Both the position numbers and the translations under genes were made by a program. A DNA stretch of 64,000 nt, from the sequence record MN850579.1; one strand, given 5' to 3'. The notes below the pieces were generated by a model. That model had not been told where the DNA came from. It saw only the letters and a list, made by a program, of their open reading frames with translations, and searched no databases. This DNA is from Escherichia phage mogra. The stretch's first letter is position 1; each line of letters starts with the position of its first letter. This document shows positions 1-64,000 of the stretch, one piece after another.

Positions 1-2
1 CA

Positions 3-494
3 GCAGTAAACAACAAATCATCTAAGTGGTTTGTTGAAACAATTAAGAAAAGTGTAAAAGGTCATAAAGTAGTCAAGCCTACACCAGGCAAAATTTATAC
101 TTACGTGTATGATGCTAAACATAAAGATACTCTACCGTATTGGGACAGATATCCTTTGATTATTTATTTAGGATTAGGTAAACATAATTTGATGTATGGG
201 TTAAACTTGCACTACATCCCACCTAAAGCACGACAACAGTTTCTTGAAGAATTGCTGAAGCAATATGCTAGCACAACTACTATTACTAATAACACAAAGT
301 TGAAGATAGACTGGAGCAAGGTGAAAGGATTTCAAGGTGCTGACAAAATGATTAAAGCATACCTGCCAGGCCACATTAGAGGAACAATAACAGAAATAGC
401 TCCTAAAGACTGGGCTAACATAATCATGTTACCTACTCAGCAGTTTATGTCAAAAGGAAAACGTTTCTCTGCGAATACTGTTTGGAAATCTTAA
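3..494 (+). CDS. 3-prime part of a gene running off the window start; possibly gp2 (DNA end protector) by position
   Basis: Frame open from nt 3 with no stop to 494; sits upstream of gp3-like and gene 1 as in T4 order 2-3-1. Confidence 0.4.
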
Positions 495-588
495 TTCTAT
501 TCTCTTCCGTTCTTCTGTTGAACCAGATTAATGGAAGAGACCTAAAACCATTATACTGCATTTTTATTAAAGCGTTTTTGAGGTGCTT

Positions 589-1173
589 ATGACTCGTCCA
601 ACGAGACAGATTTTTAACCAAACAAATATAACAAACTTTGTTGTGGATATCCCAGATAGTACACGAACTTCAGGTTTTGTGCTCAATGCCCAAACGGCTC
701 CATTGCCAGGTGTGAGAATTCCTGTTGTTGAAACTGTGACAGGCACGATGGGGTTAGGACGTGCAATGCGTGCAGGCACCACATTTGAATACGACCCTTT
801 TGTTGTACGATTTATAGTTGATGAAGACATGACGTCCTGGATGAACATGTATAAATGGATGCTCAGCACTAATAACTATATAACCGGACATAATACGGCA
901 CACTCCGATGGTCCTGAGTTTGTTACTTTGCACATTTTAAACAACAATAAGACTGAAGTAGTTTTGACGGCGAATTTCTATAAACCATGGATTTCCGATC
1001 TGAGCGAAATTGAATTTAGTTACACTGAAGATTCTGACCCTGCCGTTACGTGCGTAGCAACTATTCACTACGCGTATATGACGATAGAAAAAGACGGCGA
1101 AGTCATTGTATCTCAACAACCACGTCAGGCGGCCGAATCTAAATCCATTTCTAGACACCCTTCCTTGCGTTAA
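589..1173 (+). CDS. 3: tail tube-associated protein, likely gp3 (tail completion / tube terminator)
   Basis: ATG at 589 after SD gaggtg; tail-tube-like sequence pattern; adjacent to gene 1 as in T4. Confidence 0.5.
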   Translation: MTRPTRQIFNQTNITNFVVDIPDSTRTSGFVLNAQTAPLPGVRIPVVETVTGTMGLGRAMRAGTTFEYDPFVVRFIVDEDMTSWMNMYKWMLSTNNYITGHNTAHSDGPEFVTLHILNNNKTEVVLTANFYKPWISDLSEIEFSYTEDSDPAVTCVATIHYAYMTIEKDGEVIVSQQPRQAAESKSISRHPSLR

Positions 1174-1226
1174 TCGCTTCTAGCTCCGTATGTTATAATC
1201 ACTCATAAATTATATGAGGAAAACCT

Positions 1227-1961
1227 ATGGAGCTAATCTTTTTAAGTGGCATCAAACGTAGTGGTAAAGACACTACTGCTGATTATATCAATTCAAACTT
1301 TAAATCCGTAAAATACCAATTAGCATATCCAATTAAAGACGCTCTAGCAATAGCCTGGGGACGTAGGCATGCTGAAGATCCTGATGTATTCACTGAGTTG
1401 AAATACGAATACTTTGAAGGCATTGGATACGACCGTGAAACACCATTAAATCTCAATAAGTTGGATGTTATTGAATTATTGGAAGAAGCGCTAATTTATT
1501 TGCAAAGCAAATATTTACCAATTAATAATGTTAAAGTATTATCATCGTTAGAAGGTGGATATTCGTATCTAGATATTAAACCATATGAAGCCATGCGTGA
1601 AGCTATAAATAATATCAACGACACATGGTCAATCCGCCGTCTTATGCAAGCCCTCGGTACGGATGTTGTCGTTAATTTATTTGACCGTATGTATTGGGTT
1701 AAGCTTTTTGCATTAAACTATATGGATTATATTGGAAGTGATTTCGATTACTATGTCGTAACCGATACACGTCAAGTCCATGAAATGGAAACCGCTAGAG
1801 CGATGGGTGCTACAGTTATTCATGTGGTTCGCTCTGGTACGGAATCCACCGATAAACATATTACAGAAGCTGGGTTGCCTATTGAAGAAGGCGATTTAGT
1901 TATTACAAACGACGGCTCTTTAGAAGAGCTTTATTCTAAAATTGAAACAATCTTAAGGTAA
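1227..1961 (+). CDS. 1: dNMP kinase gp1
   Basis: MELIFLSGIKRSGKDTTAD P-loop; near-identical to recalled T4 gp1 over N- and C-termini. Confidence 0.9.
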   Translation: MELIFLSGIKRSGKDTTADYINSNFKSVKYQLAYPIKDALAIAWGRRHAEDPDVFTELKYEYFEGIGYDRETPLNLNKLDVIELLEEALIYLQSKYLPINNVKVLSSLEGGYSYLDIKPYEAMREAINNINDTWSIRRLMQALGTDVVVNLFDRMYWVKLFALNYMDYIGSDFDYYVVTDTRQVHEMETARAMGATVIHVVRSGTESTDKHITEAGLPIEEGDLVITNDGSLEELYSKIETILR

Positions 1962-1965
1962 TAAA

Positions 1966-2651
<686 letters not shown>

Positions 2652-2664
2652 TTTTCACAAAACA

Positions 2665-2694
2665 GTTTACATAAGGATGTTGGTGTGATACTAT
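2665..2694 (+). promoter_or_regulatory. T4-type early promoter (GTTTAC -35, TACTAT -10) with flanking inverted repeat AGGATG/CATCCT
   Basis: GTTTAC at 2665; about 18 nt spacer to -10. Confidence 0.5.
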
Positions 2695-2730
2695 CATCCT
2701 ATCAAATCACAAACCAAACGGAAAAAACAA

Positions 2731-3042
2731 ATGAAAACTTATCAAGAGTTTATCGCTGAAGCTACTAAAGCCGATAAAAATTTTATTATTAACACCACCG
2801 GTCCGTTAGATGATGAATACGCTAATGCTATTATTAAGTCAATTTCTAATCAAGGCGTTGAAGTAACAAATTTCGAATATAAGAAAAATGATACTTATAT
2901 GATAATTAGTATCAAAAAAGGTTCAAAAGCCAAAATTAAATCTGCGTTTGGTGTTATGCGAGTTGACCAAATCGATAACCACGATTTTTCACAAACAGGG
3001 GTCAAACGCCAAAATACCATTTCTTCTAAAGGCATAAAATAA
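2731..3042 (+). CDS. internal protein with capsid-targeting sequence (IPI locus)
   Basis: N-terminus MKTYQEFIAEA matches the T4 internal-protein capsid targeting sequence; position after 57B. Confidence 0.7.
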   Translation: MKTYQEFIAEATKADKNFIINTTGPLDDEYANAIIKSISNQGVEVTNFEYKKNDTYMIISIKKGSKAKIKSAFGVMRVDQIDNHDFSQTGVKRQNTISSKGIK

Positions 3043-3085
3043 TTTACAACAAGATAGGACTATGTTATAGTAGTCCTATCAAAAC
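3042..3085 (+). promoter_or_regulatory. early promoter / stem-loop cassette (TAGGACTA..TAGTCCTA family)
   Basis: ATTTAC -35; inverted repeat flanking TGTTATAG. Confidence 0.5.
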
Positions 3086-3103
3086 AACCAAACGGAACCT
3101 AAA

Positions 3104-3367
3104 ATGAAAACTTTCAACGAATTCATCTCAGAATCATCTGGTGTGAAAATTAACAAAGCGGTCAATCAGGTTATTGCTGATATTCTTAATTTGTATAACA
3201 TTGACTTAACTCCGCATATCACGCTTGGTAACAAACGAAACTTTTTCATATTTGACACATCTGAACTTGATGAAAATCGGTTCAATAACATTCAACGTTT
3301 TGCGAATGATAAAGGTCTTCGACACGAGCCTGGTGGCTATAAAAAATACGCAATATATTTGAAATAA
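3104..3367 (+). CDS. internal-protein-like, variant CTS (MKTFNEFISE)
   Basis: CTS-like N-terminus; own promoter cassette upstream. Confidence 0.55.
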   Translation: MKTFNEFISESSGVKINKAVNQVIADILNLYNIDLTPHITLGNKRNFFIFDTSELDENRFNNIQRFANDKGLRHEPGGYKKYAIYLK

Positions 3368-3416
3368 AGGTATACAAGCCTATAGGGATATGTTATAGTA
3401 GTCCTATCAAAACAAA

Positions 3417-3623
3417 ATGAGTAAATGGAGAAATAAAATGAAACGCGCTGAACTGATTCGTAATGTTGCTGTAGTAATTGCTTCAATGGCTTTTAGTTTT
3501 TCGATGTTTGTAGGATTCATTTGTGGACTACTGACAACAACAGAAAATTCTATCTCATTGGTAGTAGCATTTCTAATCGGCTTAATCGCTATCGTTATGG
3601 ATAAAATTGCAAAAGGTGAGTAA
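3417..3623 (+). CDS. small membrane protein
   Basis: 68 aa, two hydrophobic segments. Confidence 0.5.
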   Translation: MSKWRNKMKRAELIRNVAVVIASMAFSFSMFVGFICGLLTTTENSISLVVAFLIGLIAIVMDKIAKGE

Positions 3624-3624
3624 A

Positions 3625-3987
3625 ATGAAATATCATGTATATGCTGATTTTGAAGCAAATCCTTCTAAAGACCCTGATTGTCGTTTGATACGCAGACCAT
3701 TTGATTCAGCAGCCCAAGCATGGGCTTGGATTAAAACTTGTACTCCTTCTTACACTTTCTTTGAAGTGGTAGATGATAACGGTGTTCTGCATCCAGAACC
3801 TACAGAAACTATTAATTTCCTTCTGTTTGCTGGTTATGACTGTTATCCTCTTGGTGGTATTGACGACCTTGTTGCTATAGGAAAAACTGTTGAAGCTCTT
3901 CGCGAAATTTATAAAAACGCGGAAGAAAATTTTGACTGGTATCATATCGTTGATGCTCATACCTTTGAAATGGTGGAACATTCATGA
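3625..3987 (+). CDS. hypothetical protein
   Basis: ATG 3625 overlapping upstream stop; 120 aa. Confidence 0.55.
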   Translation: MKYHVYADFEANPSKDPDCRLIRRPFDSAAQAWAWIKTCTPSYTFFEVVDDNGVLHPEPTETINFLLFAGYDCYPLGGIDDLVAIGKTVEALREIYKNAEENFDWYHIVDAHTFEMVEHS

Positions 3988-4274
3988 TTCTTTATGCTAA
4001 AGTATCGTCCATTGAGAACGGATATGAAAGCGACCAACGAGCAGCTAAAGCGTTAGTTGATGACTATGGTATTCTGACTATCTTTGAGGTTGAAAAGGTT
4101 TATATCGACCGTTCATCTTCACAAGTTAAATTACTCTGTGAAGACGTTAAATTTAACACAGTTAACTTTGATTTCTTTATTGAAACAGAAAAAGGCCCTC
4201 TTGAATATGATATTTTCAAGAACCCTTTGAAATTACGTTGCATTGAATATAACTACATTAATATGGTACGGTAA
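3984..4274 (+). CDS. hypothetical protein
   Basis: ATGA overlap with upstream ORF; 96 aa. Confidence 0.55.
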   Translation: MILYAKVSSIENGYESDQRAAKALVDDYGILTIFEVEKVYIDRSSSQVKLLCEDVKFNTVNFDFFIETEKGPLEYDIFKNPLKLRCIEYNYINMVR

Positions 4275-4370
4275 AACGTAATTTGCTTTAAGAATTATGT
4301 GTTATTATTAATCTACCCTCTATTACCAAAGGTGCTCCCTCAAGTGCCTTTCATAATAGAAAGTTATTTA

Positions 4371-4445
4371 GGCCCTGTAGCTCAATGGGAGAGCTGTCAG
4401 CTCATAACTGATAGGTAGCTGGATCGAAACCAGCCAGGGCCACCA
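4371..4445 (+). tRNA. tRNA, anticodon CAU (Met or lysidine-modified Ile), with encoded CCA
   Basis: Cloverleaf by hand: acceptor GGCCCTG/CAGGGCC, D-stem GCTC/GAGC, anticodon loop CTCATAA, T-stem GCTGG/CCAGC, 3-prime ACCA. Confidence 0.8.
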
Positions 4446-4545
4446 ATTCGCGGTGAGTACGCTCTTAGGTAGGTAAGTTGTTCGAATAAGGGTTAAAAGT
4501 AGAACCTACAAACGAGTAACCCTGAAACACCCAAAGCCGCATCAT

Positions 4546-4622
<77 letters not shown>

Positions 4623-4640
4623 ACTTCAAGTGAGGAAAAT

Positions 4641-4985
4641 ATGAAAGGCAATATTTATTTGGTAGTTCATGATTTAACGTTTTATTTTAACGAACAGGAT
4701 ACAGTTATTTCCGACCGGTTGATTAATTCGTTATATCAACACGCTGATTACGTTTATTTTAAAAATGAATTAGGACATTGGAAGTTTCTTAAAAACCGTT
4801 CCGGGTTAACTAGTTTTGAATACTTTGACCGTAAAGACCTTTTAAACGAAATTCCATTACAACATCGGTTCCAGAAACGCGAATCACTATACTATTGTCG
4901 CCATATACCAAATGCTGAATGTGTTTATGAAGCGATTAATCTATGGCGTCGACGTCGAGAGCAAATTGATGATATGCCAAAATAA
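4641..4985 (+). CDS. hypothetical protein
   Basis: ATG 4641 after SD gaggaaaa; 5-prime part of the listed ORF overlaps the tRNA and was trimmed. Confidence 0.5.
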   Translation: MKGNIYLVVHDLTFYFNEQDTVISDRLINSLYQHADYVYFKNELGHWKFLKNRSGLTSFEYFDRKDLLNEIPLQHRFQKRESLYYCRHIPNAECVYEAINLWRRRREQIDDMPK

Positions 4986-5271
4986 GAAGCCGGGTCGCTA
5001 CCGGCAAGTCGTCGGACTGATGTTCCCTGAGTAAGGACTGGTCTTAATAAATCTTTATGTTTTGTTAATATCCCCTTACATCACAGCAGAAACGGCGCAC
5101 CGAATTATCGATTCGAGGAAATATCTTTGCCGTAAGCCGAGTAGCGTTTTTGACGGAACGTTCGGATATGGTCGAGATATGGCCTTTTAAAAATATTGAG
5201 TAGCGTCAACTACTTAATAACCGGGTTCGAGTCCCGGCGTTTCGTACAAACACTTGCCTTAGCAGGTGGAA

Positions 5272-5296
5272 CCCCGACAAGGTTGGGGCTTTTTTT
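5272..5296 (+). terminator. rho-independent terminator
   Basis: Hairpin CCCCGACAAGGTTGGGG followed by T7. Confidence 0.7.
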
Positions 5297-5340
5297 GCAT
5301 AATAATAAATAGATAAGTTAATTAACTTAGGAAAAGCAAC

Positions 5341-5805
5341 ATGAAATCATACGCTGAATTTTTGACTGAACAATCTAGTTCAGATGTAAAAGCCGCTGCG
5401 ATTGCAGCAATTCAAGCAGGTAAATATTCTTACAAAGACGCCTCTGATGAAGAACGTTTCCGTTTTATTAGAGATTTTAAAGCCGAAGGTTTTACTAATG
5501 CTAATACTGTTAGCCGAGTTTTTAAAAGCCTAGCTGCATCAGGTGAATTGTTCCAGAAAGCTACAGGTAAAGCACCTGCACCAAAAGCGGACCCTAAAGC
5601 CGCTCAAGAAAAAAATATCGCCAAAGGAATTATTTCTAAGTATGAAGCAATTCTTAAAGAGCTTTTAGTAATCAAAACAGAAGGCCAGAAACTGGCACGA
5701 GCACATAGCTTCAAAGATAATCCTCACGCTCATAGCCTTGAGTATGTTGAAGATATCCAAAAACTTATTAAAGACCGTATCTGGTCTGCTAAACAAATTA
5801 AATAA
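5341..5805 (+). CDS. internal-protein-like, variant CTS (MKSYAEFLTE)
   Basis: CTS-like N-terminus; Lys/Ala-rich; flanked by terminators. Confidence 0.5.
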   Translation: MKSYAEFLTEQSSSDVKAAAIAAIQAGKYSYKDASDEERFRFIRDFKAEGFTNANTVSRVFKSLAASGELFQKATGKAPAPKADPKAAQEKNIAKGIISKYEAILKELLVIKTEGQKLARAHSFKDNPHAHSLEYVEDIQKLIKDRIWSAKQIK

Positions 5806-5811
5806 TAGAAT

Positions 5812-5838
5812 GCCCCTTCCTTACGGTTGGGGCTTTTT
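5812..5838 (+). terminator. rho-independent terminator
   Basis: GCCCCTTCCTTACGGTTGGGGC then T5. Confidence 0.65.
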
Positions 5839-5871
5839 GGTATCTAGGGCATAAAAATATTTCATAAAGAT

Positions 5872-5900
5872 GTTTACTTCTTCCCTAGATGTGTTACTAT
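5872..5900 (+). promoter_or_regulatory. T4-type early promoter
   Basis: GTTTAC 5872; TACTAT 5895. Confidence 0.5.
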
Positions 5901-5928
5901 AGACCTATCAAAACATGGGGAGAATATT

Positions 5929-6432
5929 ATGAGTCTTTACACTGAACTGAATAAAAAATCTGAAGAATCTGCTGAAACTATTTTTAAAAACGTGCAAAAG
6001 CGTATTTTAGAAAAGATGTATAACGCTGCAGCTAAAGGTGAAAAATCTTGCCGGTTTCCGATTAGGTGTTCTTCAGATTTATGCGCAAATACTATTGAAT
6101 GGCTGGAAAGTGAAGGTCTTACGGTAGAGAAAAACCCGGCGACTTCTATTGATAGCGAATCATATATTAGTATTTCTTGGGATAAATCAAGGGTAGAAGA
6201 GAAAGATGGTGATTGGGTTGTAGATGTTAAAACTTCTGATGGTGGACGTTCTGTTGAAGTTTCAGCTGTAGTTAAAGGTACCCACGAACAAAGGACTTGG
6301 GGTTGGGGTGGTGAAGAAAAAGAAATTGTTCTTAGTGTGATTGCCAGGTCAACTAGTAATAAAATTGCACAAAGCATCATTGACGCTGCAATTGCTGAAG
6401 CAGAAAAAATTTGCAAAATTAAAAATAAATGA
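5929..6432 (+). CDS. hypothetical protein
   Basis: 167 aa; promoter cassette upstream. Confidence 0.55.
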   Translation: MSLYTELNKKSEESAETIFKNVQKRILEKMYNAAAKGEKSCRFPIRCSSDLCANTIEWLESEGLTVEKNPATSIDSESYISISWDKSRVEEKDGDWVVDVKTSDGGRSVEVSAVVKGTHEQRTWGWGGEEKEIVLSVIARSTSNKIAQSIIDAAIAEAEKICKIKNK

Positions 6433-6491
6433 TGTACAAGCACCAAGGATGGTGATACTATAGACTTATCAACTACAGAGGAGTAAACAAA

Positions 6492-6656
6492 ATGACTACT
6501 TTAATTATTTGGTTCGATGAAAATGAAGAAACATACTGTGTGAATATTGGTGAAAGTCCAATGCCTGAATTTGAATCCTCAGATAAAAACTCTGTTGTAT
6601 CTTGGGCTGAAGGTTATAAAGCAGCTAAAGGTGACGTTGAAATAATTTACATCTAA
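6492..6656 (+). CDS. small hypothetical protein (54 aa)
   Basis: ATG after SD gaggag; below ORF-track length cutoff. Confidence 0.4.
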   Translation: MTTLIIWFDENEETYCVNIGESPMPEFESSDKNSVVSWAEGYKAAKGDVEIIYI

Positions 6657-6702
6657 GTAAGTTTATGTTATAGTAGTCCTATCAAATCAAGAGGAAAACA
6701 AA

Positions 6703-6930
6703 ATGGCTAAAGTTAGTATTGATGTCGTTGATTATGAATACACTGAAGAAGTTATTCGCAACCGTCACCCTGAAGTTCGTATCGATTCAGTCCAAGATTC
6801 CAAGTTCTGGACAACTGAGCTTAATCTGAGTGGTCCTTATGAAGCCGTTAAGAAGTTCATGGTTGAAGAATACTGTGAAGGCATGCACCCGGAAGACGCC
6901 AAGTTTTATGTCAATTTGATTAAAAAATAA
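6703..6930 (+). CDS. hypothetical protein
   Basis: 75 aa; SD gaggaaaa. Confidence 0.5.
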   Translation: MAKVSIDVVDYEYTEEVIRNRHPEVRIDSVQDSKFWTTELNLSGPYEAVKKFMVEEYCEGMHPEDAKFYVNLIKK

Positions 6931-6940
6931 TTTACAAACT

Positions 6941-6975
6941 CTTGAGAGCAGAGTATAATGCTCTCATTGGATAAT
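6941..6975 (+). promoter_or_regulatory. early promoter cassette, copy A of an identical 49 bp repeat
   Basis: TTTACA 6941, 17 nt spacer, TATAAT 6964; inverted repeat GAGAGCA/TGCTCTC; identical to 36843-36891. Confidence 0.6.
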
Positions 6976-7000
6976 AAACCACCAATTGAAAGGTAATAAT

Positions 7001-7594
7001 ATGAACACACTGAAGAAACTTGTTGAATTCATCCGCACTAAACTGGGTACTGCTATGGCTAAAAATCTGACTGTCGAAGAACAGTATAACGCAGCTGCAG
7101 ATAAGTTGATTACCCAAATCAAAGAACTAAAAACGGCTTCTGTTAAATCTATTAATGAAGAAAAACGTATTCGCGAACTTGTTAATGAAAAGAACAAGCA
7201 AGCCGCTTCTAAGGAACTTGAAATTCGTAAGCTCCTGGCTGAAGGACAAGATGTTACTATGCATGCTAAGCTTGGTCTTCTGTATCGTCGAACTGCCGAA
7301 CAACTTAATACAAAAGCTGACGGGTATGCCGCTATGCGAATTGAAATTGCTCGTAAGGTGGTTGAACTTGACGATGCTCGTCAGAACCTGGCAATCAAAC
7401 TCGAATACATTCGTGAAACTCGAGCAGCCAATGCCCTTGGTATCTCTACGGCCGATGATGTAATTGAAATCGCTGCACTGACTAAGGTTGATATCGAAGA
7501 CACTCTGACTCGTGTTGAAACGTTCAATGGCACTCCAGCCGGCGTCGAAACCACTTCTGCTGATGTACAAGAATATATTAACTCTTTGAAATAA
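7001..7594 (+). CDS. coiled-coil protein; weak PspA/IM30-like character
   Basis: Long heptad-rich helical sequence; ATG 7001 downstream of promoter cassette. Confidence 0.5.
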
Positions 7595-7602
7595 AATAAT
7601 AC

Positions 7603-7624
7603 GGAGGACTCCGGTCCTCCTTTT
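7603..7624 (+). terminator. rho-independent terminator
   Basis: GGAGGAC-TCCG-GTCCTCC then TTTT. Confidence 0.75.
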
Positions 7625-7643
7625 GGATAATAAAGGAGTTAAC

Positions 7644-8246
7644 ATGCGAAACCAAAATAATGATATTGACTCAATGTTCGAAGAGTTCCGAGATAAGGTA
7701 AATCCACCTACGTCTTTAGTTGATTCATTACGATATGTTGCAACTGGACGTAAATGGTACTGGTCGTCTTCTTATGAGACCACCGAGAAAACGGCTAGCC
7801 ATAGCAGAAAATCTTTATTAGCCCCAGGTATTATGATTCATGATATCGGAGCTATTGCTAAACTAGTTGCAGACCATGATATTAGATTCACTGATTTCGT
7901 TGCTCCTACGTGGTCTGTTTGTTGTTTAAACACTGAATGGGAATATATCAGCGAACGCTCTGAAGATTATTATGGCTTTAGAGATAAGCTTCTGAGGTCT
8001 AATATGTTTTATATCGATACAGAAGTTCTAGTCGATAATAAAAAATATTACTTTACGTTAATCATCGATTCTGAAACTATGTATGAAGGCAAGCCTTTGC
8101 TTAAGAGAGTTGATGCTTTAAGTGCTATTGATGCGCTTTATGAAACTATGGTTGTTAGTCCTAATTTCACTAATAATTTAATCCTTGAGCAATTTATTAT
8201 GGAATGTAGAGAATATGTCAAAGCCAACCCTATACATGCCAAGTAA
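7644..8246 (+). CDS. hypothetical protein
   Basis: ATG after SD aaaggag; C-terminus carries FIMECR motif. Confidence 0.5.
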   Translation: MRNQNNDIDSMFEEFRDKVNPPTSLVDSLRYVATGRKWYWSSSYETTEKTASHSRKSLLAPGIMIHDIGAIAKLVADHDIRFTDFVAPTWSVCCLNTEWEYISERSEDYYGFRDKLLRSNMFYIDTEVLVDNKKYYFTLIIDSETMYEGKPLLKRVDALSAIDALYETMVVSPNFTNNLILEQFIMECREYVKANPIHAK

Positions 8247-8610
8247 GCCCTGGGCGTATGAATACAAGCGTAAATTAATCCCAAATGAAGTATTATTTGG
8301 CCCTATTTTAGCTTTAGCATTTTTAATCTTTATGATTATAGGAGCTGTTTTAGATTCTAGTGAAGTTATATCGTCTGATGCAGCATTTTCATTAATGTTC
8401 GTCGCACCACTTATTGTACCGTTTTTATTAATGCCTATTAATTGGGTAGGATATTGGCACCAAGGCCGTCATCACAGAGCCCGATTAAGAGAATGGAAAG
8501 TTCAGTGCGCAAAAGCCCAAGCTCAGTATGATGAAGCTGTTAAAAAGTATGAATATGAAGAAGCTATGGAATTCGTTAAGGAAATAAGATGCAAAAGCCT
8601 CAACTCTTAA
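8215..8610 (+). CDS. small membrane protein
   Basis: Hydrophobic helices; overlaps upstream gene end. Confidence 0.45.
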   Translation: MSKPTLYMPSKPWAYEYKRKLIPNEVLFGPILALAFLIFMIIGAVLDSSEVISSDAAFSLMFVAPLIVPFLLMPINWVGYWHQGRHHRARLREWKVQCAKAQAQYDEAVKKYEYEEAMEFVKEIRCKSLNS

Positions 8611-8948
8611 CCGTATGGCCTTCTCTTGGTGAGAACATTCTAATTTTTATTATGAGTATTGGCATGGGATTTGCCTTTGGATTAGTTGGATTTCTTATTG
8701 ACGGCGTTGTGTTAGGATTTATAGGGAACACTGGTGGATTCACAGACCAATGGCAGGACTTACGGTATACCCAAGCCTTTGCATCCATCGCATCATTTTG
8801 TACTGTAGTCTATTTTTACTACGATTTTATAAACCATAACAAGAAAAATAAAAAGATTTACGCTTCTCAAATGATTAGTTATAATGAACTTCTAGCTAAA
8901 CGTGAAAATGAAACAATCGAAAACTTTATTAAGGAATGTAGAAAATGA
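8589..8948 (+). CDS. small membrane protein, C-terminal NFIKECRK
   Basis: SD aagga; TM segments; shared C-terminal motif. Confidence 0.5.
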   Translation: MQKPQLLTVWPSLGENILIFIMSIGMGFAFGLVGFLIDGVVLGFIGNTGGFTDQWQDLRYTQAFASIASFCTVVYFYYDFINHNKKNKKIYASQMISYNELLAKRENETIENFIKECRK

Positions 8949-9250
8949 GTAAGATTATTGAAATTAAAGTACCAGAGTTTAATGATGCCAAATCCGCTTC
9001 AGATGCAATTTATAAACTTCTGAATCAAGCTGAACGTATCGAAGAAGAAGCAACAAAGATCGCAGACCAATATGCCGTGTCATTTTCTGTAGGTGATTAT
9101 GGTAGCGGTCGTACTTATTATCCTAAGGGTGAAATCGTATCCCAGTGGATGAAAGATGAAATTGAAAATAATGGTGGCGATGTTAAGCGTGAAGGTAATG
9201 GTTACGTTATTACTGAAGGTGCTTGGGTTTCGTCTTCTGCGTTGTGCTAA
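8945..9250 (+). CDS. hypothetical protein, tandem paralog 1 (C-terminal GAWVSSSALC)
   Basis: ATGA overlap; shared C-terminal motif with the next two ORFs. Confidence 0.55.
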   Translation: MSKIIEIKVPEFNDAKSASDAIYKLLNQAERIEEEATKIADQYAVSFSVGDYGSGRTYYPKGEIVSQWMKDEIENNGGDVKREGNGYVITEGAWVSSSALC

Positions 9251-9259
9251 GGAATCATT

Positions 9260-9532
9260 ATGTCTAAAGAACAAACCGAACTGGCTGAAGCTGTAGCAAA
9301 AATCTATGCAGCTATTGAGGCTGCCAAAGAAATTGCTGATAAACAAAACACAACATTCAACTTGTACCCAGCTTATGGTATGGGTGGAACCTATCATTCA
9401 CCCAGACATCTTAAAGCCGATCTTGAACGTTGTACAAAAAACGGCTATGCTGAATGGGCTGACGTTTACCAATACGACTACAACCTGAGCCTCGAAACCG
9501 GTGGTTGGGTTGCATCTTCTCACACTTGCTAA
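9260..9532 (+). CDS. hypothetical protein, tandem paralog 2 (C-terminal GGWVASSHTC)
   Basis: SD aagga; shared C-terminal motif. Confidence 0.55.
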   Translation: MSKEQTELAEAVAKIYAAIEAAKEIADKQNTTFNLYPAYGMGGTYHSPRHLKADLERCTKNGYAEWADVYQYDYNLSLETGGWVASSHTC

Positions 9533-9541
9533 GGAAACAAT

Positions 9542-9739
9542 ATGTCTCGTGAATTAGATTGTGCTGTACGTACGGCAGTAGCTGCTCTGGAAAACCTGTT
9601 CCAAATTGCAACAGAAGAACGCGAAGAAGTTACATTATGGATTGAAGATAACGCAGGTCTGAATCTCCAGGACGCGATCTCATTATCCCACAATAGTATC
9701 ACTGTTCAAGGCTGGGTATCATCTAGTTATTCTTGCTAA
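9542..9739 (+). CDS. hypothetical protein, tandem paralog 3 (C-terminal QGWVSSSYSC)
   Basis: SD aagga; shared C-terminal motif. Confidence 0.55.
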   Translation: MSRELDCAVRTAVAALENLFQIATEEREEVTLWIEDNAGLNLQDAISLSHNSITVQGWVSSSYSC

Positions 9740-9743
9740 AACA

Positions 9744-9788
9744 GTTTACAACAAGATAGGGCTATGTTATAGTAGTCCTATCAAAAAC
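9744..9788 (+). promoter_or_regulatory. early promoter / stem-loop cassette (TAGGGCTA..TAGTCCTA)
   Basis: GTTTAC 9744. Confidence 0.5.
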
Positions 9789-9802
9789 AAATGGAGTCCA
9801 CA

Positions 9803-10042
9803 ATGATTTATTACGAAAGTATCGGAACCAAAGTGGTTGGTAAAACCATTACTCGTGAAAAGTTTGCAAAGATATTCGATATGCGTTATAAAAAATCTGA
9901 ACACAAAGGCATCCGATTCGAAGATGCGCACTGTACAATTTGCCCTTATAATGAAGACATAAACGGTACAATCGTTCCATTGGTAGAGGCTTCACACGAT
10001 GACCTCTGGGACGAATATAATATCGCATGTCGTGAAATTTAA
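9803..10042 (+). CDS. hypothetical protein
   Basis: ATG 9803 after SD tggag; promoter cassette upstream. Confidence 0.5.
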   Translation: MIYYESIGTKVVGKTITREKFAKIFDMRYKKSEHKGIRFEDAHCTICPYNEDINGTIVPLVEASHDDLWDEYNIACREI

Positions 10043-10070
10043 GTTAATGAATTAATCCGAGGAAAATATT

Positions 10071-11027
10071 ATGATGTTAGTTATTGGTTCTCGTGCACTT
10101 CACTATCACGGTCTTATTGATTCTAGCGCTATCAAAAATAGCGATTGGGACTTTATTGCGGACCAAGGTTCTTGGAATGCATTCAAAAATCAAATGATGG
10201 GTGTATATGTTCACCAAGATAACCCTGATGTCCAAGTTTTCAAATGCTTCCATAATGGACGCGAAACTCATTTTGAAGCATATATTGTTCCGGCAATCAC
10301 TAATGTCCGTGAATTAGTCGGTGAACTCACTCCTGAAGATTTCACGTCTTCTTATGACCTTTTAAAATACGCCAAGAAAAATTTGACTAAAGACCGTTTG
10401 AACGGGTTTTACTGGGCAACTCCTGAGATATGTCTTGCAATTAAGATGTCTCATCGTTTCAAGAAAAATAATCCATTCTTTTTAAAGACTATGAACCATA
10501 TTCAGTATCTTCGTGGTAAAGGTGTTACACTGAACGATGAACTTACTGAAATTATGCTGAAACGCCAGAAAGAAACCTTGAACTATGCTCACCCGGTTCT
10601 TGACACTTCTAAAAGTGCGTTCTTTAAAGATGACATCTATACATATGACCATGATACTATTCATGAAGCCATTGCACTAACAGACCGTCCGGCTTATACA
10701 TTTTATATGAAAGACGGTTCTGAAGTCATGACCTCACGCGAGAAGTTCGAATCGTTACCAGAAATGGTCAAATTGGCCGGTGTATATGAAGAATCATGTG
10801 TACTAGCATTAGAACGTTCTCAGATTCCTAATGACTTTAAAATTAACCCTGAAGCCAGTTTCATGATGGCATTAGAAAAAGTCTGCACAAGCATCACCTC
10901 CGGTTGGTTCCGTGAATACGCCTGGGAAAACTACAGCAAAGTAGTAAGTATGTACCAAAGCTTAGGACATAACGATTACGTCAAACGTTTCAAACAAAAT
11001 TTCCATATGGTAAAACCTTTCAAATAA
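10071..11027 (+). CDS. hypothetical protein; possible nucleotidyltransferase-fold N-terminus (GS...DWDF)
   Basis: SD gaggaaaa; motif resemblance only. Confidence 0.5.
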   Translation: MMLVIGSRALHYHGLIDSSAIKNSDWDFIADQGSWNAFKNQMMGVYVHQDNPDVQVFKCFHNGRETHFEAYIVPAITNVRELVGELTPEDFTSSYDLLKYAKKNLTKDRLNGFYWATPEICLAIKMSHRFKKNNPFFLKTMNHIQYLRGKGVTLNDELTEIMLKRQKETLNYAHPVLDTSKSAFFKDDIYTYDHDTIHEAIALTDRPAYTFYMKDGSEVMTSREKFESLPEMVKLAGVYEESCVLALERSQIPNDFKINPEASFMMALEKVCTSITSGWFREYAWENYSKVVSMYQSLGHNDYVKRFKQNFHMVKPFK

Positions 11028-11039
11028 TTTCGCAAAACT

Positions 11040-11084
11040 GTTTACACAATTATAGGACTATGTTATAGTAGTCCTACCAAAACA
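11040..11084 (+). promoter_or_regulatory. early promoter / stem-loop cassette (TAGGACTA..TAGTCCTA)
   Basis: GTTTAC 11040. Confidence 0.5.
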
Positions 11085-11097
11085 TGAGGAGAATATT

Positions 11098-11403
11098 ATG
11101 AAATTAGGCGAAACCAACCGAATTGGTCTTTTAACAATATTTGCATCACTTTTTTACGCAACTCTTTCTGTTGCAGTATTACAAAAGGCTTACAGTATGG
11201 ATGGTGTGCCTGGTTGTATATTCTTATCACCGTTTTTATTATTCGTCGGAGCTTTGTTATTATATGCCACGACTAGTTTCGACCATAATGTCTGGGTCAA
11301 TTATAAACGTAAATTGACCGAAGAAGAACACGCAGAAGCTCGTAAAAAAGCTATTGAATCTACCAATCTAGAAAATTTCATTAAAGAATGTCGAGGAAAA
11401 TAA
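11098..11403 (+). CDS. small membrane protein, C-terminal NFIKECRGK
   Basis: Two TM helices; shared C-terminal motif. Confidence 0.55.
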   Translation: MKLGETNRIGLLTIFASLFYATLSVAVLQKAYSMDGVPGCIFLSPFLLFVGALLLYATTSFDHNVWVNYKRKLTEEEHAEARKKAIESTNLENFIKECRGK

Positions 11404-11404
11404 T

Positions 11405-12091
11405 ATGAATAGTTCTAAAGTGTTTAATAGTCAAGCTCGTGCAATAGGTGGTTTTGCTCATGCGATTAAAAACGACCAGATTAAAAACGAGCCTATGTTC
11501 TTTAACTGCGATTTGAATTTTGCTTTTGATAATGGCGGCCCAATTACTCGTAGCTTTATCCAAAATCTCCCTGACGATTGGAAAGACTCGGATGTAGTAT
11601 TTGATTCACGAGTCCACATGCTGATGCCTGGTTGGTACCCTGCTATTCCTGGATATCACCATGACGATGTTCCACGCCCTGATATTCCAGTTGGTCAACA
11701 TTTTATTACTGCAGGACAACCTGATTATGACAATCCTCGCTATTTGTCTGAACATATTCTTGGTCTTGTTAACGCTGATGTGTGTCCTACTCATTTTGCA
11801 ACAGGAACTGCAGAGTTCAGTCAGATTCCTGATGGCGAACTTATCTATCGCCAGTGGCACAAAGAAGTCCTCGAAAAAATCGAAAAAGGCGAACTAGAGA
11901 AATGGGAAGCTCCAGACCGTACTCTTCTTCAGTTTGATTGGCAAACATGGCACACTGGTTCTCGTGCAATTAGTAATGGATGGCGTTGGTTCGGACGTGT
12001 ATCTCGTAATACAGACCGAGTTAAAAAGATTACCAATGAAATTCGTGTCAATGCCCAAGTTTATCTGGAATTCCCTATGGAAGGTTGGTAA
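11405..12091 (+). CDS. hypothetical protein (HHDD motif)
   Basis: 228 aa; function not assignable by eye. Confidence 0.5.
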   Translation: MNSSKVFNSQARAIGGFAHAIKNDQIKNEPMFFNCDLNFAFDNGGPITRSFIQNLPDDWKDSDVVFDSRVHMLMPGWYPAIPGYHHDDVPRPDIPVGQHFITAGQPDYDNPRYLSEHILGLVNADVCPTHFATGTAEFSQIPDGELIYRQWHKEVLEKIEKGELEKWEAPDRTLLQFDWQTWHTGSRAISNGWRWFGRVSRNTDRVKKITNEIRVNAQVYLEFPMEGW

Positions 12092-12582
12092 TGATTAACA
12101 AAACATATTGGTCTAATATAGACGATGGCAACGAAGGTATTTCGTATTATTCGGTAGATTGGACAGGATGTCCATCCTACTTAGTGAAACATATTTGCCA
12201 AGAATTTAAAATCTACCAGCCAGCAGGTATTATTGTGAACAGATACATTAATGGATATCAACCTATCGATGAAGTAATACGAACAACTCAAGCTGAGCTT
12301 GAAAAGTTTTTCAATAAGTGCCAATGGATAACAGGATGGATTATATTTGTACCGTCTATATGGTTTTTTAGTACTAAAGTAAGTGCCTTTGCTGTACTAG
12401 ATATTATCGCTATCTTATTAGCATCTACTATCGTAAGTATTATTGGTGGTATTATTGGTGGAGGTATTGTAGGCATCATTATTAATCTTATTAAAAGTAG
12501 TTTACAAGAACATAAAGACAAGATAAAAGCCAAGAATAATGAAGTTGAACGTTTTATTACCGAATGCAGGAATTTGAGATGA
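12085..12582 (+). CDS. membrane protein with glycine-zipper TM segment, C-terminal RFITECR
   Basis: GGIIGGGIVGII segment; shared C-terminal motif. Confidence 0.5.
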   Translation: MVMINKTYWSNIDDGNEGISYYSVDWTGCPSYLVKHICQEFKIYQPAGIIVNRYINGYQPIDEVIRTTQAELEKFFNKCQWITGWIIFVPSIWFFSTKVSAFAVLDIIAILLASTIVSIIGGIIGGGIVGIIINLIKSSLQEHKDKIKAKNNEVERFITECRNLR

Positions 12583-12815
12583 GTATAGCAATTTACATTA
12601 AATCAGAATCATGTGATAGTTATCTGTACACATACGATAAAGATGTGTCAGAAGAAAAAATCAAAGACGATCTTAATATGGACCTTGATATGTTCTGTCC
12701 TATTGCAGATTACAAACTTGCGGTCTCTAATAGTGAAAGTCCATCTAAAGAAACGCGCATCGAAGAATTTATGTCCGAATTAATGGCCAAATCATGGGAC
12801 CGAGATGATGAGTAA
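12579..12815 (+). CDS. hypothetical protein
   Basis: ATGA overlap with upstream ORF. Confidence 0.45.
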   Translation: MSIAIYIKSESCDSYLYTYDKDVSEEKIKDDLNMDLDMFCPIADYKLAVSNSESPSKETRIEEFMSELMAKSWDRDDE

Positions 12816-13263
12816 GAAAAATAAAGTGAAAGAACTATCAGCCGGTATTATTTTCCTTACCGAAGATAAAGAATTATTCATGGGGCGTGTAACTGGTTCT
12901 TGTCCTAAAGGTTCTTTAGCTCATAGGTGGGATATTCCTAAAGGCCGTGTCGAACCTGGCGAATCTTCTATTGAAGCCGCTATTCGTGAATGCGAAGAAG
13001 AAACTGGGTTTACACAATATGACCCTGCCTTCCTGAAAGACCTAGGTGAACATCGTTACTCAGACAATAAGAATATTCATCTGTTCCTATATGCCATCCC
13101 TGTAGAGCACGAGCAATTCAGAAACAGTGTTTGTAATTCCTATCATACATTCCCAGACGGACGACAGATTCCTGAATTTGATGCATTCGCTTTAATTAAA
13201 CCTTCTCAATGGGAATATGTGATGGGCAAATCATTATATAAGGTGCTCACTACCCTCCTATAA
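12805..13263 (+). CDS. nudE: Nudix hydrolase NudE
   Basis: Nudix box GRVEPGESSIEAAIRECEEETG; immediately upstream of e as in T4 e.1. Confidence 0.8.
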   Translation: MMSKKNKVKELSAGIIFLTEDKELFMGRVTGSCPKGSLAHRWDIPKGRVEPGESSIEAAIRECEEETGFTQYDPAFLKDLGEHRYSDNKNIHLFLYAIPVEHEQFRNSVCNSYHTFPDGRQIPEFDAFALIKPSQWEYVMGKSLYKVLTTLL

Positions 13264-13297
13264 GTAATAAATACCTCCTATAAACGTGGGAGGTATT

Positions 13298-13786
13298 ATG
13301 AATATATTTGAAATGCTTCGTAATGACGAAGGTCTTAGACTGACTTTATACAAAGACACTGAAGGCTTTTGGACGATTGGCATAGGCCATTTAGTAACAA
13401 AGAACCCGTCTTTAGCCGTAGCTAAAGCTGAACTTGACAGAATGATCGGTCGTAAATGCAACGGTACAATTACCCTTGATGAGGCTGAAAAGCTATTTAA
13501 TGAAGACGTTGATAAAGCCGTTCGCGGAATCTTGGGTAATGCTAAACTTAAACCGGTGTATGATTCTTTAGACGCGGTTCGTCGATGTGCATTGGTCAAT
13601 ATGGTCTTCCAAATGGGTGTAGCAGGCGTCGCTGGTTTTACTAATTCTCTTCGTATGCTTCAACAGAAACGTTGGGACGAAGCGGCAGTAAATCTAGCCC
13701 AATCTAAATGGTATCGTCAGACACCTAATCGCGCGAAACGCGTAATCTCAACATTTAAAACAGGAACTTGGAAAGCGTATATATGA
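13298..13786 (+). CDS. e: lysozyme (endolysin) gp e
   Basis: [23 protein letters not shown]; near-identical to T4 lysozyme; SD ggaggt. Confidence 0.95.
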
Positions 13787-14064
13787 AAACATACAATGAA
13801 TTTTTATCAGAATCTATTCTTAACGAAGCTACTGACACATTTGCAACTAAGCTAGGTGCAGCTTTGGTTGAAGCCGAAAGTCTATTAGCACGTATTTCTG
13901 AACTTGCTAGTAAGATAGATACTCGCAAATTTGAACGTACCAGCGATATCGTTAAGCTCGAAGCCTTGTTGCGTATGTGCGATAAACCGGAAGAAATCGC
14001 TAAGAACGGCTCGCTGATGAAACAACGTCTTGAAAAATATATTTCAGGCGCTTCAGAAAAATAG
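13783..14064 (+). CDS. internal-protein-like, variant CTS ([10 protein letters not shown])
   Basis: CTS-like N-terminus; ATGA overlap with e. Confidence 0.5.
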
Positions 14065-14065
14065 T

Positions 14066-14119
14066 GTTTACTTCCTCCAAGGACTTTGATACTATACATC
14101 TATCAACTACTTGGAGGAA
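14066..14119 (+). promoter_or_regulatory. early promoter inside a 10 bp perfect inverted repeat whose 3-prime arm is the denV SD
   Basis: GTTTAC 14066; arms TTCCTCCAAG 14072-14081 and CTTGGAGGAA 14110-14119. Confidence 0.55.
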
Positions 14120-14122
14120 ATT

Positions 14123-14536
14123 ATGACTCGTATCAATTTGACACTTGTTTCTGAACTGACCGACCAACATCTTATGGCTGAGTATCGTGAATTACCACGC
14201 GTATTTGGTGCAGTCCGTAAACATGTTCAAAACGGTAAACGTGTAAAGGATTTTAAAATCTCTCCAACATTTATCTTAGGCACAGGTCACGTAACATTCT
14301 TTTACGACAAACTCGAATTTTTACGTTTACGACAAATCGAGCTAATCGCTGAATGCTTGAAACGTGGTTTCAAAATCAAGGACACGACAGTCCAGGATAT
14401 TTCCGACATCCCTGCCGAATTTCGTAATAATTATGTCCCGTCTGAAGCGTCCATTGCGATAAGTCAAGCACGCTTAGATGAAAAAATTGCTCAACGTCCG
14501 ACTTGGTACAAATACTATGGTAAATCAATTTACTAA
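14123..14536 (+). CDS. denV: endonuclease V (pyrimidine dimer DNA glycosylase) DenV
   Basis: [32 protein letters not shown]; near-identical to T4 endo V. Confidence 0.93.
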
Positions 14537-14542
14537 GGAAAA

Positions 14543-14803
14543 ATGAAAATGTATCAAGAATTTATCGCTGAAGCAGATGCCAAAGGTCCTAAATTTAAAG
14601 TTAAAGCTTTCATTGGTGATGCCGAAGACTTTGGCTCATTAAAACGTAATGGGTATTCTTTCTTAGGTGGCGATGGTAAAGAAATCAACACCTATGCAAA
14701 ACGTAGTGAAATTGCTTATGTTGTAGCAAGTCCTAAAGTAGATGTTGACGATATTGGATACGATTTTAACAACTTCGGAATTATTTCTGGCGGTAAAGCT
14801 TAA
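14543..14803 (+). CDS. internal protein with CTS (MKMYQEFIAEA)
   Basis: CTS N-terminus; ipII/ipIII locus by synteny. Confidence 0.6.
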   Translation: MKMYQEFIAEADAKGPKFKVKAFIGDAEDFGSLKRNGYSFLGGDGKEINTYAKRSEIAYVVASPKVDVDDIGYDFNNFGIISGGKA

Positions 14804-14806
14804 ACG

Positions 14807-14836
14807 GTTTACGCTTAAGTATTAATATGGTATAAT
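14807..14836 (+). promoter_or_regulatory. T4-type early promoter
   Basis: GTTTAC 14807; TATAAT 14831. Confidence 0.5.
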
Positions 14837-14866
14837 TACTCTATCAAAACAAACAAGGAAACAAAA

Positions 14867-15445
14867 ATGAAAACGTATAAAGAATTTATCGCCGAGGCCT
14901 TTGCAGGAAAAGCTCAAGGCATTAATAAGGACGAGTGGAATTATCGTGGCGGAAACGGCTTTGACCCTAAAACTGCTCCACTTGAACGATATCTGGCCAC
15001 AAAAGCTTCTGATTTTAAAGCCTTCGCTTGGGAAGGACTACGCTGGCGTAACGATCTAAATATTGAAGTTGACGGACTTAAATTTGCTCATATTGAAGAT
15101 GTTGTTGCTAGTAACTTAGACGCAGCTTTTGTTAAAGCCGACAGTGACCTTCGTCGCTGGAATTTAAAACTGTTCTCTAAACAAAAAGGCCCGAAGTTTG
15201 TGCCTAAAGCAGGTAAATGGGTCATTGATAATAAATTAGCTAAAGCTGTCAACTACGCCGGTCTTGAATTTGCCAAGCATAAATCATCATGGAAAGGTCT
15301 TGATGCAATGGCTTTCCGTAAAGAATTTGCCGATGTTATGGCTAAAGGCGGCTTTAAGGCAGAAATAGATACAACTAAGGGCACGTTTAAAGACGCTAAT
15401 GTTCAGTACGCTTACGCCGTTGCTAATGCAGCCCGTAATTCCTAA
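14867..15445 (+). CDS. internal protein with CTS, IPIII-like size (192 aa)
   Basis: MKTYKEFIAEA N-terminus; Lys/Ala-rich. Confidence 0.65.
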   Translation: MKTYKEFIAEAFAGKAQGINKDEWNYRGGNGFDPKTAPLERYLATKASDFKAFAWEGLRWRNDLNIEVDGLKFAHIEDVVASNLDAAFVKADSDLRRWNLKLFSKQKGPKFVPKAGKWVIDNKLAKAVNYAGLEFAKHKSSWKGLDAMAFRKEFADVMAKGGFKAEIDTTKGTFKDANVQYAYAVANAARNS

Positions 15446-15486
15446 TAAAGCTAATACTCAGACCTATTTACATTTAAAGGAAACAT

Positions 15487-15789
15487 ATGAAAACATATCA
15501 AGAATTTATTACTGAAGCGCGAGTGAGTGCAGGTAAATTAGAAGCCGCTATAAATAAAAAGGCCCATTCATTTCATGATTTGTCCGATAAAGACCGTAAG
15601 AAACTTGTAAGCCTTTATATTGACAAAGAGCGTATTCTCGCTCTTCCTGGCGCTAATGAAGGTAAACAGGCCAAGCCTTTGAATGCTGTCGAAAAGAAAA
15701 TTGATAACTTTGCTTCTAAATTCGGTATGTCTATGGATGACCTTCAGCAAGCGGCTATCGAAGCAGCTAAAGTAATTAAAGGTAAATAA
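15487..15789 (+). CDS. internal protein with CTS (MKTYQEFITEA)
   Basis: CTS N-terminus; 100 aa. Confidence 0.65.
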   Translation: MKTYQEFITEARVSAGKLEAAINKKAHSFHDLSDKDRKKLVSLYIDKERILALPGANEGKQAKPLNAVEKKIDNFASKFGMSMDDLQQAAIEAAKVIKGK

Positions 15790-15902
15790 CAGTTTACTTT
15801 CTCCTAGAATTGTGATAGTATATTCATAATTACTTGGAGGGGTAAATACAGAAATGGACAATTCATGCGCCACGGAATGGCCCAACCTAAAAGAGAAACT
15901 AA

Positions 15903-16442
15903 ATGAGAACATTTTTAACTGGTCCTTATCTATCCCTGATGAATGCTTTTACACACCATTCTGATGCTAGAGTAGAAGAAATTTGTAAGAATGGTTATGT
16001 CCCACCATTTGAAGACGTACTCAAGCAGTACTGTACACTTCGTTTAGACGGTGGCAGACAATCAGGTAAATCGTCCGCAGTAACTAATTTTGCTGTTAAT
16101 TGGCTATACGATGGTGGAACAGTTATTGTTCTTTCTAATACTTCAGCTTATGCTAAAATTTCTGCTGGCAACATTAAAAAAGAATTTTCTCGTTATTCTA
16201 GCGATGATATTCGATTCCGTTTATTTACTGATTCTGTTCGTAGTTTTATTGGCAATGAAGGTTCTAAATTCCGTGGATTAACGCTTTCTCGTATTCTGTA
16301 TATAATTGACGAGCCTATTAAAGCTCCTGATATGGATAAGATTTACAATGTCCACATTAAAACAGTACAGCACTGCTGCAAAAGCAAATATTGCATCGGC
16401 GGTAATGCTCGTCCTCAATTTTTTGTGATTGGAATGCAATGA
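15903..16442 (+). CDS. P-loop NTPase, function unknown
   Basis: Walker A GGRQSGKSS; Walker B-like LYIIDEP. Confidence 0.55.
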   Translation: MRTFLTGPYLSLMNAFTHHSDARVEEICKNGYVPPFEDVLKQYCTLRLDGGRQSGKSSAVTNFAVNWLYDGGTVIVLSNTSAYAKISAGNIKKEFSRYSSDDIRFRLFTDSVRSFIGNEGSKFRGLTLSRILYIIDEPIKAPDMDKIYNVHIKTVQHCCKSKYCIGGNARPQFFVIGMQ

Positions 16443-16747
16443 TGACCACTATTGAAGTTTTTGAGTATTGTTATAACAGCCCAGTATGCAATAAAAGGGC
16501 TCTTGTAGAAAATTACGAGATTTACCATTTTAAACCTAAACGATATCGTTTGACTAAAGGTCCGTTCGCAGGGCAGCAGGTTCTTTGTACTGCTCCTAAT
16601 GCACGGTTGATGACTAGTATTCCACATTTCAAAATGGAATTTATTGATGGGCCATTTAAGGGATTAATCACTCAAAGTTTAATGGCGTTTAATTCCGACC
16701 CATTTTTGATTAAAGAAAAATCTTGGATAAATTTATTTTCTAATTGA
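16439..16747 (+). CDS. hypothetical protein
   Basis: ATGA overlap; 102 aa. Confidence 0.5.
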   Translation: MMTTIEVFEYCYNSPVCNKRALVENYEIYHFKPKRYRLTKGPFAGQQVLCTAPNARLMTSIPHFKMEFIDGPFKGLITQSLMAFNSDPFLIKEKSWINLFSN

Positions 16748-16753
16748 GGTTAT

Positions 16754-17116
16754 ATGAAAGCATATCAAATTCTTGAAGGTACACATAAAGGCACTATTTA
16801 TTTTGAAGACGGTACTCAAGCCCGGATTATCGTCTCTAAGACTTTTAAAGAAGACTCTATTGTAGACCCGGAAATTTTCTACGGTTTGCATGCCCGTGAA
16901 ATTGAAATTGAACATCAACCTAAAGTTAAAATTGAAGGTGGTCAACATCTGAACGTTAACGTTCTGCGTCGTGAAACTCTGGAAGATGCAGTTAAGCATC
17001 CGGAAAAATATCCGCAGCTGACCATCCGTGTATCCGGTTATGCAGTTCGCTTTAACTCTCTGACTCCGGAACAGCAGCGCGACGTTATCGCTCGTACCTT
17101 TACTGAGAGTCTATAA
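16754..17116 (+). CDS. autonomous glycyl-radical cofactor (GrcA/YfiD-like; T4 Y06I-type)
   Basis: C-terminus [33 protein letters not shown] is the pyruvate formate-lyase / GrcA glycyl radical motif. Confidence 0.85.
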
Positions 17117-17340
17117 TGGCTAAATTGATTATAGAAGGGTCTGAAGATGTTTTAAAATGTTTTGCCGCCTGGTTTAGTTGCTCAGGCGAGCAATCATTCA
17201 TTGAAGCATTTAGAACGGGTGATATTACTGGAAACTATCCGACAACTGATATCACTGTACGTGGATATGGTATTAATGAGCCTATCCAATTGGTCGAATA
17301 TGACCTTGCCACCGATGAGGAAATTCCTTATGTCGATTGA
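17116..17340 (+). CDS. hypothetical protein
   Basis: TAATG coupling to upstream gene; 74 aa. Confidence 0.5.
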   Translation: MAKLIIEGSEDVLKCFAAWFSCSGEQSFIEAFRTGDITGNYPTTDITVRGYGINEPIQLVEYDLATDEEIPYVD

Positions 17341-17596
17341 AGACATCAAAGGCTACAAGCCACATACCGACGATAAAATCAGTAAAGTGAACGCTATTAA
17401 AGATGCAGAAGTCCGTCTTGGATTGATGTTTGATGCTCTGATTGAAGAAGCATATATCTTTAAAGAAAATGAAACAGAGCAACAAACCAAAGAAGATATG
17501 GATGCAGTGCAGGCTCTTAAGTATGCTAAGCAACATCTAAAAGAAGCCAGCATGTGGGCATGTCGTGCAGTATTTCGACCTGAGGAAAAATACTAA
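17330..17596 (+). CDS. hypothetical protein
   Basis: Internal ATG chosen; the long N-terminal extension of the listed ORF overlaps the upstream gene. Confidence 0.45.
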
Positions 17597-17895
17597 TGGC
17601 TCAAATCCTATCAGGCTTTGGAACTCATTATGAAGCATCTAGACGCATAACTGAAAGCAATCCTTTTGGCCTTGTTCCGAAGCACAAGAAAATTCAAAGC
17701 CTTGATGACTTTGAGAACCGCCTATGGGCCCTCTTTAATGAGTACAAGGCATATCTGAAAGAAGACGCTGACTATTGTCTTGAAGAAGATGAGATTGCGT
17801 ATTACGAACAACGCCTTGAACAGCTCAAGAACTTCCGTCAGGTTCGTGACGAAGTATCTAAAGCAGTTAAAAAGTTAATTCCTTTCAAAGAGTAG
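17596..17895 (+). CDS. hypothetical protein
   Basis: ATG overlapping upstream stop; 99 aa. Confidence 0.5.
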
Positions 17896-17945
17896 TTTAC
17901 TTCTCCTCTAGTTGTGTTACTATAGACTTGTCAACTAGAGGAGAA
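17895..17945 (+). promoter_or_regulatory. early promoter inside a 14 bp perfect inverted repeat whose 3-prime arm carries the SD
   Basis: GTTTAC 17895; arms TTCTCCTCTAGTTG 17901-17914 and CAACTAGAGGAGAA 17932-17945; TACTAT in loop. Confidence 0.6.
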
Positions 17946-17951
17946 ATCAAA

Positions 17952-18410
17952 ATGACTATCAATTCGGAAGTTTTTATCCGCCGTAATAAACTCCGTCGAA
18001 TCTTTGAAACGGAGTTCCGCAAAATAAATGCCGGTATAAAAGATGCTGCAAAGTCTCTTGGACTACCAGGCTTTCATATCAAGTATTCTCAACATCTCTT
18101 AGATCGTGCCATCCAGAGAGAAATAGATGAGAATTACGTTTTTGAATTATTTCATAAAGTAAAAAATCATGTTAAAGAAGTTGCAGAATTTTTATCAATG
18201 CCGGCACGTCCGGATGTTGATGAAGATTTTGTCGAAGGTGTCGAATATCGCCCAGGCCGTTTAGAAATAACTGATGGAAATCTTTGGTTAGGACTTACAG
18301 TTTGTCGCGAAAATCCAGCATTCAAAATGAAGACTCTTCAATGCAGAATGGCTATTATTAACAGTAAACGACTACCAGGAAAAGCTTCTAAAGCAGTGAT
18401 TAAAATCTAG
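17952..18410 (+). CDS. possible RegB endoribonuclease
   Basis: 152 aa, T4 RegB-like size and position between the vs-region and SLT-like gene; no motif confirmation. Confidence 0.4.
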   Translation: MTINSEVFIRRNKLRRIFETEFRKINAGIKDAAKSLGLPGFHIKYSQHLLDRAIQREIDENYVFELFHKVKNHVKEVAEFLSMPARPDVDEDFVEGVEYRPGRLEITDGNLWLGLTVCRENPAFKMKTLQCRMAIINSKRLPGKASKAVIKI

Positions 18411-18418
18411 AGGTAAAC

Positions 18419-18961
18419 ATGAGAAAAGCACTACTCGCTGGTCTATTTGCTCTTTCGTTATCAGCACATAGCTCCGAGCATACTTTTAGTAATGTCCAAC
18501 TCGATAACTTGAATTATGCTTATCAGTTTGGGGAACAGTTTTCTAAGGATGGAAAATTTAAAACGCATGAAAATATGCATAAGAAAGGACTTGGATACAT
18601 AATGGCCGCAATACTATGGCAAGAATCATCTGCCGGTATTAATCTTAAAGATAAGAAAGGTCACCATGCGTATGGAATGTTCCAAAACTATCTACCAACA
18701 ATGAGGGCAAGAATTAACCAGCTTGGGTATAATATGACTGATGCCCAAATTAAGAAAATGCTATCTAAGCGGTCTAATTCAACCAGATGGGCTTATATCG
18801 AATTTTCTTATTGGTTAAATATACATAACGGGGATATAAGAAAAGCTATATCCTCATATAATGCTGGATGGAAGACAAGTGCTGGAAGTAAATATGCTTC
18901 TGAAGTCCTAGAAAAGGCTAATTACCTTAAATCAAATAAACTACTGGAAATAAAAGAATGA
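18419..18961 (+). CDS. secreted lytic transglycosylase (SLT domain)
   Basis: Signal peptide MRKALLAGLFALSLSAHS; SLT-like motifs QESSAG, GMFQ, SYNAGW. Confidence 0.6.
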   Translation: MRKALLAGLFALSLSAHSSEHTFSNVQLDNLNYAYQFGEQFSKDGKFKTHENMHKKGLGYIMAAILWQESSAGINLKDKKGHHAYGMFQNYLPTMRARINQLGYNMTDAQIKKMLSKRSNSTRWAYIEFSYWLNIHNGDIRKAISSYNAGWKTSAGSKYASEVLEKANYLKSNKLLEIKE

Positions 18962-19305
18962 CCAAAATGTTGGCTTTAATAGTTGGCTTGGTTTCATTTA
19001 ACGCTCTTGCTAATACTACATATACTGATGTAACGGAGTATACAAACAGAACGGCGTCTGATTATTGTGGTAAAAGTCAAGAGTGTAAAGTAGATTTTTC
19101 ACAAAAATTGTTATACGCTTATAAAGACGGAGAAAAAGATGGGGCGTCTAGTAGGTTCAAGGCGTCTACCTTAATTAAAAGATACTATAAAAAATGGCAA
19201 ATATTAGAATGCTCGGTGGCGGAACCTAAAGATAAGGCAGCATGCAATTCTATGGTGGACCGTCTAGTTGACTCTTATAATAGAGGACTTGCAGCAAGTG
19301 ATTAA
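18958..19305 (+). CDS. secreted protein, function unknown
   Basis: Signal peptide MTKMLALIVGLVSFNALA. Confidence 0.5.
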   Translation: MTKMLALIVGLVSFNALANTTYTDVTEYTNRTASDYCGKSQECKVDFSQKLLYAYKDGEKDGASSRFKASTLIKRYYKKWQILECSVAEPKDKAACNSMVDRLVDSYNRGLAASD

Positions 19306-19765
19306 AAACTATATCAAGGGCGATATTGTCGCCCTGTTTTCTAAAGGTAATAATATTGCTCATGGGTGTAATTGTTTTCATACAATGGGCGCTGGTGTGG
19401 CAGGGCAATTAGCAAAGGCTTATCCAAAAATTCTGGAAGCCGATAAACTTCAAACCGAATTCGGAGACAAGTCTAAACTCGGGACTTATTCGGTTTATGA
19501 AAAATATTTTAAGACCCATAAAGCTTATTGCTTTAATCTTTATACACAGTTTGAGCCGGGACCTAATTTTGAGTACTCTGCTTTAATGAATTGTATAATA
19601 GAATTAAATAAATTCGGAAAGAATAAGATAACAAAGCCTGTAATTTATATGCCAAGAATTGGTGCAGGTATTGGTGGTGGAAACTGGGATGTCATCGAAG
19701 AGATTTTAGATACGTATTCCACTAAACTAGAAATTGTGATTGTTGATTGGGAACCGTTATTATGA
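19298..19765 (+). CDS. macro-domain-like protein (tentative)
   Basis: NCFHTMGAGVAGQL and IGAGIGGG resemble macro-domain glycine motifs; start is GTG/TTG, no in-frame ATG near 5-prime end. Confidence 0.4.
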   Translation: MIKNYIKGDIVALFSKGNNIAHGCNCFHTMGAGVAGQLAKAYPKILEADKLQTEFGDKSKLGTYSVYEKYFKTHKAYCFNLYTQFEPGPNFEYSALMNCIIELNKFGKNKITKPVIYMPRIGAGIGGGNWDVIEEILDTYSTKLEIVIVDWEPLL

Positions 19766-19974
19766 ATATACATTATCCACATCCATATGATCCAAAGAAT
19801 AAGGCAGTAATTATTCGTCAATGGGAACGCATTTGTCGTACCAAATGTCCAATTAATAGTCCACATGATGTAGATAAAGACTACATCGGAACATTCGTTG
19901 AATATACCTTTATTGATAAGAAAGGCCGTAAACAACATGTAGAAGAATATTGCTTAAAGGTGACATGGCTATGA
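19762..19974 (+). CDS. hypothetical protein
   Basis: ATG overlapping upstream stop. Confidence 0.45.
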   Translation: MNIHYPHPYDPKNKAVIIRQWERICRTKCPINSPHDVDKDYIGTFVEYTFIDKKGRKQHVEEYCLKVTWL

Positions 19975-20177
19975 GTCAAACAAAAATTCTTACAGGTGCT
20001 AAATGCGAAAAATGCGAATGGCCTGTAGTTTTTGCTTTATGCAATGACGAAATGGCTTGTGATTTTGATTATTGGTGTTACTGTTCGAACAAAGGTTGTA
20101 GCAATCATAAAGGTGAAGGGTTTTACTCAGGATTTTACCCTTACCCAGATTTCGTTAAAGAAGGTGAACCTAAATGA
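19971..20177 (+). CDS. Cys-rich small protein (putative zinc-binding)
   Basis: CEKCEW..C..C..CYCSNKGC cysteine pattern. Confidence 0.5.
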   Translation: MSQTKILTGAKCEKCEWPVVFALCNDEMACDFDYWCYCSNKGCSNHKGEGFYSGFYPYPDFVKEGEPK

Positions 20178-20356
20178 AATTAACTAAAGAAGAGAAAGCT
20201 AAACTGTTCGAACTTATCCATGACCTATTGGATGAGCAAGCAGCCACCAATGCGTATGATGAATATGCTCCTTTGACGGACGAAGAATATCAAGCATTGT
20301 TGGAATCATTTGACAGGAAAGAACAAGAACTCATTGACTACGTGAATTCACTATAA
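20174..20356 (+). CDS. hypothetical acidic protein
   Basis: ATGA overlap; 60 aa. Confidence 0.45.
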   Translation: MKLTKEEKAKLFELIHDLLDEQAATNAYDEYAPLTDEEYQALLESFDRKEQELIDYVNSL

Positions 20357-20365
20357 GGGACTCTT

Positions 20366-20947
20366 ATGGCTAGTTTAATTTTTACCTATGCCGCTATGAA
20401 CGCTGGTAAGTCTGCTTCATTACTTACTGCCGCACATAACTATAAAGAACGTGGCATGGGTGTATTAGTTCTTAAACCGGCTATTGATACTCGCGATTCA
20501 AAAGGTGAAATAGTCTCTCGTATTGGTATTCGTCAGGACGCCAATATAATTACAAAAGACATGGATATCTTTGAATTCTATAAATGGGCTGCAGCACAAA
20601 AGGATATTCACTGCGTATTTGTTGACGAAGCTCAGTTCTTAACTACTGAAAAGGTGTATCAACTTAGTCGTATTGTTGACGTATACAATGTGCCGGTAAT
20701 GGCATATGGACTACGAACAGATTTTAAAGGTAATCTATTTGAAGGTTCTCAAGCATTAATGGCTATTGCCGATAAGCTTGTTGAACTTAAAGGGGTCTGT
20801 CATTGCGGTAAAAAGGCCACAATGGTAGCTAGAGTCACGGAAGACGGACTTCCAATTACAGATGGCAGTCAAATTGAAATTGGTGATACTGATAGATATG
20901 TGTCATTATGCCGGAAGCATTGGAACGATTTGACAGGGTTGTTATAA
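20366..20947 (+). CDS. tk: thymidine kinase
   Basis: FTYAAMNAGKSASLL P-loop; VDEAQF; C-terminal CHCG..C zinc site. Confidence 0.92.
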   Translation: MASLIFTYAAMNAGKSASLLTAAHNYKERGMGVLVLKPAIDTRDSKGEIVSRIGIRQDANIITKDMDIFEFYKWAAAQKDIHCVFVDEAQFLTTEKVYQLSRIVDVYNVPVMAYGLRTDFKGNLFEGSQALMAIADKLVELKGVCHCGKKATMVARVTEDGLPITDGSQIEIGDTDRYVSLCRKHWNDLTGLL

Positions 20948-20974
20948 ATACTAATATCTAACCAAGAGGTATAT

Positions 20975-21187
20975 ATGCAGCAATTAAACGAAAGACAACT
21001 TCGTAATCTTACTGTAACCCAATTGGATGAAATCCGAAGAGAATTAGGACATTCTATTTCTCATTTAAACGAGGATATCCGTCAAACTGGTTCTAAAGCT
21101 GATTATACACGCAAGCGCAAGCTGGAAAAATACCTCGCAGATGTTAAGGCCGTCCAAAGGCGAAAAATAAATACTGGCCAAAATTAA
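20975..21187 (+). CDS. hypothetical protein (rI.1 position)
   Basis: 70 aa between tk and rI-like gene. Confidence 0.5.
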
Positions 21188-21199
21188 CAGGAGGCCTAT

Positions 21200-21502
21200 A
21201 TGGCCTTAAGAGCGATAGCTGTCATGGCGATGCTGGGGTTTTTTGCAGCAACAACTCCTATCGTTGGTACTGCATATATCGACCCATATTTTGATAACTT
21301 TATGGAATCAGGGATTAAAAACGTATATACTTTGTTTGAAATTCAAAATGTCGAGAATTCTGAAAAATTCTATAAGTATATGGCAAAGCATTACAAAAAT
21401 AGTCCCTGTGATGATGCATTTGAATGTCATGAACAAGGCATAAAAACTGCCAGACAATTTGCCGAGTTCATGAAAATAAAATTAGAGCCTACATCTATCT
21501 AA
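21200..21502 (+). CDS. rI: lysis-inhibition regulator RI-like (antiholin)
   Basis: N-terminal signal-anchor MALRAIAVMAMLGFFAA; 100 aa; next to tk as in T4; resembles recalled T4 RI. Confidence 0.6.
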   Translation: MALRAIAVMAMLGFFAATTPIVGTAYIDPYFDNFMESGIKNVYTLFEIQNVENSEKFYKYMAKHYKNSPCDDAFECHEQGIKTARQFAEFMKIKLEPTSI

Positions 21503-21509
21503 TTTACTA

Positions 21510-21536
21510 GCCCCTTCCGAAAGGTCGGGGCTTTTT
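21510..21536 (+). terminator. rho-independent terminator after rI-like gene
   Basis: GCCCCTTCCGAAAGGTCGGGGC then T5. Confidence 0.7.
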
Positions 21537-21547
21537 GGCATCTATCA

Positions 21548-21599
21548 GTTTACTTCTCCTCAGGTTGTGTTATAGTAAACCTTACTTACTAGAGGAGAA
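21548..21599 (+). promoter_or_regulatory. early promoter with SD-containing inverted repeat (TTCTCCTC/GAGGAGAA)
   Basis: GTTTAC 21548. Confidence 0.5.
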
Positions 21600-21603
21600 C
21601 GTT

Positions 21604-21783
21604 ATGTCACGTAAAGAAAAAATTTCTAAGTTAATGTTTTTGATTGAAGAGTACGCTAATGCGGTATCTGATTGGGAAAATGCTCATGGTTGCGAAGATG
21701 GAGACATCGACATTAACAGAGCTATGAAAAAGATGGCCGACGCCCACACCGAATTGCAAATGTATGTTAACGAGATTATGTGA
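21604..21783 (+). CDS. hypothetical protein
   Basis: ATG after SD gaggag. Confidence 0.45.
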   Translation: MSRKEKISKLMFLIEEYANAVSDWENAHGCEDGDIDINRAMKKMADAHTELQMYVNEIM

Positions 21784-21790
21784 GGATATT

Positions 21791-22000
21791 ATGCTTTACG
21801 ATTATACTGGAAAATCTGAAGACGGTGTACTTGAACTTTTACCTGAAAGCGCTGAAGATGACGATATGGCGACGGTGATGTTTTGTAAAAATGGTCCCGG
21901 GGATAAGGGATGGATTTATCTTCGCCAAGAAAATGACCTAATTGTTTTAGACCCTAAACAAGTTGAAGAACTTTATCAACATTTAAAACACAATCGGTAG
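21791..22000 (+). CDS. hypothetical protein
   Basis: ATG after SD gtgagga. Confidence 0.45.
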   Translation: MLYDYTGKSEDGVLELLPESAEDDDMATVMFCKNGPGDKGWIYLRQENDLIVLDPKQVEELYQHLKHNR

Positions 22001-22043
22001 TTTACATCTTGGTAGGACTATGTTATAGTAGTCCTATCAAAAC
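22000..22043 (+). promoter_or_regulatory. early promoter / stem-loop cassette (TAGGACTA..TAGTCCTA)
   Basis: GTTTAC 22000. Confidence 0.5.
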
Positions 22044-22164
22044 GAACGGAGAACAAAATGAAACTTTTGCTTATCGCTTATGTTGTAGTACAATACAATT
22101 ATCCGATGTTTACTTATAACATGGTAAACGGCATAGTGAATCTTATTGAAACGAGTATGGTAAA

Positions 22165-22344
22165 ATGACCCGTGAACAAGCTAATAAATTGATGGACCTT
22201 ATCCGTGACCTACGTGAAGCCGATTCAGATTTGAATGATGTAGCTTATCATGCGGTAAATGATAACGGAGACTTTTATGAAAATCAGGTTGACGCTTGTC
22301 AGAAGGCTTTGGTGAATTTTGTTGAAACTTTAATTGGTGAATAA
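22165..22344 (+). CDS. small hypothetical protein (59 aa)
   Basis: Below ORF-track cutoff; stop-start coupling with neighbours. Confidence 0.4.
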   Translation: MTREQANKLMDLIRDLREADSDLNDVAYHAVNDNGDFYENQVDACQKALVNFVETLIGE

Positions 22345-22345
22345 T

Positions 22346-22876
22346 ATGAAAACTGTAATTGAAACAACCGAGTTGTTTGGCGATTTATGTATCGAAAAAC
22401 GTGGTTATGCTTACGTTCTGACACAAGAAGATGATGCTGTTACTATTCTTCCTATGGAACTGGACAAGATTTTGAAACTCAATCCGCCCGGCCATGCATC
22501 TGTAATTAACATTGATGAAGACCTTCAAGTTCGTTTTTATCACGGTCTTTATAGTGGGGTTAATATCGAAACAGAAGATGAATGCCTTTCTATCAATAAT
22601 TGGAAAACATTCGTCTCTAAGGTGAAAGAATTCATAGAATCTGAAACTGCCAAAAAGGCCAAACTTCAATGGGCTAAATGCCGTAATGCTTTTATTACAA
22701 ATCAGGACCGCCCTGACTATACAACAGTCCTAGGCGTTAATCCTTCTTATGAAGACGGTGATGTCGTAGTTATTCGCCAAACTGATGACCTTCGTCAACA
22801 TATCATTACATTAGACAAAGATGAAGCAGTTGCTCTTAAAGCTTATCTCGATTCTATTATCCCAACTTTGAAATAA
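22346..22876 (+). CDS. hypothetical protein
   Basis: 176 aa. Confidence 0.5.
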   Translation: MKTVIETTELFGDLCIEKRGYAYVLTQEDDAVTILPMELDKILKLNPPGHASVINIDEDLQVRFYHGLYSGVNIETEDECLSINNWKTFVSKVKEFIESETAKKAKLQWAKCRNAFITNQDRPDYTTVLGVNPSYEDGDVVVIRQTDDLRQHIITLDKDEAVALKAYLDSIIPTLK

Positions 22877-22885
22877 GGAATTATT

Positions 22886-23359
22886 ATGATTATCAATGAA
22901 AACTCTTGGCACTTTAAAATTTATGCCGCGTTCAATAGTACATGGAATCGCCCGAAAACGTTGTGTGCTTATTTTTGGAAAACGTTAATCCCGGTATTGG
23001 CTGTTTCAATTATTGGATTTGCGATTTTAGCAGCAGTCACAATCATTGGCCAGGAAATTTTAACTAAATTCTTTGTTTTTAGCAGTCTATGGACATTAGT
23101 TCCGGCCTCAATTGGTGTAGGCATTTTAATTGTAGCAGTCATGGCTTTTATTGCTACAGGGTTAGTAATTGGTCCGTCTTGGCTGTTAGACAAATATAAC
23201 GACAGAAAATATTATAAAGAAATTGAGCTCATTGCGCAAAACCAAGAACGAATTAAAAATGGACTTGAGCCTATTGAACGTAAGAAATCATTAATAGGCG
23301 AATACCTTAAAGCTCGTAAAGAAAAAGTCTGTCCTACTCTTGAATATAAGGCTAAATGA
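22886..23359 (+). CDS. membrane protein
   Basis: Several TM helices; SD aagga. Confidence 0.55.
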   Translation: MIINENSWHFKIYAAFNSTWNRPKTLCAYFWKTLIPVLAVSIIGFAILAAVTIIGQEILTKFFVFSSLWTLVPASIGVGILIVAVMAFIATGLVIGPSWLLDKYNDRKYYKEIELIAQNQERIKNGLEPIERKKSLIGEYLKARKEKVCPTLEYKAK

Positions 23360-24345
23360 TGAAAACAATTATGAAAGGCTACTTTGGTAGCCACCTTTAT
23401 GGAACGTCTACTCCTGAATCTGACGTCGATTTTAAAGAAATTTATGTCCCTCATGCTCGTGATATCTTGACCGGTAACGTTAAAGAACACATGAGCAAGA
23501 ACACGAATAACACATCTTCTAAGAACACAAAAGACGACGTGGACCATGAGTTGTATAGTCTCAAATATTTCTTTAAACTAGCTGCGGATGGTGAAACTGT
23601 CGCATTAGATATGCTTCACACTCCACAAAGTCTAGTAGTTAAATCTGATTTGCCTGATGTATGGAAGTATATTCAAGATAACAGGTCTCGTTTCTATACC
23701 ACTAACATGAAATCTTATTTAGGGTATGTCCGTAAGCAAGCTTCTAAATACGGTGTCAAGGGTTCTCGACTGGCTGTTCTTCGTCAAGCCCTTAAACGTT
23801 CTAATGAATGGGGACAATACTTTGATAATGGCGCAGTAATTCGTTTATCACATATGAAGAATGTTCTGCCTGTAGGTGAATTTGCTTCGTGGGTTGAAAC
23901 TGAAAACGAGAAAACAGGTAAGCAAACATTCTATAATCTGTTGGACCGTAAATTCCAAGACACATTAACCAATAAAGAGTTCAATGCCATCCTGGTTAAA
24001 CTAGAAGAGAACTATGGCGAACGTGCTCGTAAGGCAGAAGCTAACGAAGGTATTGACTGGAAAGCATTGAGTCATGCATGTCGTGGTGGACTTCAATTAT
24101 TGGAAATTTACAAAACCGGCGACCTGGTTTACCCACTTCAGGATGCTCCATTTATTCTCGATGTTAAGCTTGGTAAACATACGTTTAAAACTGTACAAGA
24201 ATTCCTAGAAGATATTGTTGACCAAGTTGAACAAGCATCAGAAAAAGCCGCTAAGAACGGTATGCAACAAAAAGTAGATATGAGTTTCTGGGACGACTTC
24301 CTTGAACAAGTCTATCTCGAAAATCATAATTCTTACTATAAATAA
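23356..24345 (+). CDS. nucleotidyltransferase-fold protein (Pol-beta superfamily-like)
   Basis: GSHLYGTSTPESDVDFK fits the GS...DxD NTase motif; C-terminal helical region. Confidence 0.55.
   Translation: MMKTIMKGYFGSHLYGTSTPESDVDFKEIYVPHARDILTGNVKEHMSKNTNNTSSKNTKDDVDHELYSLKYFFKLAADGETVALDMLHTPQSLVVKSDLPDVWKYIQDNRSRFYTTNMKSYLGYVRKQASKYGVKGSRLAVLRQALKRSNEWGQYFDNGAVIRLSHMKNVLPVGEFASWVETENEKTGKQTFYNLLDRKFQDTLTNKEFNAILVKLEENYGERARKAEANEGIDWKALSHACRGGLQLLEIYKTGDLVYPLQDAPFILDVKLGKHTFKTVQEFLEDIVDQVEQASEKAAKNGMQQKVDMSFWDDFLEQVYLENHNSYYK
24337..24344 (+). promoter_or_regulatory. candidate late promoter TATAAATA
   Basis: Exact octamer at the end of the upstream CDS, about 30 nt before ATG 24377. Confidence 0.35.
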
Positions 24346-24376
24346 ATAGATAAATAACCATTAACTTGAGGTAAAT

Positions 24377-24658
24377 ATGAAAAAATTAGTAATTGGTTTA
24401 TTCGCAGTAATGATGGCATTCTCTGTTGGTGCTACCACAGGTGCAACCGGCGGTAGTGCAGGAGCTGGTGGTAACCAGTCTTCTGGGCCTTCCAATGGTT
24501 CGGTAAATGCATCACATTCTCAGGGTATTGAGAATATCAGATCAAGCTATATTAATAGCACGGCCGGACAAGCAACTGAAGCATGGTCAAAGGGCCGAGT
24601 AGTTACTCGCTCCGTATTCTGTGATATGCCTAATTATGTTGCTAAGTGCGATAAGTAA
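24377..24658 (+). CDS. secreted Gly/Ser-rich protein
   Basis: Signal peptide MKKLVIGLFAVMMAFSVGA. Confidence 0.5.
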   Translation: MKKLVIGLFAVMMAFSVGATTGATGGSAGAGGNQSSGPSNGSVNASHSQGIENIRSSYINSTAGQATEAWSKGRVVTRSVFCDMPNYVAKCDK

Positions 24659-24663
24659 ATGTG

Positions 24664-24682
24664 GGGACCTTCGGGTCCCTTT
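24664..24682 (+). terminator. terminator-like hairpin
   Basis: GGGACC-TTCG-GGTCCC then TTT. Confidence 0.45.
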
Positions 24683-24776
24683 AGGGGGTTAAAATATTTT
24701 TAAAAAGTAGTGTACATGCTTTTAGGATATGTTATTATAGACCTATCGAAACGAAATGAGTAAATTGGAGAATAAA

Positions 24777-25757
24777 ATGTTCAACGTTCAAATCAAAAAA
24801 GGTATCTATCGTAATAACGAAATCTCTGGTTCTTATGTTGCCACAAAGACCTGGTTCCCGGCAAAGCTTAATCCTGAATGTTCCCACTTAGGTGATGGTA
24901 AAATTTTCGTTATGATTGATGGTTCTGAACGTGGAGTATGGGTCTTCAAATCAGACATCGTAATGGAAGGAGTTGAGACGTCACCAGTTGCAGTTATTGA
25001 AAGCACTGAAGATATGAAAACTCGTATCAACAAACGCTTTAAAGTAATGAACATGATGACGAATGGCATTATCGATGGCAAAATTCGTTCACTCATTATT
25101 TCAGGTGCAGCTGGTATTGGTAAGACGTATTCTCTGGATAAAGCACTTAATAATGCTAATGATAACGGTTTCATCAAATACAAAAGCATTAATGGTAAAA
25201 TCTCCGGTATTGGCCTTTACGAACAACTTTGGCTCAACCGTGATGCAGACAGCGTTCTCTTAATCGACGACGTTGACGTATTCTCAGATATGGACATCTT
25301 GAACCTTCTTAAAGCAGCATTAGATACCGGCGATAAACGCAAAGTTTGTTGGAGCACTGCGTCATCTTATCTCGAGGATAAGGGTATTGATAAAGAATTT
25401 GAGTTTGAAGGTACTATCGTTTTCATTACAAACGTTGATATCGATAAAGAGTTAGAACGGGGTTCGAAACTTGCTCCACACCTTCAAGCTTTAGTATCTC
25501 GTTCAGTGTATCTCGACCTTGGAGTACACTCTAATGAAGAGATTATGGTTCGAGTTGAAGATGTAATATTATCTACTGACATGATGCAGAAACGTGGCCT
25601 GACGGATGCAGAAACGTACAAAGCATTGTCCTGGATGAAGGCTAATGTATCTCGTCTTCGCAATGTATCATTACGTACCGCTCTTTATGTAGCAGATTTT
25701 ATTTCAACTGATAAAGATGGTTGGGAGGAAATCTCTGAAGTAACTTTACTGAAATAA
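24777..25757 (+). CDS. AAA-type P-loop ATPase
   Basis: Walker A GAAGIGKT; Walker B LLIDDVD; ATG 24777 after SD ggag. Confidence 0.6.
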   Translation: MFNVQIKKGIYRNNEISGSYVATKTWFPAKLNPECSHLGDGKIFVMIDGSERGVWVFKSDIVMEGVETSPVAVIESTEDMKTRINKRFKVMNMMTNGIIDGKIRSLIISGAAGIGKTYSLDKALNNANDNGFIKYKSINGKISGIGLYEQLWLNRDADSVLLIDDVDVFSDMDILNLLKAALDTGDKRKVCWSTASSYLEDKGIDKEFEFEGTIVFITNVDIDKELERGSKLAPHLQALVSRSVYLDLGVHSNEEIMVRVEDVILSTDMMQKRGLTDAETYKALSWMKANVSRLRNVSLRTALYVADFISTDKDGWEEISEVTLLK

Positions 25758-25894
25758 GCTTATAGGAAGTTCTGAGGTAACAAAAGCCATAAAGATGAAT
25801 AATCATATGGCTTACCTCAAAGAAGGACACCAGGAACCTACTGAGGGCATAGAAATATTTAAAATAATGATGTACAAATCAAAGAGGATATGTT

Positions 25895-26182
25895 ATGGAT
25901 TTTATGCAAAAAATTAAAGCCGCAGTCGAACTGTATGCTCATCGTATGGTTAGTTCTACGATGCAATATAGCGAGGAGGTTCGCCAGGACTCTTCCTTGA
26001 AAGGAAAAACTAAAGCCTTAATTACCTTAGATCGTTTGCAAAAGAATGCCATAGAGATGCTCCAGTACGACAAGGGTGTATATAAGAAAGAACAGGAAGA
26101 GAAACTTAAATCTGAAAAATTACAAAAAATCCCGAAGTCTGTTTGGTTCAGTGGAAAAAATACCGAAAAAAGTTTCTTTTAG
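25895..26182 (+). CDS. hypothetical protein
   Basis: 95 aa. Confidence 0.45.
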   Translation: MDFMQKIKAAVELYAHRMVSSTMQYSEEVRQDSSLKGKTKALITLDRLQKNAIEMLQYDKGVYKKEQEEKLKSEKLQKIPKSVWFSGKNTEKSFF

Positions 26183-26184
26183 TT

Positions 26185-26236
26185 GTTTACAAGGTCTATG
26201 GTTATGTTATTATAGACCTATCAACTACTGGAGGTA
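26185..26236 (+). promoter_or_regulatory. early promoter with inverted repeat GGTCTAT/ATAGACC
   Basis: GTTTAC 26185. Confidence 0.5.
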
Positions 26237-26240
26237 AAAC

Positions 26241-26768
26241 ATGAACGCTAAAGATATTTTCAACCTGGTAAATTATAACGACGGTAAATTTAAATCTGAA
26301 GCACAAAGTAAGTTCTTTAATGACATTGCTTATGGTAACGAGATTACCGTGGACGGAGGTCAGATTTTCAAATCTCGCTGGAATTGGATTGTTATCATCG
26401 ATTCAGTTGGAATTGTGGAAGTCTACAAAAACACTAACAAAAAACGTACATTATTCTGGTCTCGTGAAACTAACGAGAAGTACAAAAAGGATAAAGCATC
26501 TCGTTTATCCAAAGTAACCCAGGAAGATATCGAGTTTATCAAGAAAGATATCGAGATGTACGAAAATTTAATCGCTGAAGACCAGGCAGTACTCGATAAG
26601 TTTGATGAAATTAAAGCTTCTCTTGAAATCCCTGACTTCATGAAAGAAACAGTAAACGAACGATACGCTCTCACTTCAGAACGTATTGCAAACTATACAA
26701 AACAGAAAGCAGAACGTATTAGTACTCTTCGGAAATTTGAAGAACGTTTAAAGACGGTTCACGCATAA
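26241..26768 (+). CDS. hypothetical protein
   Basis: SD ggaggt; 175 aa. Confidence 0.5.
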   Translation: MNAKDIFNLVNYNDGKFKSEAQSKFFNDIAYGNEITVDGGQIFKSRWNWIVIIDSVGIVEVYKNTNKKRTLFWSRETNEKYKKDKASRLSKVTQEDIEFIKKDIEMYENLIAEDQAVLDKFDEIKASLEIPDFMKETVNERYALTSERIANYTKQKAERISTLRKFEERLKTVHA

Positions 26769-26771
26769 ACG

Positions 26772-26795
26772 CTTTACCCAAGGACGGGTTATAAT
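26772..26795 (+). promoter_or_regulatory. promoter (CTTTAC -35, TATAAT -10) for first coiled-coil paralog
   Basis: CTTTAC 26772; TATAAT 26790. Confidence 0.45.
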
Positions 26796-26830
26796 GGTTT
26801 TGAGTTCCAATTCAATCTGAGGAAATAGTT

Positions 26831-27826
26831 ATGAGCATTACATCTGATGCGGTAAAACATGAAATTAATGGTTTATGTGCTTCACAGATTAAAGTGTGGT
26901 TTAAAGACCATAACGATCGCAGAGCACTTAATTATGAGCAAATTGCTATCCAAGTTCATCAATTACTGGTTAGTAAATTTGATTTTCATATGCCGTCTGA
27001 AATCTATACTAATCTGCCGCGAGCACTTATTAAAGCGTGTAAAGGTTATGGAAAATCAATGGCTGATGGAATCTTCAGCGCGCTGAATAAACTTAACGTT
27101 CTGTCGATGATTAACTCTAACAACATCCTGAGTAATCTAGGACGTACTGATTTGTTCGGACGTGAACAGTGTAAAATGCCTTTGAAATGGATTGTTGCTC
27201 ATCTTAACGAGAACCAAACACGTTTTATGGCCGTAACAGCACGTTTACAAATGGGCCTAGATCGTCAGATGAACTTTAAAACTCATCCACGTTATTCAGG
27301 TTCAACTGACTTTTATAAATGTGAGCTTCAAAAGGTTGGTGGCAAAACTGTCTTAGTAGTTCGTGTAACGTTTGAAGGACGTCGTCAAGGATATTTTGAC
27401 ATAATCGGCTCTGGACTTAAACATTGTGGATTTATCGACGAAGTTGATATCAAGCGAGACGGCATTGGATACCGTATTGGGTATGTTTGTACTCTTAAAG
27501 AAGAGATTTCAGGACCAGCTCCAGGACTAAAAGACGTTAGATATAAAGACGAGCTCGTTGAAGAAATAAAAGAAGTTGAATATGATATCAACCAAGAAGA
27601 TGCTCTTAAAGACCTTATTGATGAACTGAACCAAGACGTTATTCCGGTTCAGAAATTTGAATCAAAACATGCTGAGCAAATCAAATACTTTGAAGCTTTG
27701 ATTAACGAACTTAATGTAACTATTCAACAGACTGACGATGAAATCTCACGATTAGCAGGCTTAAACGGTAAAAATAAAACAGAACGAGCTAATCTTATTC
27801 AAGTAGTAAAACTTCTTAAGGAATGA
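26831..27826 (+). CDS. hypothetical protein with C-terminal coiled coil (1 of 3 tandem)
   Basis: 331 aa; own promoter; SD gaggaaa. Confidence 0.55.
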   Translation: MSITSDAVKHEINGLCASQIKVWFKDHNDRRALNYEQIAIQVHQLLVSKFDFHMPSEIYTNLPRALIKACKGYGKSMADGIFSALNKLNVLSMINSNNILSNLGRTDLFGREQCKMPLKWIVAHLNENQTRFMAVTARLQMGLDRQMNFKTHPRYSGSTDFYKCELQKVGGKTVLVVRVTFEGRRQGYFDIIGSGLKHCGFIDEVDIKRDGIGYRIGYVCTLKEEISGPAPGLKDVRYKDELVEEIKEVEYDINQEDALKDLIDELNQDVIPVQKFESKHAEQIKYFEALINELNVTIQQTDDEISRLAGLNGKNKTERANLIQVVKLLKE

Positions 27827-27827
27827 T

Positions 27828-27855
27828 GTACAACCAAGGATGGTTGGAGTATAAT
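27828..27855 (+). promoter_or_regulatory. promoter (TGTACA -35, TATAAT -10) for second coiled-coil paralog
   Basis: Shares CCAAGGATGGTTGGAGTATAAT with the 28822 cassette. Confidence 0.45.
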
Positions 27856-27881
27856 AAATTTTTCAACATGAGGAATATAAA

Positions 27882-28817
27882 ATGGCTTTTATTACACGTA
27901 GAGAACTTATCAAAGAATTTACCTCGAACGCATATACTCCAGGACCTAATCCTATCCGTATGCCTGTAAAGACTCCTGAAGAGATTGAGGAAGTCTGTTC
28001 ATATTATGGGATTACTTCTCGTAAGTTTACTCAATTTGAATGCGTTACTAACACACCCGTTAAAGAGTTCATTAAAAATGGTGAGTTCAGCCGTTTATTA
28101 GCCAAACAGAAACTTCGTAATTTTTGTATTGGTGGTGAAGGACAATATTTCGCTAAGCAGTTCCGGAATAACCTTAACAATCTGATGGCCATTGCTTCTC
28201 GTATTCGTCCTCAAGCAATTAACATGAAACATTTGAAATATACTTACGATAAGTTAGAAATCATGGTTATCAGTGAGAATGAGTTCACTCTTACGTATAA
28301 ACCTAAGAATGATAACGTTGCTCGTGTATTCCACCAAGCGTTGGAAGTTTTAGGTGATAATATCCACCAGATTAAAGCAATTTATTCTCGTGAGCTTAAT
28401 ATTATCGACCCTATCAAGAATAAGGGCCATATCGCTATCCAGGCTCGTGTATCTATTGGTAAAAAGGTTCCTGCGCCATGGTGGCACAAAGACTCTGAAT
28501 ACTATCAAAATCTTAAAAAGGAAAATGCAACGTTCGAAGCGTCAATTACTGCAACCCCAATTGGCCATGCTGAAGTTCTAGGTGCATATTCTACTGCTCC
28601 ATCTATACACATTTCACCGTCGACTAAACTGGAAATCTCTAACGGTCTTCTTCCTGCCGAAGATTACCATTATAATCAAATCAAGGCCACTGTAGACCAA
28701 CTATCCGTTGAACTTGACAAAGCACAAGCTAAGCTTCGTGATGCTCAACAAGTAGTTACCAAGCTCCAGTTGCAGTACTCTAAACTTTTTAACGCAATGA
28801 ATGCATTAAAATCATAA
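27882..28817 (+). CDS. hypothetical protein with C-terminal coiled coil (2 of 3 tandem)
   Basis: 311 aa; own promoter; SD gagga. Confidence 0.55.
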   Translation: MAFITRRELIKEFTSNAYTPGPNPIRMPVKTPEEIEEVCSYYGITSRKFTQFECVTNTPVKEFIKNGEFSRLLAKQKLRNFCIGGEGQYFAKQFRNNLNNLMAIASRIRPQAINMKHLKYTYDKLEIMVISENEFTLTYKPKNDNVARVFHQALEVLGDNIHQIKAIYSRELNIIDPIKNKGHIAIQARVSIGKKVPAPWWHKDSEYYQNLKKENATFEASITATPIGHAEVLGAYSTAPSIHISPSTKLEISNGLLPAEDYHYNQIKATVDQLSVELDKAQAKLRDAQQVVTKLQLQYSKLFNAMNALKS

Positions 28818-28821
28818 ATCA

Positions 28822-28851
28822 GTTTACAACCAAGGATGGTTGGAGTATAAT
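28822..28851 (+). promoter_or_regulatory. early promoter for third coiled-coil paralog
   Basis: GTTTAC 28822, 18 nt spacer, TATAAT 28846. Confidence 0.55.
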
Positions 28852-28881
28852 GAGAACCTATCTTAACGAGAGGAAAATATT

Positions 28882-29832
28882 ATGACACGTTCACATTACA
28901 TTGAATACTTTGCCGGTCTTATCGCTAACGTTCATGCCCAACGTGCTTCTGGTTCATTAGGATTTGATGTTCCACACCGAGATGTAGTAAGTGGTATTCT
29001 TCGCGATTTTGGTACATACACAGGCCAAGAAAATCATATCTGTAAAGATACTCAAAATGCATATTCTCATTCACTAGGGACGCTGCTTCAATGGTTCAAA
29101 CGTTCTCGTTTATTATCTTCTACTGTAGCTCGCGATAACATTAAAAACTTTATGAAACCGAGCTTTATTAAATCTGTGACATCTAAAACCGATTTGGTTG
29201 AATTCACTATTGTTAATGATGTTAAAAAGACTCATTTGGCTGATTGGTTATCTACCATTCCTGAAACTAAATTTGCTGATAAATTTGCTTGTGAATTCAA
29301 TAAACAAGTGAATATGCTTTTTAAACATTCTCGTAAATTATTCACTGGCGGTGATGGCCGTACAAATAAAGTTCATGTTAAAGATTGGGTTACTGCAGTA
29401 TTCAAACCAACTGGTAATGGTAACGCATCATTATCAATTGATATCCAGGTTCCTTATTACTACTCACGTAATCTCGGCACCATGAAAGCCGAAGAAATTA
29501 ATAAGCACAACAAAACTATTCGTTCGTTGTCTTATAAACTTATTACATTGTTAGAGACTATGGATGTTGTTGAAACGTTCGACGAATCCGAAGATAACGG
29601 TTCAATGTTATATAGTTCTCGTACCCGAATTAAGTTGAAGAACCCTAACGAGTATAAACTTAAGACTATTAAAGAACCTAAAGTAGAAAAAGTTGACAAC
29701 TTGAGCGAAGAACGTGAGTACCTCAAATCTCGTCTGAAAGAAGTCGAAGCCCAGATTGCAGAACAAACTAAATCGTTAAAAGCTCTGAATGCGAAAGCGG
29801 ATGGTTTACGAAATGCCATTGAGGTGTTATAA
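28882..29832 (+). CDS. hypothetical protein with C-terminal coiled coil (3 of 3 tandem)
   Basis: 316 aa; own promoter; SD gaggaaaa. Confidence 0.55.
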   Translation: MTRSHYIEYFAGLIANVHAQRASGSLGFDVPHRDVVSGILRDFGTYTGQENHICKDTQNAYSHSLGTLLQWFKRSRLLSSTVARDNIKNFMKPSFIKSVTSKTDLVEFTIVNDVKKTHLADWLSTIPETKFADKFACEFNKQVNMLFKHSRKLFTGGDGRTNKVHVKDWVTAVFKPTGNGNASLSIDIQVPYYYSRNLGTMKAEEINKHNKTIRSLSYKLITLLETMDVVETFDESEDNGSMLYSSRTRIKLKNPNEYKLKTIKEPKVEKVDNLSEEREYLKSRLKEVEAQIAEQTKSLKALNAKADGLRNAIEVL

Positions 29833-30137
29833 TGAAACTACGTCTTTTAGAGGATATTGATATGAGCACTAATCATGGCTTGGTTAAGTTTATTGATGAT
29901 AGTTCAAAGATTGAATTTGTTCAGCGAGATAAAATCCACGGTGAAGAAAAGTTCGTTCCTCCGGCATGGAACGAAATAATGAAAATGGTTGAACGACGTG
30001 AAAATGCTGCCAAATCGGCAGCAAAACATCCATGTCCGGAATGTGGAACTATCCAAGTCCAACTGGTTAACTGGGCCAGTGATAACTTGAAATTGAAATG
30101 CCGTAAATGCTTCCACAAATTTGAGAGAACATTATAA
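29832..30137 (+). CDS. zinc-ribbon protein
   Basis: CPECG...CRKC; TAATG coupling. Confidence 0.5.
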   Translation: MKLRLLEDIDMSTNHGLVKFIDDSSKIEFVQRDKIHGEEKFVPPAWNEIMKMVERRENAAKSAAKHPCPECGTIQVQLVNWASDNLKLKCRKCFHKFERTL

Positions 30138-30544
30138 TGAGATATAGCCTTCGTTGTTTTATCGCAGCTTTAGTTTTTGCTATTATTCCATTCATTTGGA
30201 ACAGCCAGAATACTTACATGGAAACTAAAGTAATTCCTGTGGAGGTAGTGGAATTAATCTCAGGCCAATCTACAGGAAAATATTCTAAATTAGAATTTAT
30301 TGCAGTCTATAAAGATGAGCAAGGACGAGTTTTTGACAGGCGTGTATCACCTTCGTTTTATACGCTTCTGAATAAAGGTGATACGATAGCTATAGAAATT
30401 CGTGAGATGGATATCAAACAAACTACTAAAGATAACTTGATTTGGTTCTTTGGTACAGTGTTGTTGGTTTCTATCTGTATCACAGGTTTTATTACATGTA
30501 TTGTATTTGGCATTGCATATTTAATCGATGAAAGGAAAAAATAA
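30137..30544 (+). CDS. membrane protein
   Basis: N- and C-terminal TM helices; TAATG coupling. Confidence 0.5.
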   Translation: MRYSLRCFIAALVFAIIPFIWNSQNTYMETKVIPVEVVELISGQSTGKYSKLEFIAVYKDEQGRVFDRRVSPSFYTLLNKGDTIAIEIREMDIKQTTKDNLIWFFGTVLLVSICITGFITCIVFGIAYLIDERKK

Positions 30545-30807
30545 TGTTTAAAGTGTACGGGTATGACTCTACTATTCATAAATGCATTTATTGTGATAAT
30601 GCGAAACGATTGCTGACTGTTAAGAAACAGCCGTTCGAATTCATTAATGTTATGCCAGAAAAAGGTGTATTCGATGAAGAAAAAATTGCTGAGCTTCTGG
30701 CTAAGCTTGGACGTGAAACACATGTTGGATTGACGATGCCTCAGGTGTTTGCTCCTGATGGAACTTCGATCGGTGGCTTTGATCAACTGCGAGAATATTT
30801 TAAATGA
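30544..30807 (+). CDS. nrdC: glutaredoxin/thioredoxin NrdC
   Basis: CIYC active site; 87 aa; T4 synteny. Confidence 0.8.
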   Translation: MFKVYGYDSTIHKCIYCDNAKRLLTVKKQPFEFINVMPEKGVFDEEKIAELLAKLGRETHVGLTMPQVFAPDGTSIGGFDQLREYFK

Positions 30808-31160
30808 CATATTCATTAAATCTTAAAGATTTCCAAGATGTATACGAAGTTTGTGCCAATGAACTTGGTCCTGATGCTCCAACTATTATTGAAGTTTTAA
30901 ATGTGCTCCCTTCATCATTAGCTTACGAAGCCAAATCATGGGGTTGGAACGACACTGTCGTTCGTGATGACCTTTACGTCCTGATGAACGATATGATGGT
31001 TAAAAAGGCAGAACCGGTTGCACCAATGGTTACCATTACCGTTGAAGAATATAATCGCCTGCAAGCCATTGAAGAGCTTCTGTGGAACATTGAATGTGAC
31101 CTGCCGTCAGGGCTAGAATCCTGGATTGATTATGAAGAGCTCAATAAACTCCGGGGTTAA
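30804..31160 (+). CDS. hypothetical protein
   Basis: ATGA overlap; 118 aa. Confidence 0.5.
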   Translation: MTYSLNLKDFQDVYEVCANELGPDAPTIIEVLNVLPSSLAYEAKSWGWNDTVVRDDLYVLMNDMMVKKAEPVAPMVTITVEEYNRLQAIEELLWNIECDLPSGLESWIDYEELNKLRG

Positions 31161-31288
31161 GCCATGGTATTCGGCTCGATGGGAAACTGTCGAGCCAGAC
31201 GTCGAAACAGTTTACAACGACGAAGAAACGTGTTATGATGAACCTACAGTAAACGATATGATTGATTTGGAAATGGGAAGAGATTATT

Positions 31289-31459
31289 ATGCAAGTTAAA
31301 TTATTGTACCGTTTATTAAAAAATGGCAAGCATGATTGGTATTTGCTTATTAAAACCGATCCGAATTTTTTCTCCGGACGACCATTTACGGTTCGACCAA
31401 CTAAACGTCAGCTTCGCAAAGCGAAACGCACGCATCGCAACTTTTATAGAGGATATTGA
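31289..31459 (+). CDS. small basic protein
   Basis: 56 aa; Arg/Lys-rich. Confidence 0.4.
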   Translation: MQVKLLYRLLKNGKHDWYLLIKTDPNFFSGRPFTVRPTKRQLRKAKRTHRNFYRGY

Positions 31460-31460
31460 T

Positions 31461-31886
31461 ATGAATATTTCTGACACACATGGTAAATGGTTCAAGATTG
31501 TTAAAGAAGATGAAGAACTACAAGTCAAGTTTCCTGAATTAAAGAAAGATACAATCATCAAGGTAATTGGTACTACGACCGAAGATGGTTATGGCGACCA
31601 TGGCATTATTGAAGTGATGTTGAACACTGGTGAGAAACTTTGCATCTATGACCGTGATACTTCTCTTTGGTGCTTCTGGGAATCACATTCAATAGATGAA
31701 CTCGAAGAAATTGATTCGGCTGATATTGCGGGTGTGCTAGGTAGTAAACTTGGCGAATTCGAAGGTGAACGAATTTCTTATGCATTAGCTAAATTAGCCG
31801 GACAAGAAAATAACGACGGCTATGAAGGTAACCTGATGCAAGCAGCCGCAGAATACATTGAATATTTAGAAAGACGTTTAAGTTAA
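31461..31886 (+). CDS. hypothetical protein in the T4 pin position (possible Lon-protease inhibitor)
   Basis: Position between nrdC-region and gene 49 only; SD agagga. Confidence 0.35.
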   Translation: MNISDTHGKWFKIVKEDEELQVKFPELKKDTIIKVIGTTTEDGYGDHGIIEVMLNTGEKLCIYDRDTSLWCFWESHSIDELEEIDSADIAGVLGSKLGEFEGERISYALAKLAGQENNDGYEGNLMQAAAEYIEYLERRLS

Positions 31887-31921
31887 TAAATACCCTTATC
31901 TATTTAAGGTAAGGGTTTATC

Positions 31922-32395
31922 ATGTTATTATCAGGCGCAAAATATAAAGAAGAAAAACAAAAATTTTATGATGCACAGAACGGTAAGTGTCCTATTTGCC
32001 ACCGTGAATTAGACCCTGATGTTCAAGGTAACCATCTTGACCACGACCACGAATTAAACGGGCCAAAAGCTGGTAAGGTTCGTGGTTTACTATGTAACCT
32101 GTGCAATGCAGCAGAAGGCCAAATGAAGCATAAGTTCAACCGTTCTGGTCTTAAAGGTCAAAACGTTGATTACCTCGAATGGCTTGAATCTCTTCTTGCT
32201 TATTTGAAACAAGATTATTCTGATAATAATATCCATCCTAATTTTGTTGGAGATAAATCAAAGGAATTTTCTCGTTTAGGAAAAGAGGAAATGATGTCCG
32301 AGATGCTTCAAAGAGGATTTGAATATAATGAATCTGATACTAAAACACAATTAATAGCTTCATTCAAAAAGCAGCTTAGAAAGAGTTTAAAATGA
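31922..32395 (+). CDS. 49: recombination endonuclease VII gp49
   Basis: KCPICHREL..HLDHDHELNGPKAGKVRGLLCNLCN; near-identical to T4 endo VII. Confidence 0.92.
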   Translation: MLLSGAKYKEEKQKFYDAQNGKCPICHRELDPDVQGNHLDHDHELNGPKAGKVRGLLCNLCNAAEGQMKHKFNRSGLKGQNVDYLEWLESLLAYLKQDYSDNNIHPNFVGDKSKEFSRLGKEEMMSEMLQRGFEYNESDTKTQLIASFKKQLRKSLK

Positions 32396-34209
32396 AAATT
32401 GAAAAAGAAATTGAAGGATTAATTTATAAAACTAATAAAGATCTTTTGAACGAGAATGCTAATAAAGATTCTCGTGTTTTTCCAACTCAACGGGACCTTA
32501 TGGCTGGTATTGTGTCTAAGCACATTGCCAAAAATATGGTCCCGTCTTTTATTATGAATGCGCATGAAAGCGGAATCATTCACATGCATGATATTGATTA
32601 TTCTCCTGCTCTTCCGTTTACCAATTGCTGTTTAGTCGATTTAAAGGGGATGCTTGAGAATGGATTTAAATTAGGCAATGCTCAAATTGAAACGCCTAAA
32701 TCTATTGGCGTTGCTACTGCAATTATGGCACAAATTACCGCACAAGTTGCTTCACACCAGTATGGCGGAACTACATTTGCGAATGTCGATAAAGTTCTTT
32801 CTCCTTATGTTAAACGCACATACGCTAAACATATTGAAGATGCAGAAAAATGGCAAATCGCTGATGCGTTGAATTATGCTCAATCCAAAACAGAAAAAGA
32901 TGTCTATGACGCGTTCCAAGCTTATGAATATGAAGTAAATACTCTCTTTAGTTCAAACGGACAAACGCCTTTTGTAACAATTACATTTGGTACGGGAACT
33001 GACTGGACTGAACGAATGATTCAGAAGGCAATTCTTAAAAACCGCATTAAAGGTCTTGGTCGTGATGGAATAACTCCTATTTTTCCTAAACTTGTTATGT
33101 TTGTTGAAGAAGGTGTTAATCTTTATAAAGATGATCCAAACTATGATATTAAACAACTTGCGTTAGAATGTGCAAGCAAAAGAATGTATCCTGACATTAT
33201 TTCGGTTAAGAATAATAAAGCTATTACCGGTTCTTCAGTTCCTGTTTCTCCGATGGGTTGCCGTAGTTTTTTGAGTGTGTGGAAAGATTCGACTGGTAAT
33301 GAAATTCTTGATGGACGTAATAATCTTGGTGTTGTAACACTGAATCTTCCTCGTATCGCATTAGATTCTTATATTGGAACACAGTTCAATGAACAGAAAT
33401 TTGTTGAGCTATTTAACGAACGAATGGACCTGTGTTTTGAAGCCTTGATGTGTAGAATTAGTTCTTTAAAGGGTGTTAAAGCGACTGTTGCTCCTATTCT
33501 TTACCAAGAAGGTGCATTCGGTGTTCGTCTTAAACCTGATGACGATATAATTGAGTTATTTAAAAACGGTAGAAGTTCAGTGTCTTTGGGATACATTGGT
33601 ATTCACGAATTGAATATTCTTGTCGGTCGTGATATTGGGCAAGAAATTTTAACTAAAATGAATGCTCATCTTAAACAGTGGACTGAAAGAACCGGATTTG
33701 CTTTTAGTTTATATTCTACTCCTGCTGAAAACCTTTGTTATCGCTTCTGTAAACTTGATACAGAAAAATATGGAAGTGTAAAGGATGTTACAGATAAAGG
33801 CTGGTACACTAACAGTTTCCATGTTTCAGTAGAAGAAAATATTACTCCGTTTGAAAAAATTTCTCGTGAAGCTCCTTATCATTTCATAGCGACCGGCGGT
33901 CACATTTCTTATGTTGAACTTCCAGATATGAAAAACAATTTAAAGGGGCTTGAGGCCGTCTGGGATTATGCTGCACAACATTTAGATTATTTTGGTGTTA
34001 ATATGCCAGTGGATAAATGTTTTACATGTGGAAGTACCCATGAAATGACTCCTACTGAAAATGGATTTGTTTGTTCAGTTTGCGGAGAAACTGATCCTAA
34101 AAAGATGAACACAATAAGAAGAACATGTGGTTATTTGGGAAATCCGAACGAACGCGGATTTAATCTCGGTAAAAATAAAGAAATCATGCATAGGGTTAAA
34201 CACCAATGA
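32392..34209 (+). CDS. nrdD: anaerobic ribonucleoside-triphosphate reductase NrdD
   Basis: 605 aa; C-terminal glycyl radical motif RRTCGY and CxxC zinc site; uninterrupted (no intron). Confidence 0.93.
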   Translation: MKIEKEIEGLIYKTNKDLLNENANKDSRVFPTQRDLMAGIVSKHIAKNMVPSFIMNAHESGIIHMHDIDYSPALPFTNCCLVDLKGMLENGFKLGNAQIETPKSIGVATAIMAQITAQVASHQYGGTTFANVDKVLSPYVKRTYAKHIEDAEKWQIADALNYAQSKTEKDVYDAFQAYEYEVNTLFSSNGQTPFVTITFGTGTDWTERMIQKAILKNRIKGLGRDGITPIFPKLVMFVEEGVNLYKDDPNYDIKQLALECASKRMYPDIISVKNNKAITGSSVPVSPMGCRSFLSVWKDSTGNEILDGRNNLGVVTLNLPRIALDSYIGTQFNEQKFVELFNERMDLCFEALMCRISSLKGVKATVAPILYQEGAFGVRLKPDDDIIELFKNGRSSVSLGYIGIHELNILVGRDIGQEILTKMNAHLKQWTERTGFAFSLYSTPAENLCYRFCKLDTEKYGSVKDVTDKGWYTNSFHVSVEENITPFEKISREAPYHFIATGGHISYVELPDMKNNLKGLEAVWDYAAQHLDYFGVNMPVDKCFTCGSTHEMTPTENGFVCSVCGETDPKKMNTIRRTCGYLGNPNERGFNLGKNKEIMHRVKHQ

Positions 34210-34676
34210 ATTATGATAGATTTTATCCTTGCGATTTTGTGAATGGCCCTGGATGCAGGGTCGTTCTTTTCGTTACGGGTTGTTTGCATAAATGCGAAGG
34301 GTGTTATAATAAATCAACATGGAATGCTAGAAATGGTATTCCATTCACTGGTGAAACACTAGAACAATTAATTGAATGTTTGAATAATGATTATATAGAA
34401 GGATTAACTATAACCGGAGGTGACCCTCTCTATCCTGATAACCGAGATGTTATTCATTGCATTGTTCAAACAGTAAAAAATCTTTATCCCAATAAAAGCA
34501 TTTGGTTGTGGACAGGATATAAGTTTGAAGATATTAAACAACTAGAAATGCTTAAATATGTTGATGTTATTATTGATGGGAAGTATGAGAAAAATCTTCC
34601 GACCAAAAAGCTGTGGCGAGGATCAGATAATCAGCGGCTTTGGTCAAATACCGATGGGGTGTGGAAACATGATTAA
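34206..34676 (+). CDS. nrdG: anaerobic RNR activating protein NrdG (radical SAM)
   Basis: CLHKCEGC motif; ATGA coupling to nrdD. Confidence 0.88.
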   Translation: MNYDRFYPCDFVNGPGCRVVLFVTGCLHKCEGCYNKSTWNARNGIPFTGETLEQLIECLNNDYIEGLTITGGDPLYPDNRDVIHCIVQTVKNLYPNKSIWLWTGYKFEDIKQLEMLKYVDVIIDGKYEKNLPTKKLWRGSDNQRLWSNTDGVWKHD

Positions 34677-34782
34677 ATTGAATTACATTATGGATACTAT
34701 AAATGATATGATTTTTAATTTTGGTCCAGAATTTTATTCGCAATATAGTTTAATGCTTATCAATGCTTAATTAAGGGTAAAT

Positions 34783-34998
34783 ATGTATAAATTTCGTAAA
34801 GGTTTAGCTGATTTTCTTACAACTGTAACGTTCTTTTTGTTTATGGCAGTTGGAGCTATTTTTCTTATTCCTTTTACTGGCGTATTTTTCGTGATTAGTT
34901 TAATTTCTCCAGAAAAGGGTTTATCCTCCAGCGAATTCAATGAACGTTTGGACAAAATTACTAATAAACTGAATTCTGTTCTTGATAAAAAGGCTTAA
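34783..34998 (+). CDS. small membrane protein
   Basis: Two TM helices. Confidence 0.5.
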   Translation: MYKFRKGLADFLTTVTFFLFMAVGAIFLIPFTGVFFVISLISPEKGLSSSEFNERLDKITNKLNSVLDKKA

Positions 34999-35000
34999 TT

Positions 35001-35318
35001 ATGATTAGTTTTGAGCGGTATGTAGTAGAGAGTTGGAATGGTTTTGATATGTTCGGTAATGACTATTATTTCTATGAATGTAGTCTGAACCCAAGCTTCT
35101 GGGCTGGACGTGAACAAGACCTCGAAGAAATCAACGCTCGTGCCGATTTGTTAGGTGAACTGCCTACGGTTTATTTTACCTTTGATGAATCCGGCTTCGT
35201 TATCCAGGTTTATTTTCCTGAAGAAAACTCTGGTGAGGATTCTGTTAATCCTCCTTATTGGGCTTACCAAGGAATTATTTCTCGTGGAACAAAACTCGAA
35301 CTTAAAGAACAAGATTGA
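35001..35318 (+). CDS. hypothetical protein
   Basis: 105 aa. Confidence 0.5.
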   Translation: MISFERYVVESWNGFDMFGNDYYFYECSLNPSFWAGREQDLEEINARADLLGELPTVYFTFDESGFVIQVYFPEENSGEDSVNPPYWAYQGIISRGTKLELKEQD

Positions 35319-35607
35319 AATTTATGGCATCCCTGAAGAAGTTGGACGTTGTCCAGGATGTTATACTGTTACAAAACTTTTAAAGGAGCTCAATGCTCCT
35401 TATACATTTTATAAAGTCCTCACTAATAATGGTAAGATTGAATATGACCGTCCTTTAATCGTATCTCTTGCTAAACGTGCAGGATTCACTTCACTTAATA
35501 TTCGTTATCCTGTCATATTTTTAAATGATAAGAAACAAAAGAATATTGCAGAGTTTAAAAAGTCCTTGATTTCATTAGGATATGACTCTGATATCATAGA
35601 AGATTGA
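35284..35607 (+). CDS. glutaredoxin-like protein (NrdH-like), non-ATG start
   Basis: CPGC redox motif in IEIYGIPEEVGRCPGCY; no in-frame ATG; GTG at 35284 with SD aagga upstream; start uncertain. Confidence 0.5.
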   Translation: MEQNSNLKNKIEIYGIPEEVGRCPGCYTVTKLLKELNAPYTFYKVLTNNGKIEYDRPLIVSLAKRAGFTSLNIRYPVIFLNDKKQKNIAEFKKSLISLGYDSDIIED

Positions 35608-35630
35608 CCAGGTGCCGCCTGGTCTTCTTT
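35606..35630 (+). terminator. rho-independent terminator
   Basis: GACCAGG-TGCCG-CCTGGTC then T-rich tract. Confidence 0.6.
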
Positions 35631-35715
35631 ATCTCATTTCTAATATAATCCATTGGAATCTTCACTTCACTATCTCCTTGTGCCCCTCTCAAATCAAAAA
35701 TATTTTCATAAAACA

Positions 35716-35765
35716 GTTTACATCCTCAATAGATGTGTTAAGATTAAACCATCTACTATAGAGGA
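35716..35765 (+). promoter_or_regulatory. early promoter with inverted repeat TAGATG/CATCTA
   Basis: GTTTAC 35716. Confidence 0.45.
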
Positions 35766-35772
35766 AAATAAA

Positions 35773-35955
35773 ATGACAATTGAAGATAAAGAAATTAAGG
35801 TTGACCAGTACTATTCTGTCAATGGTAATGCCGTACAGATAACCAGAGTTTCAAGCCTGGATGTTTGGTACCGTTCAATCAAATATCCAGAAATTGGTGA
35901 AATGCTTTGTGACCGTGGTATCTTCTGTTCAATTGCGAAGGAAATTAAGCCATGA
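35773..35955 (+). CDS. hypothetical protein
   Basis: 60 aa. Confidence 0.45.
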   Translation: MTIEDKEIKVDQYYSVNGNAVQITRVSSLDVWYRSIKYPEIGEMLCDRGIFCSIAKEIKP

Positions 35956-36200
35956 TTAGTTTAGATTCAAAGAAAGTTGTTCTAACCCTTAAAGTTAATG
36001 ACGAGCGACCGGTATTCGTTACCATTTCCGATTTGTATGTTGAAATTGCTAATGGCGTTCGTACTTATCAAGCAAATAAAACTCATTGGGATTATATCCC
36101 GATGTTGACGCTTACTCAGCGTTTAGAATCAATCGGTCTTAAAGACCTTTCAGTAAGTGAAGTGAATTTTATCAAACGCATTGTATCAATCAACCTTTGA
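35952..36200 (+). CDS. hypothetical protein
   Basis: ATGA overlap. Confidence 0.45.
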   Translation: MISLDSKKVVLTLKVNDERPVFVTISDLYVEIANGVRTYQANKTHWDYIPMLTLTQRLESIGLKDLSVSEVNFIKRIVSINL

Positions 36201-36207
36201 GGTACTT

Positions 36208-36501
36208 ATGGGTAAAACATATCGTCGTAAAGATTTGAAAGTTCGTGATTACGACTATTTTGGTAAGCGTAAAGCTCCTGACGGTGTTAGCCACAAAGAC
36301 ATGGTTGAAAACATTTTCCGCTCAGATAAATGGAAACGTATGAAAGGCGTTGATTCTGAAGTCAAGAATGAAATGAATCGACAACTCCGCAAAGAAGTTC
36401 GTAAGTTGAAAAAAGATGTTTACAGTAAAGAAGAGTATGATTATAATACTTCTCATACTGAAGCCAAACGTAAAGCTAACGAATGTTATCGTTACAGTTG
36501 A
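36208..36501 (+). CDS. small basic protein
   Basis: Lys/Arg-rich. Confidence 0.45.
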   Translation: MGKTYRRKDLKVRDYDYFGKRKAPDGVSHKDMVENIFRSDKWKRMKGVDSEVKNEMNRQLRKEVRKLKKDVYSKEEYDYNTSHTEAKRKANECYRYS

Positions 36502-36508
36502 GGAAATT

Positions 36509-36643
36509 ATGAATATCAAACGAATGCTTTTTAAGCAGGGATTATATACTTTAAATGTTAATCCAAAGGGTGATACAACTAAATGGTCTGTAAATGACTG
36601 GATTAAGTTCATCGATGAAAATGGGGCCTGGAATATAAAATGA
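36509..36643 (+). CDS. small hypothetical protein
   Basis: SD gaggaaa. Confidence 0.4.
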   Translation: MNIKRMLFKQGLYTLNVNPKGDTTKWSVNDWIKFIDENGAWNIK

Positions 36644-36840
36644 ATCCTGAATCTATGTTATCTCAAAAACTTCGCGAAGAACGAGCTGAATTCTTTGCCA
36701 ATATGAAACTCAACGGCGTTGAGGATGAAGACTTCTTACGCTGGTTCTGGATTTACAAATACAAAGAATGCCAACACGCTGTGCTATTGACTTGCGCAGT
36801 TATGTACGAAGGCTGGAAAGGCGCTAAAAAGTTCGGATAA
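36640..36840 (+). CDS. hypothetical protein
   Basis: ATGA overlap. Confidence 0.45.
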   Translation: MNPESMLSQKLREERAEFFANMKLNGVEDEDFLRWFWIYKYKECQHAVLLTCAVMYEGWKGAKKFG

Positions 36841-36843
36841 CGA

Positions 36844-36878
36844 TTTACAAACTCTTGAGAGCAGAGTATAATGCTCTC
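36844..36878 (+). promoter_or_regulatory. early promoter cassette, copy B of the identical 49 bp repeat
   Basis: TTTACA 36844, TATAAT 36867; identical to 6940-6988. Confidence 0.6.
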
Positions 36879-36909
36879 ATTGGATAATAAAATAACCGAG
36901 GAAAATAAT

Positions 36910-37242
36910 ATGTCTACTAAAATCAAAAACGTAGTTAATTCTTTCGCTTTCGATAAAGTTGTTGCTCTTCTGGAATCCGGCAATATTGTTACTCCTCAAG
37001 TTCTTGACGCGTGGGAATTCCGTCTTTATGAAATCATGCAAAAACACGACCAGAAAATTGGACGTAATTCTATTCGCGAAATTCTAGTACAATATATTCT
37101 TTCTGAATTTGACGTTGCTGCATTTGGTGTTGAATCTAAAGCTTATCAGAAACATGAAATCTCTGAAAAGACTATCCGTCGTATGAAAAATCAACGTAAG
37201 AAAAAATTCGTTGATCTGAAAATTGTTAAGGCGGTAAAATGA
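36910..37242 (+). CDS. hypothetical protein
   Basis: Downstream of duplicated promoter cassette; SD gaggaaaa. Confidence 0.5.
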   Translation: MSTKIKNVVNSFAFDKVVALLESGNIVTPQVLDAWEFRLYEIMQKHDQKIGRNSIREILVQYILSEFDVAAFGVESKAYQKHEISEKTIRRMKNQRKKKFVDLKIVKAVK

Positions 37243-37466
37243 GCGTATTAACAGAAATTTTGATTAATGACCTGCGTCTAGCTGGTTACGAAGTTGGTAC
37301 AAATAGCCTAGGTCTTCCTCAGATTGAAGGTCCTGGATTTATTCTAGAATACGAATTCAAACAATGGTGGTTATATGCTACGGTTGACGATGCGTTGAAT
37401 ATTGATTTCGTTGACCAATTTGATTCGTTGGATGCTGCCTTATTTGCAGCAAAGGAAATAGAATGA
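37239..37466 (+). CDS. hypothetical protein
   Basis: ATGA overlap. Confidence 0.45.
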   Translation: MSVLTEILINDLRLAGYEVGTNSLGLPQIEGPGFILEYEFKQWWLYATVDDALNIDFVDQFDSLDAALFAAKEIE

Positions 37467-37555
37467 AACTATCTCGAATCACTATAACCGAAGAAAAGTT
37501 TGGTGAATTTTAAGTCGACAACTTTATAAAAGTTACGTATCTTTGATAGTATCTC

Positions 37556-37583
37556 GTGCTTTAAGATAGGTCTCTAAATATTA
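37556..37583 (+). promoter_or_regulatory. candidate middle (MotA-dependent) promoter for gene 55
   Basis: MotA-box-like TGCTTTA 37556-37562, then TATTAT about 15 nt downstream. Confidence 0.4.
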
Positions 37584-37621
37584 TGATATAATAGACCTAT
37601 GAATTGAGCCAAGAGGTACTT

Positions 37622-38179
37622 ATGACTGAACAAAAACCTAAAAATAACTATGTGAATAATAAAGAGCTTCTCGCCGCTATAATCGAGTGGAAAAAGGAGC
37701 TCTTAAATAATAAAGACCCAAACAAAATTATTCGTCAGAATGATACTATCGGTTTAGCAATTATGCTTATCGCCGAAGGCCTGTCCAAACGTTTCAACTT
37801 TTCAGGATATACCCAGTCTTGGAAGCAGGAGATGATTGCAGATGGGATTGAAGCCTCTATTAAGGGACTTCATAATTTCGACGAAACTAAGTACAATAAC
37901 CCACATGCATACATAACTCGAGCTTGTTTTAATGCTTTTGTCCAACGTATCAAAAAAGAACGTAAGGAAGTTGCAAAGAAATATAGTTACTTCGTTCATA
38001 ATGTCTACGACAGTCATGACGATGATATGGTAGCGTTGGTAGATGAAACGTTTATTCAAGACATCTACGATAAAATGACGCATTATGAAGAATCCGCTTA
38101 TAAAGCTCCTGGGGCTGAAAAGAAGGAAGTTGTTAGCGATTCGCCTAGTTTGGATTTTTTATATGAGGATGACAATTGA
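37622..38179 (+). CDS. 55: late-transcription sigma factor gp55
   Basis: 185 aa (T4 gp55 size); position upstream of gene 47; SD agagg. Confidence 0.75.
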
Positions 38180-38378
38180 CATCTCTAACTACTTAGAAGA
38201 ACCTTTTGACGAAGCAATCCCTTATTTGGTAAAACTGTTGGGTCGTGAATTTAAAATTAATTTTGACATCGACCCTTTGAACCCACATGACGTGTCATTT
38301 TCAATAAATGGGACTCCGGTTGAGTATGAGTTCTGTATTGAAGAGGATGGACGTTTTTATTTTAATTTAATGAGATAA
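38163..38378 (+). CDS. hypothetical protein
   Basis: Overlaps end of gene 55. Confidence 0.4.
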
Positions 38379-38379
38379 T

Positions 38380-38703
38380 ATGACTACCGAGATTATTGAA
38401 AATAAAGAAGCAGAAGATGCAGTAGCTAAAATGCTACAAGAAATCCAAAAGAAAAATGAAGCTGAAGCACGTAAAAAATCCGAAAAGATTCTTAAAAAGA
38501 ATCGTTTTGAACTAAACCGTCTTTATGCTCATGCTCAAGAAGCAGCAATTCAAAACAACTTCGAAGCTTACGAATATGCTATTAAGAAATCTCGGGATAT
38601 TCTACGACAACCATATAATGACAAGTTAATTAAAATCCAGTGGGTTACTACTCGTCAGGCTATTGAGGACATCATTAATGGCGCTAGTTCAAACAAAGTT
38701 TAA
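38380..38703 (+). CDS. hypothetical helical protein
   Basis: 107 aa. Confidence 0.5.
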   Translation: MTTEIIENKEAEDAVAKMLQEIQKKNEAEARKKSEKILKKNRFELNRLYAHAQEAAIQNNFEAYEYAIKKSRDILRQPYNDKLIKIQWVTTRQAIEDIINGASSNKV

Positions 38704-38884
38704 ACGTCTGAAGCTGAACGCAGGGTTCACCATTAAATTGGGTGGTCCTCTTTGTGTTAAAATTTCTGAAAAGGAATATCATGACGGTTCTATTACAGAA
38801 ATTTGTCCGCCTATTGTAAAGGCAGACCCAAAACAACTCGTGTGGGTTGATTCATTTCAAGTTAAGAAATGGTGGAAACAATGA
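38678..38884 (+). CDS. hypothetical protein
   Basis: Internal ATG; overlaps upstream gene. Confidence 0.4.
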   Translation: MALVQTKFKRLKLNAGFTIKLGGPLCVKISEKEYHDGSITEICPPIVKADPKQLVWVDSFQVKKWWKQ

Positions 38885-38923
38885 GAGAAATCGGTTTAGG
38901 TATTTTCTGAGAGGTGCTTATGC

Positions 38924-39097
38924 ATGACGAACATCCCGACTTCTGAAAATTTCGATAAAATCCGTAAAGGCAAAGCAGAAAGAATGAGACGTTTTAAAGA
39001 GTCTTATGATAAAGCTAAAGCCGAAGGAACTATTACATACAAGCCCATTCGATTTAAAAGTTCAAATGAGCCTCTGTACGGTGTACTATGTGGATAG
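38924..39097 (+). CDS. small hypothetical protein (57 aa)
   Basis: SD gaggtg; followed by a terminator. Confidence 0.4.
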   Translation: MTNIPTSENFDKIRKGKAERMRRFKESYDKAKAEGTITYKPIRFKSSNEPLYGVLCG

Positions 39098-39120
39098 GAA
39101 CTCTTCGGAGTTCCTTTTTT
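39097..39120 (+). terminator. rho-independent terminator upstream of gene 47
   Basis: GGAACTC-TTCG-GAGTTCC then T6. Confidence 0.75.
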
Positions 39121-39143
39121 GCTTTATAAACGGATGATAGAAT
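39120..39143 (+). promoter_or_regulatory. candidate middle promoter for genes 47-46
   Basis: TGCTTTA 39120-39126, 11 nt spacer, TAGAAT. Confidence 0.45.
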
Positions 39144-39166
39144 GAATTAACTAATGAGGAAATAAT

Positions 39167-40186
39167 ATGAAAATTTTGCACTTAGGCGACTTCCATATCG
39201 GAGTCAAACAAGACGACCCATGGGTTCAAGATATTCAACGTGATGGTATTCATCAAGCAATTGAATACTCTAAGAAACACGGGATTAAAACTTGGATTCA
39301 GTACGGTGATTGGTTTGACGTCCGTAAAGCAATAACACATCGTACAATGGAATTCAATCGTGAAATCGTTGATATGATTTCTAAAGCAGGCATTCACGTT
39401 CATGTCACGATAGGAAACCATGACATGGCGTTTAAGAATACAATAACACCTAACACTGTTTCTGAATTGTTAACTCAATTTGAAAACTTTACTATTTACG
39501 AGCATCCGACTACTGTAGATTTTGACGGATGTCTGATTGATATCGTTCCATGGATGTGTGAAGAAAATACAGGTGAAATCTTAGAGCACATCAAGACTTC
39601 TTCCGCAGCGTATTGTGTTGGGCACTGGGAACTGAATGGCTTTTATTTCTATAAAGGGATGAAGTCTCATGGGCTTGAACCTGATTTCTTAAAGACCTAT
39701 AAACAAGTCTGGTCCGGCCACTTCCACACAATCTCTGAAGCTGCTAACGTCAAATATATTGGGACACCATGGACCCTTACTGCAGGTGATGAGAACGACC
39801 CGCGCGGATTCTGGGTATTTGACACTGATGATGAACGTATGGAATTTATTCCTAATGAAACAACATGGCATCGACGAATCACTTATCCATTTAAAGGCAA
39901 AATCAATTATTCTGATTATACTAATCTAGCCGTACGTGTTATAGTATCAGAAATTGATTCAGAGTTGACTAAGTTTGAATCTGAACTTGAAAAAGTAGTT
40001 CACTCTCTTCGTATGGTTTCTAAAGTTGATAACAGTGTTGAATCTGATGACGACCAGGAAATCGAGATTAAATCACTTCAAGATATCATTAAAGAATATA
40101 TTGACGCGATTCCAGATATCTCAGACGAAGACAGAGAAGCGCTGGTCAAATATTCCAACGAACTTTATATTGAGGCAACACAATGA
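39167..40186 (+). CDS. 47: recombination nuclease subunit gp47 (Mre11/SbcD-like)
   Basis: MKILHLGDFHIG phosphoesterase motif; HD..GNHD; T4 synteny. Confidence 0.92.
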   Translation: MKILHLGDFHIGVKQDDPWVQDIQRDGIHQAIEYSKKHGIKTWIQYGDWFDVRKAITHRTMEFNREIVDMISKAGIHVHVTIGNHDMAFKNTITPNTVSELLTQFENFTIYEHPTTVDFDGCLIDIVPWMCEENTGEILEHIKTSSAAYCVGHWELNGFYFYKGMKSHGLEPDFLKTYKQVWSGHFHTISEAANVKYIGTPWTLTAGDENDPRGFWVFDTDDERMEFIPNETTWHRRITYPFKGKINYSDYTNLAVRVIVSEIDSELTKFESELEKVVHSLRMVSKVDNSVESDDDQEIEIKSLQDIIKEYIDAIPDISDEDREALVKYSNELYIEATQ

Positions 40187-40440
40187 CTTTAGATGAATTT
40201 AATAATGCTGGGCTCGGGCTTGAAGTCGAAATGGACGTTAAAGATGACGATGGATTCGAGAACACTATCAAGTATTGGATTGAGCCATTACGCGTTGAAT
40301 GCAATGAAGTTAAAGCAGTTCATGTCTGCACCGACTGGGCTATTGAATTTAGCTTTAATATAATGGACAACGATACTCCTGGCTCTATTCTTAAAATGGC
40401 TGAAGCGTGTATTGAGGATGCGTATAATGACGAAGACTGA
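40183..40440 (+). CDS. hypothetical protein
   Basis: ATGA coupling. Confidence 0.5.
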   Translation: MTLDEFNNAGLGLEVEMDVKDDDGFENTIKYWIEPLRVECNEVKAVHVCTDWAIEFSFNIMDNDTPGSILKMAEACIEDAYNDED

Positions 40441-40666
40441 TTATGAAATCCATCGTCATGAATTTAGTATTGGTGACGGTTATATTGGTATCGTTGAATG
40501 GACTGAGAATTACGAGGAATCAACTCCTCGTTTCTTTGGAACAATGTATGTTACCTGTGAGTATGCACCAGGTGTTGTTATGTATGCAGAACTAGATGAA
40601 TATTTTGCTGATAGAGATGACATGTTAAAATATGTAGAGGACTTCATTCGAAGAGAATACATATGA
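40427..40666 (+). CDS. hypothetical protein
   Basis: Overlap coupling. Confidence 0.45.
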   Translation: MTKTDYEIHRHEFSIGDGYIGIVEWTENYEESTPRFFGTMYVTCEYAPGVVMYAELDEYFADRDDMLKYVEDFIRREYI

Positions 40667-42351
40667 AATCATTTAAATTAAACCGTGTTCGTTATCAAAA
40701 CATCATGTCGGTAGGTGGGAATCCTATTGATATCCAATTAGATAAAGTCCAAAAGACATTAATCACTGGTAAAAATGGTGGTGGTAAATCTACGATGTTA
40801 GAAGCCATTACTTTCGGACTTTTCGGTAAACCATTTCGTGATGTTAAGAAAGGACAAATCATTAATAGCACGAACAAGAAAGAGCTCTTAGTTGAGCTTT
40901 GGATGGAATTCGATGATAAAAAATACTTCATTAGACGTGGCCAAAAGCCCAATATTTTCGAAATCTCCGTTGACGGTGTTCGTCTCGATGAATCTGCCAG
41001 CAGTCGTGACTTCCAAGAAGAATTTGAACGTAGCATCGGAATGTCATACGCGTCTTTTAAACAGATCGTTGTGCTTGGGACGGCAGGGTATACCCCTTTC
41101 ATGGCTCTTAGCACCCCTGCTCGTAGAAAACTTGTCGAAGACCTTTTAGAAGTCGGCACACTCGCTGAAATGGATAAAATCAATAAGTCTCAAGTTCGAG
41201 AACTTAATTCCCAGGGACAAGTTCTCGATGCCAAGAAAGATGGTGTTATCCAACAAATTAAGATTTATAACGAGAATATCGAACGTCAAAAGAAATTATC
41301 TGGTGATAATGTAGCGCGTCTACAGAATATGTATGACGACCTAGCCAAAGAAGCTCGTTCATTAAAAGCAGAAATCGAAGAAGCTAATGAGCGACTACTT
41401 AATATCGTTCTTGATGAAGACCCTACTGAGGCATTCAACAAGATAGGACAAGAAGCATTCTTGATTAAATCTAAAATTGACTCATACAACAAAGTTATTA
41501 AGATGTATCATGATGGCGGTACATGTCCTACTTGCGCATCACAGTTGCACCAGGGTGACCCTATTGTCTCTAAGATTACCGATAAGCTTCATGAATGTAA
41601 TCACTCATTCGAGCAACTTACCTGTCACAGAGATAATCTGAGTGTCCTAGTTGATGAATATAGAGCTAATGTTAAGACTAAGCAGGACCTTGCATCTGAT
41701 ATTCGTACCAAGAAACAAGCAATGATTGCCACTATTGATAAAGCTAAGAAAGTTAAAGCTGCAATAGAGCAAGCCTCAGCAGAATTTATCGACCATGCCG
41801 ATGAGATAGCTTTGCTTCAAAAAGAACTTGATAAAATCATTAAAACAAAATCGGATATCGTTCTTGAAAAATACCATCGTGGTATTATCACAGATATGTT
41901 AAAAGATTCTGGTATTAAAGGTGCTATCATTAAAAAATATGTGCCTCTGTTCAACAAGCAGATTAACCATTATCTTAAAATTATGGAAGCCGATTACGTG
42001 TTTTCTATTGACGAAGAATTCAATGAATCTATAAAATCACGTGGTCGTGAAGAGTTCAGTTATGCTTCATTTAGTCAAGGTGAAAAAGCACGTATCGATA
42101 TCGCGCTGTTGTTTACATGGCGAGATATTGCTGAAAAGGTTTCTGGTGTTAGAATTAATACATTAATTATGGACGAAGTCATGGATTCCGCGACTGATTC
42201 TGAAGGTATTAAAGCTATTTCAACAATTCTTAACTCTCTAACCGATGCAAACGTGTTTATAATTAGTCACAGAGACCATGACCCACAAGCTTATGGACAA
42301 CATCTTCAAATGAGCAAAGTTGGACGATTTACTGTGATGACTGTTTCATAA
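40663..42351 (+). CDS. 46: recombination endonuclease subunit gp46 (Rad50/SbcC-like ATPase)
   Basis: Walker A GKNGGGKST; coiled-coil middle; CPTC zinc hook; signature and Walker B near C-terminus. Confidence 0.93.
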   Translation: MKSFKLNRVRYQNIMSVGGNPIDIQLDKVQKTLITGKNGGGKSTMLEAITFGLFGKPFRDVKKGQIINSTNKKELLVELWMEFDDKKYFIRRGQKPNIFEISVDGVRLDESASSRDFQEEFERSIGMSYASFKQIVVLGTAGYTPFMALSTPARRKLVEDLLEVGTLAEMDKINKSQVRELNSQGQVLDAKKDGVIQQIKIYNENIERQKKLSGDNVARLQNMYDDLAKEARSLKAEIEEANERLLNIVLDEDPTEAFNKIGQEAFLIKSKIDSYNKVIKMYHDGGTCPTCASQLHQGDPIVSKITDKLHECNHSFEQLTCHRDNLSVLVDEYRANVKTKQDLASDIRTKKQAMIATIDKAKKVKAAIEQASAEFIDHADEIALLQKELDKIIKTKSDIVLEKYHRGIITDMLKDSGIKGAIIKKYVPLFNKQINHYLKIMEADYVFSIDEEFNESIKSRGREEFSYASFSQGEKARIDIALLFTWRDIAEKVSGVRINTLIMDEVMDSATDSEGIKAISTILNSLTDANVFIISHRDHDPQAYGQHLQMSKVGRFTVMTVS

Positions 42352-42405
42352 ACGCTTTAACATGATGTGGTTATAATGACCACATCAAATTAAATGGAGA
42401 ACAAC

Positions 42406-42594
42406 ATGGAGTATTCAACTGGACAACATCTTCTCGTTGTCCCTGAAATTAAAAAATATGTTTTGACCAATACGTTTTCAGGTGAAGAACATATTGTTAC
42501 TGAACAAATGCTCAAATCTGCTTTTAAAGATGAGTATAATAAAATAATGTCTAATCGCAATTCCGCATGGACAGTTACCGACTTCTACGAATAA
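42406..42594 (+). CDS. hypothetical protein
   Basis: SD tggag. Confidence 0.45.
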   Translation: MEYSTGQHLLVVPEIKKYVLTNTFSGEEHIVTEQMLKSAFKDEYNKIMSNRNSAWTVTDFYE

Positions 42595-42606
42595 GAGAGA
42601 AATAAT

Positions 42607-43023
42607 ATGTTTACTACTGCTAAAGGTTTTACCGCTGCTGATCTGAAAGTTACTTCTATCCGTACTGACGCTAACCCACATAACCATAATCGTGTTCGTA
42701 AAGCATGGGTCCTGCATTGTGATGACGCAAGTGCTAAAAAGCTTCAATCTCTTCCACAAGAAACTCGTTTCATGATTTATGGCTTTATTGATAACGATGT
42801 GTCTGATATGTGGATTCATTTGATGCGTAAGCATTATAAAGATTCTATCGAAGCAGGTGCTAAAATCGTTCTTGATAAAGACGGTTCTGAACGCCTTGAA
42901 GATTTTTACTGTGTTGATGCCGACGAACAACTAATTGCCGCTGGTGAAATTGTTGCTTCTAAAATTCCAGAATATATTGAATCACTGCCTGAAGCTATTA
43001 AAAAGCAGATGGTTGCTGCATAA
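42607..43023 (+). CDS. rpbA: RNA polymerase-binding protein RpbA (by position)
   Basis: Between gene 46 and gene 45 as in T4. Confidence 0.55.
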   Translation: MFTTAKGFTAADLKVTSIRTDANPHNHNRVRKAWVLHCDDASAKKLQSLPQETRFMIYGFIDNDVSDMWIHLMRKHYKDSIEAGAKIVLDKDGSERLEDFYCVDADEQLIAAGEIVASKIPEYIESLPEAIKKQMVAA

Positions 43024-43065
43024 TAAATTTGTTATAAACTTTGAATTGTCTTGAAAGGAAATAAA

Positions 43066-43752
43066 ATGAAACTGTCTAAAGATACTATCGCTATTCTGAA
43101 AAACTTTGCCTCTATTAACTCTGGCATTCTGCTGAGTCAAGGTAAATTTATTATGACTCGTGCAGTTAATGGCACCACTTATGCGGAAGCAAATATCTCC
43201 GATGAAATTGATTTTGACGTAGCACTTTATGATTTGAATAGCTTCTTAAGCATTTTGAGTCTAGTGTCTGATGATGCCGAAATTTCAATGCATACTGATG
43301 GCAATATTAAAATTGCAGATACACGTTCCACAGTTTATTGGCCTGCTGCCGACAAGAGCACCATTGTTTTTCCTAATAAGCCAATTCAATTCCCAGTGGC
43401 TTCTGTGATTACTGAAATTAAAGCTGAAGACCTTCAACAATTGCTTCGAGTTTCACGTGGACTTCAGATTGATACAATTGCTATTACAAATAAAGATGGT
43501 AAAATTGTTATCAATGGCTATAATAAAGTTGAAGATTCCGGACTAACTCGTCCTAAGTATTCTTTGACTCTTACTGATTATGACGGTTCTAATAACTTTA
43601 ACTTCGTAATCAATATGGCTAATATGAAAATCCAGCCAGGTAACTATAAAGTAATGTTGTGGGGAGCTGGTGATAAAGTTGCAGCTAAGTTTGAAAGCTC
43701 TCAAGTAAGTTATGTTATTGCGATGGAAGCCGATTCTACTCACGACTTCTAA
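43066..43752 (+). CDS. 45: sliding clamp gp45
   Basis: MKLSKDTIAILKNFASINSGILL; near-identical to T4 gp45; 228 aa. Confidence 0.93.
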   Translation: MKLSKDTIAILKNFASINSGILLSQGKFIMTRAVNGTTYAEANISDEIDFDVALYDLNSFLSILSLVSDDAEISMHTDGNIKIADTRSTVYWPAADKSTIVFPNKPIQFPVASVITEIKAEDLQQLLRVSRGLQIDTIAITNKDGKIVINGYNKVEDSGLTRPKYSLTLTDYDGSNNFNFVINMANMKIQPGNYKVMLWGAGDKVAAKFESSQVSYVIAMEADSTHDF

Positions 43753-43827
43753 GTCAAAGCTTTACGTTTATTGTGATACGATTATGGAGGAGAAATCCTC
43801 CAGTTTAATGATAATGAGGAAAATTAC

Positions 43828-44790
43828 ATGATTACTATCAATTCCAAAGAACACATTCTAGAACAGAAATATCGTCCTTCTTCCATTGACGAATGTATTC
43901 TGCCTGCGTATGACCATGAAACATTCAAGTCTTTAGTATCTAAAGGAAAACTTCCTCATATTATTTTGCACTCTCCTTCTCCTGGTACCGGTAAAACAAC
44001 CGTAGCAAAAGCATTATGTAACGATATCAACGCTGAAATGATGTTCGTCAACGGTTCTGATTGTAAAATTGATTTTGTACGTGGTCCATTAACTGCATTC
44101 GCTCGTTCAGTCTCAATGGAAGGCAAGCCTAAAGTTATTGTTATTGATGAATTTGACCGTAGTGGCCTCGCTGAATCACAACGTCACCTTCGTACATTCA
44201 TGGAAGAATTCTCTAGTAACTGTTCTATTATTATTACTGCCAACAACATCGATGGAATTATCGAACCGTTACGTAGTCGTTGTCGAGTTATCGAATTCGG
44301 ACGTCCAACCGAAGAAGATAAAATCTCAATGATGAAGAAAATGATTCATCGCATGGTTGAAATCTGTAAGAACGAAAATATCGAAATCGCTGATATGAAA
44401 GTTGTTGCAGCTCTGGTTAAAAAGAACTTCCCGGACTTTCGACGTACAATTGGTCAATTAGACCAGTACTCGTCTAAAGGTGTTCTTGATGCAGGTATTT
44501 TGTCGATTGTAACCAATGATCGTGGCACGGTAGATGATGTCATAGAAGCAATGAAAAATAAAGATATCAAACAGCTTCGTGCGTTAGCTCCAAAATATGC
44601 CGCTGATTATTCATGGTTCATCGATAAATTAGTTTCTGAGTGTTATGACAAAGTTGCACCAGGTAAAAGTATTATTTCGCTTTATGAAATTGCAGGCGAA
44701 AATAATAAGTTTCATGGATTAGCAAGTAATATTGAATTACATGTTATGTATATGCTTCTTCAACTGACCTGCGAACTGACTTGGAAATAA
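43828..44790 (+). CDS. 44: clamp loader large subunit gp44 (AAA+)
   Basis: Walker [11 protein letters not shown]; VIDEFD Walker B; T4 synteny. Confidence 0.93.
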
Positions 44791-44791
44791 T

Positions 44792-45355
44792 ATGAACTTA
44801 TTTGATGATGACGTCCAACTTAACGAGCACCAAATTGCATGGAAGTCTAACGACGCTGATGCGATTCAAAAATGTGCTGACATGTTTAAAGAAAAACCTG
44901 AGAATGAATTCTTTAAAATCATTAATGCTATTAATGAAAAGAAATCTATGTCAATTGCTCAGGTCGACTACTCAAAATTTATGGTTGAGAACTCATTATC
45001 CCAGTTCCCAGAATGTATGCCAGCCGTTTACATGATGAACTTAGTCGGTTCTGAATTAAGTGATGAAGCGCACTTCAACTATATGATGGCGGCAATTCCA
45101 CGTGGCCGACGATTCTCTAAATGGGCTAAACTAGTCGAAGACACTTCAGAGTTACTAGTTATCAAACTGTTGATGAAACATTACACAATCAACATGAATG
45201 ATGCTACCGAGTATAAGCGGCTCCTTGAAAAAAATAACAAGTTGCCAATAGTCCTTAAAGAACTGAAGGCCATGGTCACTGATGAGTTTCTCAAAGAAGT
45301 TACAAAAAATGTGAAAGAACAAAAACAATTTAAAAAATTAGCATTGGAATGGTAA
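44792..45355 (+). CDS. 62: clamp loader small subunit gp62
   Basis: 187 aa; directly follows gene 44. Confidence 0.8.
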
Positions 45356-45357
45356 AA

Positions 45358-45726
45358 ATGATCGAAATTAAATTGAAGAACCCCGAAGATTTTCTGAAAG
45401 TCAAAGAGACTCTGACCCGTATGGGCATCGCTAATAACAAGGATAAAGTTCTTTATCAGTCCTGTCATATCCTCCAAAAGCAAGGTAAATATTACATCGT
45501 CCACTTTAAAGAAATGCTGCGTATGGACGGACGTCAGGTTGATATTGATGGTGAAGACTATCAGCGACGTGATTCGATTGCTCAGTTGCTTGAAGACTGG
45601 GGATTGATTGTTATTGAAGACTCTGCTCGTGAAGATCTGTTTGGCCTGACTAATAACTTCCGTGTTATCTCTTTTAAACAGAAAGATGACTGGACTTTGA
45701 AAGCAAAATATACAATTGGTAATTAA
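45358..45726 (+). CDS. regA: translational repressor RegA
   Basis: MIEIKLKNPEDFLKVKETLTRMGIANNKDKVLYQSCHILQK; near-identical to T4 RegA. Confidence 0.92.
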   Translation: MIEIKLKNPEDFLKVKETLTRMGIANNKDKVLYQSCHILQKQGKYYIVHFKEMLRMDGRQVDIDGEDYQRRDSIAQLLEDWGLIVIEDSAREDLFGLTNNFRVISFKQKDDWTLKAKYTIGN

Positions 45727-45730
45727 AGCA

Positions 45731-45748
45731 ATGGGACTTCGGTCCCAT
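45731..45748 (+). terminator. stem-loop between regA and gene 43 (weak terminator or processing/regulatory hairpin)
   Basis: ATGGGAC-TTCG-GTCCCAT; only a short T run. Confidence 0.4.
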
Positions 45749-45807
45749 TTGGAGTATAATAAGTTCATCAACAAACAAAAGACAATAACTCGTCTAAAGG
45801 AAATTAA

Positions 45808-48519
45808 ATGAAAGAATTTTACTTAACGGTTGAACAGATTGGTGATTCAATTTTTGAACGTTACATCGATTCTAATGGCCGTGAACGTACTCGTGAAGTA
45901 GAATATAAACCATCACTGTTTGCTCATTGTCCAGAAAGTCAGGCTACGAAATATTTCGATATCTACGGTAAGCCGTGTACTCGTAAGCTGTTCGCTAATA
46001 TGCGTGATGCCTCCCAATGGATTAAACGCATGGAAGATATCGGACTTGAAGCACTTGGCATGGACGATTTCAAATTGGCGTATTTGTCTGACACTTATAA
46101 CTATGAAATCAAATACGACCATACAAAAATTCGTGTGGCTAACTTCGACATCGAAGTAACATCTCCGGATGGGTTCCCTGAGCCGTCACAAGCAAAACAT
46201 CCGATTGATGCTATCACCCATTATGACTCAATTGACGACAGGTTCTACGTATTTGATCTATTGAATTCTCCATATGGTAATGTAGAAGAATGGTCTATTG
46301 AAATCGCTGCTAAGCTTCAAGAACAAGGCGGTGATGAAGTTCCATCTGAAATTATCGATAAAATCATTTATATGCCGTTCGATAACGAAAAAGAATTGTT
46401 GATGGAATATCTCAACTTCTGGCAACAGAAAACTCCTGTCATTTTGACTGGATGGAACGTTGAGTCATTTGATATTCCATATGTGTATAACCGAATCAAG
46501 AATATTTTTGGCGAATCTACTGCGAAACGTTTATCGCCACATCGTAAAACTCGTGTTAAAGTTATCGAAAACATGTATGGTTCTCGTGAAATCATTACAT
46601 TGTTCGGTATCTCTGTTCTTGATTACATTGACCTTTACAAAAAATTCTCTTTTACCAATCAACCGTCGTATTCTCTGGATTACATTTCAGAATTTGAATT
46701 GAACGTTGGTAAACTGAAATATGACGGCCCTATTTCTAAACTTCGTGAAAGCAATCACCAACGATATATTTCTTATAACATTATCGATGTGTATCGTGTA
46801 TTGCAAATTGATGCTAAGCGTCAGTTCATCAACTTGAGTTTGGACATGGGTTATTATGCTAAGATACAGATTCAATCTGTGTTTAGCCCAATTAAAACAT
46901 GGGATGCTATTATTTTTAATAGCCTTAAAGAGCAGAACAAGGTGATTCCACAAGGTCGTTCTCACCCGGTTCAACCTTATCCTGGCGCTTTTGTTAAGGA
47001 ACCTATTCCAAATCGATACAAATATGTAATGAGTTTCGACCTTACATCTCTGTATCCAAGCATCATTCGCCAAGTGAATATTAGCCCAGAAACAATAGCA
47101 GGAACGTTTAAAGTAGCTCCATTACATGATTATATTAACGCAATCGCTGAACGTCCTTCAGATGTGTACAGTTGTTCTCCTAACGGCATGATGTATTATA
47201 AAGACCGTGATGGTGTAGTTCCAACTGAAATCACTAAGGTCTTTAATCAACGTAAAGAACATAAAGGTTACATGCTTGCAGCTCAACGTAATGGTGAAAT
47301 AATTAAAGAGGCATTGCATAATCCTAATCTTTCTGTTGACGAACCATTAGATGTTGATTATCGTTTCGACTTCAGCGATGAGATTAAAGAAAAGATTAAA
47401 AAGTTGTCTGCTAAATCTCTTAATGAAATGTTGTTTAGAGCTCAACGTACTGAAGTTGCAGGTATGACTGCACAAATTAACCGTAAATTGCTCATCAACT
47501 CACTTTATGGTGCACTTGGCAACGTTTGGTTCCGTTATTATGATTTGCGTAATGCTACTGCAATCACAACATTCGGGCAAATGGCTTTACAGTGGATTGA
47601 ACGTAAAGTTAATGAATATCTGAATGAAGTTTGTGGTACAGAAGGTGAAGCTTTCGTTCTTTATGGTGATACAGACTCCATTTACGTATCTGCGGATAAA
47701 ATTATTGATAAGGTTGGTGAATCTAAATTCCGTGATACTAACCATTGGGTAGACTTCTTAGATAAGTTCGCTCGTGAACGTATGGAACCTGCTATTGATA
47801 GAGGTTTCCGTGAAATGTGCGAATACATGAATAATAAGCAACATTTGATGTTCATGGACCGAGAAGCTATTGCTGGCCCTCCGCTCGGTTCTAAAGGTAT
47901 TGGTGGATTCTGGACTGGTAAGAAACGTTATGCATTAAACGTGTGGGATATGGAAGGCACTCGTTATGCTGAGCCTAAACTCAAAATCATGGGTCTAGAG
48001 ACTCAGAAATCTTCGACCCCTAAAGCAGTACAGAAAGCTCTTAAAGAATGTATTCGTCGTATGCTTCAAGAAGGTGAAGAATCATTACAAGAATATTTTA
48101 AAGAGTTTGAAAAAGAATTCCGTCAATTGAATTATATTAGCATCGCGTCGGTATCTTCTGCGAATAACATTGCTAAATATGATGTCGGTGGATTCCCTGG
48201 TCCCAAATGCCCGTTCCATATTCGTGGAATTCTGACGTATAACCGGGCTATCAAAGGTAATATCGATGCACCACAAGTTGTAGAAGGTGAAAAAGTATAT
48301 GTTCTGCCTTTACGTGAAGGAAACCCATTCGGTGATAAATGTATCGCATGGCCTTCTGGCACTGAAATAACAGATTTAATTAAAGACGACGTACTTCATT
48401 GGATGGACTACACTGTTCTCCTTGAGAAGACATTTATTAAACCACTTGAAGGATTCACATCAGCAGCGAAACTCGATTACGAGAAGAAAGCATCTCTGTT
48501 CGATATGTTCGATTTTTGA
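45808..48519 (+). CDS. 43: DNA polymerase gp43 (family B)
   Basis: 903 aa; exo motif FDIEV; pol motifs DxxSLYPS, KxxxNSxYG, YGDTDS; matches recalled RB69 gp43. Confidence 0.97.
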   Translation: MKEFYLTVEQIGDSIFERYIDSNGRERTREVEYKPSLFAHCPESQATKYFDIYGKPCTRKLFANMRDASQWIKRMEDIGLEALGMDDFKLAYLSDTYNYEIKYDHTKIRVANFDIEVTSPDGFPEPSQAKHPIDAITHYDSIDDRFYVFDLLNSPYGNVEEWSIEIAAKLQEQGGDEVPSEIIDKIIYMPFDNEKELLMEYLNFWQQKTPVILTGWNVESFDIPYVYNRIKNIFGESTAKRLSPHRKTRVKVIENMYGSREIITLFGISVLDYIDLYKKFSFTNQPSYSLDYISEFELNVGKLKYDGPISKLRESNHQRYISYNIIDVYRVLQIDAKRQFINLSLDMGYYAKIQIQSVFSPIKTWDAIIFNSLKEQNKVIPQGRSHPVQPYPGAFVKEPIPNRYKYVMSFDLTSLYPSIIRQVNISPETIAGTFKVAPLHDYINAIAERPSDVYSCSPNGMMYYKDRDGVVPTEITKVFNQRKEHKGYMLAAQRNGEIIKEALHNPNLSVDEPLDVDYRFDFSDEIKEKIKKLSAKSLNEMLFRAQRTEVAGMTAQINRKLLINSLYGALGNVWFRYYDLRNATAITTFGQMALQWIERKVNEYLNEVCGTEGEAFVLYGDTDSIYVSADKIIDKVGESKFRDTNHWVDFLDKFARERMEPAIDRGFREMCEYMNNKQHLMFMDREAIAGPPLGSKGIGGFWTGKKRYALNVWDMEGTRYAEPKLKIMGLETQKSSTPKAVQKALKECIRRMLQEGEESLQEYFKEFEKEFRQLNYISIASVSSANNIAKYDVGGFPGPKCPFHIRGILTYNRAIKGNIDAPQVVEGEKVYVLPLREGNPFGDKCIAWPSGTEITDLIKDDVLHWMDYTVLLEKTFIKPLEGFTSAAKLDYEKKASLFDMFDF

Positions 48520-48559
48520 TATAATGCCAAGGACGGCCAACTAATTAAATGAGAGAAAT

Positions 48560-49195
48560 ATGAAAACTACACCAATCACTATCGCTATTGACGCAATTGT
48601 AAAACAAGCTTCATCTCTTGCCACTATGGCTAAAGTAATTAGTCAAAACCATGCTCGTTATAATGCTATTCTAGAAACTCTTCGACGCCCTGGACTTAGT
48701 AATTATGAAAGCCGGGTAATTATTACAGGTGTTGGTAAGAATGCTAATATCGCAACTAAAGCTTCCGAGACTTTTGCTTCACTAGGTATTCCTAGCATGT
48801 ATTTGAATACCGGGCATTATTCTCATGGTGACGCAGGATTTATTGCACCTAATGATGTATTAGTTCACATCAGTCGTTCTGGTAAGACTGAAGAAATGAT
48901 AGGTGTTGCTAAACATCTTCGTATGATTCGTCCTCAGGTTAAACAGATTCTGTTACATTGTAACCCTGACATTCCACAAGAATACGAAGCTCTTTTTGAT
49001 TATACGTTCTGTACCGGTATCGCGGTAGAAGTTGACGAGAACTCTTTAGCTCCGACAATGTCTACTACATTGTTGTTAGCGCTTATCGATACGTTCGCTA
49101 TCAACCTTTCGTCTGAACGTGGATTTACCTCTAATGATTTCCTTAAGTTCCATCCAGGCGGTGCACTAGGTGCCATGTTACGAGGCGAACAATGA
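48560..49195 (+). CDS. SIS-domain sugar-phosphate isomerase, arabinose-5-phosphate isomerase-like
   Basis: ITGVGKNANIATKASETFASLGIP and ISRSGKTEE resemble KdsD/GutQ-type SIS motifs. Confidence 0.7.
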   Translation: MKTTPITIAIDAIVKQASSLATMAKVISQNHARYNAILETLRRPGLSNYESRVIITGVGKNANIATKASETFASLGIPSMYLNTGHYSHGDAGFIAPNDVLVHISRSGKTEEMIGVAKHLRMIRPQVKQILLHCNPDIPQEYEALFDYTFCTGIAVEVDENSLAPTMSTTLLLALIDTFAINLSSERGFTSNDFLKFHPGGALGAMLRGEQ

Positions 49196-49335
49196 AAGCA
49201 ATAACAATAGGACTTTTACTATTGATGCTTGCCATGACTATCTACTGGAGCTTAACGGCTCCGGTAATGATTCCAACACTTGTAATTGGATGGATTATGA
49301 TTGGACTACAAGCAAAGTATGAATGCTTTAACTAG
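49192..49335 (+). CDS. small membrane peptide (47 aa)
   Basis: ATGA overlap with SIS gene; one TM helix; not in ORF track. Confidence 0.35.
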   Translation: MKAITIGLLLLMLAMTIYWSLTAPVMIPTLVIGWIMIGLQAKYECFN

Positions 49336-49376
49336 AATAGTGTACAATACTCCTACTTACCAATGAGGACTTCAAC

Positions 49377-51062
49377 ATGAAAAAAGCTGTTATTCTTGGT
49401 GCTGGACTGGCAACTCGTTTGTATCCAATAACGCATCATATTCCTAAGGTGCTTGTGAACTATAAACAAGACACTATTCTGAGCAATTTGTATACAATTT
49501 ATTCTGACCTTGGCGCAGATGAAATTATTGTAGTAGTTCATTCAAAATTTGCTGAAACTGTTCGAGCTTATTGTGAGCAAGAAGGGTTCAATGTGACTAT
49601 TCGTACAGTTGATGAAGCGTATGGTTCTGCTTATGCTCTTGCTAAATTACACAAAGATTTAGACGGTCATAATGTAATTGTTAACTGGTGCGATATTATT
49701 CCTGATTTTGGTTCATGGTCTTGGAATGTTAACGCAATCTATGTTAAGGGTGATGAATGTCGATATAATTTCGACGGTGAAAATATCACTAACGTAGGTT
49801 CAACAGGTGGTAATGTTGTAGGAATTTATCAGTTCAAAGACTGGGAATTCTATATGGGTTCTACTGATGAGGAAATTCATGAATACTGCAAAGGACGTGA
49901 TTTCGTAGAATTCCTTTACAGCGCCGCATTCAATAAATCAGAGCTTATGAATCTAATTGATTTAGGTGATATGCCTAAACTTGAAAAGGCTCATGAAGTT
50001 CGTGAACTTAATCGTAGTTTTAACGCAGTTGAAATTGGTGAAGAAACTGTAACTAAATTCGCATTAACCGAACAGGGTCGAGCTCTTCAGAAAGATGAGA
50101 TTTCATGGTATTTGAAAGTGAAATCAGATTCAGTTCCTCAGTTAGTTTCTGTTAATGAAAATAACTTTGAAATGGAACGCATTAAAGGTAAGCCAGCATT
50201 TGAATATATTAAATCCAAATCAAGTCTTGCTCGTCCACAAATTGTTGATGCAATTTTAGATGCACTGAAATTCAGCACAGACACTTATTTTGTAAGTCCT
50301 GAAACTGTTCGTCGTGATTTCACTAAAGAATTCTATACGAAAGTTATTGATCGTTGTGAAAGCATTCAACCATTGATTGATTCATTTGGTAAAATCACGC
50401 ATGTGAACTACACTAAGATTGGACGTCTGAAGCCAATGCTGAAACAAGCTTTAGAACACCTTATTCGTTATCATAACCGTTCTCAGGGACAGTACTCTGT
50501 TATTCATGGCGACCCGAACTTCAGTAATACTATGATTACTGATAATGGCGAAGTCAAGTTTATCGACCCTCGTGGATATTTTGGTGAAACCAAGATTTAC
50601 GGGCCGAAATTGTACGACGAAGCTAAAGTGCTTTACGCTGTTTCAGGTTATGATGAATTCAACGCTAATCCGACCTGGGGGCAGTTTACTATTGATGAAA
50701 CAACTTGTAATGTGACTATTAACATCAATCCATTAGTTTACAAATATGGAAAGATGAGTTCGTTTAACGAGTATCATCATTTGGCAGTGGCAATTATCTG
50801 GATTGCATTAGGTGGTTATTTCAAGAATAATCCACTTAAAGCGGTAGCCGCATATTATAAAGGTATGGAACTTCTGACTAAGCAATTACGTAACATGGGC
50901 CGTGTACTTCAGGACGGCTCTATTAGTTATGACGTAGCAGAACCTGTAACGGCTACTCTGATTACAAAAAATCCTGGTAAGTGGGTACTAACTGATAAAG
51001 AAACTGGTGTTTCCTATCGTCCAATAGGTGGCGATATCACTCATCAATGGGAACGAATCTAA
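49377..51062 (+). CDS. bifunctional sugar-1-phosphate nucleotidyltransferase / APH-type kinase
   Basis: N-terminal ILGAGLATRL (GxGxR NTP-transferase motif); C-terminal HGDPNFSNTMI...IDPRGYFG (choline/aminoglycoside-kinase-like). Confidence 0.7.
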   Translation: MKKAVILGAGLATRLYPITHHIPKVLVNYKQDTILSNLYTIYSDLGADEIIVVVHSKFAETVRAYCEQEGFNVTIRTVDEAYGSAYALAKLHKDLDGHNVIVNWCDIIPDFGSWSWNVNAIYVKGDECRYNFDGENITNVGSTGGNVVGIYQFKDWEFYMGSTDEEIHEYCKGRDFVEFLYSAAFNKSELMNLIDLGDMPKLEKAHEVRELNRSFNAVEIGEETVTKFALTEQGRALQKDEISWYLKVKSDSVPQLVSVNENNFEMERIKGKPAFEYIKSKSSLARPQIVDAILDALKFSTDTYFVSPETVRRDFTKEFYTKVIDRCESIQPLIDSFGKITHVNYTKIGRLKPMLKQALEHLIRYHNRSQGQYSVIHGDPNFSNTMITDNGEVKFIDPRGYFGETKIYGPKLYDEAKVLYAVSGYDEFNANPTWGQFTIDETTCNVTININPLVYKYGKMSSFNEYHHLAVAIIWIALGGYFKNNPLKAVAAYYKGMELLTKQLRNMGRVLQDGSISYDVAEPVTATLITKNPGKWVLTDKETGVSYRPIGGDITHQWERI

Positions 51063-51448
51063 TGCACCGCGTAGAAAACATGCTTAATCTTTGTTTTGAT
51101 GTCGATGATTGTATAACAGAGTGGAATAACAATCGTGATTACGTGAACTTCAAGCCAGACGTCGAAATGGTGTCTGCCATTAATGCCCTGTATGATGCAG
51201 GGCATACCATAACGCTTTACACTGCTCGCGGTATGAAGTCAGTCGGTCCTGGTCGTATAGCAATTGACATTCTCCCAAGTCTGATTCAGAACTTGGCAAA
51301 CATTGGCTTGAAGTACCATAATTTGCTAACACATAAACCAGTATATGATTGGATTATCGACGACAAAGCTATGCGTCCTGACGAATTCAAAGCTCTTATG
51401 AATAAAGGCGAATTCGAAACATTTAAATCATATAAACCGAATCTATAA
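51062..51448 (+). CDS. HAD-superfamily phosphatase (small, capless)
   Basis: Motif I FDVDDCIT, motif II ITLYTAR, Lys and WIIDDKA motif IV; TAATG coupling to upstream gene. Confidence 0.6.
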   Translation: MHRVENMLNLCFDVDDCITEWNNNRDYVNFKPDVEMVSAINALYDAGHTITLYTARGMKSVGPGRIAIDILPSLIQNLANIGLKYHNLLTHKPVYDWIIDDKAMRPDEFKALMNKGEFETFKSYKPNL

Positions 51449-51508
51449 TAATTTAAGTAAGACCTGCAAAAAAAAACCATCGCATCAATTAACGCGAGAT
51501 GCAAAAAA

Positions 51509-52669
51509 ATGAATACTTTTAAAATCGGAACGAATTTTGATTTAGCTCTTCTTGATAAAATCGTAGAGCTCAATAAAACTTATCCTAATAGCTTGATAAA
51601 TGAAGTATACGGCTCTACAAGAGAAATGGCTTTTGTAGCAGCCAGACCTGATTTTAGGCTTCCTGACATTGACAAAAAGATGTTAGAAGATTATGTTAAA
51701 CGTTGTAACGAATTAGGTATTTGCTTTAACTATACACTCAACACGATAAATCCTGGTTCAAAAAGAGAACTAGTTGAGTGGAAGAAGAAAGCTATTCAGG
51801 ATTATGTTCAGTATCTTTGGTCAATAGGCGTATGGCGTATTACTATCGCTAACCCTGTTGTTATGGAAATTGTTCGTGAAGTCAATAAAGACATTGAGAT
51901 TGAAGTTTCAACAATTCTACATGTCGATGCTGTAACTCAAATCAAATACTTGCATGACCAGTATAATATCAAAAAGGTCTGCTGTGGAATTCATAAGAAC
52001 CGTTCAGTTTCTTTCCTGAAGCGTGCAGCAGAGTTTTGCAATAAGAACAATATAATATTTGAAGTTCTTGTAAATGAGTTCTGTTCTAATGCTGGTAAAG
52101 GGTATACAACACATTGTAGCTATCGTGACTCTTGCTATATTTTCCATAGTACTGATGTTACAGCTGATGATGCTAAATCCTTAAACGGATATCCAATGCA
52201 GCACTGTATTAAAGCTCGTGATACAGACCCATTTAACTGGTTGAGAACTCGTTTTGTTCGTCCTCAAGATTTGAAACTTTATAATGATATCGGTATCACT
52301 CAATTCAAAGTTTCAGGACGTACAGGTAGCACAGACTACATTTTGAAAGTTCTTGAAGCATACGCTTCTGAAAAGTTTGAAGGTAATTTGTTAGAACTGT
52401 GGAAGCCTTTAGAGACTATTTTCACTCTTGAAAACGAAACTGAGTTTTCACATACAGTAAATATTGAAACCTCTTTGTTAGATGGCTTTTTAGAAAAAAG
52501 GTGGTTCAGACATCCAGATTTCGATTGTGCTAATGAAATCTGCGGGACGACGTGTACATATTGTGAAAGATATTATAAACGTCAATTATCTAAAAACGGG
52601 TTAGCAGAAAACTCTATATCTATTATTGATATAACTAACTCTGATGACGCTTTGAGGTACCCGGAATGA
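51509..52669 (+). CDS. peptidase U32-family-like protein (family includes O2-independent hydroxylases)
   Basis: EVYGS, FVAARPDF..LEDYVKRCNELGICFNYTLN, NEFCSNAGKG..HCSY Cys-rich signature and FKVSGRTGS (compare KIEGR) resemble U32 family; by eye only. Confidence 0.35.
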   Translation: MNTFKIGTNFDLALLDKIVELNKTYPNSLINEVYGSTREMAFVAARPDFRLPDIDKKMLEDYVKRCNELGICFNYTLNTINPGSKRELVEWKKKAIQDYVQYLWSIGVWRITIANPVVMEIVREVNKDIEIEVSTILHVDAVTQIKYLHDQYNIKKVCCGIHKNRSVSFLKRAAEFCNKNNIIFEVLVNEFCSNAGKGYTTHCSYRDSCYIFHSTDVTADDAKSLNGYPMQHCIKARDTDPFNWLRTRFVRPQDLKLYNDIGITQFKVSGRTGSTDYILKVLEAYASEKFEGNLLELWKPLETIFTLENETEFSHTVNIETSLLDGFLEKRWFRHPDFDCANEICGTTCTYCERYYKRQLSKNGLAENSISIIDITNSDDALRYPE

Positions 52670-52905
52670 TTTCTAGAAAAACTTTTAACCACCGACTTAA
52701 TGAAGAGATTTTGACTATGAAACTGAACACTAATGAACAAATTCTTAAAAAGGCCCTGATGGGCCTGTTTGAAACTAAAGCGGCTAAAGTGATTAAAGAA
52801 CCTGTTCAATTGGAATACTACGCTGATGCATTTCTTCATAGTGTTCTTGGAAGTATCGATGCTGAATCTTTACGTTATATCAACATTGTCAAGAAATTCA
52901 AATAA
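52666..52905 (+). CDS. hypothetical protein
   Basis: ATGA overlap with U32-like gene. Confidence 0.5.
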   Translation: MISRKTFNHRLNEEILTMKLNTNEQILKKALMGLFETKAAKVIKEPVQLEYYADAFLHSVLGSIDAESLRYINIVKKFK

Positions 52906-52947
52906 GCTTTACGAATTGAGTATATAATAAATTGTATTGAGGTAAAC

Positions 52948-53664
52948 ATGGGAAAACATAACACAATGAAATATATCAAAGCCGCAGATTTTCAAACCGC
53001 ATTTAAAGCAGTCAATCGTGAAATTTTAGAAAACCCGGAATTCGTAACTGATTCTCGTATTGGACGTTGTAATGAAATTGGGTCTATGACAGTAGTTGTT
53101 GACACTCCATCATCATTCAAAATGACCGACCCACGTATTAACCGCATCTCTTATGAATATGCCGAAGACTTCTGGAAGTTTATGATTTCCGGTGGTACCA
53201 ACGCAGAAGAAGCGTTTAAGGCATATCCTAATGTCGCTAAATTTATTTCTAAACCAAAATCAGATGTTTTGCCGGCGAACTTCAACACTTTCTATGGTCC
53301 TCGCATTGCGGCCCAATTACCAGCTCTTCTAAAAGAACTTAAAGAGAAGCCTAACTCTCGAAGAGTTGTGTTCCAAATTCTAGAAAGTTCTGATCAGGCT
53401 TTGCTTGATTCGGACGAAACGCTTGAATATCCATGTACTGACTCAGTGACTTATTATATTCGTGATGGTAAGCTTTATACCCACTGTCATATGCGTTCTC
53501 AGAACTGTGCTGTTGTTATGCAGTTGGATTTTTATCTCCAAGGAAAATTACTTCATTATATCGCTAACGAATGTGGTGTAGAAGTTGGTGATTATACTCA
53601 TACCATGGTAAGTGCCCATGTGTTTGAACGTGATTTTGATTATGTTAAAGGATTCCTTGACTAA
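52948..53664 (+). CDS. 42: dCMP hydroxymethylase gp42 (thymidylate-synthase fold)
   Basis: TS-family motifs PNSRRVVFQ and EYPCTDSVTYY (catalytic Cys); position as T4 gene 42. Confidence 0.8.
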   Translation: MGKHNTMKYIKAADFQTAFKAVNREILENPEFVTDSRIGRCNEIGSMTVVVDTPSSFKMTDPRINRISYEYAEDFWKFMISGGTNAEEAFKAYPNVAKFISKPKSDVLPANFNTFYGPRIAAQLPALLKELKEKPNSRRVVFQILESSDQALLDSDETLEYPCTDSVTYYIRDGKLYTHCHMRSQNCAVVMQLDFYLQGKLLHYIANECGVEVGDYTHTMVSAHVFERDFDYVKGFLD

Positions 53665-54563
53665 TGGCTATTTTCCGCGTACCAATCTTGAGTATGCGGT
53701 CTTATGAAACTGGACAGTATGCTATCCTTAAGGATGGCAACTTCCAACTTCATTTGCACCGTGCTAATCCAGGCGATGTGATTACATATCCACGTAATGC
53801 ATCTGATATTAAAGAATGTGAACGTCTTTTCCCAGAATTTAAGTTTGTTCCATTATGGTATAAAGATAACGCGTATAACACTCGTAAATATTTCTGGTCC
53901 GAAAATGAATTTGTGGTTGATTCATTAATTGCTTATTATGATTGTGATTTTCTAATCACAGATATCACTGGATATAACGGCGCTTTTGATGTAGAATTCA
54001 ATTTCAATATCACGGCAGACCCTAATAAACCACGTTTTTATATTGGCGAATTCTTAAAAACCGATATGTTGTCAGTTAATAGTTCACTTCAAACTACTGT
54101 GTTGAATGAACGTCAAAAAGAAGTGCTGGTTAACGCAGGTGCAGATGGTAATAAGATTATCGTAACTCAGAAAGTTATACGTCCTTCCATCATGCAGCGT
54201 CTTGTAGGTGATTTGGCTCCTATTCATCTAGATGGTATTTTTCATCCATTTCGAATTAGTGACCCGTGCTATCGTTTTGAACAAGTGGTTGAATGTGCAA
54301 TTCAATTAGGCCAACCGCTTTATATAACCGATCCAAATAATAGCTTCGACAGAAATAAGTATCCTGAAGAAGCGCTGATTCGAATTTTTAAACCAACTAA
54401 AACTGAGTACTATCAAATTCTTAAAGGACGTCCGAAGATTCAATATTTCGAAAATCCTGAAGAAGTATTTCATCCAGGTCTTGGTGAGTTCATCTACTTT
54501 AATGCTTTAATTTCTTCGCCGTATAATATACCTAAATACGAAGATGTCGTAATCGAGGAATAA
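53664..54563 (+). CDS. hypothetical protein in the beta-gt position; candidate DNA sugar transferase
   Basis: TAATG coupling to gene 42; 299 aa; no resemblance to recalled T4 beta-gt. Confidence 0.5.
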   Translation: MAIFRVPILSMRSYETGQYAILKDGNFQLHLHRANPGDVITYPRNASDIKECERLFPEFKFVPLWYKDNAYNTRKYFWSENEFVVDSLIAYYDCDFLITDITGYNGAFDVEFNFNITADPNKPRFYIGEFLKTDMLSVNSSLQTTVLNERQKEVLVNAGADGNKIIVTQKVIRPSIMQRLVGDLAPIHLDGIFHPFRISDPCYRFEQVVECAIQLGQPLYITDPNNSFDRNKYPEEALIRIFKPTKTEYYQILKGRPKIQYFENPEEVFHPGLGEFIYFNALISSPYNIPKYEDVVIEE

Positions 54564-54564
54564 A

Positions 54565-55113
54565 ATGGCTAAAATTATTTTAGTAGATGGCCCGGATAAT
54601 GCCGGTAAAACAACTTTCATTAATGACATAATGGAAATTAGTGAAAGATATGTAAAGATTGATTTCCCTAAACGAACAGTTGATGGACGTTTCGATGTTA
54701 AGTCTCGAAATGAAGTTGGTTGTTTCGAAACGATGTTGAATTATTTAGACCCTACTAAGATTTATCTGTTAGACCGTGGATATATTAGTAACTGGGTTTA
54801 TGGACGTATTCGACAAGATGCGGACTCTGTTCTTGATGTTTATGAGCAGGATTATGTTCGTCTTTGCCAAAACCATGATGTGTTCACAATTATTTTAACA
54901 CGTAACGAAATGACTGAAAGTTTTGAAGACGACCTTATTACTTTGTCTTCATTCGGTTTTAATACAGTCATTTCACATTTTGAAGAGTTTGCAATTCATA
55001 ACAAAATCCAAACGTATCAATTACTTAATCATGATGGTGCTAACAAAGTTATAGGATTTAATGCAAGCGAACGTAATGGTTTGATTACAGAAATCATCAA
55101 ATGGGCTCGTTAA
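54565..55113 (+). CDS. P-loop kinase (nucleotide or sugar kinase-like)
   Basis: Walker A VDGPDNAGKTT; LDRGY (DRY-like) motif; 182 aa. Confidence 0.6.
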   Translation: MAKIILVDGPDNAGKTTFINDIMEISERYVKIDFPKRTVDGRFDVKSRNEVGCFETMLNYLDPTKIYLLDRGYISNWVYGRIRQDADSVLDVYEQDYVRLCQNHDVFTIILTRNEMTESFEDDLITLSSFGFNTVISHFEEFAIHNKIQTYQLLNHDGANKVIGFNASERNGLITEIIKWAR

Positions 55114-55133
55114 GAGCCATTTAAAGTTTTAAA

Positions 55134-55158
55134 TGCTGTATAACCCTTAGTATATAAT
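55134..55158 (+). promoter_or_regulatory. candidate middle promoter for uvsX
   Basis: MotA-box variant TGCTGTA, 12 nt spacer, TATAAT 55153. Confidence 0.4.
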
Positions 55159-55211
55159 CGTCTTATCTTTTAAACATGAGTAAAATATAATGATGCCTAT
55201 GGAAAAATACA

Positions 55212-56384
55212 ATGTCTGATTTAAAATCTCGTCTGATTAAAGCTTCTACTTCTAAAATGACTGCAGACTTGACTAAGTCTAAGCTGTTTAATAATCGTGA
55301 TGAAGTCCCTACTCGTATTCCGATGTTGAATATCGCACTAGGTGGTGCTCTGAATGCAGGATTGCAATCAGGCTTGACTATTTTTGCTGCACCTTCTAAA
55401 CATTTTAAAACATTGTTTGGACTGACCATGGTTGCAGCATATATGAAGAAATATAAAGATGCAATTTGTTTGTTCTATGATTCGGAATTTGGTGCTTCAG
55501 AATCTTATTTTCGATCAATGGGTGTTGATTTAGACCGAGTAGTTCATACTCCGATTCAATCTGTCGAACAACTTAAAGTTGATATGACTAATCAGCTTGA
55601 CGCGATTGAACGCGGCGATAAAGTTATTATCTTTATCGATTCAATCGGTAATACTGCATCTAAGAAAGAAACCGAAGATGCGTTGAACGAGAAAGTTGTA
55701 GGTGATATGTCTCGTGCTAAGGCACTTAAATCTCTTTTCCGTATTGTGACTCCTTATCTGACTATTAAAGATATTCCATGTGTTGCAATCAACCATACAG
55801 CAATGGAAATTGGCGGATTGTATCCTAAAGAGATTATGGGCGGCGGTACAGGTATTCTTTACTCGGCTAACACTGTATTCTTTATCTCTAAACGTCAGGT
55901 TAAAGATGGCACTGAATTGACCGGTTATGACTTCACGTTGAAAGCAGAAAAATCTCGCACAGTTAAAGAGAAATCTACTTTCCCAATCACAGTTAATTTT
56001 GATGGTGGTATCGACCCATTCAGTGGCTTGTTAGAAATGGCAACTGAAATTGGATTTGTTGTTAAGCCTAAAGCCGGTTGGTATGCTCGTGAATTCCTTG
56101 ACGAAGAAACAGGCGAAATGATTCGTGAAGAGAAATCGTGGCGTGCTAAAGCTACTGATTGTGTAGAATTCTGGGGACCGTTGTTTAAACACAAACCTTT
56201 CCGAGATGCAATTGAAACTAAATATAAACTAGGTGCTATCTCTTCTATTAAAGAAGTTGATGACGCTGTTAACGACCTTATTAATTGCAAAGCAACAACT
56301 AAAGTTCCTGTTAAAACTTCTGATGCTCCGTCTGCAGCAGATATAGAAAACGACCTTGACGAAATGGAAGATTTCGATGAATAA
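55212..56384 (+). CDS. uvsX: recombinase UvsX (RecA-like)
   Basis: 390 aa; P-loop FAAPSKHFKT; T4 synteny. Confidence 0.93.
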   Translation: MSDLKSRLIKASTSKMTADLTKSKLFNNRDEVPTRIPMLNIALGGALNAGLQSGLTIFAAPSKHFKTLFGLTMVAAYMKKYKDAICLFYDSEFGASESYFRSMGVDLDRVVHTPIQSVEQLKVDMTNQLDAIERGDKVIIFIDSIGNTASKKETEDALNEKVVGDMSRAKALKSLFRIVTPYLTIKDIPCVAINHTAMEIGGLYPKEIMGGGTGILYSANTVFFISKRQVKDGTELTGYDFTLKAEKSRTVKEKSTFPITVNFDGGIDPFSGLLEMATEIGFVVKPKAGWYAREFLDEETGEMIREEKSWRAKATDCVEFWGPLFKHKPFRDAIETKYKLGAISSIKEVDDAVNDLINCKATTKVPVKTSDAPSAADIENDLDEMEDFDE

Positions 56385-56718
56385 TCTCGTTGATTTAAAT
56401 CTAGAAATCGTTGATGAATCCCCTTCTTCGGAAGGGGAAGACATTCGCAAAGAACGAGTGTTTAATGAATCTCTTAAAATTGTCCGTTCAGCAATGGAAA
56501 ATGTCATTCAAGAGATTCTGATTACACTTGAAGACGGTTCCCATCATATAGTCTATATTACAAAACTAGACTGGGTTGATGGTAAAATCGTAATGGACTT
56601 TGCAGTTCTTGACCAGGACAGAAAAGCAGAACTTGCACCACATGTTGAAAAATGTGTTACAATGCAAGTACAACAAGCTTTTAATGAACGGACCAAGAAA
56701 AAATTTAAATTCTTTTAA
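56377..56718 (+). CDS. 40: gp40 head vertex assembly chaperone
   Basis: 113 aa; overlaps uvsX stop; between uvsX and gene 41. Confidence 0.7.
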   Translation: MNNLVDLNLEIVDESPSSEGEDIRKERVFNESLKIVRSAMENVIQEILITLEDGSHHIVYITKLDWVDGKIVMDFAVLDQDRKAELAPHVEKCVTMQVQQAFNERTKKKFKFF

Positions 56719-56727
56719 GGAGTTATC

Positions 56728-58170
56728 GTGGTAGAAATTATTTTGTCTCATCTCGTATATGACCAGGCTTATTTTTCTAAGGTCTGGCCTTATATGGATT
56801 CTGAGTATTTTGAGCGTGGACCGGCAAAAAACGTCTTTAAAATTATAAAGAGCCACGTTAACGAATATAATGCAATGCCATCTATCAATGCATTAAAGGT
56901 GGCTTTAGATAACAGTTCTTTAACTGAAGCCGAATATAAAGGAACTTCAGACCTAATTGAAAAATTGGCTGATACTCCTGAAGACCACGAATGGTTGGTT
57001 AAAGAAACTGAGAAATATGTCCAGCAAAAAGCGATGTATAATGCTACGTCTAAAATCATTGAGATTCAGTCTAATGCTGAACTACCTCCAGAACAACGTA
57101 ACAAGAAAATGCCCGACGTAGGAGCTATTCCTGATATTATGCGTCAAGCACTTTCAATTTCGTTTGATAGTTATATTGGGCATGACTGGATGGAAGACTA
57201 TGAAGCACGCTGGCTTTCTTATCTGAACAAAGCACGTAAGGTCCCGTTCAAATTAAACATTTTGAATAAAATCACCAAAGGCGGCGCAGAAACAGGTACA
57301 CTAAACGTTTTAATGGCTGGTGTTAACGTCGGTAAATCTTTAGGCCTTTGTTCACTTGCTGCAGATTATCTTCAAACAGGTCATAATGTTCTTTATATTT
57401 CAATGGAAATGGCTGAAGAAGTTTGTGCTAAGCGTATAGATGCAAACATGCTTGACGTATCACTCGATGATATTGATGATGGTAACGTATCTTATGCTGA
57501 ATATAAAGCCAAGATGGAAAAATGGCGTTCAAAAACAACATTAGGACGTTTAGTAGTTAAACAGTATCCTACTGGTGGAGCTAATGCTAATACATTTCGT
57601 GCATTGCTTAATGAGTTAAAACTTAAGAAGAACTTTGTGCCATCTGTAATCATGGTTGATTACTTAGGTATTTGTGGGTCTTGTCGTATCAGAGTTTACA
57701 CTGAAAATAGCTACACATTAGTTAAAGCTATCGCAGAAGAACTTCGTGCATTAGCAGTAGAATCTGAAACAGTTCTATGGACTGCAGCTCAAGTAGGACG
57801 TGCAGCATGGGATGCTTCAGACATGAACATGAGTGATATCGCAGAATCAGCAGGTTTACCAGCAACGGCAGATTTCATGTTGGCTGTAATTGAAACCGAA
57901 GAACTTGCACAAGCTGAACAACAACTTATCAAACAAATCAAATCACGATACGGCGATAAGAATAAGTGGAATAAATTCCTGATGGGTGTACGTAAAGGCA
58001 ATCAGAAATGGGTTGAGATTGAGCAAGAAGGCATGAACACACCTAACACAGTAAATGAAAACGCAGGTGCTCAGATGCGTCAGGCAGAGGTGAATCGTAC
58101 GGAACGCGTAGGTAAAGCCAAAGCAACACGTGCTGACCTAGATAGCTTAGCCAATGAGTTAAAATTTTAA
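56728..58170 (+). CDS. 41: replicative DNA helicase gp41 (DnaB-like)
   Basis: MVEIILSHL..DQAYFSKVWPYMDSEYFE matches T4 gp41; Walker A GVNVGKSLG; GTG start. Confidence 0.93.
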   Translation: MVEIILSHLVYDQAYFSKVWPYMDSEYFERGPAKNVFKIIKSHVNEYNAMPSINALKVALDNSSLTEAEYKGTSDLIEKLADTPEDHEWLVKETEKYVQQKAMYNATSKIIEIQSNAELPPEQRNKKMPDVGAIPDIMRQALSISFDSYIGHDWMEDYEARWLSYLNKARKVPFKLNILNKITKGGAETGTLNVLMAGVNVGKSLGLCSLAADYLQTGHNVLYISMEMAEEVCAKRIDANMLDVSLDDIDDGNVSYAEYKAKMEKWRSKTTLGRLVVKQYPTGGANANTFRALLNELKLKKNFVPSVIMVDYLGICGSCRIRVYTENSYTLVKAIAEELRALAVESETVLWTAAQVGRAAWDASDMNMSDIAESAGLPATADFMLAVIETEELAQAEQQLIKQIKSRYGDKNKWNKFLMGVRKGNQKWVEIEQEGMNTPNTVNENAGAQMRQAEVNRTERVGKAKATRADLDSLANELKF

Positions 58171-58175
58171 TAAAA

Positions 58176-58196
58176 AGGAGACTTCGGTCTCCTTTC
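58176..58196 (+). terminator. terminator-like hairpin after gene 41
   Basis: AGGAGAC-TTCG-GTCTCCT then TT. Confidence 0.5.
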
Positions 58197-58258
58197 GGGG
58201 TTTACATCTTCCTCTAGGCATGATATGATGTACTTACACAAACCAAGAGGAAAACATT

Positions 58259-58633
58259 ATGAATATGTCTCAAGCAATTTTTACTGCAATCACCGAAAAC
58301 ACAACTGTTGAAGTAGTTTCTCCGCTGGCAACTTACGTTATTCTTGCTCCTAAAACTATTGTATCTCGTATGGAAAACATGGGCAAACGTATCGTACAAA
58401 TTGTTGGAGCCGGAAATCAAAAACTTGATTATCTACGAACCATCAAAGCTTATGAACATTTCCAACTCGAAAAAGGTTCTCCTATCCAGGTAGAACTCGT
58501 AAATGGTGATATCGTTCGAGCAATGTTCCATCATTTCTATGCATTGAATGACCCATCTAAAGCGGTTCGTTTAATTGCATATGACGCAAACCAAAACGAA
58601 ATCAACGCGGATATATCTAAATTACGTTTTTAA
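58259..58633 (+). CDS. hypothetical protein
   Basis: 124 aa; insert between genes 41 and 61. Confidence 0.5.
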   Translation: MNMSQAIFTAITENTTVEVVSPLATYVILAPKTIVSRMENMGKRIVQIVGAGNQKLDYLRTIKAYEHFQLEKGSPIQVELVNGDIVRAMFHHFYALNDPSKAVRLIAYDANQNEINADISKLRF

Positions 58634-58684
58634 GTTTACTTCTCCAGTAGTTGTGTTATTATAGACCTATCAACTACTGGAGAA
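58634..58684 (+). promoter_or_regulatory. early promoter inside a 14 bp perfect inverted repeat whose 3-prime arm carries the SD
   Basis: GTTTAC 58634; arms TTCTCCAGTAGTTG 58640-58653 and CAACTACTGGAGAA 58671-58684. Confidence 0.6.
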
Positions 58685-58688
58685 CAAA

Positions 58689-59006
58689 ATGAAAACCATC
58701 GATTGTAAAGCAGAATTTAAGATTTTTTATCACGGTTCAAGTAGTTCAGCTAACATCGAAAACATGCTTTGTCCTCCTGAAGAAACAGGAGTTCTGTCTG
58801 AAACTGGACGTAAGAAAAACTTGGATCGTGTATTCTTTACTGAAGATATCGGTTTAGCAAAGATTTATGCAGGACGAGCAGCACGCTCTTATGGAGGTGA
58901 ACCACGTCTCTATCGAGTAATTTCTCCGGTAGATGTAGTTCAAATGAATGATACTAAAGGCGCTACAGTTTATCACGCTGAATGGGCATTTTGCGAGGAA
59001 ATATGA
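58689..59006 (+). CDS. hypothetical protein (YHGSSS motif)
   Basis: 105 aa. Confidence 0.5.
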   Translation: MKTIDCKAEFKIFYHGSSSSANIENMLCPPEETGVLSETGRKKNLDRVFFTEDIGLAKIYAGRAARSYGGEPRLYRVISPVDVVQMNDTKGATVYHAEWAFCEEI

Positions 59007-59191
59007 GCAAATTAACTAAAGTTACTTTTATCGGTTGGTTTAAAAGCGGTGAGATGTTCACTAAAGATATCATGTTATCAGGTGATCGCGAAGAAATCGA
59101 GTGGGTTACGGTACAACTTGCTGAAGTGAACAAAGCATTAGTTAAAGCATTTGTTAATGACGAGAAAGTTTTTGAAGCAGATTTTCGATAA
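59003..59191 (+). CDS. hypothetical protein
   Basis: ATGA overlap. Confidence 0.45.
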   Translation: MSKLTKVTFIGWFKSGEMFTKDIMLSGDREEIEWVTVQLAEVNKALVKAFVNDEKVFEADFR

Positions 59192-59204
59192 TTTTAAAAT
59201 AACT

Positions 59205-59234
59205 GTTTACAAGCACCACATACTGTGTTACTAT
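59205..59234 (+). promoter_or_regulatory. T4-type early promoter (lipoprotein gene)
   Basis: GTTTAC 59205; TACTAT 59229. Confidence 0.5.
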
Positions 59235-59262
59235 CTTTCTATCAACTACAGAGGAAATTGAA

Positions 59263-59631
59263 ATGAAAAAATTAATCGCTTTAGCAATGGTATTTGGATT
59301 AACCGGATGTGGTGCCCATGGCTTTATCCCTAATAACGTTGGCCAACTGATTTACAATCCGAATGTTAAACAGTACGACCAACCTAAAGTTGAAGTGGAA
59401 GACCCGGTTACTGTAGGTAATCGAATGATTCAAGCTGATGCTCATGCTCAACGTTATCGTGATTCTGATACTGTAGCATTGTCAAAAGAACAACGCGTTA
59501 AAGAACATTGTCTACAGGCTACTGAAATTGCATTCATTCGCTATGTTGAAACAACTGGTAAAGAGCCTACCCAGAAACAAATCGCGAATAACTACGTCCA
59601 GTGTATTGAACGTTTAAACAAATTTAATTAA
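59263..59631 (+). CDS. lipoprotein
   Basis: Signal peptide with lipobox LTGC. Confidence 0.6.
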   Translation: MKKLIALAMVFGLTGCGAHGFIPNNVGQLIYNPNVKQYDQPKVEVEDPVTVGNRMIQADAHAQRYRDSDTVALSKEQRVKEHCLQATEIAFIRYVETTGKEPTQKQIANNYVQCIERLNKFN

Positions 59632-59634
59632 TTG

Positions 59635-59664
59635 GTTTACACCAAAGTTAAAATAAGATACTAT
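59635..59664 (+). promoter_or_regulatory. T4-type early promoter
   Basis: GTTTAC 59635; TACTAT 59659. Confidence 0.5.
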
Positions 59665-59692
59665 AAACATAACAAATCAAGAGGAAATTAAC

Positions 59693-59941
59693 ATGGAATT
59701 ATTCGTAGCTAGTTCAGTAGCAGTTTTAATCGCAGGTATTGGTTCAATCATCATTTACATGTTGCCTTGGGTAATCGCACTTATTCGTGGCACAAAAAGC
59801 ACAACAGCAATCTTCTTTGTATCTTTACTCTTTAACTGGACGATGGTTGGTTGGATTGGAACTTTAATTTGGTCTATCGTTGCCGAAAAGAAATCTGCTC
59901 AGCAGCATCAACAAGTAATTATTATTCGCGAAAAAGAATAA
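59693..59941 (+). CDS. membrane protein
   Basis: Two TM helices. Confidence 0.55.
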   Translation: MELFVASSVAVLIAGIGSIIIYMLPWVIALIRGTKSTTAIFFVSLLFNWTMVGWIGTLIWSIVAEKKSAQQHQQVIIIREKE

Positions 59942-59944
59942 ACT

Positions 59945-59988
59945 TGTTTACATTATAGATGGACTATAGTATAGTAGTCCTATCAAAT
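59945..59988 (+). promoter_or_regulatory. early promoter / stem-loop cassette (GGACTA..TAGTCC family)
   Basis: GTTTAC 59945. Confidence 0.5.
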
Positions 59989-60004
59989 CAACTAAGGAGT
60001 TAAA

Positions 60005-60298
60005 ATGAAAAAGTTATCATTGGCAGCAATCTTACTTGCAGTATCATGTGCACCGGCTCCAGTTACGGCAGGTTATGATAAAGACCTCTGTGAGTGGTCA
60101 ATGACTGCAAATCAAGAAGATGTTGAACAACAAATCTTCTCTGATATCATGAACATCACTAAACGAGACCGTCCTAATATGGTTAATAAAGTTGTTGAAC
60201 AACTTAAGTCTGGCGGTATCATGCAGTACAACTATGTTTTGTATTGTGACCCTAATTTCGATAACAAAGATATCGTAACCGAAATCACAGGTGAATAA
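60005..60298 (+). CDS. secreted protein / probable lipoprotein
   Basis: Signal peptide with lipobox-like AVSC. Confidence 0.55.
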   Translation: MKKLSLAAILLAVSCAPAPVTAGYDKDLCEWSMTANQEDVEQQIFSDIMNITKRDRPNMVNKVVEQLKSGGIMQYNYVLYCDPNFDNKDIVTEITGE

Positions 60299-60299
60299 T

Positions 60300-60950
60300 A
60301 TGATTTATTATATACACAAAAATGCACCATTTAAATATGGTAAATTTCCTAATGCACAATGCTATAATATAACGCCGAATGAAAATAATAACGGATACCA
60401 TATTGGTGTAATTTTTGTAATTGTTAAAGATAACGAAATCGTTGCCTGGGCAGATTTTAAAGGTACAACATATGATGTTAATCCTGTGCCTTTCACATAT
60501 TACAATATAATGGATTTGGCATATGATTATAATTGGTTTAATCATGACACGTTGGCTCATATTGAAGGTGTAGGATTTGACATCTCTTATTCTAGCTATT
60601 CATTATGTCCTATGAGCCGAGCTCACGGTAAAGATGCATCGTATCTTTCAATTCGTAAACGTGTAAACTTCAAACGTAGTACAGAGTATGTTGGTGGACT
60701 CTTTGTTAAAGATAATAAAATAACCCGTATTAGTTATCCTTTAAGTGTGGGACAAAAAGATGTTGATGTCGATTTAGACTTAACTGAAAATAACATTAAT
60801 CGTATTGCTTCTGTATATTTTGATATCGATGAAAAAATTGTAGTGTGTGGATACGAATTACCACCTGAAGAAAAGGCTGAAGCAATTGAAGTCGAATTAG
60901 AAATTTCTGTTGATGACCAAATATTTAATGCATTTATGAATCGAGGTTAA
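60300..60950 (+). CDS. hypothetical protein
   Basis: 217 aa. Confidence 0.5.
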   Translation: MIYYIHKNAPFKYGKFPNAQCYNITPNENNNGYHIGVIFVIVKDNEIVAWADFKGTTYDVNPVPFTYYNIMDLAYDYNWFNHDTLAHIEGVGFDISYSSYSLCPMSRAHGKDASYLSIRKRVNFKRSTEYVGGLFVKDNKITRISYPLSVGQKDVDVDLDLTENNINRIASVYFDIDEKIVVCGYELPPEEKAEAIEVELEISVDDQIFNAFMNRG

Positions 60951-60951
60951 A

Positions 60952-61149
60952 ATGACTACTGCAATTTGCACTGGTTCTAAAATTAGTGTTTTTACAAGTT
61001 TTGAAGATTATGAAGTTGTTTCAAAACACCAATGCCATATTAGCGTAAAAGCTAATGACGGTGTAATTTGGAATATTCCACAGTATGAAGGCACTACATA
61101 TGAAGTCACAGATATAAATGGTGACAAAGCAATCTTTGTAATTGATTAA
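60952..61149 (+). CDS. hypothetical protein
   Basis: 65 aa. Confidence 0.45.
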   Translation: MTTAICTGSKISVFTSFEDYEVVSKHQCHISVKANDGVIWNIPQYEGTTYEVTDINGDKAIFVID

Positions 61150-61168
61150 ATATACTCAGGAGGTACCT

Positions 61169-61636
61169 ATGGGTATTATTAACACTGCAATAGATTCTGT
61201 TTATGCATATAAGTTTATTCGACTAATGCAAAAACCTTTTACCGAATGGAAAGCATATGAAGCCAAAATCATCGATGAACGTGGAAGTGTTCTTAAACGC
61301 CCTTCCACTCCTGAAGAGAAAGCGGCTTATACACCTTTTCATGCTTCAGTTCGTTCAATGAAGCGAATGATGAGCACTGTTCCAGGTCTTAATGGAATGG
61401 CCTCAATGATGTCTGCTTGGAGTGCTGTAGCTTCACGCTATAACATTACTGAAGAACAACAGAAAGAAATATTTAAAGAACTCCCTTTATTTGAGGATAT
61501 GGTTGCTGGCGATTCAGGTGGCAGCCCTCAAGCTATTGCATCAGGAACTACTACAGGTGCAATTGTAAATAAAGGTCCCGAACAAATTCCTTCCAAGAAA
61601 AGAAAGCGAATTAAAGTAAATATTAATAAGTTGTGA
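61169..61636 (+). CDS. hypothetical protein with basic C-terminus
   Basis: SD ggagg; C-terminal KKRKRIK. Confidence 0.5.
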   Translation: MGIINTAIDSVYAYKFIRLMQKPFTEWKAYEAKIIDERGSVLKRPSTPEEKAAYTPFHASVRSMKRMMSTVPGLNGMASMMSAWSAVASRYNITEEQQKEIFKELPLFEDMVAGDSGGSPQAIASGTTTGAIVNKGPEQIPSKKRKRIKVNINKL

Positions 61637-61675
61637 TAAGATGGCCTTATTAATTTAAGGCCTCTGGAGAATACT

Positions 61676-62698
61676 ATGGCTGAATGGATAGATAATGAAT
61701 TTGCTTATCGTGCGTTTTCTCACCTACCTCGTTTTAGACAAATCAATAATTCAAGCACATTTAAATTAACATTTCGATGTCCAGTTTGTGGCGACTCCCA
61801 GACAGATGCAATGAAAGCTCGCGGATGGTATTATGGCGGTACTCCTGGTAATGTGCATTGCTATAACTGTCAATACCACAATACAATTTCCGGATACTTA
61901 AAAGAGTATGATGAAGAGCTTTATCGCGAGTATCTAATGGAAGTTCGTAAAGAAAAAGCTAGAATGGAACCAAAGATTGAAAAGGTTCCTGAACATAAAC
62001 CAGAACCGGAGAAAAAGACTATAAATTCTTTGCCGTCTTGTTCTCGTCTGGACAAGCTGCCTGAAGAGCATCCTATTGTGAAATATGTTAAGTCTCGGTG
62101 TATTCCTAAAGAATCATGGAACAGATTATGGTTCACATTAGAATGGCCTAAATTGGTCAACAAGATTCAACCTGGTACGTATAAGAAAGAGATTCCTGAA
62201 CCGCGTTTAGTTATTCCTATTTTTAATAAAGATGGGAAGGCCGAGTCGTTCCAAGGACGTGCACTTCGTAAAGATGCTCCTCAGAAATATATCACTATTA
62301 AAGCATTTGAGTCTGCAACAAAAATTTATGGTGTTGAACGTGTTAAGGAAGGAGACGTCTGGGTAATGGAAGGCCCTATTGATAGTTTATTCATACCCAA
62401 TGCAATCGCTATTACAGGCGGCTCAATAGATTTAGATGTGGTACCATTTAAAGAACGTCGGGTATGGGTAATGGATAATGAACCTAGGCATCCGGATACT
62501 ATAGCTCGTATGAAGCGATTAGTTGATGCAGGCGAACGTGTCATGTTCTGGGATAGAGCTCCATGGAGTTCAAAGGATGTTAATGATATGGTAATGAAAG
62601 AAAATGCAACACCACAAGAAATTTTAGAATATATGAAACAGAATATTTCAAGTGGGTTGCATGCTAAAATGAGATTATCTCGTTATTCGAAGATTTAA
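61676..62698 (+). CDS. 61: DNA primase gp61
   Basis: Zinc ribbon CPVCGDS...CYNCQYH; 340 aa; downstream of gene 41. Confidence 0.85.
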   Translation: MAEWIDNEFAYRAFSHLPRFRQINNSSTFKLTFRCPVCGDSQTDAMKARGWYYGGTPGNVHCYNCQYHNTISGYLKEYDEELYREYLMEVRKEKARMEPKIEKVPEHKPEPEKKTINSLPSCSRLDKLPEEHPIVKYVKSRCIPKESWNRLWFTLEWPKLVNKIQPGTYKKEIPEPRLVIPIFNKDGKAESFQGRALRKDAPQKYITIKAFESATKIYGVERVKEGDVWVMEGPIDSLFIPNAIAITGGSIDLDVVPFKERRVWVMDNEPRHPDTIARMKRLVDAGERVMFWDRAPWSSKDVNDMVMKENATPQEILEYMKQNISSGLHAKMRLSRYSKI

Positions 62699-62892
62699 AC
62701 AAGCCCTATAACGGCAAAAGCTAGGTCAACTACAGTATCCAACGGAACAGAAGGAACCATAACACCATGGGCAACTAACAATGGTGCAATTCCGAAGTTC
62801 CATGAAATAATGCCACCTACAACTATTGCAGCGATAGCAGTTTTCTTTTTATTGCCTTTAATAGCATTGATTAACGATGGAAGTTTAAACAT
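62695..62892 (-). CDS. small membrane protein (only supported minus-strand gene)
   Basis: Lies in the 61-56 intergenic gap; strong SD aaggag 7 nt upstream on minus strand; TM helices. Confidence 0.55.
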   Translation of the reverse strand: MFKLPSLINAIKGNKKKTAIAAIVVGGIISWNFGIAPLLVAHGVMVPSVPLDTVVDLAFAVIGLV

Positions 62893-62981
62893 AATATCTC
62901 CTTAGTTACCTATTATTTATTACGCTTTATAAAATTAATGGTAGAATTAAACTCTCTTATACTGAATTGAAAGGAAAAATA

Positions 62982-63503
62982 ATGGCGCACTTTAATGAAT
63001 GTTCACAACTTATTTCTGGTGTTGATAAAGCAGAAGAAGCTTATTTTAATGCTCTGATTCACGAAGATAAAGACCCACTTCAGGTAATGCTTGATATGCA
63101 GAAATCTTTACAGGTTCGTCTGGCAAATGACAAGCCTGAACATAACAAACATCCTGATGAATTGGCTACTGCTGGTGATGTTGTTGATTGGCTGCGTAAT
63201 CAGAAAGATTATATTGATGATGAATTCCGTGAACTGTTGACTTCACTTGGTGGTATGAGCAATGGTGAAAAAGCCGCCAGCAGTGTATGGAAGCCTTGGA
63301 AAGCACAACATGCTGAATATCGAAATCGTCGTATCGATGAACTGTCTCCTGAAGACCAGCTTGAAATTAAATTTGAGATGATTGATATTCTTCATTTCGT
63401 TCTGAATATGTTCCAGGGTCTTGGTCTTACAGCAGAAGAAATCTTTAAACTTTACTACTTGAAAAACCAACACAACTTTGAACGCCAGGATAATGGTTAC
63501 TGA
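62982..63503 (+). CDS. 56: dCTPase-dUTPase gp56 (MazG-like)
   Basis: MAHFNEC..DPLQVMLDMQ..YYLKNQHNFERQDNGY matches recalled T4 gp56. Confidence 0.85.
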   Translation: MAHFNECSQLISGVDKAEEAYFNALIHEDKDPLQVMLDMQKSLQVRLANDKPEHNKHPDELATAGDVVDWLRNQKDYIDDEFRELLTSLGGMSNGEKAASSVWKPWKAQHAEYRNRRIDELSPEDQLEIKFEMIDILHFVLNMFQGLGLTAEEIFKLYYLKNQHNFERQDNGY

Positions 63504-63509
63504 TTAAGT

Positions 63510-63517
63510 TATAAATA
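63510..63517 (+). promoter_or_regulatory. late promoter TATAAATA upstream of soc
   Basis: Exact T4 late promoter octamer about 30 nt upstream of soc ATG. Confidence 0.6.
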
Positions 63518-63548
63518 CACCTGTAATTAAACAACAAAGGAGTTAATT

Positions 63549-63785
63549 ATGGGTGGTTATGTAAACATCAAAACCTTTACGCATCCTGCGGGTGAAGGCA
63601 AAGAAGTTAAAGGTATGGAAGTTTCTGTACCGTTTGAGATTTATTCAAACGAACATCGGATTGCAGATTCTCATTACCAAATCTTTCCATCAGAAAAGGC
63701 AGCTTATTCTGATGTCGTTTCTGATGCAGCAACTTGGAAAACTAAGAACGCTGCAATGTTTACCCCTACACCAGTAAGTGGTTAA
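63549..63785 (+). CDS. soc: small outer capsid protein Soc
   Basis: GYVNIKTF..HYQIFPSEKAAYS matches T4 Soc; TATAAATA late promoter upstream. Confidence 0.8.
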   Translation: MGGYVNIKTFTHPAGEGKEVKGMEVSVPFEIYSNEHRIADSHYQIFPSEKAAYSDVVSDAATWKTKNAAMFTPTPVSG

Positions 63786-63794
63786 ATAATTTAA

Positions 63795-63819
63795 GGAATC
63801 CTTCGGGATTCCTTTTTTT
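63795..63819 (+). terminator. rho-independent terminator after soc
   Basis: GGAATCC-TTCG-GGATTCC then T7. Confidence 0.8.
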
Positions 63820-63828
63820 GTTTCTACA

Positions 63829-63858
63829 GTTTACAACCACTAAAAACTGTGTTAAGAT
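63829..63858 (+). promoter_or_regulatory. T4-type early promoter
   Basis: GTTTAC 63829; TAAGAT -10-like. Confidence 0.45.
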
Positions 63859-63886
63859 ATTCTTACTTACTCAAGAGGAGAACAAT

Positions 63887-64000
63887 ATGTTAAATCGTTG
63901 GATTAAACCTAATAACACATTAGGTGCTTTGATTGCTCAAGAAGTTTCGTTGAAATACGGTCTTGGATATTATGATGATGTAGTCGTACACTCATTCATG
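63887..64000 (+). CDS. 5-prime part of a gene running off the window end
   Basis: ATG after SD gaggag; open to window end. Confidence 0.4.
   Translation, partial: MLNRWIKPNNTLGALIAQEVSLKYGLGYYDDVVVHSFM

Follow-up and report, generated by a model that had tools for sequence, protein, structure and literature searches.

Repeated early-promoter cassettes of an RB69-like phage probably carry selected stem-loops and recombine with one another

Two 49-bp sequences in front of different genes of one phage genome are identical to the last base, which raises the question of whether they were copied recently, are kept alike by what they do, or both. An earlier note on the 64,000-nucleotide stretch of Escherichia phage mogra analysed here (MN850579.1; hereafter, the window) had described them as a duplicated promoter cassette lying beside a second, dispersed repeat family, and had proposed that the perfect identity reflects recent copying or homogenisation and that such repeats are substrates for gene shuffling. 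We consider it probable that the repeats are portable T4-type early-promoter cassettes of the PeSL type that carry stems under selection and recombine with one another, with the stem acting in read-through RNA.

A 7-kb piece around the repeats matches the complete Mosigvirus genomes JK45, APCEc01 and ATK47 at 97% identity, and by sequence similarity the window belongs to an RB69-like phage of the T4 type (Mosigvirus). In annotated relatives, the region lies between genes 3/1/57 on one side and gene 41 on the other. The window has a GC content of about 37%. Since nearly all of its long ORFs lie on the + strand in an RB69-like phage, this strand was taken to be that of early-gene transcription, and all of the roughly 29 early-promoter-like sites in the window are on the + strand, in front of genes. 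Gene names (frd.3, e.6, 55.3, 55.2) are taken from the RB69 annotation. A search of the window for known RNA families (Rfam at gathering score) returned two tRNAs, at 4371-4442 and 4546-4619, and no other family.

The 49-mer, ATTTACAAACTCTTGAGAGCAGAGTATAATGCTCTCATTGGATAATAAA, has two exact occurrences, both on the + strand (Table 1). The earlier note had placed the second correctly and the first at 6940-6988, 10 nt away from its actual position. The identity of the two copies extends over exactly 49 bp, with different flanking bases on either side, and a search of the window at up to three mismatches found no further copy (0 expected in 100 shuffles). Both copies have a stop codon on the 5' side and the SD and ATG of the next gene on the 3' side. 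The description of the repeat as a promoter cassette agrees with this position between stop and SD/ATG, with the match of copy 1 to the sigma-70 consensus at 11 of 12 positions (the top match within the first 20 kb), and with the record of phage ATK47, which annotates the site of copy 1 as promoter-like. The genes around the two copies (frd.3/e.6 versus 55.3/55.2) gave no BLASTP alignment with each other and fall into different PHROG families, so the genes behind the two copies are indeed unrelated; those downstream of the cassettes belong to PHROGs of unknown function.

Within the 49-mer, the spacer sequence TGAGAGCA complements TGCTCTCA, whose first base is also the last of the -10, and the RNA of copy 1 is predicted to fold at -13.8 kcal/mol (z -3.6). 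The T4 early-promoter consensus is GTTTAC..TGnTATAAT with an UP element (reviewed in PMC2988021), and 57 early promoters have been predicted in RB69 on the same reasoning as is used here (Nolan et al., 2006, PMC1524935). The cassettes resemble T4 early promoters in their -35 TTTAC(A/T), 16-17 nt spacer, frequent TGn, -10 TAnnnT, A-rich upstream sequence, C-rich positions -3 to -1 and location before early genes; relative to the consensus, the 49-mer has neither a G before TTTAC nor a TGn. The upstream stretch reads AAAAAATA or AAAACAG at most copies and CGGATAACG instead at copy 2.

The dispersed family built on TAGGACTA..TAGTCCTA is also real: TAGGACTA-N8-TAGTCCTA at up to two mismatches occurs at six sites against 0.01 expected (3055, 3383 with two mismatches, 9757 with one, 11053, 22013, and 59959 with two), and a degenerate copy lies at 6658. 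Its members have the same design as the 49-mer, with stems of 10-13 bp; the promoter at 3043, for example, folds at -16.6 kcal/mol (z -5.6). Both families have a -35 TTTACA, a 17-nt spacer and a -10 TATAAT or TATAGT, the latter with TGn (TTTACA-17-TATAGT with TGn scores 10/12 against sigma-70), and both begin directly after the upstream stop and end 20-35 nt before the SD and ATG. The earlier note had seen the inverted repeat in TAGGACTA..TAGTCCTA and had missed both the same anatomy in the 49-mer and the selected hairpin.

Table 1. Predicted promoter cassettes and related features in the window, in order of position.
Feature	Position	Strand	Arms and promoter elements	Remarks
TAGGACTA-family promoter	3043-3083	+	TTTACA-17-TATAGT with TGn; arms GATAGGACTA 3053-3062 and TAGTCCTATC 3071-3080, 10 bp	fronts internal-protein gene
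Partial TAGGACTA-family member	3371-3409	+	TATACA-17-TATAGT; 5' arm TAGGGATA	stem imperfect
TAGGACTA-family member	6646-6686	+	degenerate 5' arm TAAGTTTA	before frd.3; no stable hairpin
49-bp early-promoter cassette, copy 1	6930-6978	+	-35 TTTACA 6931-6936; -10 TATAAT 6954-6959; arms TGAGAGCA 6943-6950 and TGCTCTCA 6959-6966	between frd.3 stop and e.6; exact match; inferred start ~6966
TAGGACTA-family member	9745-9785	+	arms GATAGGGCTA and TAGTCCTATC	one G.T (G.U) pair
TAGGACTA-family member	11041-11081	+	arms TAGGACTA 11053-11060 and TAGTCCTA 11069-11076	
Anti-SD promoter, denV	14067-14125	+	TTCCTCCAAG 14072-14081 pairs with CTTGGAGGAA 14110-14119	10 bp
Anti-SD promoter, regB	17896-17954	+	TTCTCCTCTAGTTG 17901-17914 pairs with CAACTAGAGGAGAA 17932-17945	14 bp; SD inside 3' arm
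Anti-SD promoter	21549-21606	+	TTCTCCTC 21554-21561 pairs with GAGGAGAA 21592-21599	8 bp
TAGGACTA-family member	22001-22041	+	22009-22021 pairs with 22028-22040	13-bp stem
Hybrid promoter	24711-24760	+		left half as RB69 ORF102c promoter, right half as RB69 nrdC.10 promoter
Independent promoter, same anatomy	26186-26222	+	arms AGGTCTAT 26192-26199 and ATAGACCT 26212-26219	
49-bp cassette, copy 2	36843-36891	+	-35 36844-36849; -10 36867-36872; arms 36856-36863 and 36872-36879	between 55.3 stop and 55.2; allele without ORF075c
Independent promoter-like site	42349-42390	+	arms GATGTGGT and ACCACATC around TATAAT	
Anti-SD promoter	58201-58261	+	TTCCTCT 58209-58215 pairs with AGAGGAA 58246-58252	7 bp
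Anti-SD promoter	58635-58691	+	TTCTCCAGTAGTTG 58640-58653 pairs with CAACTACTGGAGAA 58671-58684	14 bp; paralogue of 17896
TAGGACTA-family member	59947-59987	+	arms ATGGACTA and TAGTCCTA	one bulge in stem

The hairpins come in two forms. Form A, to which the 49-mer and the TAGGACTA family belong, has a spacer complementary to bases just past the -10, so that the -10 is enclosed in the loop of a hairpin of 8-13 bp whose 3' arm runs from the last -10 bases to about +2; unrelated arm sequences with this design are also found at 2666, 26186 and 42349. Form B has an anti-Shine-Dalgarno sequence (..TTCTCC..) as its spacer, complementary to the SD of the promoter's own gene, and the regB promoter at 17896 folds at -21.6 kcal/mol (z -5.3). 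The SD is predicted to lie in a helix of the long transcript at 14067, 17896, 21549, 58201 and 58635, and to be free of the predicted stem at the 49-mer and TAGGACTA copies. The promoter at 21549 is preceded by a terminator at 21510-21544.

Complementarity between the spacer and the sequence downstream exceeds chance expectation. Perfect complements of at least 7 bp are present in 11 of 28 promoters, where 0.8 would be expected and none of 200 shuffles had more than 4, and complements of at least 8 bp number 7 against 0.10 for form A and 4 against 0.15 for form B. The mean fold energy is -11.6 kcal/mol, compared with -7.2 when the spacers are shuffled (sd 0.39), and the same gap is seen in RB69 and T4; the stem-loops of the cassettes range from -13.8 to -21.6 kcal/mol, with z scores of -3.6 to -5.9. 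Spacers differ between families, yet each fits its own downstream arm when cognate and non-cognate pairs are compared. The spacing between arms ranges from 6 to 17 nt, and a hairpin of this kind is absent from about 7 of 29 promoters. Looser counts carry no such signal: SD pairing with the spacer in minimum free energy (MFE) structures occurs 8 times, not significantly more than the 6.1 of the shuffles, and the long perfect stems alone are significant. The MFE count of helices that enclose the -10 (26/33, 22/27, 13/18) was dropped as support, given that shuffled spacers yield 20.8/34.

Comparison across phages suggests that the pairing, rather than the sequence, is what is conserved. Among ten variants of the 49-mer, from RB69, Shf125875, JS09, LF82-3, NHEP11, SQ17, NRG-P0074 and the Tequatrovirus PinkRuby, 97.5% of cells are paired and both bases have changed at 3 of 8 pairs (U-A/U.G/C-G, A-U/G.U/G-C and C-G/A-U/U-A), a result matched in 0 of 500 shuffles. 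When the T4 and TB004 orthologues of the 22001 promoter are added to the TAGGACTA family, 4 of 13 pairs are doubly changed and 92% of cells are paired; the T4 orthologue has another sequence and the same stem. Among form B promoters, two neighbouring compensatory changes separate the paralogues at 17896 and 58635, the denV orthologues in T4 and TB004 have other arms, and the anti-SD stems of the T4 denV and regB promoters are made of different sequences. Because of these compensatory changes across phages, the stem pairing appears, on present evidence, to be under selection.

Stems also outlast promoters, being kept in some relatives in which the -35 or the -10 has decayed. In other Mosigviruses, the cassette at the 55.2 site has TATACA, TGCACA, CGCACA or TGCATA in place of its -35 and has kept the stem and the -10. 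The hairpin before ORF075c keeps 10-11 bp across six different loops, some of which have no recognisable -10, and it shows one compensatory change in LF82-3.

The exact match between the two 49-mers has a history of its own. The cassette family is genus-wide (351 places in 160 records, 1-3 per genome). The copy between frd.3 and e.6 is nearly invariant, and some Tequatroviruses have a related form before e.6, where homology to the window begins at the cassette. At the 55.3/55.2 junction, most Mosigviruses have a promoter, Px, followed by ORF075c (297 bp) and a diverged cassette, which has 6-7 differences in RB69 and Shf125875. A few phages, among them that of the window, PhAPEC2 and F27, lack ORF075c and have a cassette identical to the e.6 copy. 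The allele with the identical cassette and without ORF075c is present as a single piece at 99% identity or more in 17 of 161 Mosigvirus records, and the ORF075c indel falls exactly at cassette copy 2, with its left junction in the -35. Since the identity thus belongs to a minority allele coupled to the loss of ORF075c, the sequence comparison supports recent copying or conversion: the perfect match is on this evidence a derived, lineage-specific product of recombination or conversion at 55.3/55.2, reached either by deletion followed by conversion or by a single patch event. A BLAST match that in some genomes looked like a third copy, as the promoter of ORF075c, was discarded; in NRG-P0074 it lies near ndd. 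Beyond complete genomes, an IMG/VR scan with the pattern TTTACA-N14-TGTTATAGT, meant to collect family members, gave mostly random matches in unrelated contigs among the matches listed, and a search with a pattern for the flank of the second site matched two contigs and no more.

Recent homogenisation, as proposed in the earlier note, fits the 49-mer and not the TAGGACTA family. There, site-specific variants (TAGGGCTA at 9757, TAAGTTTA at 6658) are inherited unchanged across genomes, and because these differences persist, the copies are better seen as old paralogues kept alike by selection.

Do the cassettes shuffle genes? We compared the window with RB69, Shf125875, PhAPEC2 and LNA2 over 48 kb, which contain about 21 indel or replacement events. 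Five of these have both edges in cassettes or leave hybrid or duplicated promoters. Two are promoter-bounded swaps of internal-protein (IP) genes, at 2753-3427 and 14895-15864. In PhAPEC2 and TB004, a deletion of ORF145c has left a hybrid promoter, with the crossover in the SD region shared by promoters 6433 and 6646. The window itself has the hybrid promoter at 24711, where the crossover lies inside a shared 19-bp sequence, ATGTTATTATAGACCTATC, and ORF102c is missing. The fifth event is the ORF075c indel. Crossovers thus fall in the -35 at copy 2, in the -10 and 3' arm at 24711 and in the SD in the ORF145c deletion; we take these junctions as direct evidence, at the level of sequence, that cassettes recombine with each other.

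The suggestion that the repeats serve as substrates for shuffling is therefore upheld by the hybrid promoters and by the PeSL literature discussed below, without any excess of breakpoints. The cross-phage comparison that the earlier note called for turned up hybrid promoters and the ORF075c indel at cassettes, while the 9-10 of 21 events that touch a promoter zone are no more than expected from whole-gene indels placed at random gene junctions, roughly 30% of which have a promoter. At least 6 of the 21 events have no promoter nearby, and the cassettes are one shuffling route among others.

What the stem does must be judged from its position. Each cassette runs from a stop codon or A-rich stretch through a -35 TTTACA, a 16-17 nt spacer, a -10 and a leader of about 20 nt to the SD and ATG, and would be read by the host sigma-70 RNA polymerase as a predicted early promoter, with a spacer complementary to the sequence past the -10 in the window's phage, its RB69 relatives and T4 alike. 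Leaders that begin at the promoter's own start, about 7 nt past the -10, lack the 5' arm and are predicted to be essentially unstructured. As this transcript starts at or inside the 3' arm, the hairpin would form solely in RNA started upstream; it would thereby mark read-through and shield each gene cassette from transcription that arrives from upstream. The form B stem in read-through RNA would hide the ribosome-binding site and the GGAG target of RegB. In form A, the stem may work as an attenuator, the activity reported for RB49, or may separate cistrons as a 3'-end or decay barrier.

We infer a role in sense-strand read-through RNA from the inability of the promoter's own transcript to fold, from the anti-SD class, whose design is intelligible in sense RNA alone, and, more weakly, from G.U-type intermediates: a strict count inside stems gives 8 G.T against 3 A.C (one-sided p ~0.11), which is suggestive only, and a permissive score that allows stem extension gives 28 against 30, which is noise. 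Perfect inverted repeats cannot by themselves separate RNA from DNA, nor one strand from the other. The form A stems are not canonical intrinsic terminators of the sense strand, since AUCAAAAC follows the stem and the U-tract is absent; an intrinsic-terminator scan of that strand called none of the cassette stems, which are followed by ATCAAAAC or TTGGATAA and by no U-tract. We found nothing in a literature search for T4 Term-seq or dRNA-seq data showing RNA ends at the hairpins.

Readings in which the inverted repeat works as DNA, or on the other strand, fit less well with the covariation and with crossovers at such scattered positions. If the arms were operators, a dimeric phage or host protein would bind TAGGACTA-N8-TAGTCCTA and another would bind TGAGAGCA-N8-TGCTCTCA, across the -10, to shut down some of the early promoters. 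The repeat is centred on the -10 as in many repressor sites, its six copies have near-identical arms and loop that are conserved across Mosigviruses, and reviews call early-promoter shut-off not fully understood, which makes an operator a candidate. We nevertheless regard operators as very unlikely, as one genome holds at least eight unrelated arm sequences in one geometry with no half-site common to all, arm spacing varies, form B arms are set by the SD, and orthologues in T4 and Mosigviruses keep the pairing and not the sequence, through double changes and G.U intermediates. The tie of form B arms to the sense-strand SD also counts against the proposal that the stems terminate antisense transcription entering early clusters, with the reverse complement of the -35 and A-rich element as a U-rich tail. 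The scan does call one such terminator on the minus strand, a 10-bp stem at 3080-3053 with TTGTTGTAAA behind it, and A-rich upstream elements give T-rich antisense tails in general; yet this one copy alone passes, the stems at 22001, 6931 and 36844 have poor tails with 2-3 U among the first 8 nt, and G.U-type intermediates on the + strand would be A.C on the minus strand, all of which leaves antisense termination most improbable.

That the cassettes do recombine might point to a DNA structure, a cruciform or single-strand hairpin that opens the -10 or is a target at which endonuclease VII or gp46/47 starts recombination. Crossovers are found wherever two cassettes share sequence, however, which fits plain homology-driven exchange. 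Stems of 8-10 bp with 8-nt loops are poorly extruded as cruciforms, the 5' arm stays double-stranded in the open complex, and stems persist where the promoter has decayed, so that we give a DNA structure very little credence. Least credible, and extremely improbable, is that strong early promoters converge on one optimum and are self-complementary by accident. T4 early promoters do share consensus beyond the -35 and -10, and a downstream ..CCTATCAA.. is common to many promoters in the window. Promoter strength alone would not, however, give spacers that are unlike between families and each match their own downstream arm, compensatory changes, complementarity beyond the shuffle controls, or a 49/49 identity at copy 2 that is confined to a minority allele. 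A MITE or transposon reading was set aside, as the inverted repeat is internal, around the -10, and not at the ends of the repeat unit.

Promoter cassettes of this kind have published precedent. In RB49 and phi1, PeSLs have a stem-loop most often between the -35 and -10 or overlapping the -10, and both promoter and attenuator activity and recombination between PeSLs have been shown experimentally (Arbiol et al., 2010, PMC2839356); a later study brought T4/PST and KVP40/nt-1 under the same concept (Comeau et al., 2014, PMC4122927). PeSLs combine an AT-rich stretch, a sigma-70-like -35/-10, a stem-loop at the promoter and the SD/ATG of a small gene, and are repeated through variable regions, where recombination between copies deletes, inserts or replaces the ORFs between them. 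Here, likewise, we found a -35 and -10 at 16-18 nt spacing with AT-rich sequence upstream, a stable stem-loop in or next to the promoter, an SD and start codon on the 3' side, an intergenic location in a variable region and recombination indels between close relatives. Judged on these features, the cassettes are the published kind of element, and the finding is real and largely ordinary. In contrast to the stems in the window, those of RB49 and phi1 are G-run/C-run and are treated by the authors as terminators or attenuators; the window's stems have no U-tract, and in one entire subclass it is the SD that the spacer pairs with. The covariation and the retention of stems without promoters are additions to the published description. 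A literature search for PeSL together with RB69 found no paper, and the present sequences extend PeSL-type cassettes to the RB69 group, where they appear widespread and still recombining, with clean hybrid promoters and a conversion or deletion allele that can be dated.

Form B, and not the 49-mer or the TAGGACTA family, can also be compared with the T4 hairpins that sequester a ribosome-binding site and contain an internal promoter (e, soc, 49, I-TevI; reviewed in PMC3014915). In those genes, the long transcript puts the SD in a helix and the transcript from a promoter inside the structure, without the 5' arm, is translatable; for form B, a like arrangement is predicted. The e/soc-type cases have internal late promoters (TATAAATA) and delayed expression, whereas the internal promoter of form B is of the early sigma-70 type and would confine translation to the early period or to the transcript of the gene itself; these reviews list hairpins with internal late promoters and nothing equivalent for early ones.

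It is tempting to see in the promoter-embedded hairpins a general RNA-level insulation device of T-even phages, a model that we hold tentatively and think somewhat doubtful. If it were true, regB and denV would be translated from their own early-promoter transcript only, an 'early-only' gate that would mirror the late-promoter hairpins of e and soc, and form A stems would separate cistrons for decay or attenuation. Insulation would also account for the extra consensus of T4 early promoters, whose 'additional regions of consensus' have been noted and not explained as self-complementarity (PMC2988021), and cassettes that work in any context would make modular shuffling viable. The stem is the conserved part, and its covariation and the anti-SD subclass, present in T4 too, seem most worth following. 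The model could be tested by mutagenesis in T4, with bearing on the extra early-promoter conservation and on how dense tandem promoters escape cross-talk, and for phage engineering, the 50-60 bp units look like self-insulating expression cassettes.

Repeats that flank internal-protein genes have a longer history: in the 1994 work of Repoila et al., as cited by Comeau et al. (2014, PMC4122927), they are described at the IP locus of T-even phages. The IP genes of the window (2731, 3104, 14543-15487) are likewise bounded by homologous promoter and leader repeats and swapped between relatives, and the ATK47 record carries a related note. As far as that citation goes, the 1994 work concerned the IP locus only, whereas the family in the window also fronts non-IP genes across 57 kb.

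Judged from its sequence, the genome of Shigella phage TB004 (L005), which is filed as a Tequatrovirus, is an inter-genus mosaic: an frd.3-cassette-e.6 segment of Mosigvirus type is present, its 49-mer unaltered, and the remaining promoters match T4. Some Mosigviruses, such as phage NRG-P0074 (L133, record 4796-4839), have the 49-mer family at a third locus, adjoining an ndd-like gene; this locus is not present in the window.

The hairpin upstream of ORF075c, the 297-bp gene missing from the window, is kept in other Mosigviruses as a stem of 10-11 bp (arms CGATAGGAAGA/TCTTCCTATCG; GGTAGGAAGA/TCTTCCTACC in the LF82-3 version), with a -10-bearing loop that occurs in six versions, some of them lacking the -10. 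The phage records with this hairpin are L002 (RB69, reverse complement 37200-37240), L128, L129, L130, L132, L134, and L135. Within the window, the site upstream of gene 55 has a MotA-box-like TGCTTTA followed by an inverted repeat (ATAGGTCT/AGACCTAT) around TATAAT and may be a middle-promoter stem-loop, resembling the PmSLs described for nt-1.

Repeated modules of other kinds are listed in the table. The two terminator-like hairpins (GCCCCTTCC..GGGGCTTTTTGG), 86% identical and 15.7 kb apart, are each followed by an early promoter whose spacer pairs with the Shine-Dalgarno of its own gene, forming a terminator-then-promoter module. Besides the 49-mer, a second promoter core, TACAACCAAGGATGGTTGGAGTATAAT, is duplicated with all 27 nt identical, and its inverted repeat (AACCA-AGGA-TGGTT) lies within the spacer rather than around the -10; a separate site, CACCAAGGATGGTG, is similar. 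A conserved repeat, AAATGAAAAC.TATCAAGA.TTTAT, with the leader MKTYQEFIAE, recurs in the 5' coding part of the five internal-protein-like genes, and the breakpoints of swaps of such genes among Mosigviruses fall within promoter and leader.

Features of the window by position
Feature	Position	Detail
Internal-protein-like genes (n=5)	2729, 3102, 14541, 14865, 15485	common 5' coding repeat
tRNA genes (n=2)	4371-4442, 4546-4619	
Terminator-like hairpin	5812-5846	promoter at 5873
Terminator-like hairpin	21510-21544	promoter at 21549
Similar site (CACCAAGGATGGTG)	6441-6454	
Insert	19755-20166	two 75-aa ORFs (phrog_2008, phrog_2306)
Insert	24344-24655	ORF 24377-24658 (phrog_2243)
27-nt promoter core	27829-27855, 28825-28851	1 kb apart
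Gene 55 upstream site	37556-37600	

Both inserts are missing in RB69, Shf125875, and PhAPEC2, and the one encoding phrog_2243 also in LNA2; neither has a promoter cassette at its borders. The distance between the tRNA genes varies among Mosigviruses through an indel at 4416-4545.

Follow-up and report, generated by a model that had tools for sequence, protein, structure and literature searches.

In this work we describe a short peptide motif, F-[I/V]-x-x-C-[R/K], at the C-termini of diverse early proteins of T4-like phages, and we conclude from codon usage across related genomes that it is the peptide, not the DNA, that is conserved. This makes a common docking or assembly tag, the codons of which serve only secondarily as the ribosome-binding site of the next gene, the most likely reading of the motif (probability about 0.6).

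A shared C-terminal peptide in the early region from e.6 to nudE

The window, by which we mean the whole 64-kb stretch of DNA analysed, belongs to an RB69-like Mosigvirus, and the five open reading frames considered here are e.5, e.4, e.3, RB69ORF133c and e.2 (Table 1). The C-terminal peptides that a sequence-only reading had pointed out in e.5, e.3, ORF133c and e.2 are present at those places, and the looser version that it saw in e.4 is FVKEIRC, for which e.4 tails of other phages have F[IV]KE[ISV]R[CN]. Its description of the products as mostly membrane proteins fits e.2, e.3, e.4 and ORF133c and fails for e.5, always the first gene after e.6, where no transmembrane (TM) window was found and the AF2 model is a low-confidence alpha/beta structure (pLDDT 59, pTM 0.62) with the motif in a predicted C-terminal helix (residues 178-194). 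In the soluble carriers, the helix may simply belong to the fold. The e.3 product is 37% identical to T4 e.3, which ends in EFVIDCRKIK, while the e.2 tail ends in RFITECRNLR and, in an AF2 model from the single sequence, forms one continuous helix with TM2 (residues 99-162; tail pLDDT 84-95). Profile searches for anti-defence, defence and annotated enzyme families gave nothing above noise in Pfam (a copy without PF26876, PF26896 and PF26873), NCBIfam or PADLOC, and the "sulfurtransferase" label given to e.4 in some GenBank records (OP870146) is unsupported by any profile match above noise. A true tandem triplication (repeat family D3) adjoins these genes at 8945-9739.

Table 1. Carrier genes, motif copies and neighbouring elements in the window
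Feature	Position	Strand	Description	Basis
e.6	7001-7594	+	Highly conserved helical protein just upstream of e.5; non-carrier; anchor for locus harvest	
e.5 homologue	7644-8246	+	200 aa, soluble; C-terminal ...LEQFIMECREYVKANPIHAK-stop	RB69 annotation, phrog_2607
Motif FIMECR in e.5	8193-8210	+	Followed by EYVKANPIHAK	Sequence
e.4 homologue	8215-8610	+	Two-TM hairpin and 39-aa charged tail; ...MEFVKEIRCKSLNS-stop	RB69 annotation, phrog_2604
Variant motif FVKEIRC in e.4	8572-8592	+		Sequence
e.3 homologue	8589-8948	+	Membrane protein, charged tail; ...IENFIKECRK-stop	RB69 annotation
Motif FIKECR in e.3	8925-8942	+		Sequence
RB69ORF133c homologue	11098-11403	+	Two-TM hairpin and 32-aa charged helix; ...LENFIKECRGK-stop	RB69 annotation
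Motif FIKECR in ORF133c	11377-11394	+		Sequence
e.2 homologue	12091-12582	+	N-terminal soluble domain, TM hairpin, short charged tail; ...VERFITECRNLR-stop	RB69 annotation
Motif FITECR in e.2	12553-12570	+		Sequence
PeSL-like early-promoter cassette	9738-9786	+	Copies at 6639-6687 and 11034-11082; 78-86% identity	Repeat search, family D1

In a six-frame translation of the 64 kb, the patterns F[IV].EC[RK] and FI.ECR each match four times, in every case at the C-termini of e.5, e.3, ORF133c and e.2. The looser F[IV]xxC[RK] also matches four times in the window and exactly three times in the whole T4 genome (e.5, e.3 and the C-terminal fragment of e.2), always in this cluster and at most 15 residues from a stop. 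Simulated windows contain a mean of 1.08 matches to this looser pattern in total and 0.39 near a stop, and none of 200 reached four near-stop matches; taken alone, the window is therefore only moderately significant.

We consider the comparative sequence evidence for the reality of the motif to be decisive. Among approximately 70 loci anchored on e.6 or NudE from five Tevenvirinae lineages, the first 41 gave 124 sense-strand matches, all 124 within 15 residues of a stop and none internal, and the 32 NudE-anchored loci likewise showed C-terminal matches and none internal; the sampled sequences are phylogenetically related, so that these counts overstate independence. The motif is also kept in all 22 remote e.5 representatives recovered by an exhaustive search of 1.84 billion proteins, and positions outside the search pattern are conserved as well, with a hydrophobic residue at -3 in 74% and glutamate at -2 in 47%. 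Chance likeness among AT-rich coupled genes, which the roughly four-fold excess of a loose four-residue pattern in a single window would by itself leave some room for, can be regarded as already refuted by these data and by the restriction of the motif to this cluster in T4. No published description of the motif was found in the literature.

Carriers number two to six per genome, in the plastic early region from e.6 to nudE of Tequatrovirus, Mosigvirus, Dhakavirus, a Karamvirus-like group and more distant T4-like phages. Adjacency to e.6 is not required, as one locus (L064) that lacks both e.6 and e.5 still has carriers; together with another (L030) in which all carriers are soluble, this argues against an obligate soluble-plus-membrane pair.

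Carrier families and their possible common origin

The consensus, hydrophobic(-3)-E(-2)-x-F-[I/V]-x-x-C-[R/K]-[K/R/G], lies 0-15 residues before the stop. The two middle residues vary freely across families, and about 22% of families (family-weighted) have I, V or S in place of the cysteine, so that a chemical role for cysteine is not universal. At least 13 carrier families were distinguished, both soluble and membrane-anchored, most of which have no detectable homology once the tail is removed. The soluble carriers comprise the e.5 superfamily together with several 95-160-aa families. The membrane carriers (e.2, e.3, e.4, ORF133c and others) are small inner-membrane hairpins in which a highly charged helix of 15-40 aa extends from the second TM segment, with the motif at its end. 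Within the e.5 superfamily, the subfamilies of which are 13-19% identical to the e.5 of the window, the only invariant alignment columns are N96, F184, C188 and R189, the last three of which belong to the motif. A fixed C-terminal position in proteins without detectable homology elsewhere places the peptide among C-terminal linear motifs. In T4, e.2-e.6 are early transcripts for which the proteins have been detected (PMC9697503, supplementary files 4 and 6).

A possible, if not the favoured, explanation for this distribution is ordinary divergent paralogy, in which one ancestral gene, at least for the membrane carriers, was duplicated in tandem and the tail is its slowest-evolving remnant. Such an origin would be in keeping with the tandem gene cluster and the neighbouring triplication, with the common architecture of hairpin and charged tail, and with a weak match between ORF133c and the e.2 family (phrog_2203, E=1.9e-4), in the C-terminal half of the latter. 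Further weak links come from hhalign, which relates e.5 to the protein in the e.5 position of Dhakavirus (60%) and the soluble families of 99, 109 and 131 aa to one another (33-46%). Against it, soluble alpha/beta proteins and TM hairpins have nothing in common except the tail, and most pairs of tail-trimmed family alignments score below 8% probability in hhalign, a comparison made with shallow family alignments and with TM hairpins that are hard to compare, which leaves room for a common origin of the membrane carriers. Paralogy in any case concerns the origin of the tails and is compatible with a docking function.

Conservation of the peptide rather than the DNA

The sequence-only reading had proposed, as one of two possibilities, that the similarity reflects a repeated junction cassette rather than protein function. 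In this explanation the conserved entity is a DNA or RNA element, either a coupled Shine-Dalgarno (SD) and start or a recombination cassette that has been copied from one junction to another, with the peptide as a side effect. The arrangement of the genes offers several points in its favour: overlap with the next gene is seen at 99 of 112 junctions, and an SD lies inside the motif at 30 of 71 close junctions; in T4, the e.3/e.2 junction (TGCAGGAAAATTAAATGA) is almost the same as the e.2/nudE junction (TGCAGGAAATTAAAATGA); Mosigviruses in which e.3 is deleted retain its last ~90 nt, including motif and SD; and identical codons show a marginal excess within genomes (P=0.016). The comparative codon data nevertheless appear largely to refute it. 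The F, I/V, C and R positions use all of their synonymous codons (TTT/TTC; ATT/ATC/ATA; TGT/TGC; CGT/AGA/AGG/CGA/CGC/CGG), with both codon boxes in use for arginine. The peptide NFIKECR, identical in e.3 and ORF133c, is encoded with five synonymous and no non-synonymous differences, and same-codon identity at synonymous sites is 0.48 for paralogues within a genome versus 0.45 between genera. Furthermore, it is at the SD-forming K-E (AAGGAA) that the motif varies from family to family, and the RBS block found after ORF133c occurs also at 10058 and 11085 with no preceding motif (repeat family D5).

Alignment of the 3' ends points in the same direction. Across the five genes of the window, the best 18-nt windows within the last 15 codons agree at 10-15 of 18 positions (mostly 10-13) against a background of 10.6 +/- 1.0, a comparison that omits the first two motif codons of e.5. 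The similarity anticipated at the DNA level is thus clear for one pair, e.5 and e.3, in which 20 of 22 nucleotides are identical, and modest for the others; homologous recombination would need more than 18 nt at ~45% codon identity.

The sequence-only reading had suggested a comparison of orthologues that have different downstream genes, and these do retain the peptide. In T4 e.3 is followed by e.2 and in RB69 by ORF139c, while the gene after e.2 is nudE in Tequatrovirus and the Karamvirus-like group and ORF130c in RB69 and Dhakavirus. The peptide is maintained between orthologues only 13-47% identical overall, and also where the next start lies 68-87 nt away behind a promoter; the SD often comes after the motif, and between 4 and 87 nt separate the Arg codon from the next ATG. 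On this evidence we judge a junction element to be a very improbable basis for the conservation.

Secondary use of the motif codons as a Shine-Dalgarno sequence

The claim that the motif DNA holds the SD of the next gene stands for e.3, e.4 and e.2, weakly for e.5, and in ORF133c for no more than the last motif codon. In e.4, AAGGAA (8578-8583) is the SD for e.3, the ATG of which (8589-8591) lies inside the e.4 codons AGA-TGC; in e.3, AAGGAA (8931-8936) serves the next gene, with an ATGA overlap at 8945-8948; and in e.2, AGGAAT (12568-12573) serves ORF130c, which starts at an ATG at 12579, again in an ATGA overlap. The SD after ORF133c (GAGGAAAA, 11393-11400) lies mainly downstream of the motif and shares only its Arg codon.

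Since the genes are translationally coupled, the motif overlaps the initiation region of the next gene. Motif nucleotides form an SD-like purine tract 5-13 nt ahead of that gene's start in e.3, e.4 and e.2 of the window and at 30 of 71 close junctions; elsewhere the SD lies downstream or the next start is 17-87 nt away. AGA and AGG make up 49% of motif Arg codons, compared with 27% at the remaining gene 3' ends and 15% within gene bodies. Selection has probably tuned codon choice, favouring AGA/AGG for arginine and, where tolerated, K-E as AAGGAA, so that these codons double as an SD; the trailing basic residues have probably been tuned likewise, with R-K as AGGAAA and R-G-K as CGAGGAAAA. The dual-use element raised by the sequence-only reading is thus upheld in a weaker, secondary sense, as a by-product and not the cause of conservation.

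A candidate docking tag on probably cytoplasmic tails

By the positive-inside rule all tails are probably cytoplasmic. The motif is helical in both AF2 models (e.5 and e.2), and positions -3, 0, +1 and +4 would line up as a single hydrophobic stripe with E(-2) and R(+5) on its flanks, an arrangement that looks like a short helix-packing surface. The cytoplasmic location and this surface are the reasons for reading the motif as a docking tag, which would gather diverse early proteins onto one partner, of host or phage origin, or onto each other, at the inner membrane.

The same stripe could have an intramolecular or membrane-surface role, the helix packing on its own protein body or lying as an amphipathic anchor on the cytoplasmic membrane face with no common partner. 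In e.5 the motif co-varies in invariance with the body residues S91 and N96, and the helix is predicted as part of the model, as would be expected of such packing. We think this rather unlikely: the small hairpin carriers lack a soluble body that the helix could pack against, a four-residue hydrophobic patch is too small for an autonomous membrane anchor, and the motif points away from the membrane because it ends a 15-40-aa tail of which 37-50% is charged.

A stability tag, such as a C-terminal degron or a protease or chaperone signal that times the removal of early proteins, is less probable still. To our knowledge the helical, charged motif is unlike the known tail signals recognized by ClpX, Lon or FtsH, and it may lie anywhere from 0 to 15 aa before the C-terminus. 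Such a signal would suit the C-terminal location in unrelated early proteins and the differing protein-level timing of the T4 carriers, in which e.4 and e.5 are early, e.2 is middle and e.3 is late (PMC9697503, supplementary files 4 and 6).

Regarding the partner of the proposed docking tag, it is conceivable as a long shot that the motif is an "address label" plugging a changing set of early effectors, soluble and membrane-tethered, into one inner-membrane host hub, with mimicry of an amphipathic SecE helix as the lead. Among PDB entries, the tail profile found its best genuine matches in archaeal SecE (KIEQLKEFIEECRR; E=0.06-0.1, marginal and from a post hoc comparison), and E. coli SecE carries F71-A-R-E-A-R76-T-E-V-R where its Pfam domain (PF00584) starts. 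Mimicry of this kind would dock carriers on SecY and, if true, T-even phages could, early in infection, modulate the Sec translocon or turn it to their own use.

Implications

Approximately half of T4 genes are still without an assigned function, e.2-e.5 among them. One tag across e.2-e.5 and their replacements in related phages would suggest that these genes belong together functionally, and reduces a dozen orphan families to one testable question, namely what binds a Phi-E-x-F-I-x-x-C-R helix. The region is also a natural example for annotation, in which a peptide constraint and the SD of the next gene fall on the same nucleotides and comparative data tell which constraint is primary. In addition, it yields an annotation correction, as T4 e.2 is split, and the 3' fragment, which carries the motif, lacks an annotation.

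Comparison with known systems

Coupling through an embedded SD resembles what we observe in that motif codons of e.3, e.4 and e.2 form the SD and AGA/AGG are enriched at 3' ends generally. It accounts for codon choice and trailing residues, but leaves the invariant F, I/V, C and R unexplained, and these persist without coupling.

What does recur in this region as a true DNA cassette at gene junctions is the PeSL-like promoter block (Table 1). PeSL (promoter-early stem-loop) cassettes, described from the hyperplastic regions of T4-type phages (PMC2839356, PMC4122927), resemble the motif in recurring at gene junctions of the same kind of plastic early region. However, they are ~50-nt promoter/terminator elements between genes, which mediate recombination and are conserved in their nucleotides, whereas the FIxxCR motif is coding and conserved solely as a peptide, without DNA homogenisation. 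Nucleotide-level conservation between motif copies, synonymous positions included, was tested for and not found, and the motif, inside coding sequence, contains no promoter hexamers (GTTTAC ... TATAAT-like).

SecE/Sec61-gamma shares with the membrane carriers a cytoplasmic helix adjoining a TM segment in a small membrane protein. The tails are nevertheless not members of that family: the E..KKV.WP hallmark segment is absent, the motif helix follows its TM segment whereas the amphipathic helix of SecE precedes it, and the Pfam SecE model (PF00584) matched none of nine tails at E<=10 while scoring E. coli SecE at 70 bits. Pfam entries PF26876 (e.5), PF26896 (e.2) and PF26873 (short fragments resembling e.4 tails), known here from their labels alone, cover single carrier families as separate entries, none of them joined by the common tail.

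The closest parallels to a docking tag are the C-terminal tail of SSB and the C-terminal clamp-binding peptides of T4 gp43, gp33 and gp55, which bind gp45. There too, a short conserved peptide at or near the C-terminus is found on unrelated proteins of one biological system, and its place in the protein counts above the surrounding sequence. The motif described here differs from these peptides in its sequence (Phi-E-x-F-I-x-x-C-R), in being helical with a near-invariant Cys-Arg, and in that many of its carriers are membrane-tethered.

Distribution of the C-terminal motif

The window belongs to an RB69-like Mosigvirus, with positions 7600-12900 sharing 97-98% identity with RB69 and related phages, and the five ORFs of interest are named e.5, e.4, e.3, RB69ORF133c (ORF133c) and e.2 in the curated annotation of RB69, where the block lies between e.6 on one side and nudE/e (lysozyme) on the other. 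A reading of the sequence alone had proposed that these ORFs share a C-terminal peptide, and their tails confirm it. Below, carriers are genes whose products bear a C-terminal F[IV]xxC[RK]-type motif, numbered from F = 0 to C = +4 and R = +5. Six-frame translation of the 64 kb yields four matches to F[IV].EC[RK], only at these C-termini. Simulated windows contain a mean of 1.08 matches to the looser F[IV]..C[RK], 0.39 of these close to a stop, and four near-stop matches occurred in 0 of 200 simulations; taken by itself, the window renders the motif only moderately significant.

What is decisive for the reality of the motif is comparison across phages. Approximately 70 loci were collected from IMG/VR and GenBank by anchoring on the conserved neighbour e.6 and then on NudE (e.3 alone, as a query against viral contigs, yielded only 2 loci), covering Tequatrovirus, Mosigvirus, Dhakavirus, a Karamvirus-like group, a group with 54-56%-identical e.6, and more distant T4-likes. 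The refuting alternative, that the similarity is no better than chance among AT-rich coupled genes, is contradicted on two counts: across the first 41 loci (ORFs of at least 50 aa) all 124 sense-strand matches fall no more than 15 residues from the stop, with none internal, and the whole T4 genome (168,903 bp, six frames) contains the pattern exactly three times, always in e-cluster tails. Matches in the NudE-anchored loci are likewise C-terminal without internal ones, and two unrelated Nudix-bearing phages in that set are without carriers. T4-like phages possess 1-6 carriers among the 3-16 ORFs from e.6 to nudE. T4 e.2 itself is split, such that the annotated gene (102 aa) ends after the first transmembrane (TM) segment while the remainder, including the motif, occupies an unannotated frame 3' of the annotated stop that terminates on the nudE start; other Tequatroviruses encode an intact e.2 of 162 aa. 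The record of Shigella phage vB_SsoM_113 shows a single fused e.5-e.4 ORF of 324 aa in its annotation, which may be a genuine fusion or result from a frameshift in sequencing.

Coordinates and C-terminal sequences (up to the stop codon) of the features discussed
Feature	Source	Positions	C-terminus or remark
e.6	window	7001-7594	
e.5	window	7644-8246	...LEQFIMECREYVKANPIHAK
e.4	window	8215-8610	...MEFVKEIRCKSLNS
e.3	window	8589-8948	...IENFIKECRK
ORF133c	window	11098-11403	...LENFIKECRGK
e.2	window	12091-12582	...VERFITECRNLR
e.5	T4		...KFVKECREYVKAITIPSK
e.4	T4		...KFVKESRCKSQS
e.3	T4		...EFVIDCRKIK
e.2, unannotated 3' frame	T4 NC_000866 (L002)	67472-67633	minus strand; ...NNFITECRKLK
e.2, intact	vB_SsoM_113 (L006)	4001-4489	
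e.5-e.4 fused ORF	vB_SsoM_113 (L006)	2686-3660	
e.4	L041	916-1311	
Deleted e.3	L004	6990-7095	
Deleted e.3	phage LF82-4 (L042)	about 1491-1590	
tRNA cluster	L064, 165.5-kb T4-like contig	5600-6700	region where it directly abuts the first carrier gene
Paralogue triplet	window	8945-9250, 9260-9532, 9542-9739	common ending W-V-[S/A]-S-S-x-x-C
Triplet junction repeat	window	9218-9265, 9500-9547	77%
ORF134c	window	10071-11027	
ORF132c	window	11405-12091	
PeSL-like blocks	window	6639-6687, 9738-9786, 11034-11082	

Clustering resolves the carriers into at least 13 families. Soluble carriers comprise the e.5 superfamily, invariably the first gene after e.6, together with families of ~95-160 aa, while small membrane carriers comprise e.2, e.3, e.4, ORF133c and at least five further families. 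After trimming of the tails, hhalign returned only a handful of weak links, 60% for e.5 versus the Dhakavirus e.5-position protein and 33-46% among three small soluble families, with most family pairs below 8%. The family-weighted logo reads hydrophobic at -3 (74%), E at -2 (47%), x, F, I/V/L, x-x, C (78%, with I, V or S in the remainder), R (85%)/K and [K/G/R]. Within an alignment of e.5 subfamilies sharing 13-19% identity with the e.5 of the window, the sole invariant columns are N96, F184, C188 and R189. Profile searching, carried out exhaustively over 1.84 billion representative proteins, gave 27 clusters, and all 22 remote members fetched terminate in [E/D]F[I/V]xxC[R/K]...; word-indexed searches (e.2, an e.5 profile and a TM2-plus-tail profile) returned close relatives or fragments only.

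Peptide versus DNA conservation

The sequence-only reading had suggested that the conservation may reflect a repeated junction cassette in place of protein function, or else an element serving as both. Four lines of evidence favour conservation acting on the peptide and not the DNA. First, among 112 unique contexts every synonymous codon is used: F by TTT (80) and TTC (32), I by ATT (66), ATC (19) and ATA (9), C by TGT (60) and TGC (52), and R by CGT (32), AGA (27), AGG (22), CGA (11), CGC (8) and CGG (1). Second, NFIKECR is common to e.3 and ORF133c of the window, whose codons for it show five synonymous and no non-synonymous differences. Third, the two middle residues vary freely (KE, TE, EE, KG, KQ, KY, MQ, SR, NS, DD, RM, NL and others), including the K-E pair, whose codons AAGGAA are the Shine-Dalgarno (SD) sequence originally noticed. 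Fourth, the peptide is retained in orthologues when the downstream gene differs, e.3 being followed by e.2 in T4 and by ORF139c in RB69, and e.2 preceding nudE in Tequatrovirus and the Karamvirus-like phage but ORF130c in RB69 and Dhakavirus. Synonymous-site codon identity between carriers of different families is 0.480 within genomes versus 0.448 between genera (permutation P=0.016), and since the within-genome value approximates that expected from codon bias alone, cassette-like homogenisation is not indicated. Together these observations speak against the junction cassette.

The dual-use proposal fared better. Carriers overlap the next gene in 99 of 112 junctions, while a few are followed by an intergenic promoter without an overlapping gene; the Arg codon and the following ATG are 4 to 87 nt apart in the junctions examined, many of which have their SD 3' of the motif. 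An SD tetramer falls within the motif in 30 of 71 close junctions, and basic residues after C-R often encode the SD (R-K as AGGAAA, R-G-K as CGAGGAAAA, R-N as AGGAAT). AGA and AGG account for 15% of Arg codons in the bodies of genes; the share is 27% over the ten terminal codons of 1,273 non-carrier genes (P=6e-11) and 49% at the motif Arg (P=5e-5 versus other termini, the samples not being independent). The rise at gene ends, seen across loci L001-L040, is a genome-wide footprint of downstream SDs embedded in coding ends; use of these codons did not differ significantly between near-start and far-start junctions (P=0.55, with a crude start-codon caller). The ribosome-binding-site (RBS) block CGAGGAAAATATTATGA follows ORF133c and also occurs at 10058 and 11085 without a preceding motif. 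In phiE142-like, LF82-4 and PTE-Eco05 Mosigviruses, e.3 has an internal deletion and is out of frame; ~90 nt at its 3' end survive, with both the motif and the next gene's SD. The sharing of nucleotides by peptide and SD is genuine, yet secondary to the peptide.

Topology and putative function

The description of the carriers as mostly membrane proteins holds for four of the five, hydropathy giving two TM windows each in e.4, ORF133c and e.2 and one strong plus one weak in e.3, but none in e.5. Between the end of TM2 and the motif, e.4, ORF133c and e.2 have 15-39 residues, of which 37-50% are charged; K/R clusters are found on the tail side, suggesting by the positive-inside rule that the tails are cytoplasmic. 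In the AF2 model of e.2, TM2 and tail form a single continuous helix up to the C-terminus (tail pLDDT 84-95), and that of e.5, of low confidence (pLDDT 59, pTM 0.62), shows an alpha/beta fold whose last helix (residues 178-194) contains the motif; Foldseek found nothing similar to it in the PDB (best E=0.03, TM-score 0.2), a search made uninformative by the low-confidence model. One helical face holds -3, 0, +1 and +4, with E(-2) and R(+5) on its flanks. The layout runs from a membrane anchor or globular body through a charged helical stalk to a small conserved hydrophobic knob. This layout, and the occurrence of the motif on unrelated bodies, both suggest a putative docking or assembly tag.

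As an obligate partner, e.6 is weakened by contig L064, in which a tRNA cluster immediately precedes 4-5 carriers, e.6 and e.5 both being absent within 10 kb. The carriers of locus L030 are apparently all soluble, making obligate pairing of a soluble with a membrane carrier unlikely. The e.6 protein is predicted to be helical, without a family match, and is 54-99% identical across lineages in the e.6-anchored loci, far above its neighbours; in loci L075 and L078 the only e.6-like ORF is far more divergent. A PspA-like identity for e.6, an impression by eye, was dropped, Pfam giving no support. At its N-terminus, e.6 has an invariant KK[LI]VEFIRxKLG, similar to the opening half of the tail motif (Phi-x-E-F-I).

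When a profile of 28 tails was compared with all PDB sequences, archaeal SecE gave the sole non-artefactual matches (KIEQLKEFIEECRR, E=0.06-0.1); RecA matches were an artefact of concatenated chains, each stretch contributing only 5 bits. E. coli SecE carries F71-AREAR-TEVR right at the start of its Pfam domain. SecE hallmarks were not found in the phage tails and the Pfam SecE model scores none of them, such that homology is rejected by profile and SecE remains a resemblance, and a low-probability lead.

Annotation, neighbouring genes and PeSL-like cassettes

For the five proteins and e.6, searches of PHROGs, PADLOC and the local Pfam and NCBIfam libraries returned only function-less PHROGs and sub-threshold noise; precomputed labels place recent Pfam accessions (PF26876, PF26896, PF26873) on individual families. 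Several GenBank records (e.g. OP870146) label e.4, a two-TM membrane protein, as a sulfurtransferase, which Pfam, NCBIfam and PHROG do not support for the copies in the window and in locus L041. In T4, e.2-e.6 are transcribed early, and mass spectrometry has detected their proteins (PMC9697503, supplementary files 4 and 6). A preprint on early-protein toxicity in AV110 (10.64898/2026.09.14.751387) concerns Gp94, beside motA, and not the e-cluster genes; attempted mapping of its Gp208 and Gp214 onto e-cluster genes gave no assignment. Our literature search found no description of a FIxxCR-type tail motif, and neither literature nor family labels linked the carrier families through a common tail. 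A C-terminal peptide motif common to several proteins is a known kind of feature; here it unites a dozen families of orphan early genes in the best-studied phage under one testable question, and offers a clean case of RBS code and peptide code on the same nucleotides.

The region also contains a tandem triplet of small paralogues with repeated junction DNA, the first copy being a single 101-aa ORF in the window and ORF139c plus ORF138c in the RB69 record; homologues occur in Karamvirus-like and Dhakavirus loci (L005, L007), some with additional copies. ORF132c (228 aa) has HHDDVPRPD and other strongly conserved blocks, is nearly invariant among Mosigvirus, Dhakavirus and Karamvirus-like phages, and has no Pfam match. 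ORF134c matches DUF7277 plus DUF7275, and both genes are absent from T4.

The repeated DNA cassettes proper of the region are three early-promoter blocks of ~49 nt, 78-86% identical to one another, with GTTTAC...TATAGT and the palindrome TAGGACTA/TAGTCCTA, two of which flank the ORF135c-ORF134c module. These resemble the PeSL cassettes described for the hyperplastic regions of T4-type phages (PMC2839356, PMC4122927).

Follow-up and report, generated by a model that had tools for sequence, protein, structure and literature searches.

Among the described systems closest to the one analysed here, HepT/MntA represents a two-gene module in which a minimal nucleotidyltransferase places NMPs on a hydroxyl of its partner (PMC7641770; PMC11586414). 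MntA, which carries the motif GSX10DXD, nucleotidylylates a hydroxyl of the partner protein HepT (PMC7641770). MenT1, MenT3 and MenT4 act on tRNA 3′ ends, the catalytic residues of MenT1 being K137 and D152 (PMC10435456). MenA1 is a short antitoxin that inhibits MenT1.

The 64-kb stretch of DNA analysed here (hereafter referred to as the window) harbours an array of small genes with a common C-terminal tail, followed by the gene for a predicted nucleotidyltransferase. This module is most like the nucleotidyltransferase-plus-partner two-gene systems (HepT/MntA and MenAT/AbiE), yet it belongs to neither, as it has no HEPN partner and no DUF1814 membership, its small proteins are unrelated to those of the known systems, it contains multi-copy arrays, and its distribution is phage-only. 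With HepT/MntA, it shares the two-part arrangement of a (predicted) Pol-β-fold G-S...D-x-D nucleotidyltransferase and a small partner protein. However, the partner of MntA is a HEPN RNase (R-x4-6-H) that is modified on Tyr, whereas the small proteins of the present module conserve W, S, S and C, and neither a Pfam match to HEPN nor a HEPN-like fold was found among them. Compared with MenAT and AbiE, the enzyme lacks DUF1814 sequence membership and the small proteins are unrelated to MenA1, MenA3 and AbiEi, while multi-copy arrays with a conserved C-terminal tail are not a feature of MenAT.

In GlnD–PII and GlnE–glutamine synthetase, a Pol-β-type domain modifies a protein hydroxyl and thereby switches activity. 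These pairs differ from the present module in that they serve cellular nitrogen regulation and act on Tyr of unrelated targets, any homology being limited to the fold class; a domain for removal of the modification (HD) was not detected by Pfam among 121 homologues of the enzyme. Small acidic proteins that use a conserved C-terminus as a carrier arm are exemplified by LysW and ThiS, while AviCys-forming peptides require a terminal Cys with Ser or Thr a short distance ahead of it, as in epidermin, where a Ser stands three residues before the C-terminal Cys (S-x-x-C). LysW, ThiS/MoaD and AviCys precursors resemble the small proteins of the module in being small, often acidic, and in having their function in an invariant extreme C-terminus. 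However, the tails of LysW and ThiS/MoaD end in Glu or Gly-Gly, and their partners are ATP-grasp or E1-like proteins, which do not occur in the module. The terminal Cys and the S-x-x-C layout of AviCys RiPPs are present here too, but neither an HFCD/LanD decarboxylase nor a dehydratase is encoded among the neighbours, which places the module outside this class, and no sequence or fold similarity between the small proteins and LysW, ThiS/MoaD or AviCys precursors was found.

Small genes with a common C-terminal tail

The window represents a Mosigvirus (RB69-like, Straboviridae) genome, and a 1.6 kb query from it exhibited 98.5–99.5% identity to many Mosigvirus genomes, for example those of phages mobillu and APCEc01. 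A variable early/middle region, flanked by the tRNA cluster on one side and the lysozyme gene e on the other, contains the array; all genes of this region are labelled ‘hypothetical’ in annotated relatives. A sequence-only reading had described three consecutive ORFs of 101, 90 and 65 aa with the same C-terminal motif, and this description proved exact in position and length. The features of the locus are as follows:

8857–8885, plus strand: promoter-like site TTTACG-17-TATAAT, 60 nt 5′ of ORF1 (consensus match only)
8945–9250, plus strand: ORF1, 101 aa, A-type (RB69ORF139c), with a long amphipathic helix, a DYGSGRTYYP loop and the tail EGAWVSSSALC, followed by TAA
9224–9247, plus strand: ORF1 tail, W V S S S A L C, the final eight codons ahead of TAA
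9260–9532, plus strand: ORF2, 90 aa, B-type (RB69ORF137c), with a helix, an AYGMGGTYHSP loop and the tail GGWVASSHTC, followed by TAA
9506–9529, plus strand: ORF2 tail, W V A S S H T C
9542–9739, plus strand: ORF3, 65 aa, C-type (RB69ORF136c), with an N-terminal helix (MSRELDCAVRTA...) and the tail QGWVSSSYSC, followed by TAA
9713–9736, plus strand: ORF3 tail, W V S S S Y S C
9745–9773, plus strand: T4 early-promoter-like site TTTACA-17-TATAGT with TG (consensus match only)
9791–10042, plus strand: 83-aa ORF (phrog_3723, RB69ORF135c), between the array and the nucleotidyltransferase gene
10071–11027, plus strand: predicted nucleotidyltransferase gene, 318 aa (RB69ORF134c), Pfam DUF7277 and DUF7275

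The ATG of ORF1 overlaps the stop codon of an upstream membrane-protein gene (ATGA), and the TAA codons of ORF1 and ORF2 each overlap the AAGGA ribosome-binding site of the following gene. The enzyme gene starts 331 nt past the ORF3 stop, and this gap contains the 83-aa ORF and the early-promoter-like site. The 83-aa ORF is not part of the conserved core, being absent, for example, in PM2 and in Aeromonas phages.

In a six-frame scan of the 64 kb, the pattern W-[VIL]-[SA]-S-S-x-x-C-stop was found at three sites only, namely the ends of ORF1, ORF2 and ORF3, compared with 0.0007 sites expected by chance from six-frame residue frequencies; the motif is thus real. The tails of ORF1, ORF2 and ORF3 are written with different codons (GTT/GTT/GTA for Val, TCG/GCA/TCA for the next residue, and TCT/TCT/AGT for the first Ser of the pair). 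The same was observed in a survey of the codons of 43 tails, which were matched by a looser pattern in the window and at 12 further phage loci, and of which 41 belong to family genes: the serines are encoded by both TCN and AGY, with TCT, TCC, TCA, AGC and AGT all used for the first residue of the Ser pair, and the terminal Cys by TGT (22) or TGC (21). As synonymous codons vary among copies, the tail is conserved as protein rather than as a shared DNA junction, and it is kept in orthologues from other genera. A chance or nucleotide-level artefact without a function under selection, such as a sequence shared at gene junctions or a tandem duplication of recent date, could draw on the junction TGC TAA GGAA.CA.TATG that ORF1 and ORF2 have in common, in which the stop codon overlaps the next ribosome-binding site. 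The sequence-only reading had itself named a shared nucleotide junction, with no conservation in orthologues, as grounds for abandoning its proposal. However, the excess over expectation, the differing codons, the lack of a downstream gene junction at ORF3, and the conservation of the tail, both in orthologues and among 218 cluster representatives that share less than 50% identity, refute such an origin, the likelihood of which is negligible.

The relationship among the three small proteins was found to be uneven. Pairwise BLASTP similarity is weak (E about 1e-3), while phrog_899 was matched by both ORF1 (1e-22) and ORF2 (E 2.4e-18), and phrog_4882 was the only match of ORF3 (E 7.7e-37). Profile–profile comparison by hhalign linked the A-type to the B/F-type with 97.6% probability (E 3e-12), and still with 93.6% when the tail was trimmed, whereas the tail-trimmed C-type (ORF3) showed no significant similarity to the rest. 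When scored with a profile built from 57 metagenomic representatives and ORF2, but not ORF1, ORF1 gave an E value of 7e-16, and ORF3 was weak (0.057). ORF1 and ORF2 have in common an amphipathic N-terminal helix ending in ..IAD.., a strand, a Y-G-x-G-x-T-Y-x-P loop and the tail (helix and Y-G-x-G-x-T-Y loop region: IADQYAVSFSVGDYGSGRTYYP in ORF1 and IADKQNTTFNLYPAYGMGGTYH in ORF2); ORF3 has the helix and lacks the YG loop, so that the helix-plus-loop feature occurs in two of the three ORFs. Judging by these comparisons, ORF1 and ORF2 are full-length paralogues, and ORF3 is linked to them through the tail alone. The earlier suggestion that the N-terminal parts are unrelated therefore applies to ORF3, but does not hold for ORF1 and ORF2.

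The AlphaFold2 model of ORF1, based on a 34-sequence alignment, has a mean pLDDT of 86.3 and consists of a long helix (residues 15–43) packed against a small sheet. Residues W94–S96 form the last strand and S97–L100 a short helical turn, both with good confidence, and C101 is placed at lower confidence. In this model, the tail of ORF1 looks structured rather than like a free arm.

Diversity and extent of the small-protein family

Relatives of ORF1 and ORF3 were found by tblastn in 394 and 251 phage records, respectively. Fourteen loci were fetched, from Mosig-, Dhaka-, Karam-, Winkler-, Teguna-, Mosuguk-, Kanagawa- and Marfavirus as well as three Aeromonas phage genera and two Stephanstirmvirinae genera. 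Each of these contains two to five tandem small genes of 52–121 aa, all ending W-x(1-2)-S-S-x(0-3)-C, and at least six sub-types can be distinguished. The D-type, which is not represented in the window, combines an internal DW[LQ]xSxCYGE with a terminal W-x-x-S-S-C. In a 33-sequence alignment, only the W, one S and the C are invariant.

An exhaustive HMMER search of 1.84 billion representatives with a profile of the ORF1+ORF2 type yielded 218 cluster representatives at E ≤1e-3. The terminus G-G-W-x-[SA]-S-S-x-x-C-COOH was present in 130 of the 146 inspected, with one extra residue in eight more. Within these 130, W occupies position −8 in 129, S position −5 in 129 and S position −4 in 127; G-G precedes the W, and position −6 is S, A or P. 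The family is acidic (median pI 4.5), with member lengths ranging from 52 to 175 aa. About 90% of members have Cys as their final residue, and no second Cys is present in 74 of 138. Extra internal copies of W-x(1-2)-S-[SDNG] were detected in 52 of 138 members, compared with five expected from shuffles (maximum 11), internal W-x-S-S copies being ~10 times commoner than in shuffled sequences; examples of such reiteration are ...RWESSSEGWESSSEGWVSSSSQC and ...DWDSSGCEWDNSGCYQEDYGWNASSAHC. The small proteins thus constitute a large phage-only family defined by an invariant C-terminus, G-G-W-[VI]-[SA]-S-S-x-x-Cys-COOH.

Within the window, family HMMs identified no members among the ORFs besides ORF1, ORF2 and ORF3. 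The 83-aa ORF was considered as a degenerate D-type member (FEDAHCTICPYNED compared with FEDWLNSSCYGEE) and rejected, as the hhalign match was not significant (E 0.095) and the family HMMs gave no score. An upstream 207-aa ORF with an internal KWYWSSSYE was also rejected as a relative (HMM E 7.6).

Searches of ORF1, ORF2 and ORF3 against Pfam, NCBIfam and PADLOC returned sub-threshold noise only, and the matches to Peptidase_S78_2 (16.8 bits, with a cut-off of 24), MscS_C and PDC-S49 were rejected on this basis. Membership of known defence or anti-defence families was not indicated, PADLOC giving a single chance-level match (E 0.01) and NCBIfam none for the small proteins. PHROG 899 (ORF1 and ORF2), PHROG 4882 (ORF3) and DUF7277/DUF7275 (the 318-aa protein) are existing families labelled as being of unknown function, and their entries record neither the tail, nor the unity of the sub-families via the tail, nor the linkage to the enzyme. 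Full-text literature searches on the RB69ORF names, DUF7275/DUF7277, the PHROG identifiers, the motif and the linkage returned nothing relevant, and those on protein nucleotidylylation or C-terminal cysteine terms returned nothing relevant to the small proteins or the enzyme. No Pfam name, paper or solved structure was found for the small-protein family.

The linked gene and its predicted nucleotidyltransferase fold

In almost every fetched locus, the gene next after the array encodes a protein of 300–330 aa. In the window, this 318-aa protein matches DUF7277 (residues 2–101) and DUF7275 (residues 120–305) as well as phrog_2141, none of which has an assigned function. It has 2715 relatives in a 90%-clustered database and is found in 733 phage records.

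The association was examined in both directions. For the forward test, loci spanning 40–98% identity, jumbo-phage contigs of ~360 kb among them, were collected from IMG/VR by means of the enzyme profile. One to five tail-bearing ORFs were present within 2.5 kb upstream on the same strand in 75 of the 80 enzyme loci and none downstream, and none of the 2365 opposite-strand ORFs carried the tail. The five exceptions are a locus of Karamvirus type and four related contigs of a single lineage, in which close enzyme homologues have no tail genes within 4 kb. In the reverse test, the enzyme gene was located downstream on the same strand in 40 of the 43 loci retrieved with the small-protein profile; for two of the three exceptions, the contig ends less than 0.9 kb past the small gene. 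The order of the pair is kept in differing neighbourhoods, beside nrdD in Aeromonas phages and beside the replicative helicase in Acinetobacter phage PhT2, and also in Otagovirus and Stephanstirmvirinae. The small-gene array and the enzyme gene together make up a module of two parts, which are transferred jointly among unrelated groups of phages.

This module occurs in hundreds of phages of Escherichia, Klebsiella, Enterobacter, Serratia, Yersinia, Aeromonas, Pseudomonas and Acinetobacter, as well as on jumbo-phage contigs. Among 185,579 bacterial and archaeal species genomes, the enzyme was found on five MAG contigs only, indicating that the module is essentially phage-only; a bacterial home was rejected, these five contigs being most likely binned phage. 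In phages of Streptomyces, Gordonia and Vibrio, the enzyme has distant homologues that are shorter and are not preceded by tail genes, so that the small-protein family must be the younger or narrower of the two.

The structural model of the 318-aa protein is confident (pLDDT 91.2, pTM 0.85) and displays the α/β fold characteristic of Pol-β. Among 121 homologues, D25, D27 and E69 are invariant, G6, S7 and R8 are at least 90% conserved, and the C-terminal lobe contains many invariant residues (e.g. K125, H128, R129 and D193-H-D195). The most conserved block of the enzyme is KVCTSITSG, the Cys of which is invariant. In the model, G-S...D-x-D lies on strand 1–helix 1–strand 2 and E69 lies in the strand spanning residues 64–73, a placement of G-S...D-x-D...E that is, in this predicted structure, as expected for the Pol-β fold. 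The spacer between G-S and D-x-D is 17 residues long, exceeding both the 9–13 usually quoted for the Pol-β motif and the ten of MntA (GSX10DXD).

The 318-aa protein is predicted to be a Pol-β-fold nucleotidyltransferase of the MenT/AbiEii/ANT structural class, with a catalytically intact-looking active site. Its likeness to MenT and AbiEii is structural only, at 7–13% identity, and it showed no sequence-level membership of named nucleotidyltransferase families. When Pfam was searched with the 121 homologues at E ≤5, no family recurred besides DUF7275 and DUF7277, DUF1814/AbiEii included, and PDB sequence searches with the enzyme as a single sequence or as a 9-sequence profile gave no match. 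The enzyme is not basic, with a pI of 6.6 for the protein in the window and a median of 5.9.

Possible functions of the tail

The favoured explanation, to which as a whole we assign a probability of about 0.4, is that the tail is a shared element that engages the enzyme and that the small proteins are most likely NMP-accepting substrates. Through their common tail, the different small proteins would engage the single enzyme and serve as its putative protein substrates, with one of the two invariant serines accepting the NMP on its hydroxyl and the Trp and the terminal Cys-carboxylate as candidate recognition determinants. The differing N-terminal bodies (A, B and C types) may then give each tagged protein its own target or role in early infection. 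This explanation is preferred since the tail is the sole feature common to otherwise unrelated sub-types, and since the W-x-S-S unit is reiterated in the manner of an acceptor or docking motif. In addition, the presence of several divergent paralogues per phage fits ‘many substrates, one writer’ better than ‘many inhibitors’, and Pol-β-fold enzymes are able to nucleotidylylate the hydroxyls of partner proteins (MntA on HepT) as well as those of small molecules (ANT, Lnu).

Several observations argue against the substrate explanation, however. The closest structural relatives, MenT1, MenT3 and MenT4, act on tRNA 3′ ends (PMC10435456), and other close structural relatives (ANT and LnuA) act on small molecules rather than proteins. 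The tail of ORF1 is modelled as a strand and a helical turn, and nucleotidylylation of Ser alone leaves the need for Cys as the last residue unexplained. Moreover, the distant enzymes of actinophages and a Vibrio phage, as well as one close lineage, occur without the small genes, and in the window, a promoter-like site and the unrelated 83-aa gene part the array from the enzyme gene. The proposal of the sequence-only reading that the C-terminus is a recognition tag or modification site is accordingly borne out in part: the invariance of the tail (W, S and C) in hundreds of phage proteins from at least six sub-families, its internal reiteration and the adjoining candidate enzyme partner strengthen the idea of a shared recognition or modification element, but in the ORF1 model, W-V-S lies in a confident β-strand rather than in a floppy tag.

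A more far-reaching form of this idea, which we regard as doubtful although its chance of being correct is real, is that of a phage-specific writer plus a portable tag. A dedicated nucleotidyltransferase would covalently link one nucleotide or several to the tag, either at its invariant Ser-Ser or at its terminal Cys, and the conjugates so formed would be active in early infection. The W-SS-C tag would have been grafted onto several unrelated small effector bodies, at times being reiterated within one, and the conjugates might be, for example, decoys or inhibitors of host nucleic-acid-directed or nucleotide-signalling defences. This would be a form of viral post-translational tagging without a described counterpart.

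The enzyme could instead be a MenT-like modifier of tRNA, directed against the host or towards tRNA repair, which the small acidic proteins inhibit or regulate, the W-SS-C tail or the long helix plugging or clamping the enzyme as MenA1 does on MenT1. MenA1 indeed provides a precedent for a short protein inhibitor, although it uses no conserved C-terminal tail. A single inhibitor would suffice, whereas phages retain as many as five divergent paralogues with only the tail in common, and the reiteration of W-x-S-S within the proteins is easier to reconcile with several acceptor or binding sites than with one plug. Together with the non-basic enzyme and the absence of tight translational coupling in the window, where the 331-nt gap holds a gene and a promoter-like site, these features make an antitoxin-like role unlikely. 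Small acidic proteins of early phage genes often function as inhibitors or sponges, and this general background favours a role that is independent of the enzyme, in which the tail is simply the last β-strand, with the Trp in the core and the Ser and Cys as a cap, perhaps forming an inter-subunit metal or disulphide site or, with the YGMGG loop, a small-molecule pocket. The proteins would then act, for example, as sponges or inhibitors of host proteins, and the synteny would reflect co-regulation or shared ancestry only. The confident placement of W-V-S in a strand of the ORF1 model agrees with such a structural or ligand-binding tail, as do the Gly-rich YG(M)GGTYYP and the Ser-rich segments, which resemble typical ligand-binding loops. 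However, the ORF3-type and D-type proteins keep the tail although they have no YGMGG loop and their homology to ORF1 and ORF2 is undetectable (marginal in the case of the D-type), so that a fold requirement alone is hard to sustain as an explanation. The strict position of the Cys as the last residue, the frequent lack of a second Cys, and an enzyme linkage that survives transfer across unrelated phage families and neighbourhoods also speak against it, and we consider this role improbable.

Thiol chemistry at the terminal Cys appears to be a very unlikely basis for the conservation. The small proteins would in that case be carriers or RiPP-like precursors, with either an AviCys-type cross-link, in which a dehydrated Ser at −3 is joined to the C-terminal Cys after decarboxylation of the latter, or a thiol arm bearing an acyl, persulphide or nucleotide cargo, for which the enzyme would activate the Ser or the cargo. 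The S-x-x-C layout matches that of AviCys-forming peptides, LysW and ThiS offer a precedent for a C-terminal carrier arm, tandem precursor-like genes adjoin an enzyme gene, and the KVCTSITSG block of the enzyme contains an invariant Cys. The module nevertheless lacks a gene for a flavoprotein decarboxylase, dehydratase, radical-SAM, ATP-grasp or E1-like protein, its neighbours encoding membrane proteins and proteins of unknown function. The D-type ends in S-S-C with no spacer, the proteins are folded and 52–175 aa long rather than being leader–core peptides, and we know of no nucleotidyltransferase-driven elimination of Ser.

T4-like phages are among the best-studied viruses, yet this widespread module has no name, literature or assigned function, and it is highly unusual for a cytoplasmic protein of bacteria or phages to end in an invariant Cys that follows a Trp-Ser-Ser signature. 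If the enzyme does write on the tail or is controlled by it, the module would represent a new nucleotidyltransferase–partner class, the first that is virus-only, and probably a new mechanism of host takeover or counter-defence; the same interplay would explain the retention of up to five divergent paralogues. The hypothesis is sharply defined and testable by mass spectrometry. Should the tail be structural or ligand-binding instead, the small proteins would still establish a new family of small protein folds with a wide distribution among phages.

The site at 8857–8885 carries a T4-type middle promoter annotation in phage SA35RD, and the TTTACA of the site at 9745–9773, which lies directly past the ORF3 stop and ahead of the 83-aa ORF and the enzyme gene, is likewise present 3′ of the last small gene in loci L004, L010 and L014.

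Genes surrounding the array and the nucleotidyltransferase gene

The module, comprising the array of tandem small genes (ORF1 to ORF3) and the gene for the predicted Pol-beta-fold nucleotidyltransferase (10071-11027, +), is accompanied in the window by the following genes:

7623-8246, +, 207-aa ORF upstream of the array (phrog_2607, e.5-like)
8185-8610, +, predicted membrane-protein gene flanking the module (RB69 e.2/e.3/e.4-like group)
8589-8948, +, predicted membrane-protein gene, same group, flanking the module
9791-10042, +, 83-aa ORF with three Cys residues, between the array and the enzyme gene (phrog_3723, RB69ORF135c)
11098-11403, +, predicted membrane-protein gene, same group, flanking the module
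12085-12582, +, predicted membrane-protein gene, same group, flanking the module

The four flanking membrane-protein genes represent a second paralogous family in the region, with a conserved C-terminal Cys-Arg signature; their predicted products share a C-terminal motif of their own (...EFVKEIRCKSLNS, ...ENFIKECRK, ...ENFIKECRGK and ...ERFITECRNLR). Three similar genes were observed upstream of the array of phage PM2.

At the array-enzyme interval, the 83-aa ORF was found in Mosigvirus and Dhakavirus only. Its local resemblance to D-type members, a sub-type of the tail family absent from the window (IRFEDAHCTICPYNED versus IRFEDWLNSSCYGEE), was without statistical support. A stretch resembling the tail, i.e. 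the shared extreme C-terminus of the small proteins, was also noted inside the 207-aa ORF (...GRKWYWSSSYETTEK...); this is probably coincidental, as the ORF was not scored by the tail-family HMMs (E 7.6).

Loss of the tail, and loci without tail-bearing genes close upstream

The RB69 orthologue of ORF1 (8945-9250), RB69ORF139c (protein P0002), is only 71 aa long and ends in ...SQWYEK. Its first 68 residues are identical to those of ORF1, while the C-terminal tail has been lost, apparently through a frameshift, suggesting that the laboratory strain of RB69 can do without ORF1.

No tail-bearing gene was detected within 4 kb upstream of the nucleotidyltransferase homologue in a Karamvirus-like locus (L036), or of the close homologues in four IMG/VR contigs of one lineage (L055, L056, L057 and L083). 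In L057, the enzyme gene is broken into two pieces (55 aa and 209 aa).

Promoter-like sites and tRNA gene surroundings

Two sites resembling early promoters, identical to each other (TTTACA-17-TATAGT, preceded by a TG), were identified:

9745-9773, +, directly 3' of the ORF3 stop codon
11041-11069, +, directly 3' of the nucleotidyltransferase stop codon

In several other phages, the last small gene is likewise followed by TTTACA.

In T-even-like phages, the module is placed between the tRNA cluster and e, and in Yersinia phage TG1 the first small gene is directly preceded by a tRNA-Gly gene. Among distant nucleotidyltransferase homologues, that of Gordonia phage Engineer (L146, 3309-4100) adjoins a tRNA gene cluster, and that of Streptomyces phage Beuffert (L145, 3378-4133) has an RNA ligase gene at a distance of ~1 kb. 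These gene locations hint that the enzyme may act on tRNA, by analogy with its structural relatives of the MenT class of tRNA-modifying nucleotidyltransferase toxins.

Follow-up and report, generated by a model that had tools for sequence, protein, structure and literature searches.

In the genome of Escherichia phage mogra (MN850579.1), of which a stretch of 64,000 nt was analyzed (hereafter, the window), the gene vs.6 is a mosaic, and the comparisons support a gene formed by an old, diverged head followed by a recently host-derived C-terminal glycyl-radical module. We suggest, with a probability of about 0.7 for both parts taken together, that its product would serve as a spare part for pyruvate formate-lyase (PFL), as expected from orthology, and that recurrent host-to-phage gene conversion would keep the module identical to that of the host. 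Neither the gene nor its biochemical role is new, since the T4 orthologue was published in 2001 as a GrcA-type cofactor that rescues O2-cleaved host PFL. Therefore, the annotation of vs.6 by itself adds nothing, while its evolutionary pattern may merit a short study.

The DNA of the window comes from an RB69-like T-even phage, a member of the genus Mosigvirus. Its vs.6 (Y06I-type) gene, coding for a phage autonomous glycyl radical cofactor (GrcA homologue), was assigned from the ORF, the PF01228 domain and orthology. It occupies positions 16754..17116 on the plus strand, starts with ATG and encodes 120 aa. The gene sits inside a co-directional block of phage genes, and all the features of this region described here are on the plus strand. 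A candidate Shine-Dalgarno-like GAGG (16746..16749) was read from the sequence 4 nt 5' of the start, overlapping the TGA stop (16745-16747) of the upstream ORF (16439-16747). At the other end, the TAA stop of vs.6 overlaps, through TAATG, the ATG (17116) of a vs.5-like ORF of 74 aa (17116..17340), where the host homology ends and which has 73.5% nucleotide identity to T4 vs.5. The order vs.7 / vs.6 / vs.5 / regB / vs.1 is common to the window, T2 and T4, and the RefSeq name of the vs.6 orthologues in T4 and T2 is autonomous glycyl radical cofactor GrcA. The copy found in Mosigvirus vB_Eco_F27, annotated as autonomous glycyl radical cofactor, shares 99.4% of its nucleotides with the one in the window. 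A scan for promoters and terminators around vs.6 returned matches no more numerous than those in shuffled sequence.

The first-pass annotation had described a 120-aa ORF ending in a glycyl radical domain, and this is confirmed by the Pfam Gly_radical domain (PF01228) at residues 59-101 (E=2.3e-18, 67.1 bits versus a cutoff of 22.2). The RVSGYAV motif corresponds to residues 92-98, so that the protein agrees with the description of GrcA-type cofactors as small and stand-alone, of about 14 kDa, with such a domain and motif at the end. Within it, Gly95 (GGT codon, 17036..17038) is the predicted radical-bearing glycine according to the alignment to PFL and YfiD, being equivalent to G102 of YfiD and to G734 of PFL, the radical and cleavage site of this enzyme (PMC8683613). 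Residues 61-120 are identical to residues 68-127 of E. coli GrcA in 60 of 60 positions, as the initial reading of the last 60 residues or so had anticipated. Comparison with PDB sequences gave a match of residues 21-120 to YfiD (6OWR, E=1.4e-42) and aligned residues 57-120 to PFL 696-759 (E=2.8e-26), the tail being about 80% identical to PflB 700-759. The protein thus resembles the C-terminal domain of PflB/TdcE, including RVSGYAV with the radical glycine, but has only the last 64 residues of it. A full-length pyruvate formate-lyase (PflB/TdcE) was considered and rejected, since the protein has 120 aa and no catalytic barrel, against about 760 aa, a ten-stranded barrel and the catalytic Cys418/Cys419 in that enzyme; its alignment to TIGR01255 is confined to residues 55-120 and scores 89.6 bits, where the cutoff is 994. 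In many phage records, vs.6-type genes are found under the labels "pyruvate formate-lyase", "acetyltransferase" or "RNR subunit", which are misnomers.

Against the NCBIfam family TIGR04365, the protein scores 158 bits, under the 170-bit cutoff that is the operational threshold for the bacterial equivalog. This is because its N-terminal half has diverged: alone, it reaches 12.6 bits (E=0.12) with TIGR04365, the only NCBIfam family that it matches. Within the GrcA spare-part family, we have assigned vs.6 to the phage (Y06I) branch and not to the bacterial GrcA equivalogs. The closest studied relative is T4 Y06I, also with 120 aa, from which the window protein differs by 5 aa (95.8% aa identity). 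According to Wagner et al. (2001, BBRC 285:456), as cited in PMC8683613, both T4 Y06I and E. coli YfiD are radicalised by the PFL activase and restore O2-cleaved PFL. By orthology to T4 Y06I, radical installation and PFL rescue would also be the roles of the window protein.

A different target had been proposed in the first-pass annotation, in which the protein would repair the phage's own O2-cleaved anaerobic ribonucleotide reductase, NrdD. NrdD and NrdG are indeed encoded in the same window (nrdD, 32392-34209; nrdG, 34206-34676), about 15.3 kb downstream of vs.6, close to the distance first given for nrdD. A grcA-like gene adjoins nrdD or nrdG in some distant phages, and spare parts for other glycyl radical enzymes have been the object of speculation (PMC8683613). 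However, a spare part has to resemble the C-terminus that its target has lost, and BLASTP revealed no significant similarity between vs.6 and the NrdD of the window (E=6.2). The C-terminus of NrdD (…RRTCGYLGNPNERGF…) is unrelated to the vs.6 tail, and no NrdD chain is present among the PDB sequence matches of vs.6 at E<=1. The tail is instead identical to host GrcA, from whose PFL-specific gene it would have been copied, and experimental support exists for PFL rescue only (PMC8683613). NrdD repair is thus an unsupported and very improbable role for this protein.

The main evidence for the host origin of the module comes from the nucleotides. The host-identical patch extends for 175 nt (16932..17106) and encodes the structured Gly-radical module, phage residues 61-117 corresponding to YfiD 68-124. 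In the codon alignment, it differs from E. coli grcA by a single mismatch (T instead of C at 16948), after which the two sequences agree without interruption for 158 nt (16949-17106). The break at 16931/16932 is sharp, and 5' of it most codons differ from those of grcA, with indels. The patch starts at YfiD residue 68, essentially where the structured domain (YfiD 61-127) begins. At the 3' edge (17107..17116), the last three codons have phage-specific synonymous changes, one per codon (GAG AGT CTA versus GAA AGC CTG in E. coli). We considered that these changes could form a ribosome-binding site (GAGAG) for the next ORF, an idea that is weakened by T4, which retains the E. coli base at 17107.

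By blastn, nt 141-363 of vs.6 matched grcA with 91.9% identity, grcA being matched in 5426 of 5426 complete E. coli genomes, with no nucleotide match of vs.6 to E. coli upstream of gene nt 141. When the whole 64-kb window was compared with E. coli genomes by megablast, the sole matching segment was 16932-17121/17124, with 96.4-97.4% identity to grcA, and the other 42 kb of the window gave no match. Alignment to grcA and to pflB had been proposed at the outset as a check on the origin of the segment; pflB is the second megablast match to it, with 79.3% nucleotide identity, behind grcA. The extension of these matches past the vs.6 stop (to 17121/17124) was rejected as host homology, since it only covers the beginning of the following phage gene (TAATGGC…), which is conserved in T4, T2 and Jiaodaviruses, and the sequence 3' of the stop is unrelated to the 3' flank of E. 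coli grcA. In the last 60 codons, among the matches listed, E. coli is the closest (97.8% identity), followed by another Escherichia species (96.7%), and Citrobacter, Salmonella and 75 other taxa do not exceed 90.6%. These values point to E. coli itself as the donor of the patch. The chimeric gene with a recently host-derived C-terminal domain, as first proposed from the letters of this DNA, is therefore supported.

The composition of the patch agrees with this origin, although less clearly. Its GC content is 0.486, against 0.354 for the head and 0.372 for the window (z=3.0), which places it in the top 0.2% of the 175-nt windows, as one of 7 such islands. One of the six other GC-rich islands of the window holds two tRNA genes. 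CTG accounts for 5 of 6 Leu codons in the patch versus 11% in the phage (p=9e-5), and CCG (3/3) and CAG (3/4) are host-like as well. On the other hand, CGT does not discriminate, being the phage's own preferred Arg codon (55%), and GC3 (0.40, versus 0.25 in the head) and the codon likelihood under phage usage are only around the 11th-14th percentile. These last values are unremarkable because E. coli high-expression codons overlap phage preferences. The GC-richer 3' half with host codons described in the initial reading is then correct for GC, CTG, CCG and CAG, and does not hold for CGT; as a whole, the contrast is weaker than that reading suggested. The compositional break is real but moderate, and composition and codon usage were rejected as a decisive test of host origin; the decisive evidence is the nucleotide identity.

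The old phage-type head comprises codons 1-60 (16754..16931) and was delimited by GC and by alignment to YfiD. It is colinear with YfiD 28-67, with 35% aa identity (pairwise BLASTP, E=1e-6), although the match is weak and contains indels. It is likely, judging from this alignment, a homologous and old GrcA N-terminus that has diverged; vs.6 would therefore be homologous to grcA over its full length, old in its head and young in its patch. The description of the N-terminal half as phage-like, also in the first reading, is right as to its low GC and divergence, but the half seems to be a diverged GrcA N-terminus and not an unrelated phage part. The head probably corresponds to the disordered half of YfiD. 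In that protein, residues 1-60 are disordered and required for cPFL binding and activation, while residues 61-127 share the fold of PFL 693-759 (PMC8683613). E. coli GrcA/YfiD and vs.6 are alike in having a poorly conserved N-terminal half and a structured Gly-radical module equivalent to PFL 693-759. Unlike E. coli GrcA, vs.6 has only 35% identity in the N-terminal half, has 120 instead of 127 aa, is not beside ung and is encoded by a virulent phage.

The vs.6 copies of the window and T4 (Y06I/vs.6) have the same gene order, the same length of 120 aa and the E. coli-identical 3' patch, and their genes share 93.9% of nucleotides overall. The window copy, from the genus Mosigvirus, differs from that of T4 by 17 of 178 nt in the head, whereas the patches differ by 2 of 175 (p=5e-4). 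In third positions, the differences are 13 of 59 in the head and 1 of 57 in the patch (p=0.001). The genes flanking vs.6 have 71-85% nucleotide identity between these two phages. Within nine Mosigvirus and Tequatrovirus alleles, genus-specific sites are present in the head and in the last 10 nt, the last codon being CTA in Mosigvirus and TTG in Tequatrovirus, so these last positions lie outside the homogenised tract. Differences of the patch from the E. coli allele are mostly private singletons, while the changes at 16948 and 17104 are each common to two of the nine alleles. Such a pattern would be expected if host DNA had replaced the interior of the tract once the genera had separated, sparing the edges.

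The mosaic is not restricted to the window. E. coli grcA matches 752 phage records, 638 of them with at least 95% identity (best 99.5%) and 106 with 80-90%, and with a single exception, a partial record, the match begins at grcA nt 199-202. The Jiaodaviruses, which are Klebsiella phages, have a head with 72% aa identity to that of the window, followed by a tail with GC3 of 0.60-0.63 against 0.23-0.25 in the head. The 80 loci retained for the comparison of taxa did not include K. pneumoniae, and a K. pneumoniae-type grcA reference was obtained by a 32-mer scan of metagenomes followed by an exact-protein look-up. The 32-mer of the Jiaodavirus tail was located on 31 metagenome stretches, 27 of them of bacterial type (GC of 0.47-0.58, most of them 0.53-0.58), and the protein of the main allele of this Klebsiella-type grcA is exactly K. 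pneumoniae GRCA_KLEP7. With this tail as reference, 106 Klebsiella/Raoultella phage records are found at 95-99%, versus 80-90% for E. coli phages. The E. coli and Klebsiella tails differ by two aa, E77L and K81E in the numbering of the phage protein, going from the E. coli to the Klebsiella type. Over the last 60 codons, the window, T4 and T2 are 3-4 nt away from E. coli and 23-25 nt away from Klebsiella, whereas for the Jiaodaviruses these distances are 25-30 and 9-16 nt.

The clearest Klebsiella-type case is a metagenomic Jiaodavirus (L183) with a perfect run of 158 nt with Klebsiella grcA, whose 5' boundary is at the same codon as in the E. coli-type copies and whose differences are concentrated in the last ~25 nt only. 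In KP182 and PSE-D1, the tails are 16 and 10 of 180 nt away from the Klebsiella allele found, so their conversions may be older or come from an unsampled donor. An AT-rich phage cannot drift to a GC-rich, Klebsiella-specific sequence, so that at least two independent host captures on the same backbone are required. Excess host identity, sharp breakpoints and host-specific segments on a shared backbone, by which a gene-conversion mosaic is recognized, are all found in this set. The module thus seems to track the host: on a homologous head, the phages of E. coli carry the tail of this species and the Klebsiella phages that of K. pneumoniae.

The same records bear on the possibility of an artefact, in which host reads or a chimeric assembly would have put E. 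coli DNA into the phage contig. A perfect identity of 158 nt to the propagation host does resemble a contamination signal. Nevertheless, the reading frame is kept across the junctions. About 640 independent phage records, among them the reference genomes of T4, T2 and the RB phages, have this mosaic with an identical boundary, and the Klebsiella phages carry a Klebsiella-type tail instead. We regard contamination as having practically no chance of explaining the patch.

Conservation of the protein could be another source of nucleotide identity. A single ancient acquisition of grcA by the T-even ancestor, with the identity of the tail maintained by purifying selection that includes codons, would fit the extreme conservation of the tail protein in phage and bacterial homologues. 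It would also fit the coincidence of many E. coli high-expression codons with phage preferences, and a GC3 that is not extreme. The best control for this is the Cronobacter phage leB, which encodes the same 60-aa tail and yet has 29 differences to E. coli over 180 nt, against 4 over 180 nt in the window (Fisher p=4e-6). About 70 further phage homologues, from Karamvirus, Slopekvirus, Pseudotevenvirus, Krischvirus, T5-like, Aeromonas and jumbo phages, have tails with 70-84% nucleotide identity to their best bacterial match and exact runs shorter than 60 nt. Ancient acquisition also disagrees with the third positions, at which the patch has fewer differences than the head (p=0.001), and a GC3-rich Klebsiella-type tail on the AT-rich Jiaodavirus head would be impossible by drift in an AT-rich genome. 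Protein constraint is not enough to explain the identity of the patch to E. coli, and the chance that a single ancient acquisition accounts for it is very slim. The controls limit the phenomenon as well: the host-like tail was not seen in Krischvirus, Slopekvirus or T5-like phages, the other E. coli- or Klebsiella-infecting genera examined, and therefore the process behind it would not be general.

A closer competitor supposes a single transfer from each host species, after which the E. coli patch would have moved between Mosigvirus and Tequatrovirus by recombination in co-infected cells, the Jiaodavirus tail being a separate event. T-even phages recombine readily, which makes such a spread plausible. 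The head is more alike between genera (90%) than the flanks are (71-85%), hinting at an exchange of vs.6, and the 5' boundary is common to all the records. Still, only the patch is uniform, and exchange between phages would need repeated breaks exactly at the edges of the host homology. The patch variants, mostly private singletons around the E. coli allele, do not form phage clades, and two or more independent host captures (E. coli and Klebsiella) would be required anyway. We consider this scenario unlikely. Even under recurrent conversion, the spread of converted alleles between co-infecting phages could have given part of the similarity between Mosigvirus and Tequatrovirus, which counts as a point against the preferred explanation.

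Recurrent conversion of a PFL spare part could operate as follows. The infected cell would make the vs.6 protein, and host PflA would install the radical on Gly95. The C-terminal module would then replace the piece that PflB loses on O2 cleavage at G734, sustaining the fermentative supply of acetyl-CoA, formate and ATP in the infected cell at a time when the host is presumably unable to resynthesise PflB or GrcA. During infection, fragments of host grcA would most likely recombine with the phage vs.6 by gene conversion, and would do so recurrently. The conversion tract would be bounded on both sides where phage-host homology ends, and this confinement would explain why the 5' boundary is constant and why the last codons have diverged. 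Since the patch is the only host homology of the window, such conversion could take place nowhere else in it, and each round would restore the homology that permits the next one. Homology at the edges of the tract is short, with 10 nt at the 3' end and 64% identity upstream, so the first capture is not accounted for, which is another point against this explanation. A stronger version has, in our estimate, about even odds: the module would be in ongoing concerted evolution with the grcA of the current host, as a self-renewing, host-species-specific "barcode" in a strictly virulent, modified-DNA phage, matching the spare part to PflB/PflA. No description of nucleotide-level host tracking of vs.6/Y06I was found in the searchable literature, which is not proof that it is unreported.

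Exchange of this kind has a parallel in cyanophages, where host-phage intragenic recombination in psbA/psbD was reportedly described by Zeidner in 2005. vs.6 is like these genes in having a host-type GC patch within a phage-type gene, with a host-type segment that differs by host genus. Unlike psbA, it has one sharply bounded module of about 175 nt, near 100% identical to one host species and fixed in hundreds of enterobacterial T-even phages. The psbA signals are also more diffuse and bidirectional, whereas for vs.6 the direction from host to phage is clear. In T4-like cyanophages, the host-derived psbA/psbD have patchy %G+C and segments exchanged with the host (Sullivan et al. 2006, PMC1484495).

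The overall interest of vs.6 is modest, and moderate if recurrent host-to-phage conversion is true. In that case, it would be a clean and quantifiable example of gene conversion from the host to a virulent phage in the best-studied phage group. It brings a built-in control, since one ORF joins an old head to a young patch, and a reciprocal replication, about 640 phage genomes having the E. coli tail and about 106 the Klebsiella one. For uncultured T-even phages, the vs.6 tail could be used to indicate the host genus. A grcA homologue is present in 1588 phage records, which indicates that, for many phages of enterobacteria, the energy supplied through PFL is important when oxygen fluctuates. 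The pattern also suggests that the spare part may have to match the host PflB and PflA closely, and that exchange with degraded host DNA may be frequent enough in nature to homogenise a tract of 175 nt.

In the GC scan of the window, six 175-nt islands besides the grcA patch (16932-17106, which differs from E. coli grcA at one position) are equally GC-rich. They are located at 4366-4561, 7369-7562, 24395-24624, 31055-31232, 40946-41170 and 57978-58152, with tRNA-Met (4371-4445) and tRNA-Arg (4546-4622) in the first of them. None of these six islands matched E. coli when the window was searched against E. coli genomes by megablast. Upstream of the grcA-like gene vs.6 (16754-17116, +), the alignment of a 102-aa ORF (16439-16747) with T4 vs.7 is confined to its 3' half (16576-16747), with 85.5% identity across 52% of vs.7. 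This ORF seems to be a mosaic between genera, as vs.6 is.

In some distant phages, a grcA-like gene is found one gene away from nrdD, or adjoining or overlapping nrdG. This is the case of the Yersinia jumbo phage fHe-Yen9-04 (L094, 1-957) and the Aeromonas phages PX29 and phiAS5, while in T-even phages about 15 kb separate the grcA-like gene from nrdD/nrdG. The proteins encoded close to nrdD or nrdG retain the PFL-type tail, and co-regulation of anaerobic functions could be the cause of this proximity.

In T5-like phages (Demerecviridae), the tRNA region includes a grcA-like gene that encodes 122 aa, as in phage AKFV33 (L093, 601-969). The heads of these proteins open with MKAYQ, and T-even heads begin likewise, while the best identity of their tails to any bacterium is only about 75%. 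Their annotations are conflicting, being labelled as acetyltransferase-related, ribonucleotide reductase subunit or 2-ketobutyrate formate-lyase.

Entries titled "GrcA [Escherichia coli]" and "GrcA [Salmonella enterica]" also contain the vs.6-type phage protein; their contigs, 165-169 kb long, are whole T-even phage genomes inside bacterial assemblies. By blastn against complete E. coli genomes, a few matches to the phage gene were found on "plasmids". In the record of Escherichia phage T2 (AP018813.1), the features under the vs.6 match are labelled "tail sheath monomer" and "tail tube protein", and the annotation appears to be offset relative to its own sequence. A Jiaodavirus-like IMG/VR contig of 167,034 nt (L121, 301-659) has vs.6 frameshifted after residue ~42 (…AETFMATRRVK*); the shift marks a pseudogene or stems from a sequencing error. 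Enterobacterial grcA was also observed in a genome labelled Vagococcus sp. WN89Y (L032), a Gram-positive genus, and on the 275-kb "plasmid unnamed4" of Klebsiella sp. WOUb02 (L023). Both have at most 92% protein identity to E. coli and are likely the result of mislabelling, contamination or a chromid.

The NCBIfam search returned the models NF038360 (GrcA3) and NF008341 (GrcA2) among its matches, both describing short proteins of 78-80 aa, scarcely more than the tail module. Since these models are nearly the tail module alone, spare parts (stand-alone replacements for the C-terminal piece of oxygen-cleaved PFL) without a head exist in bacteria, which bears on the question of what purpose the phage head serves.
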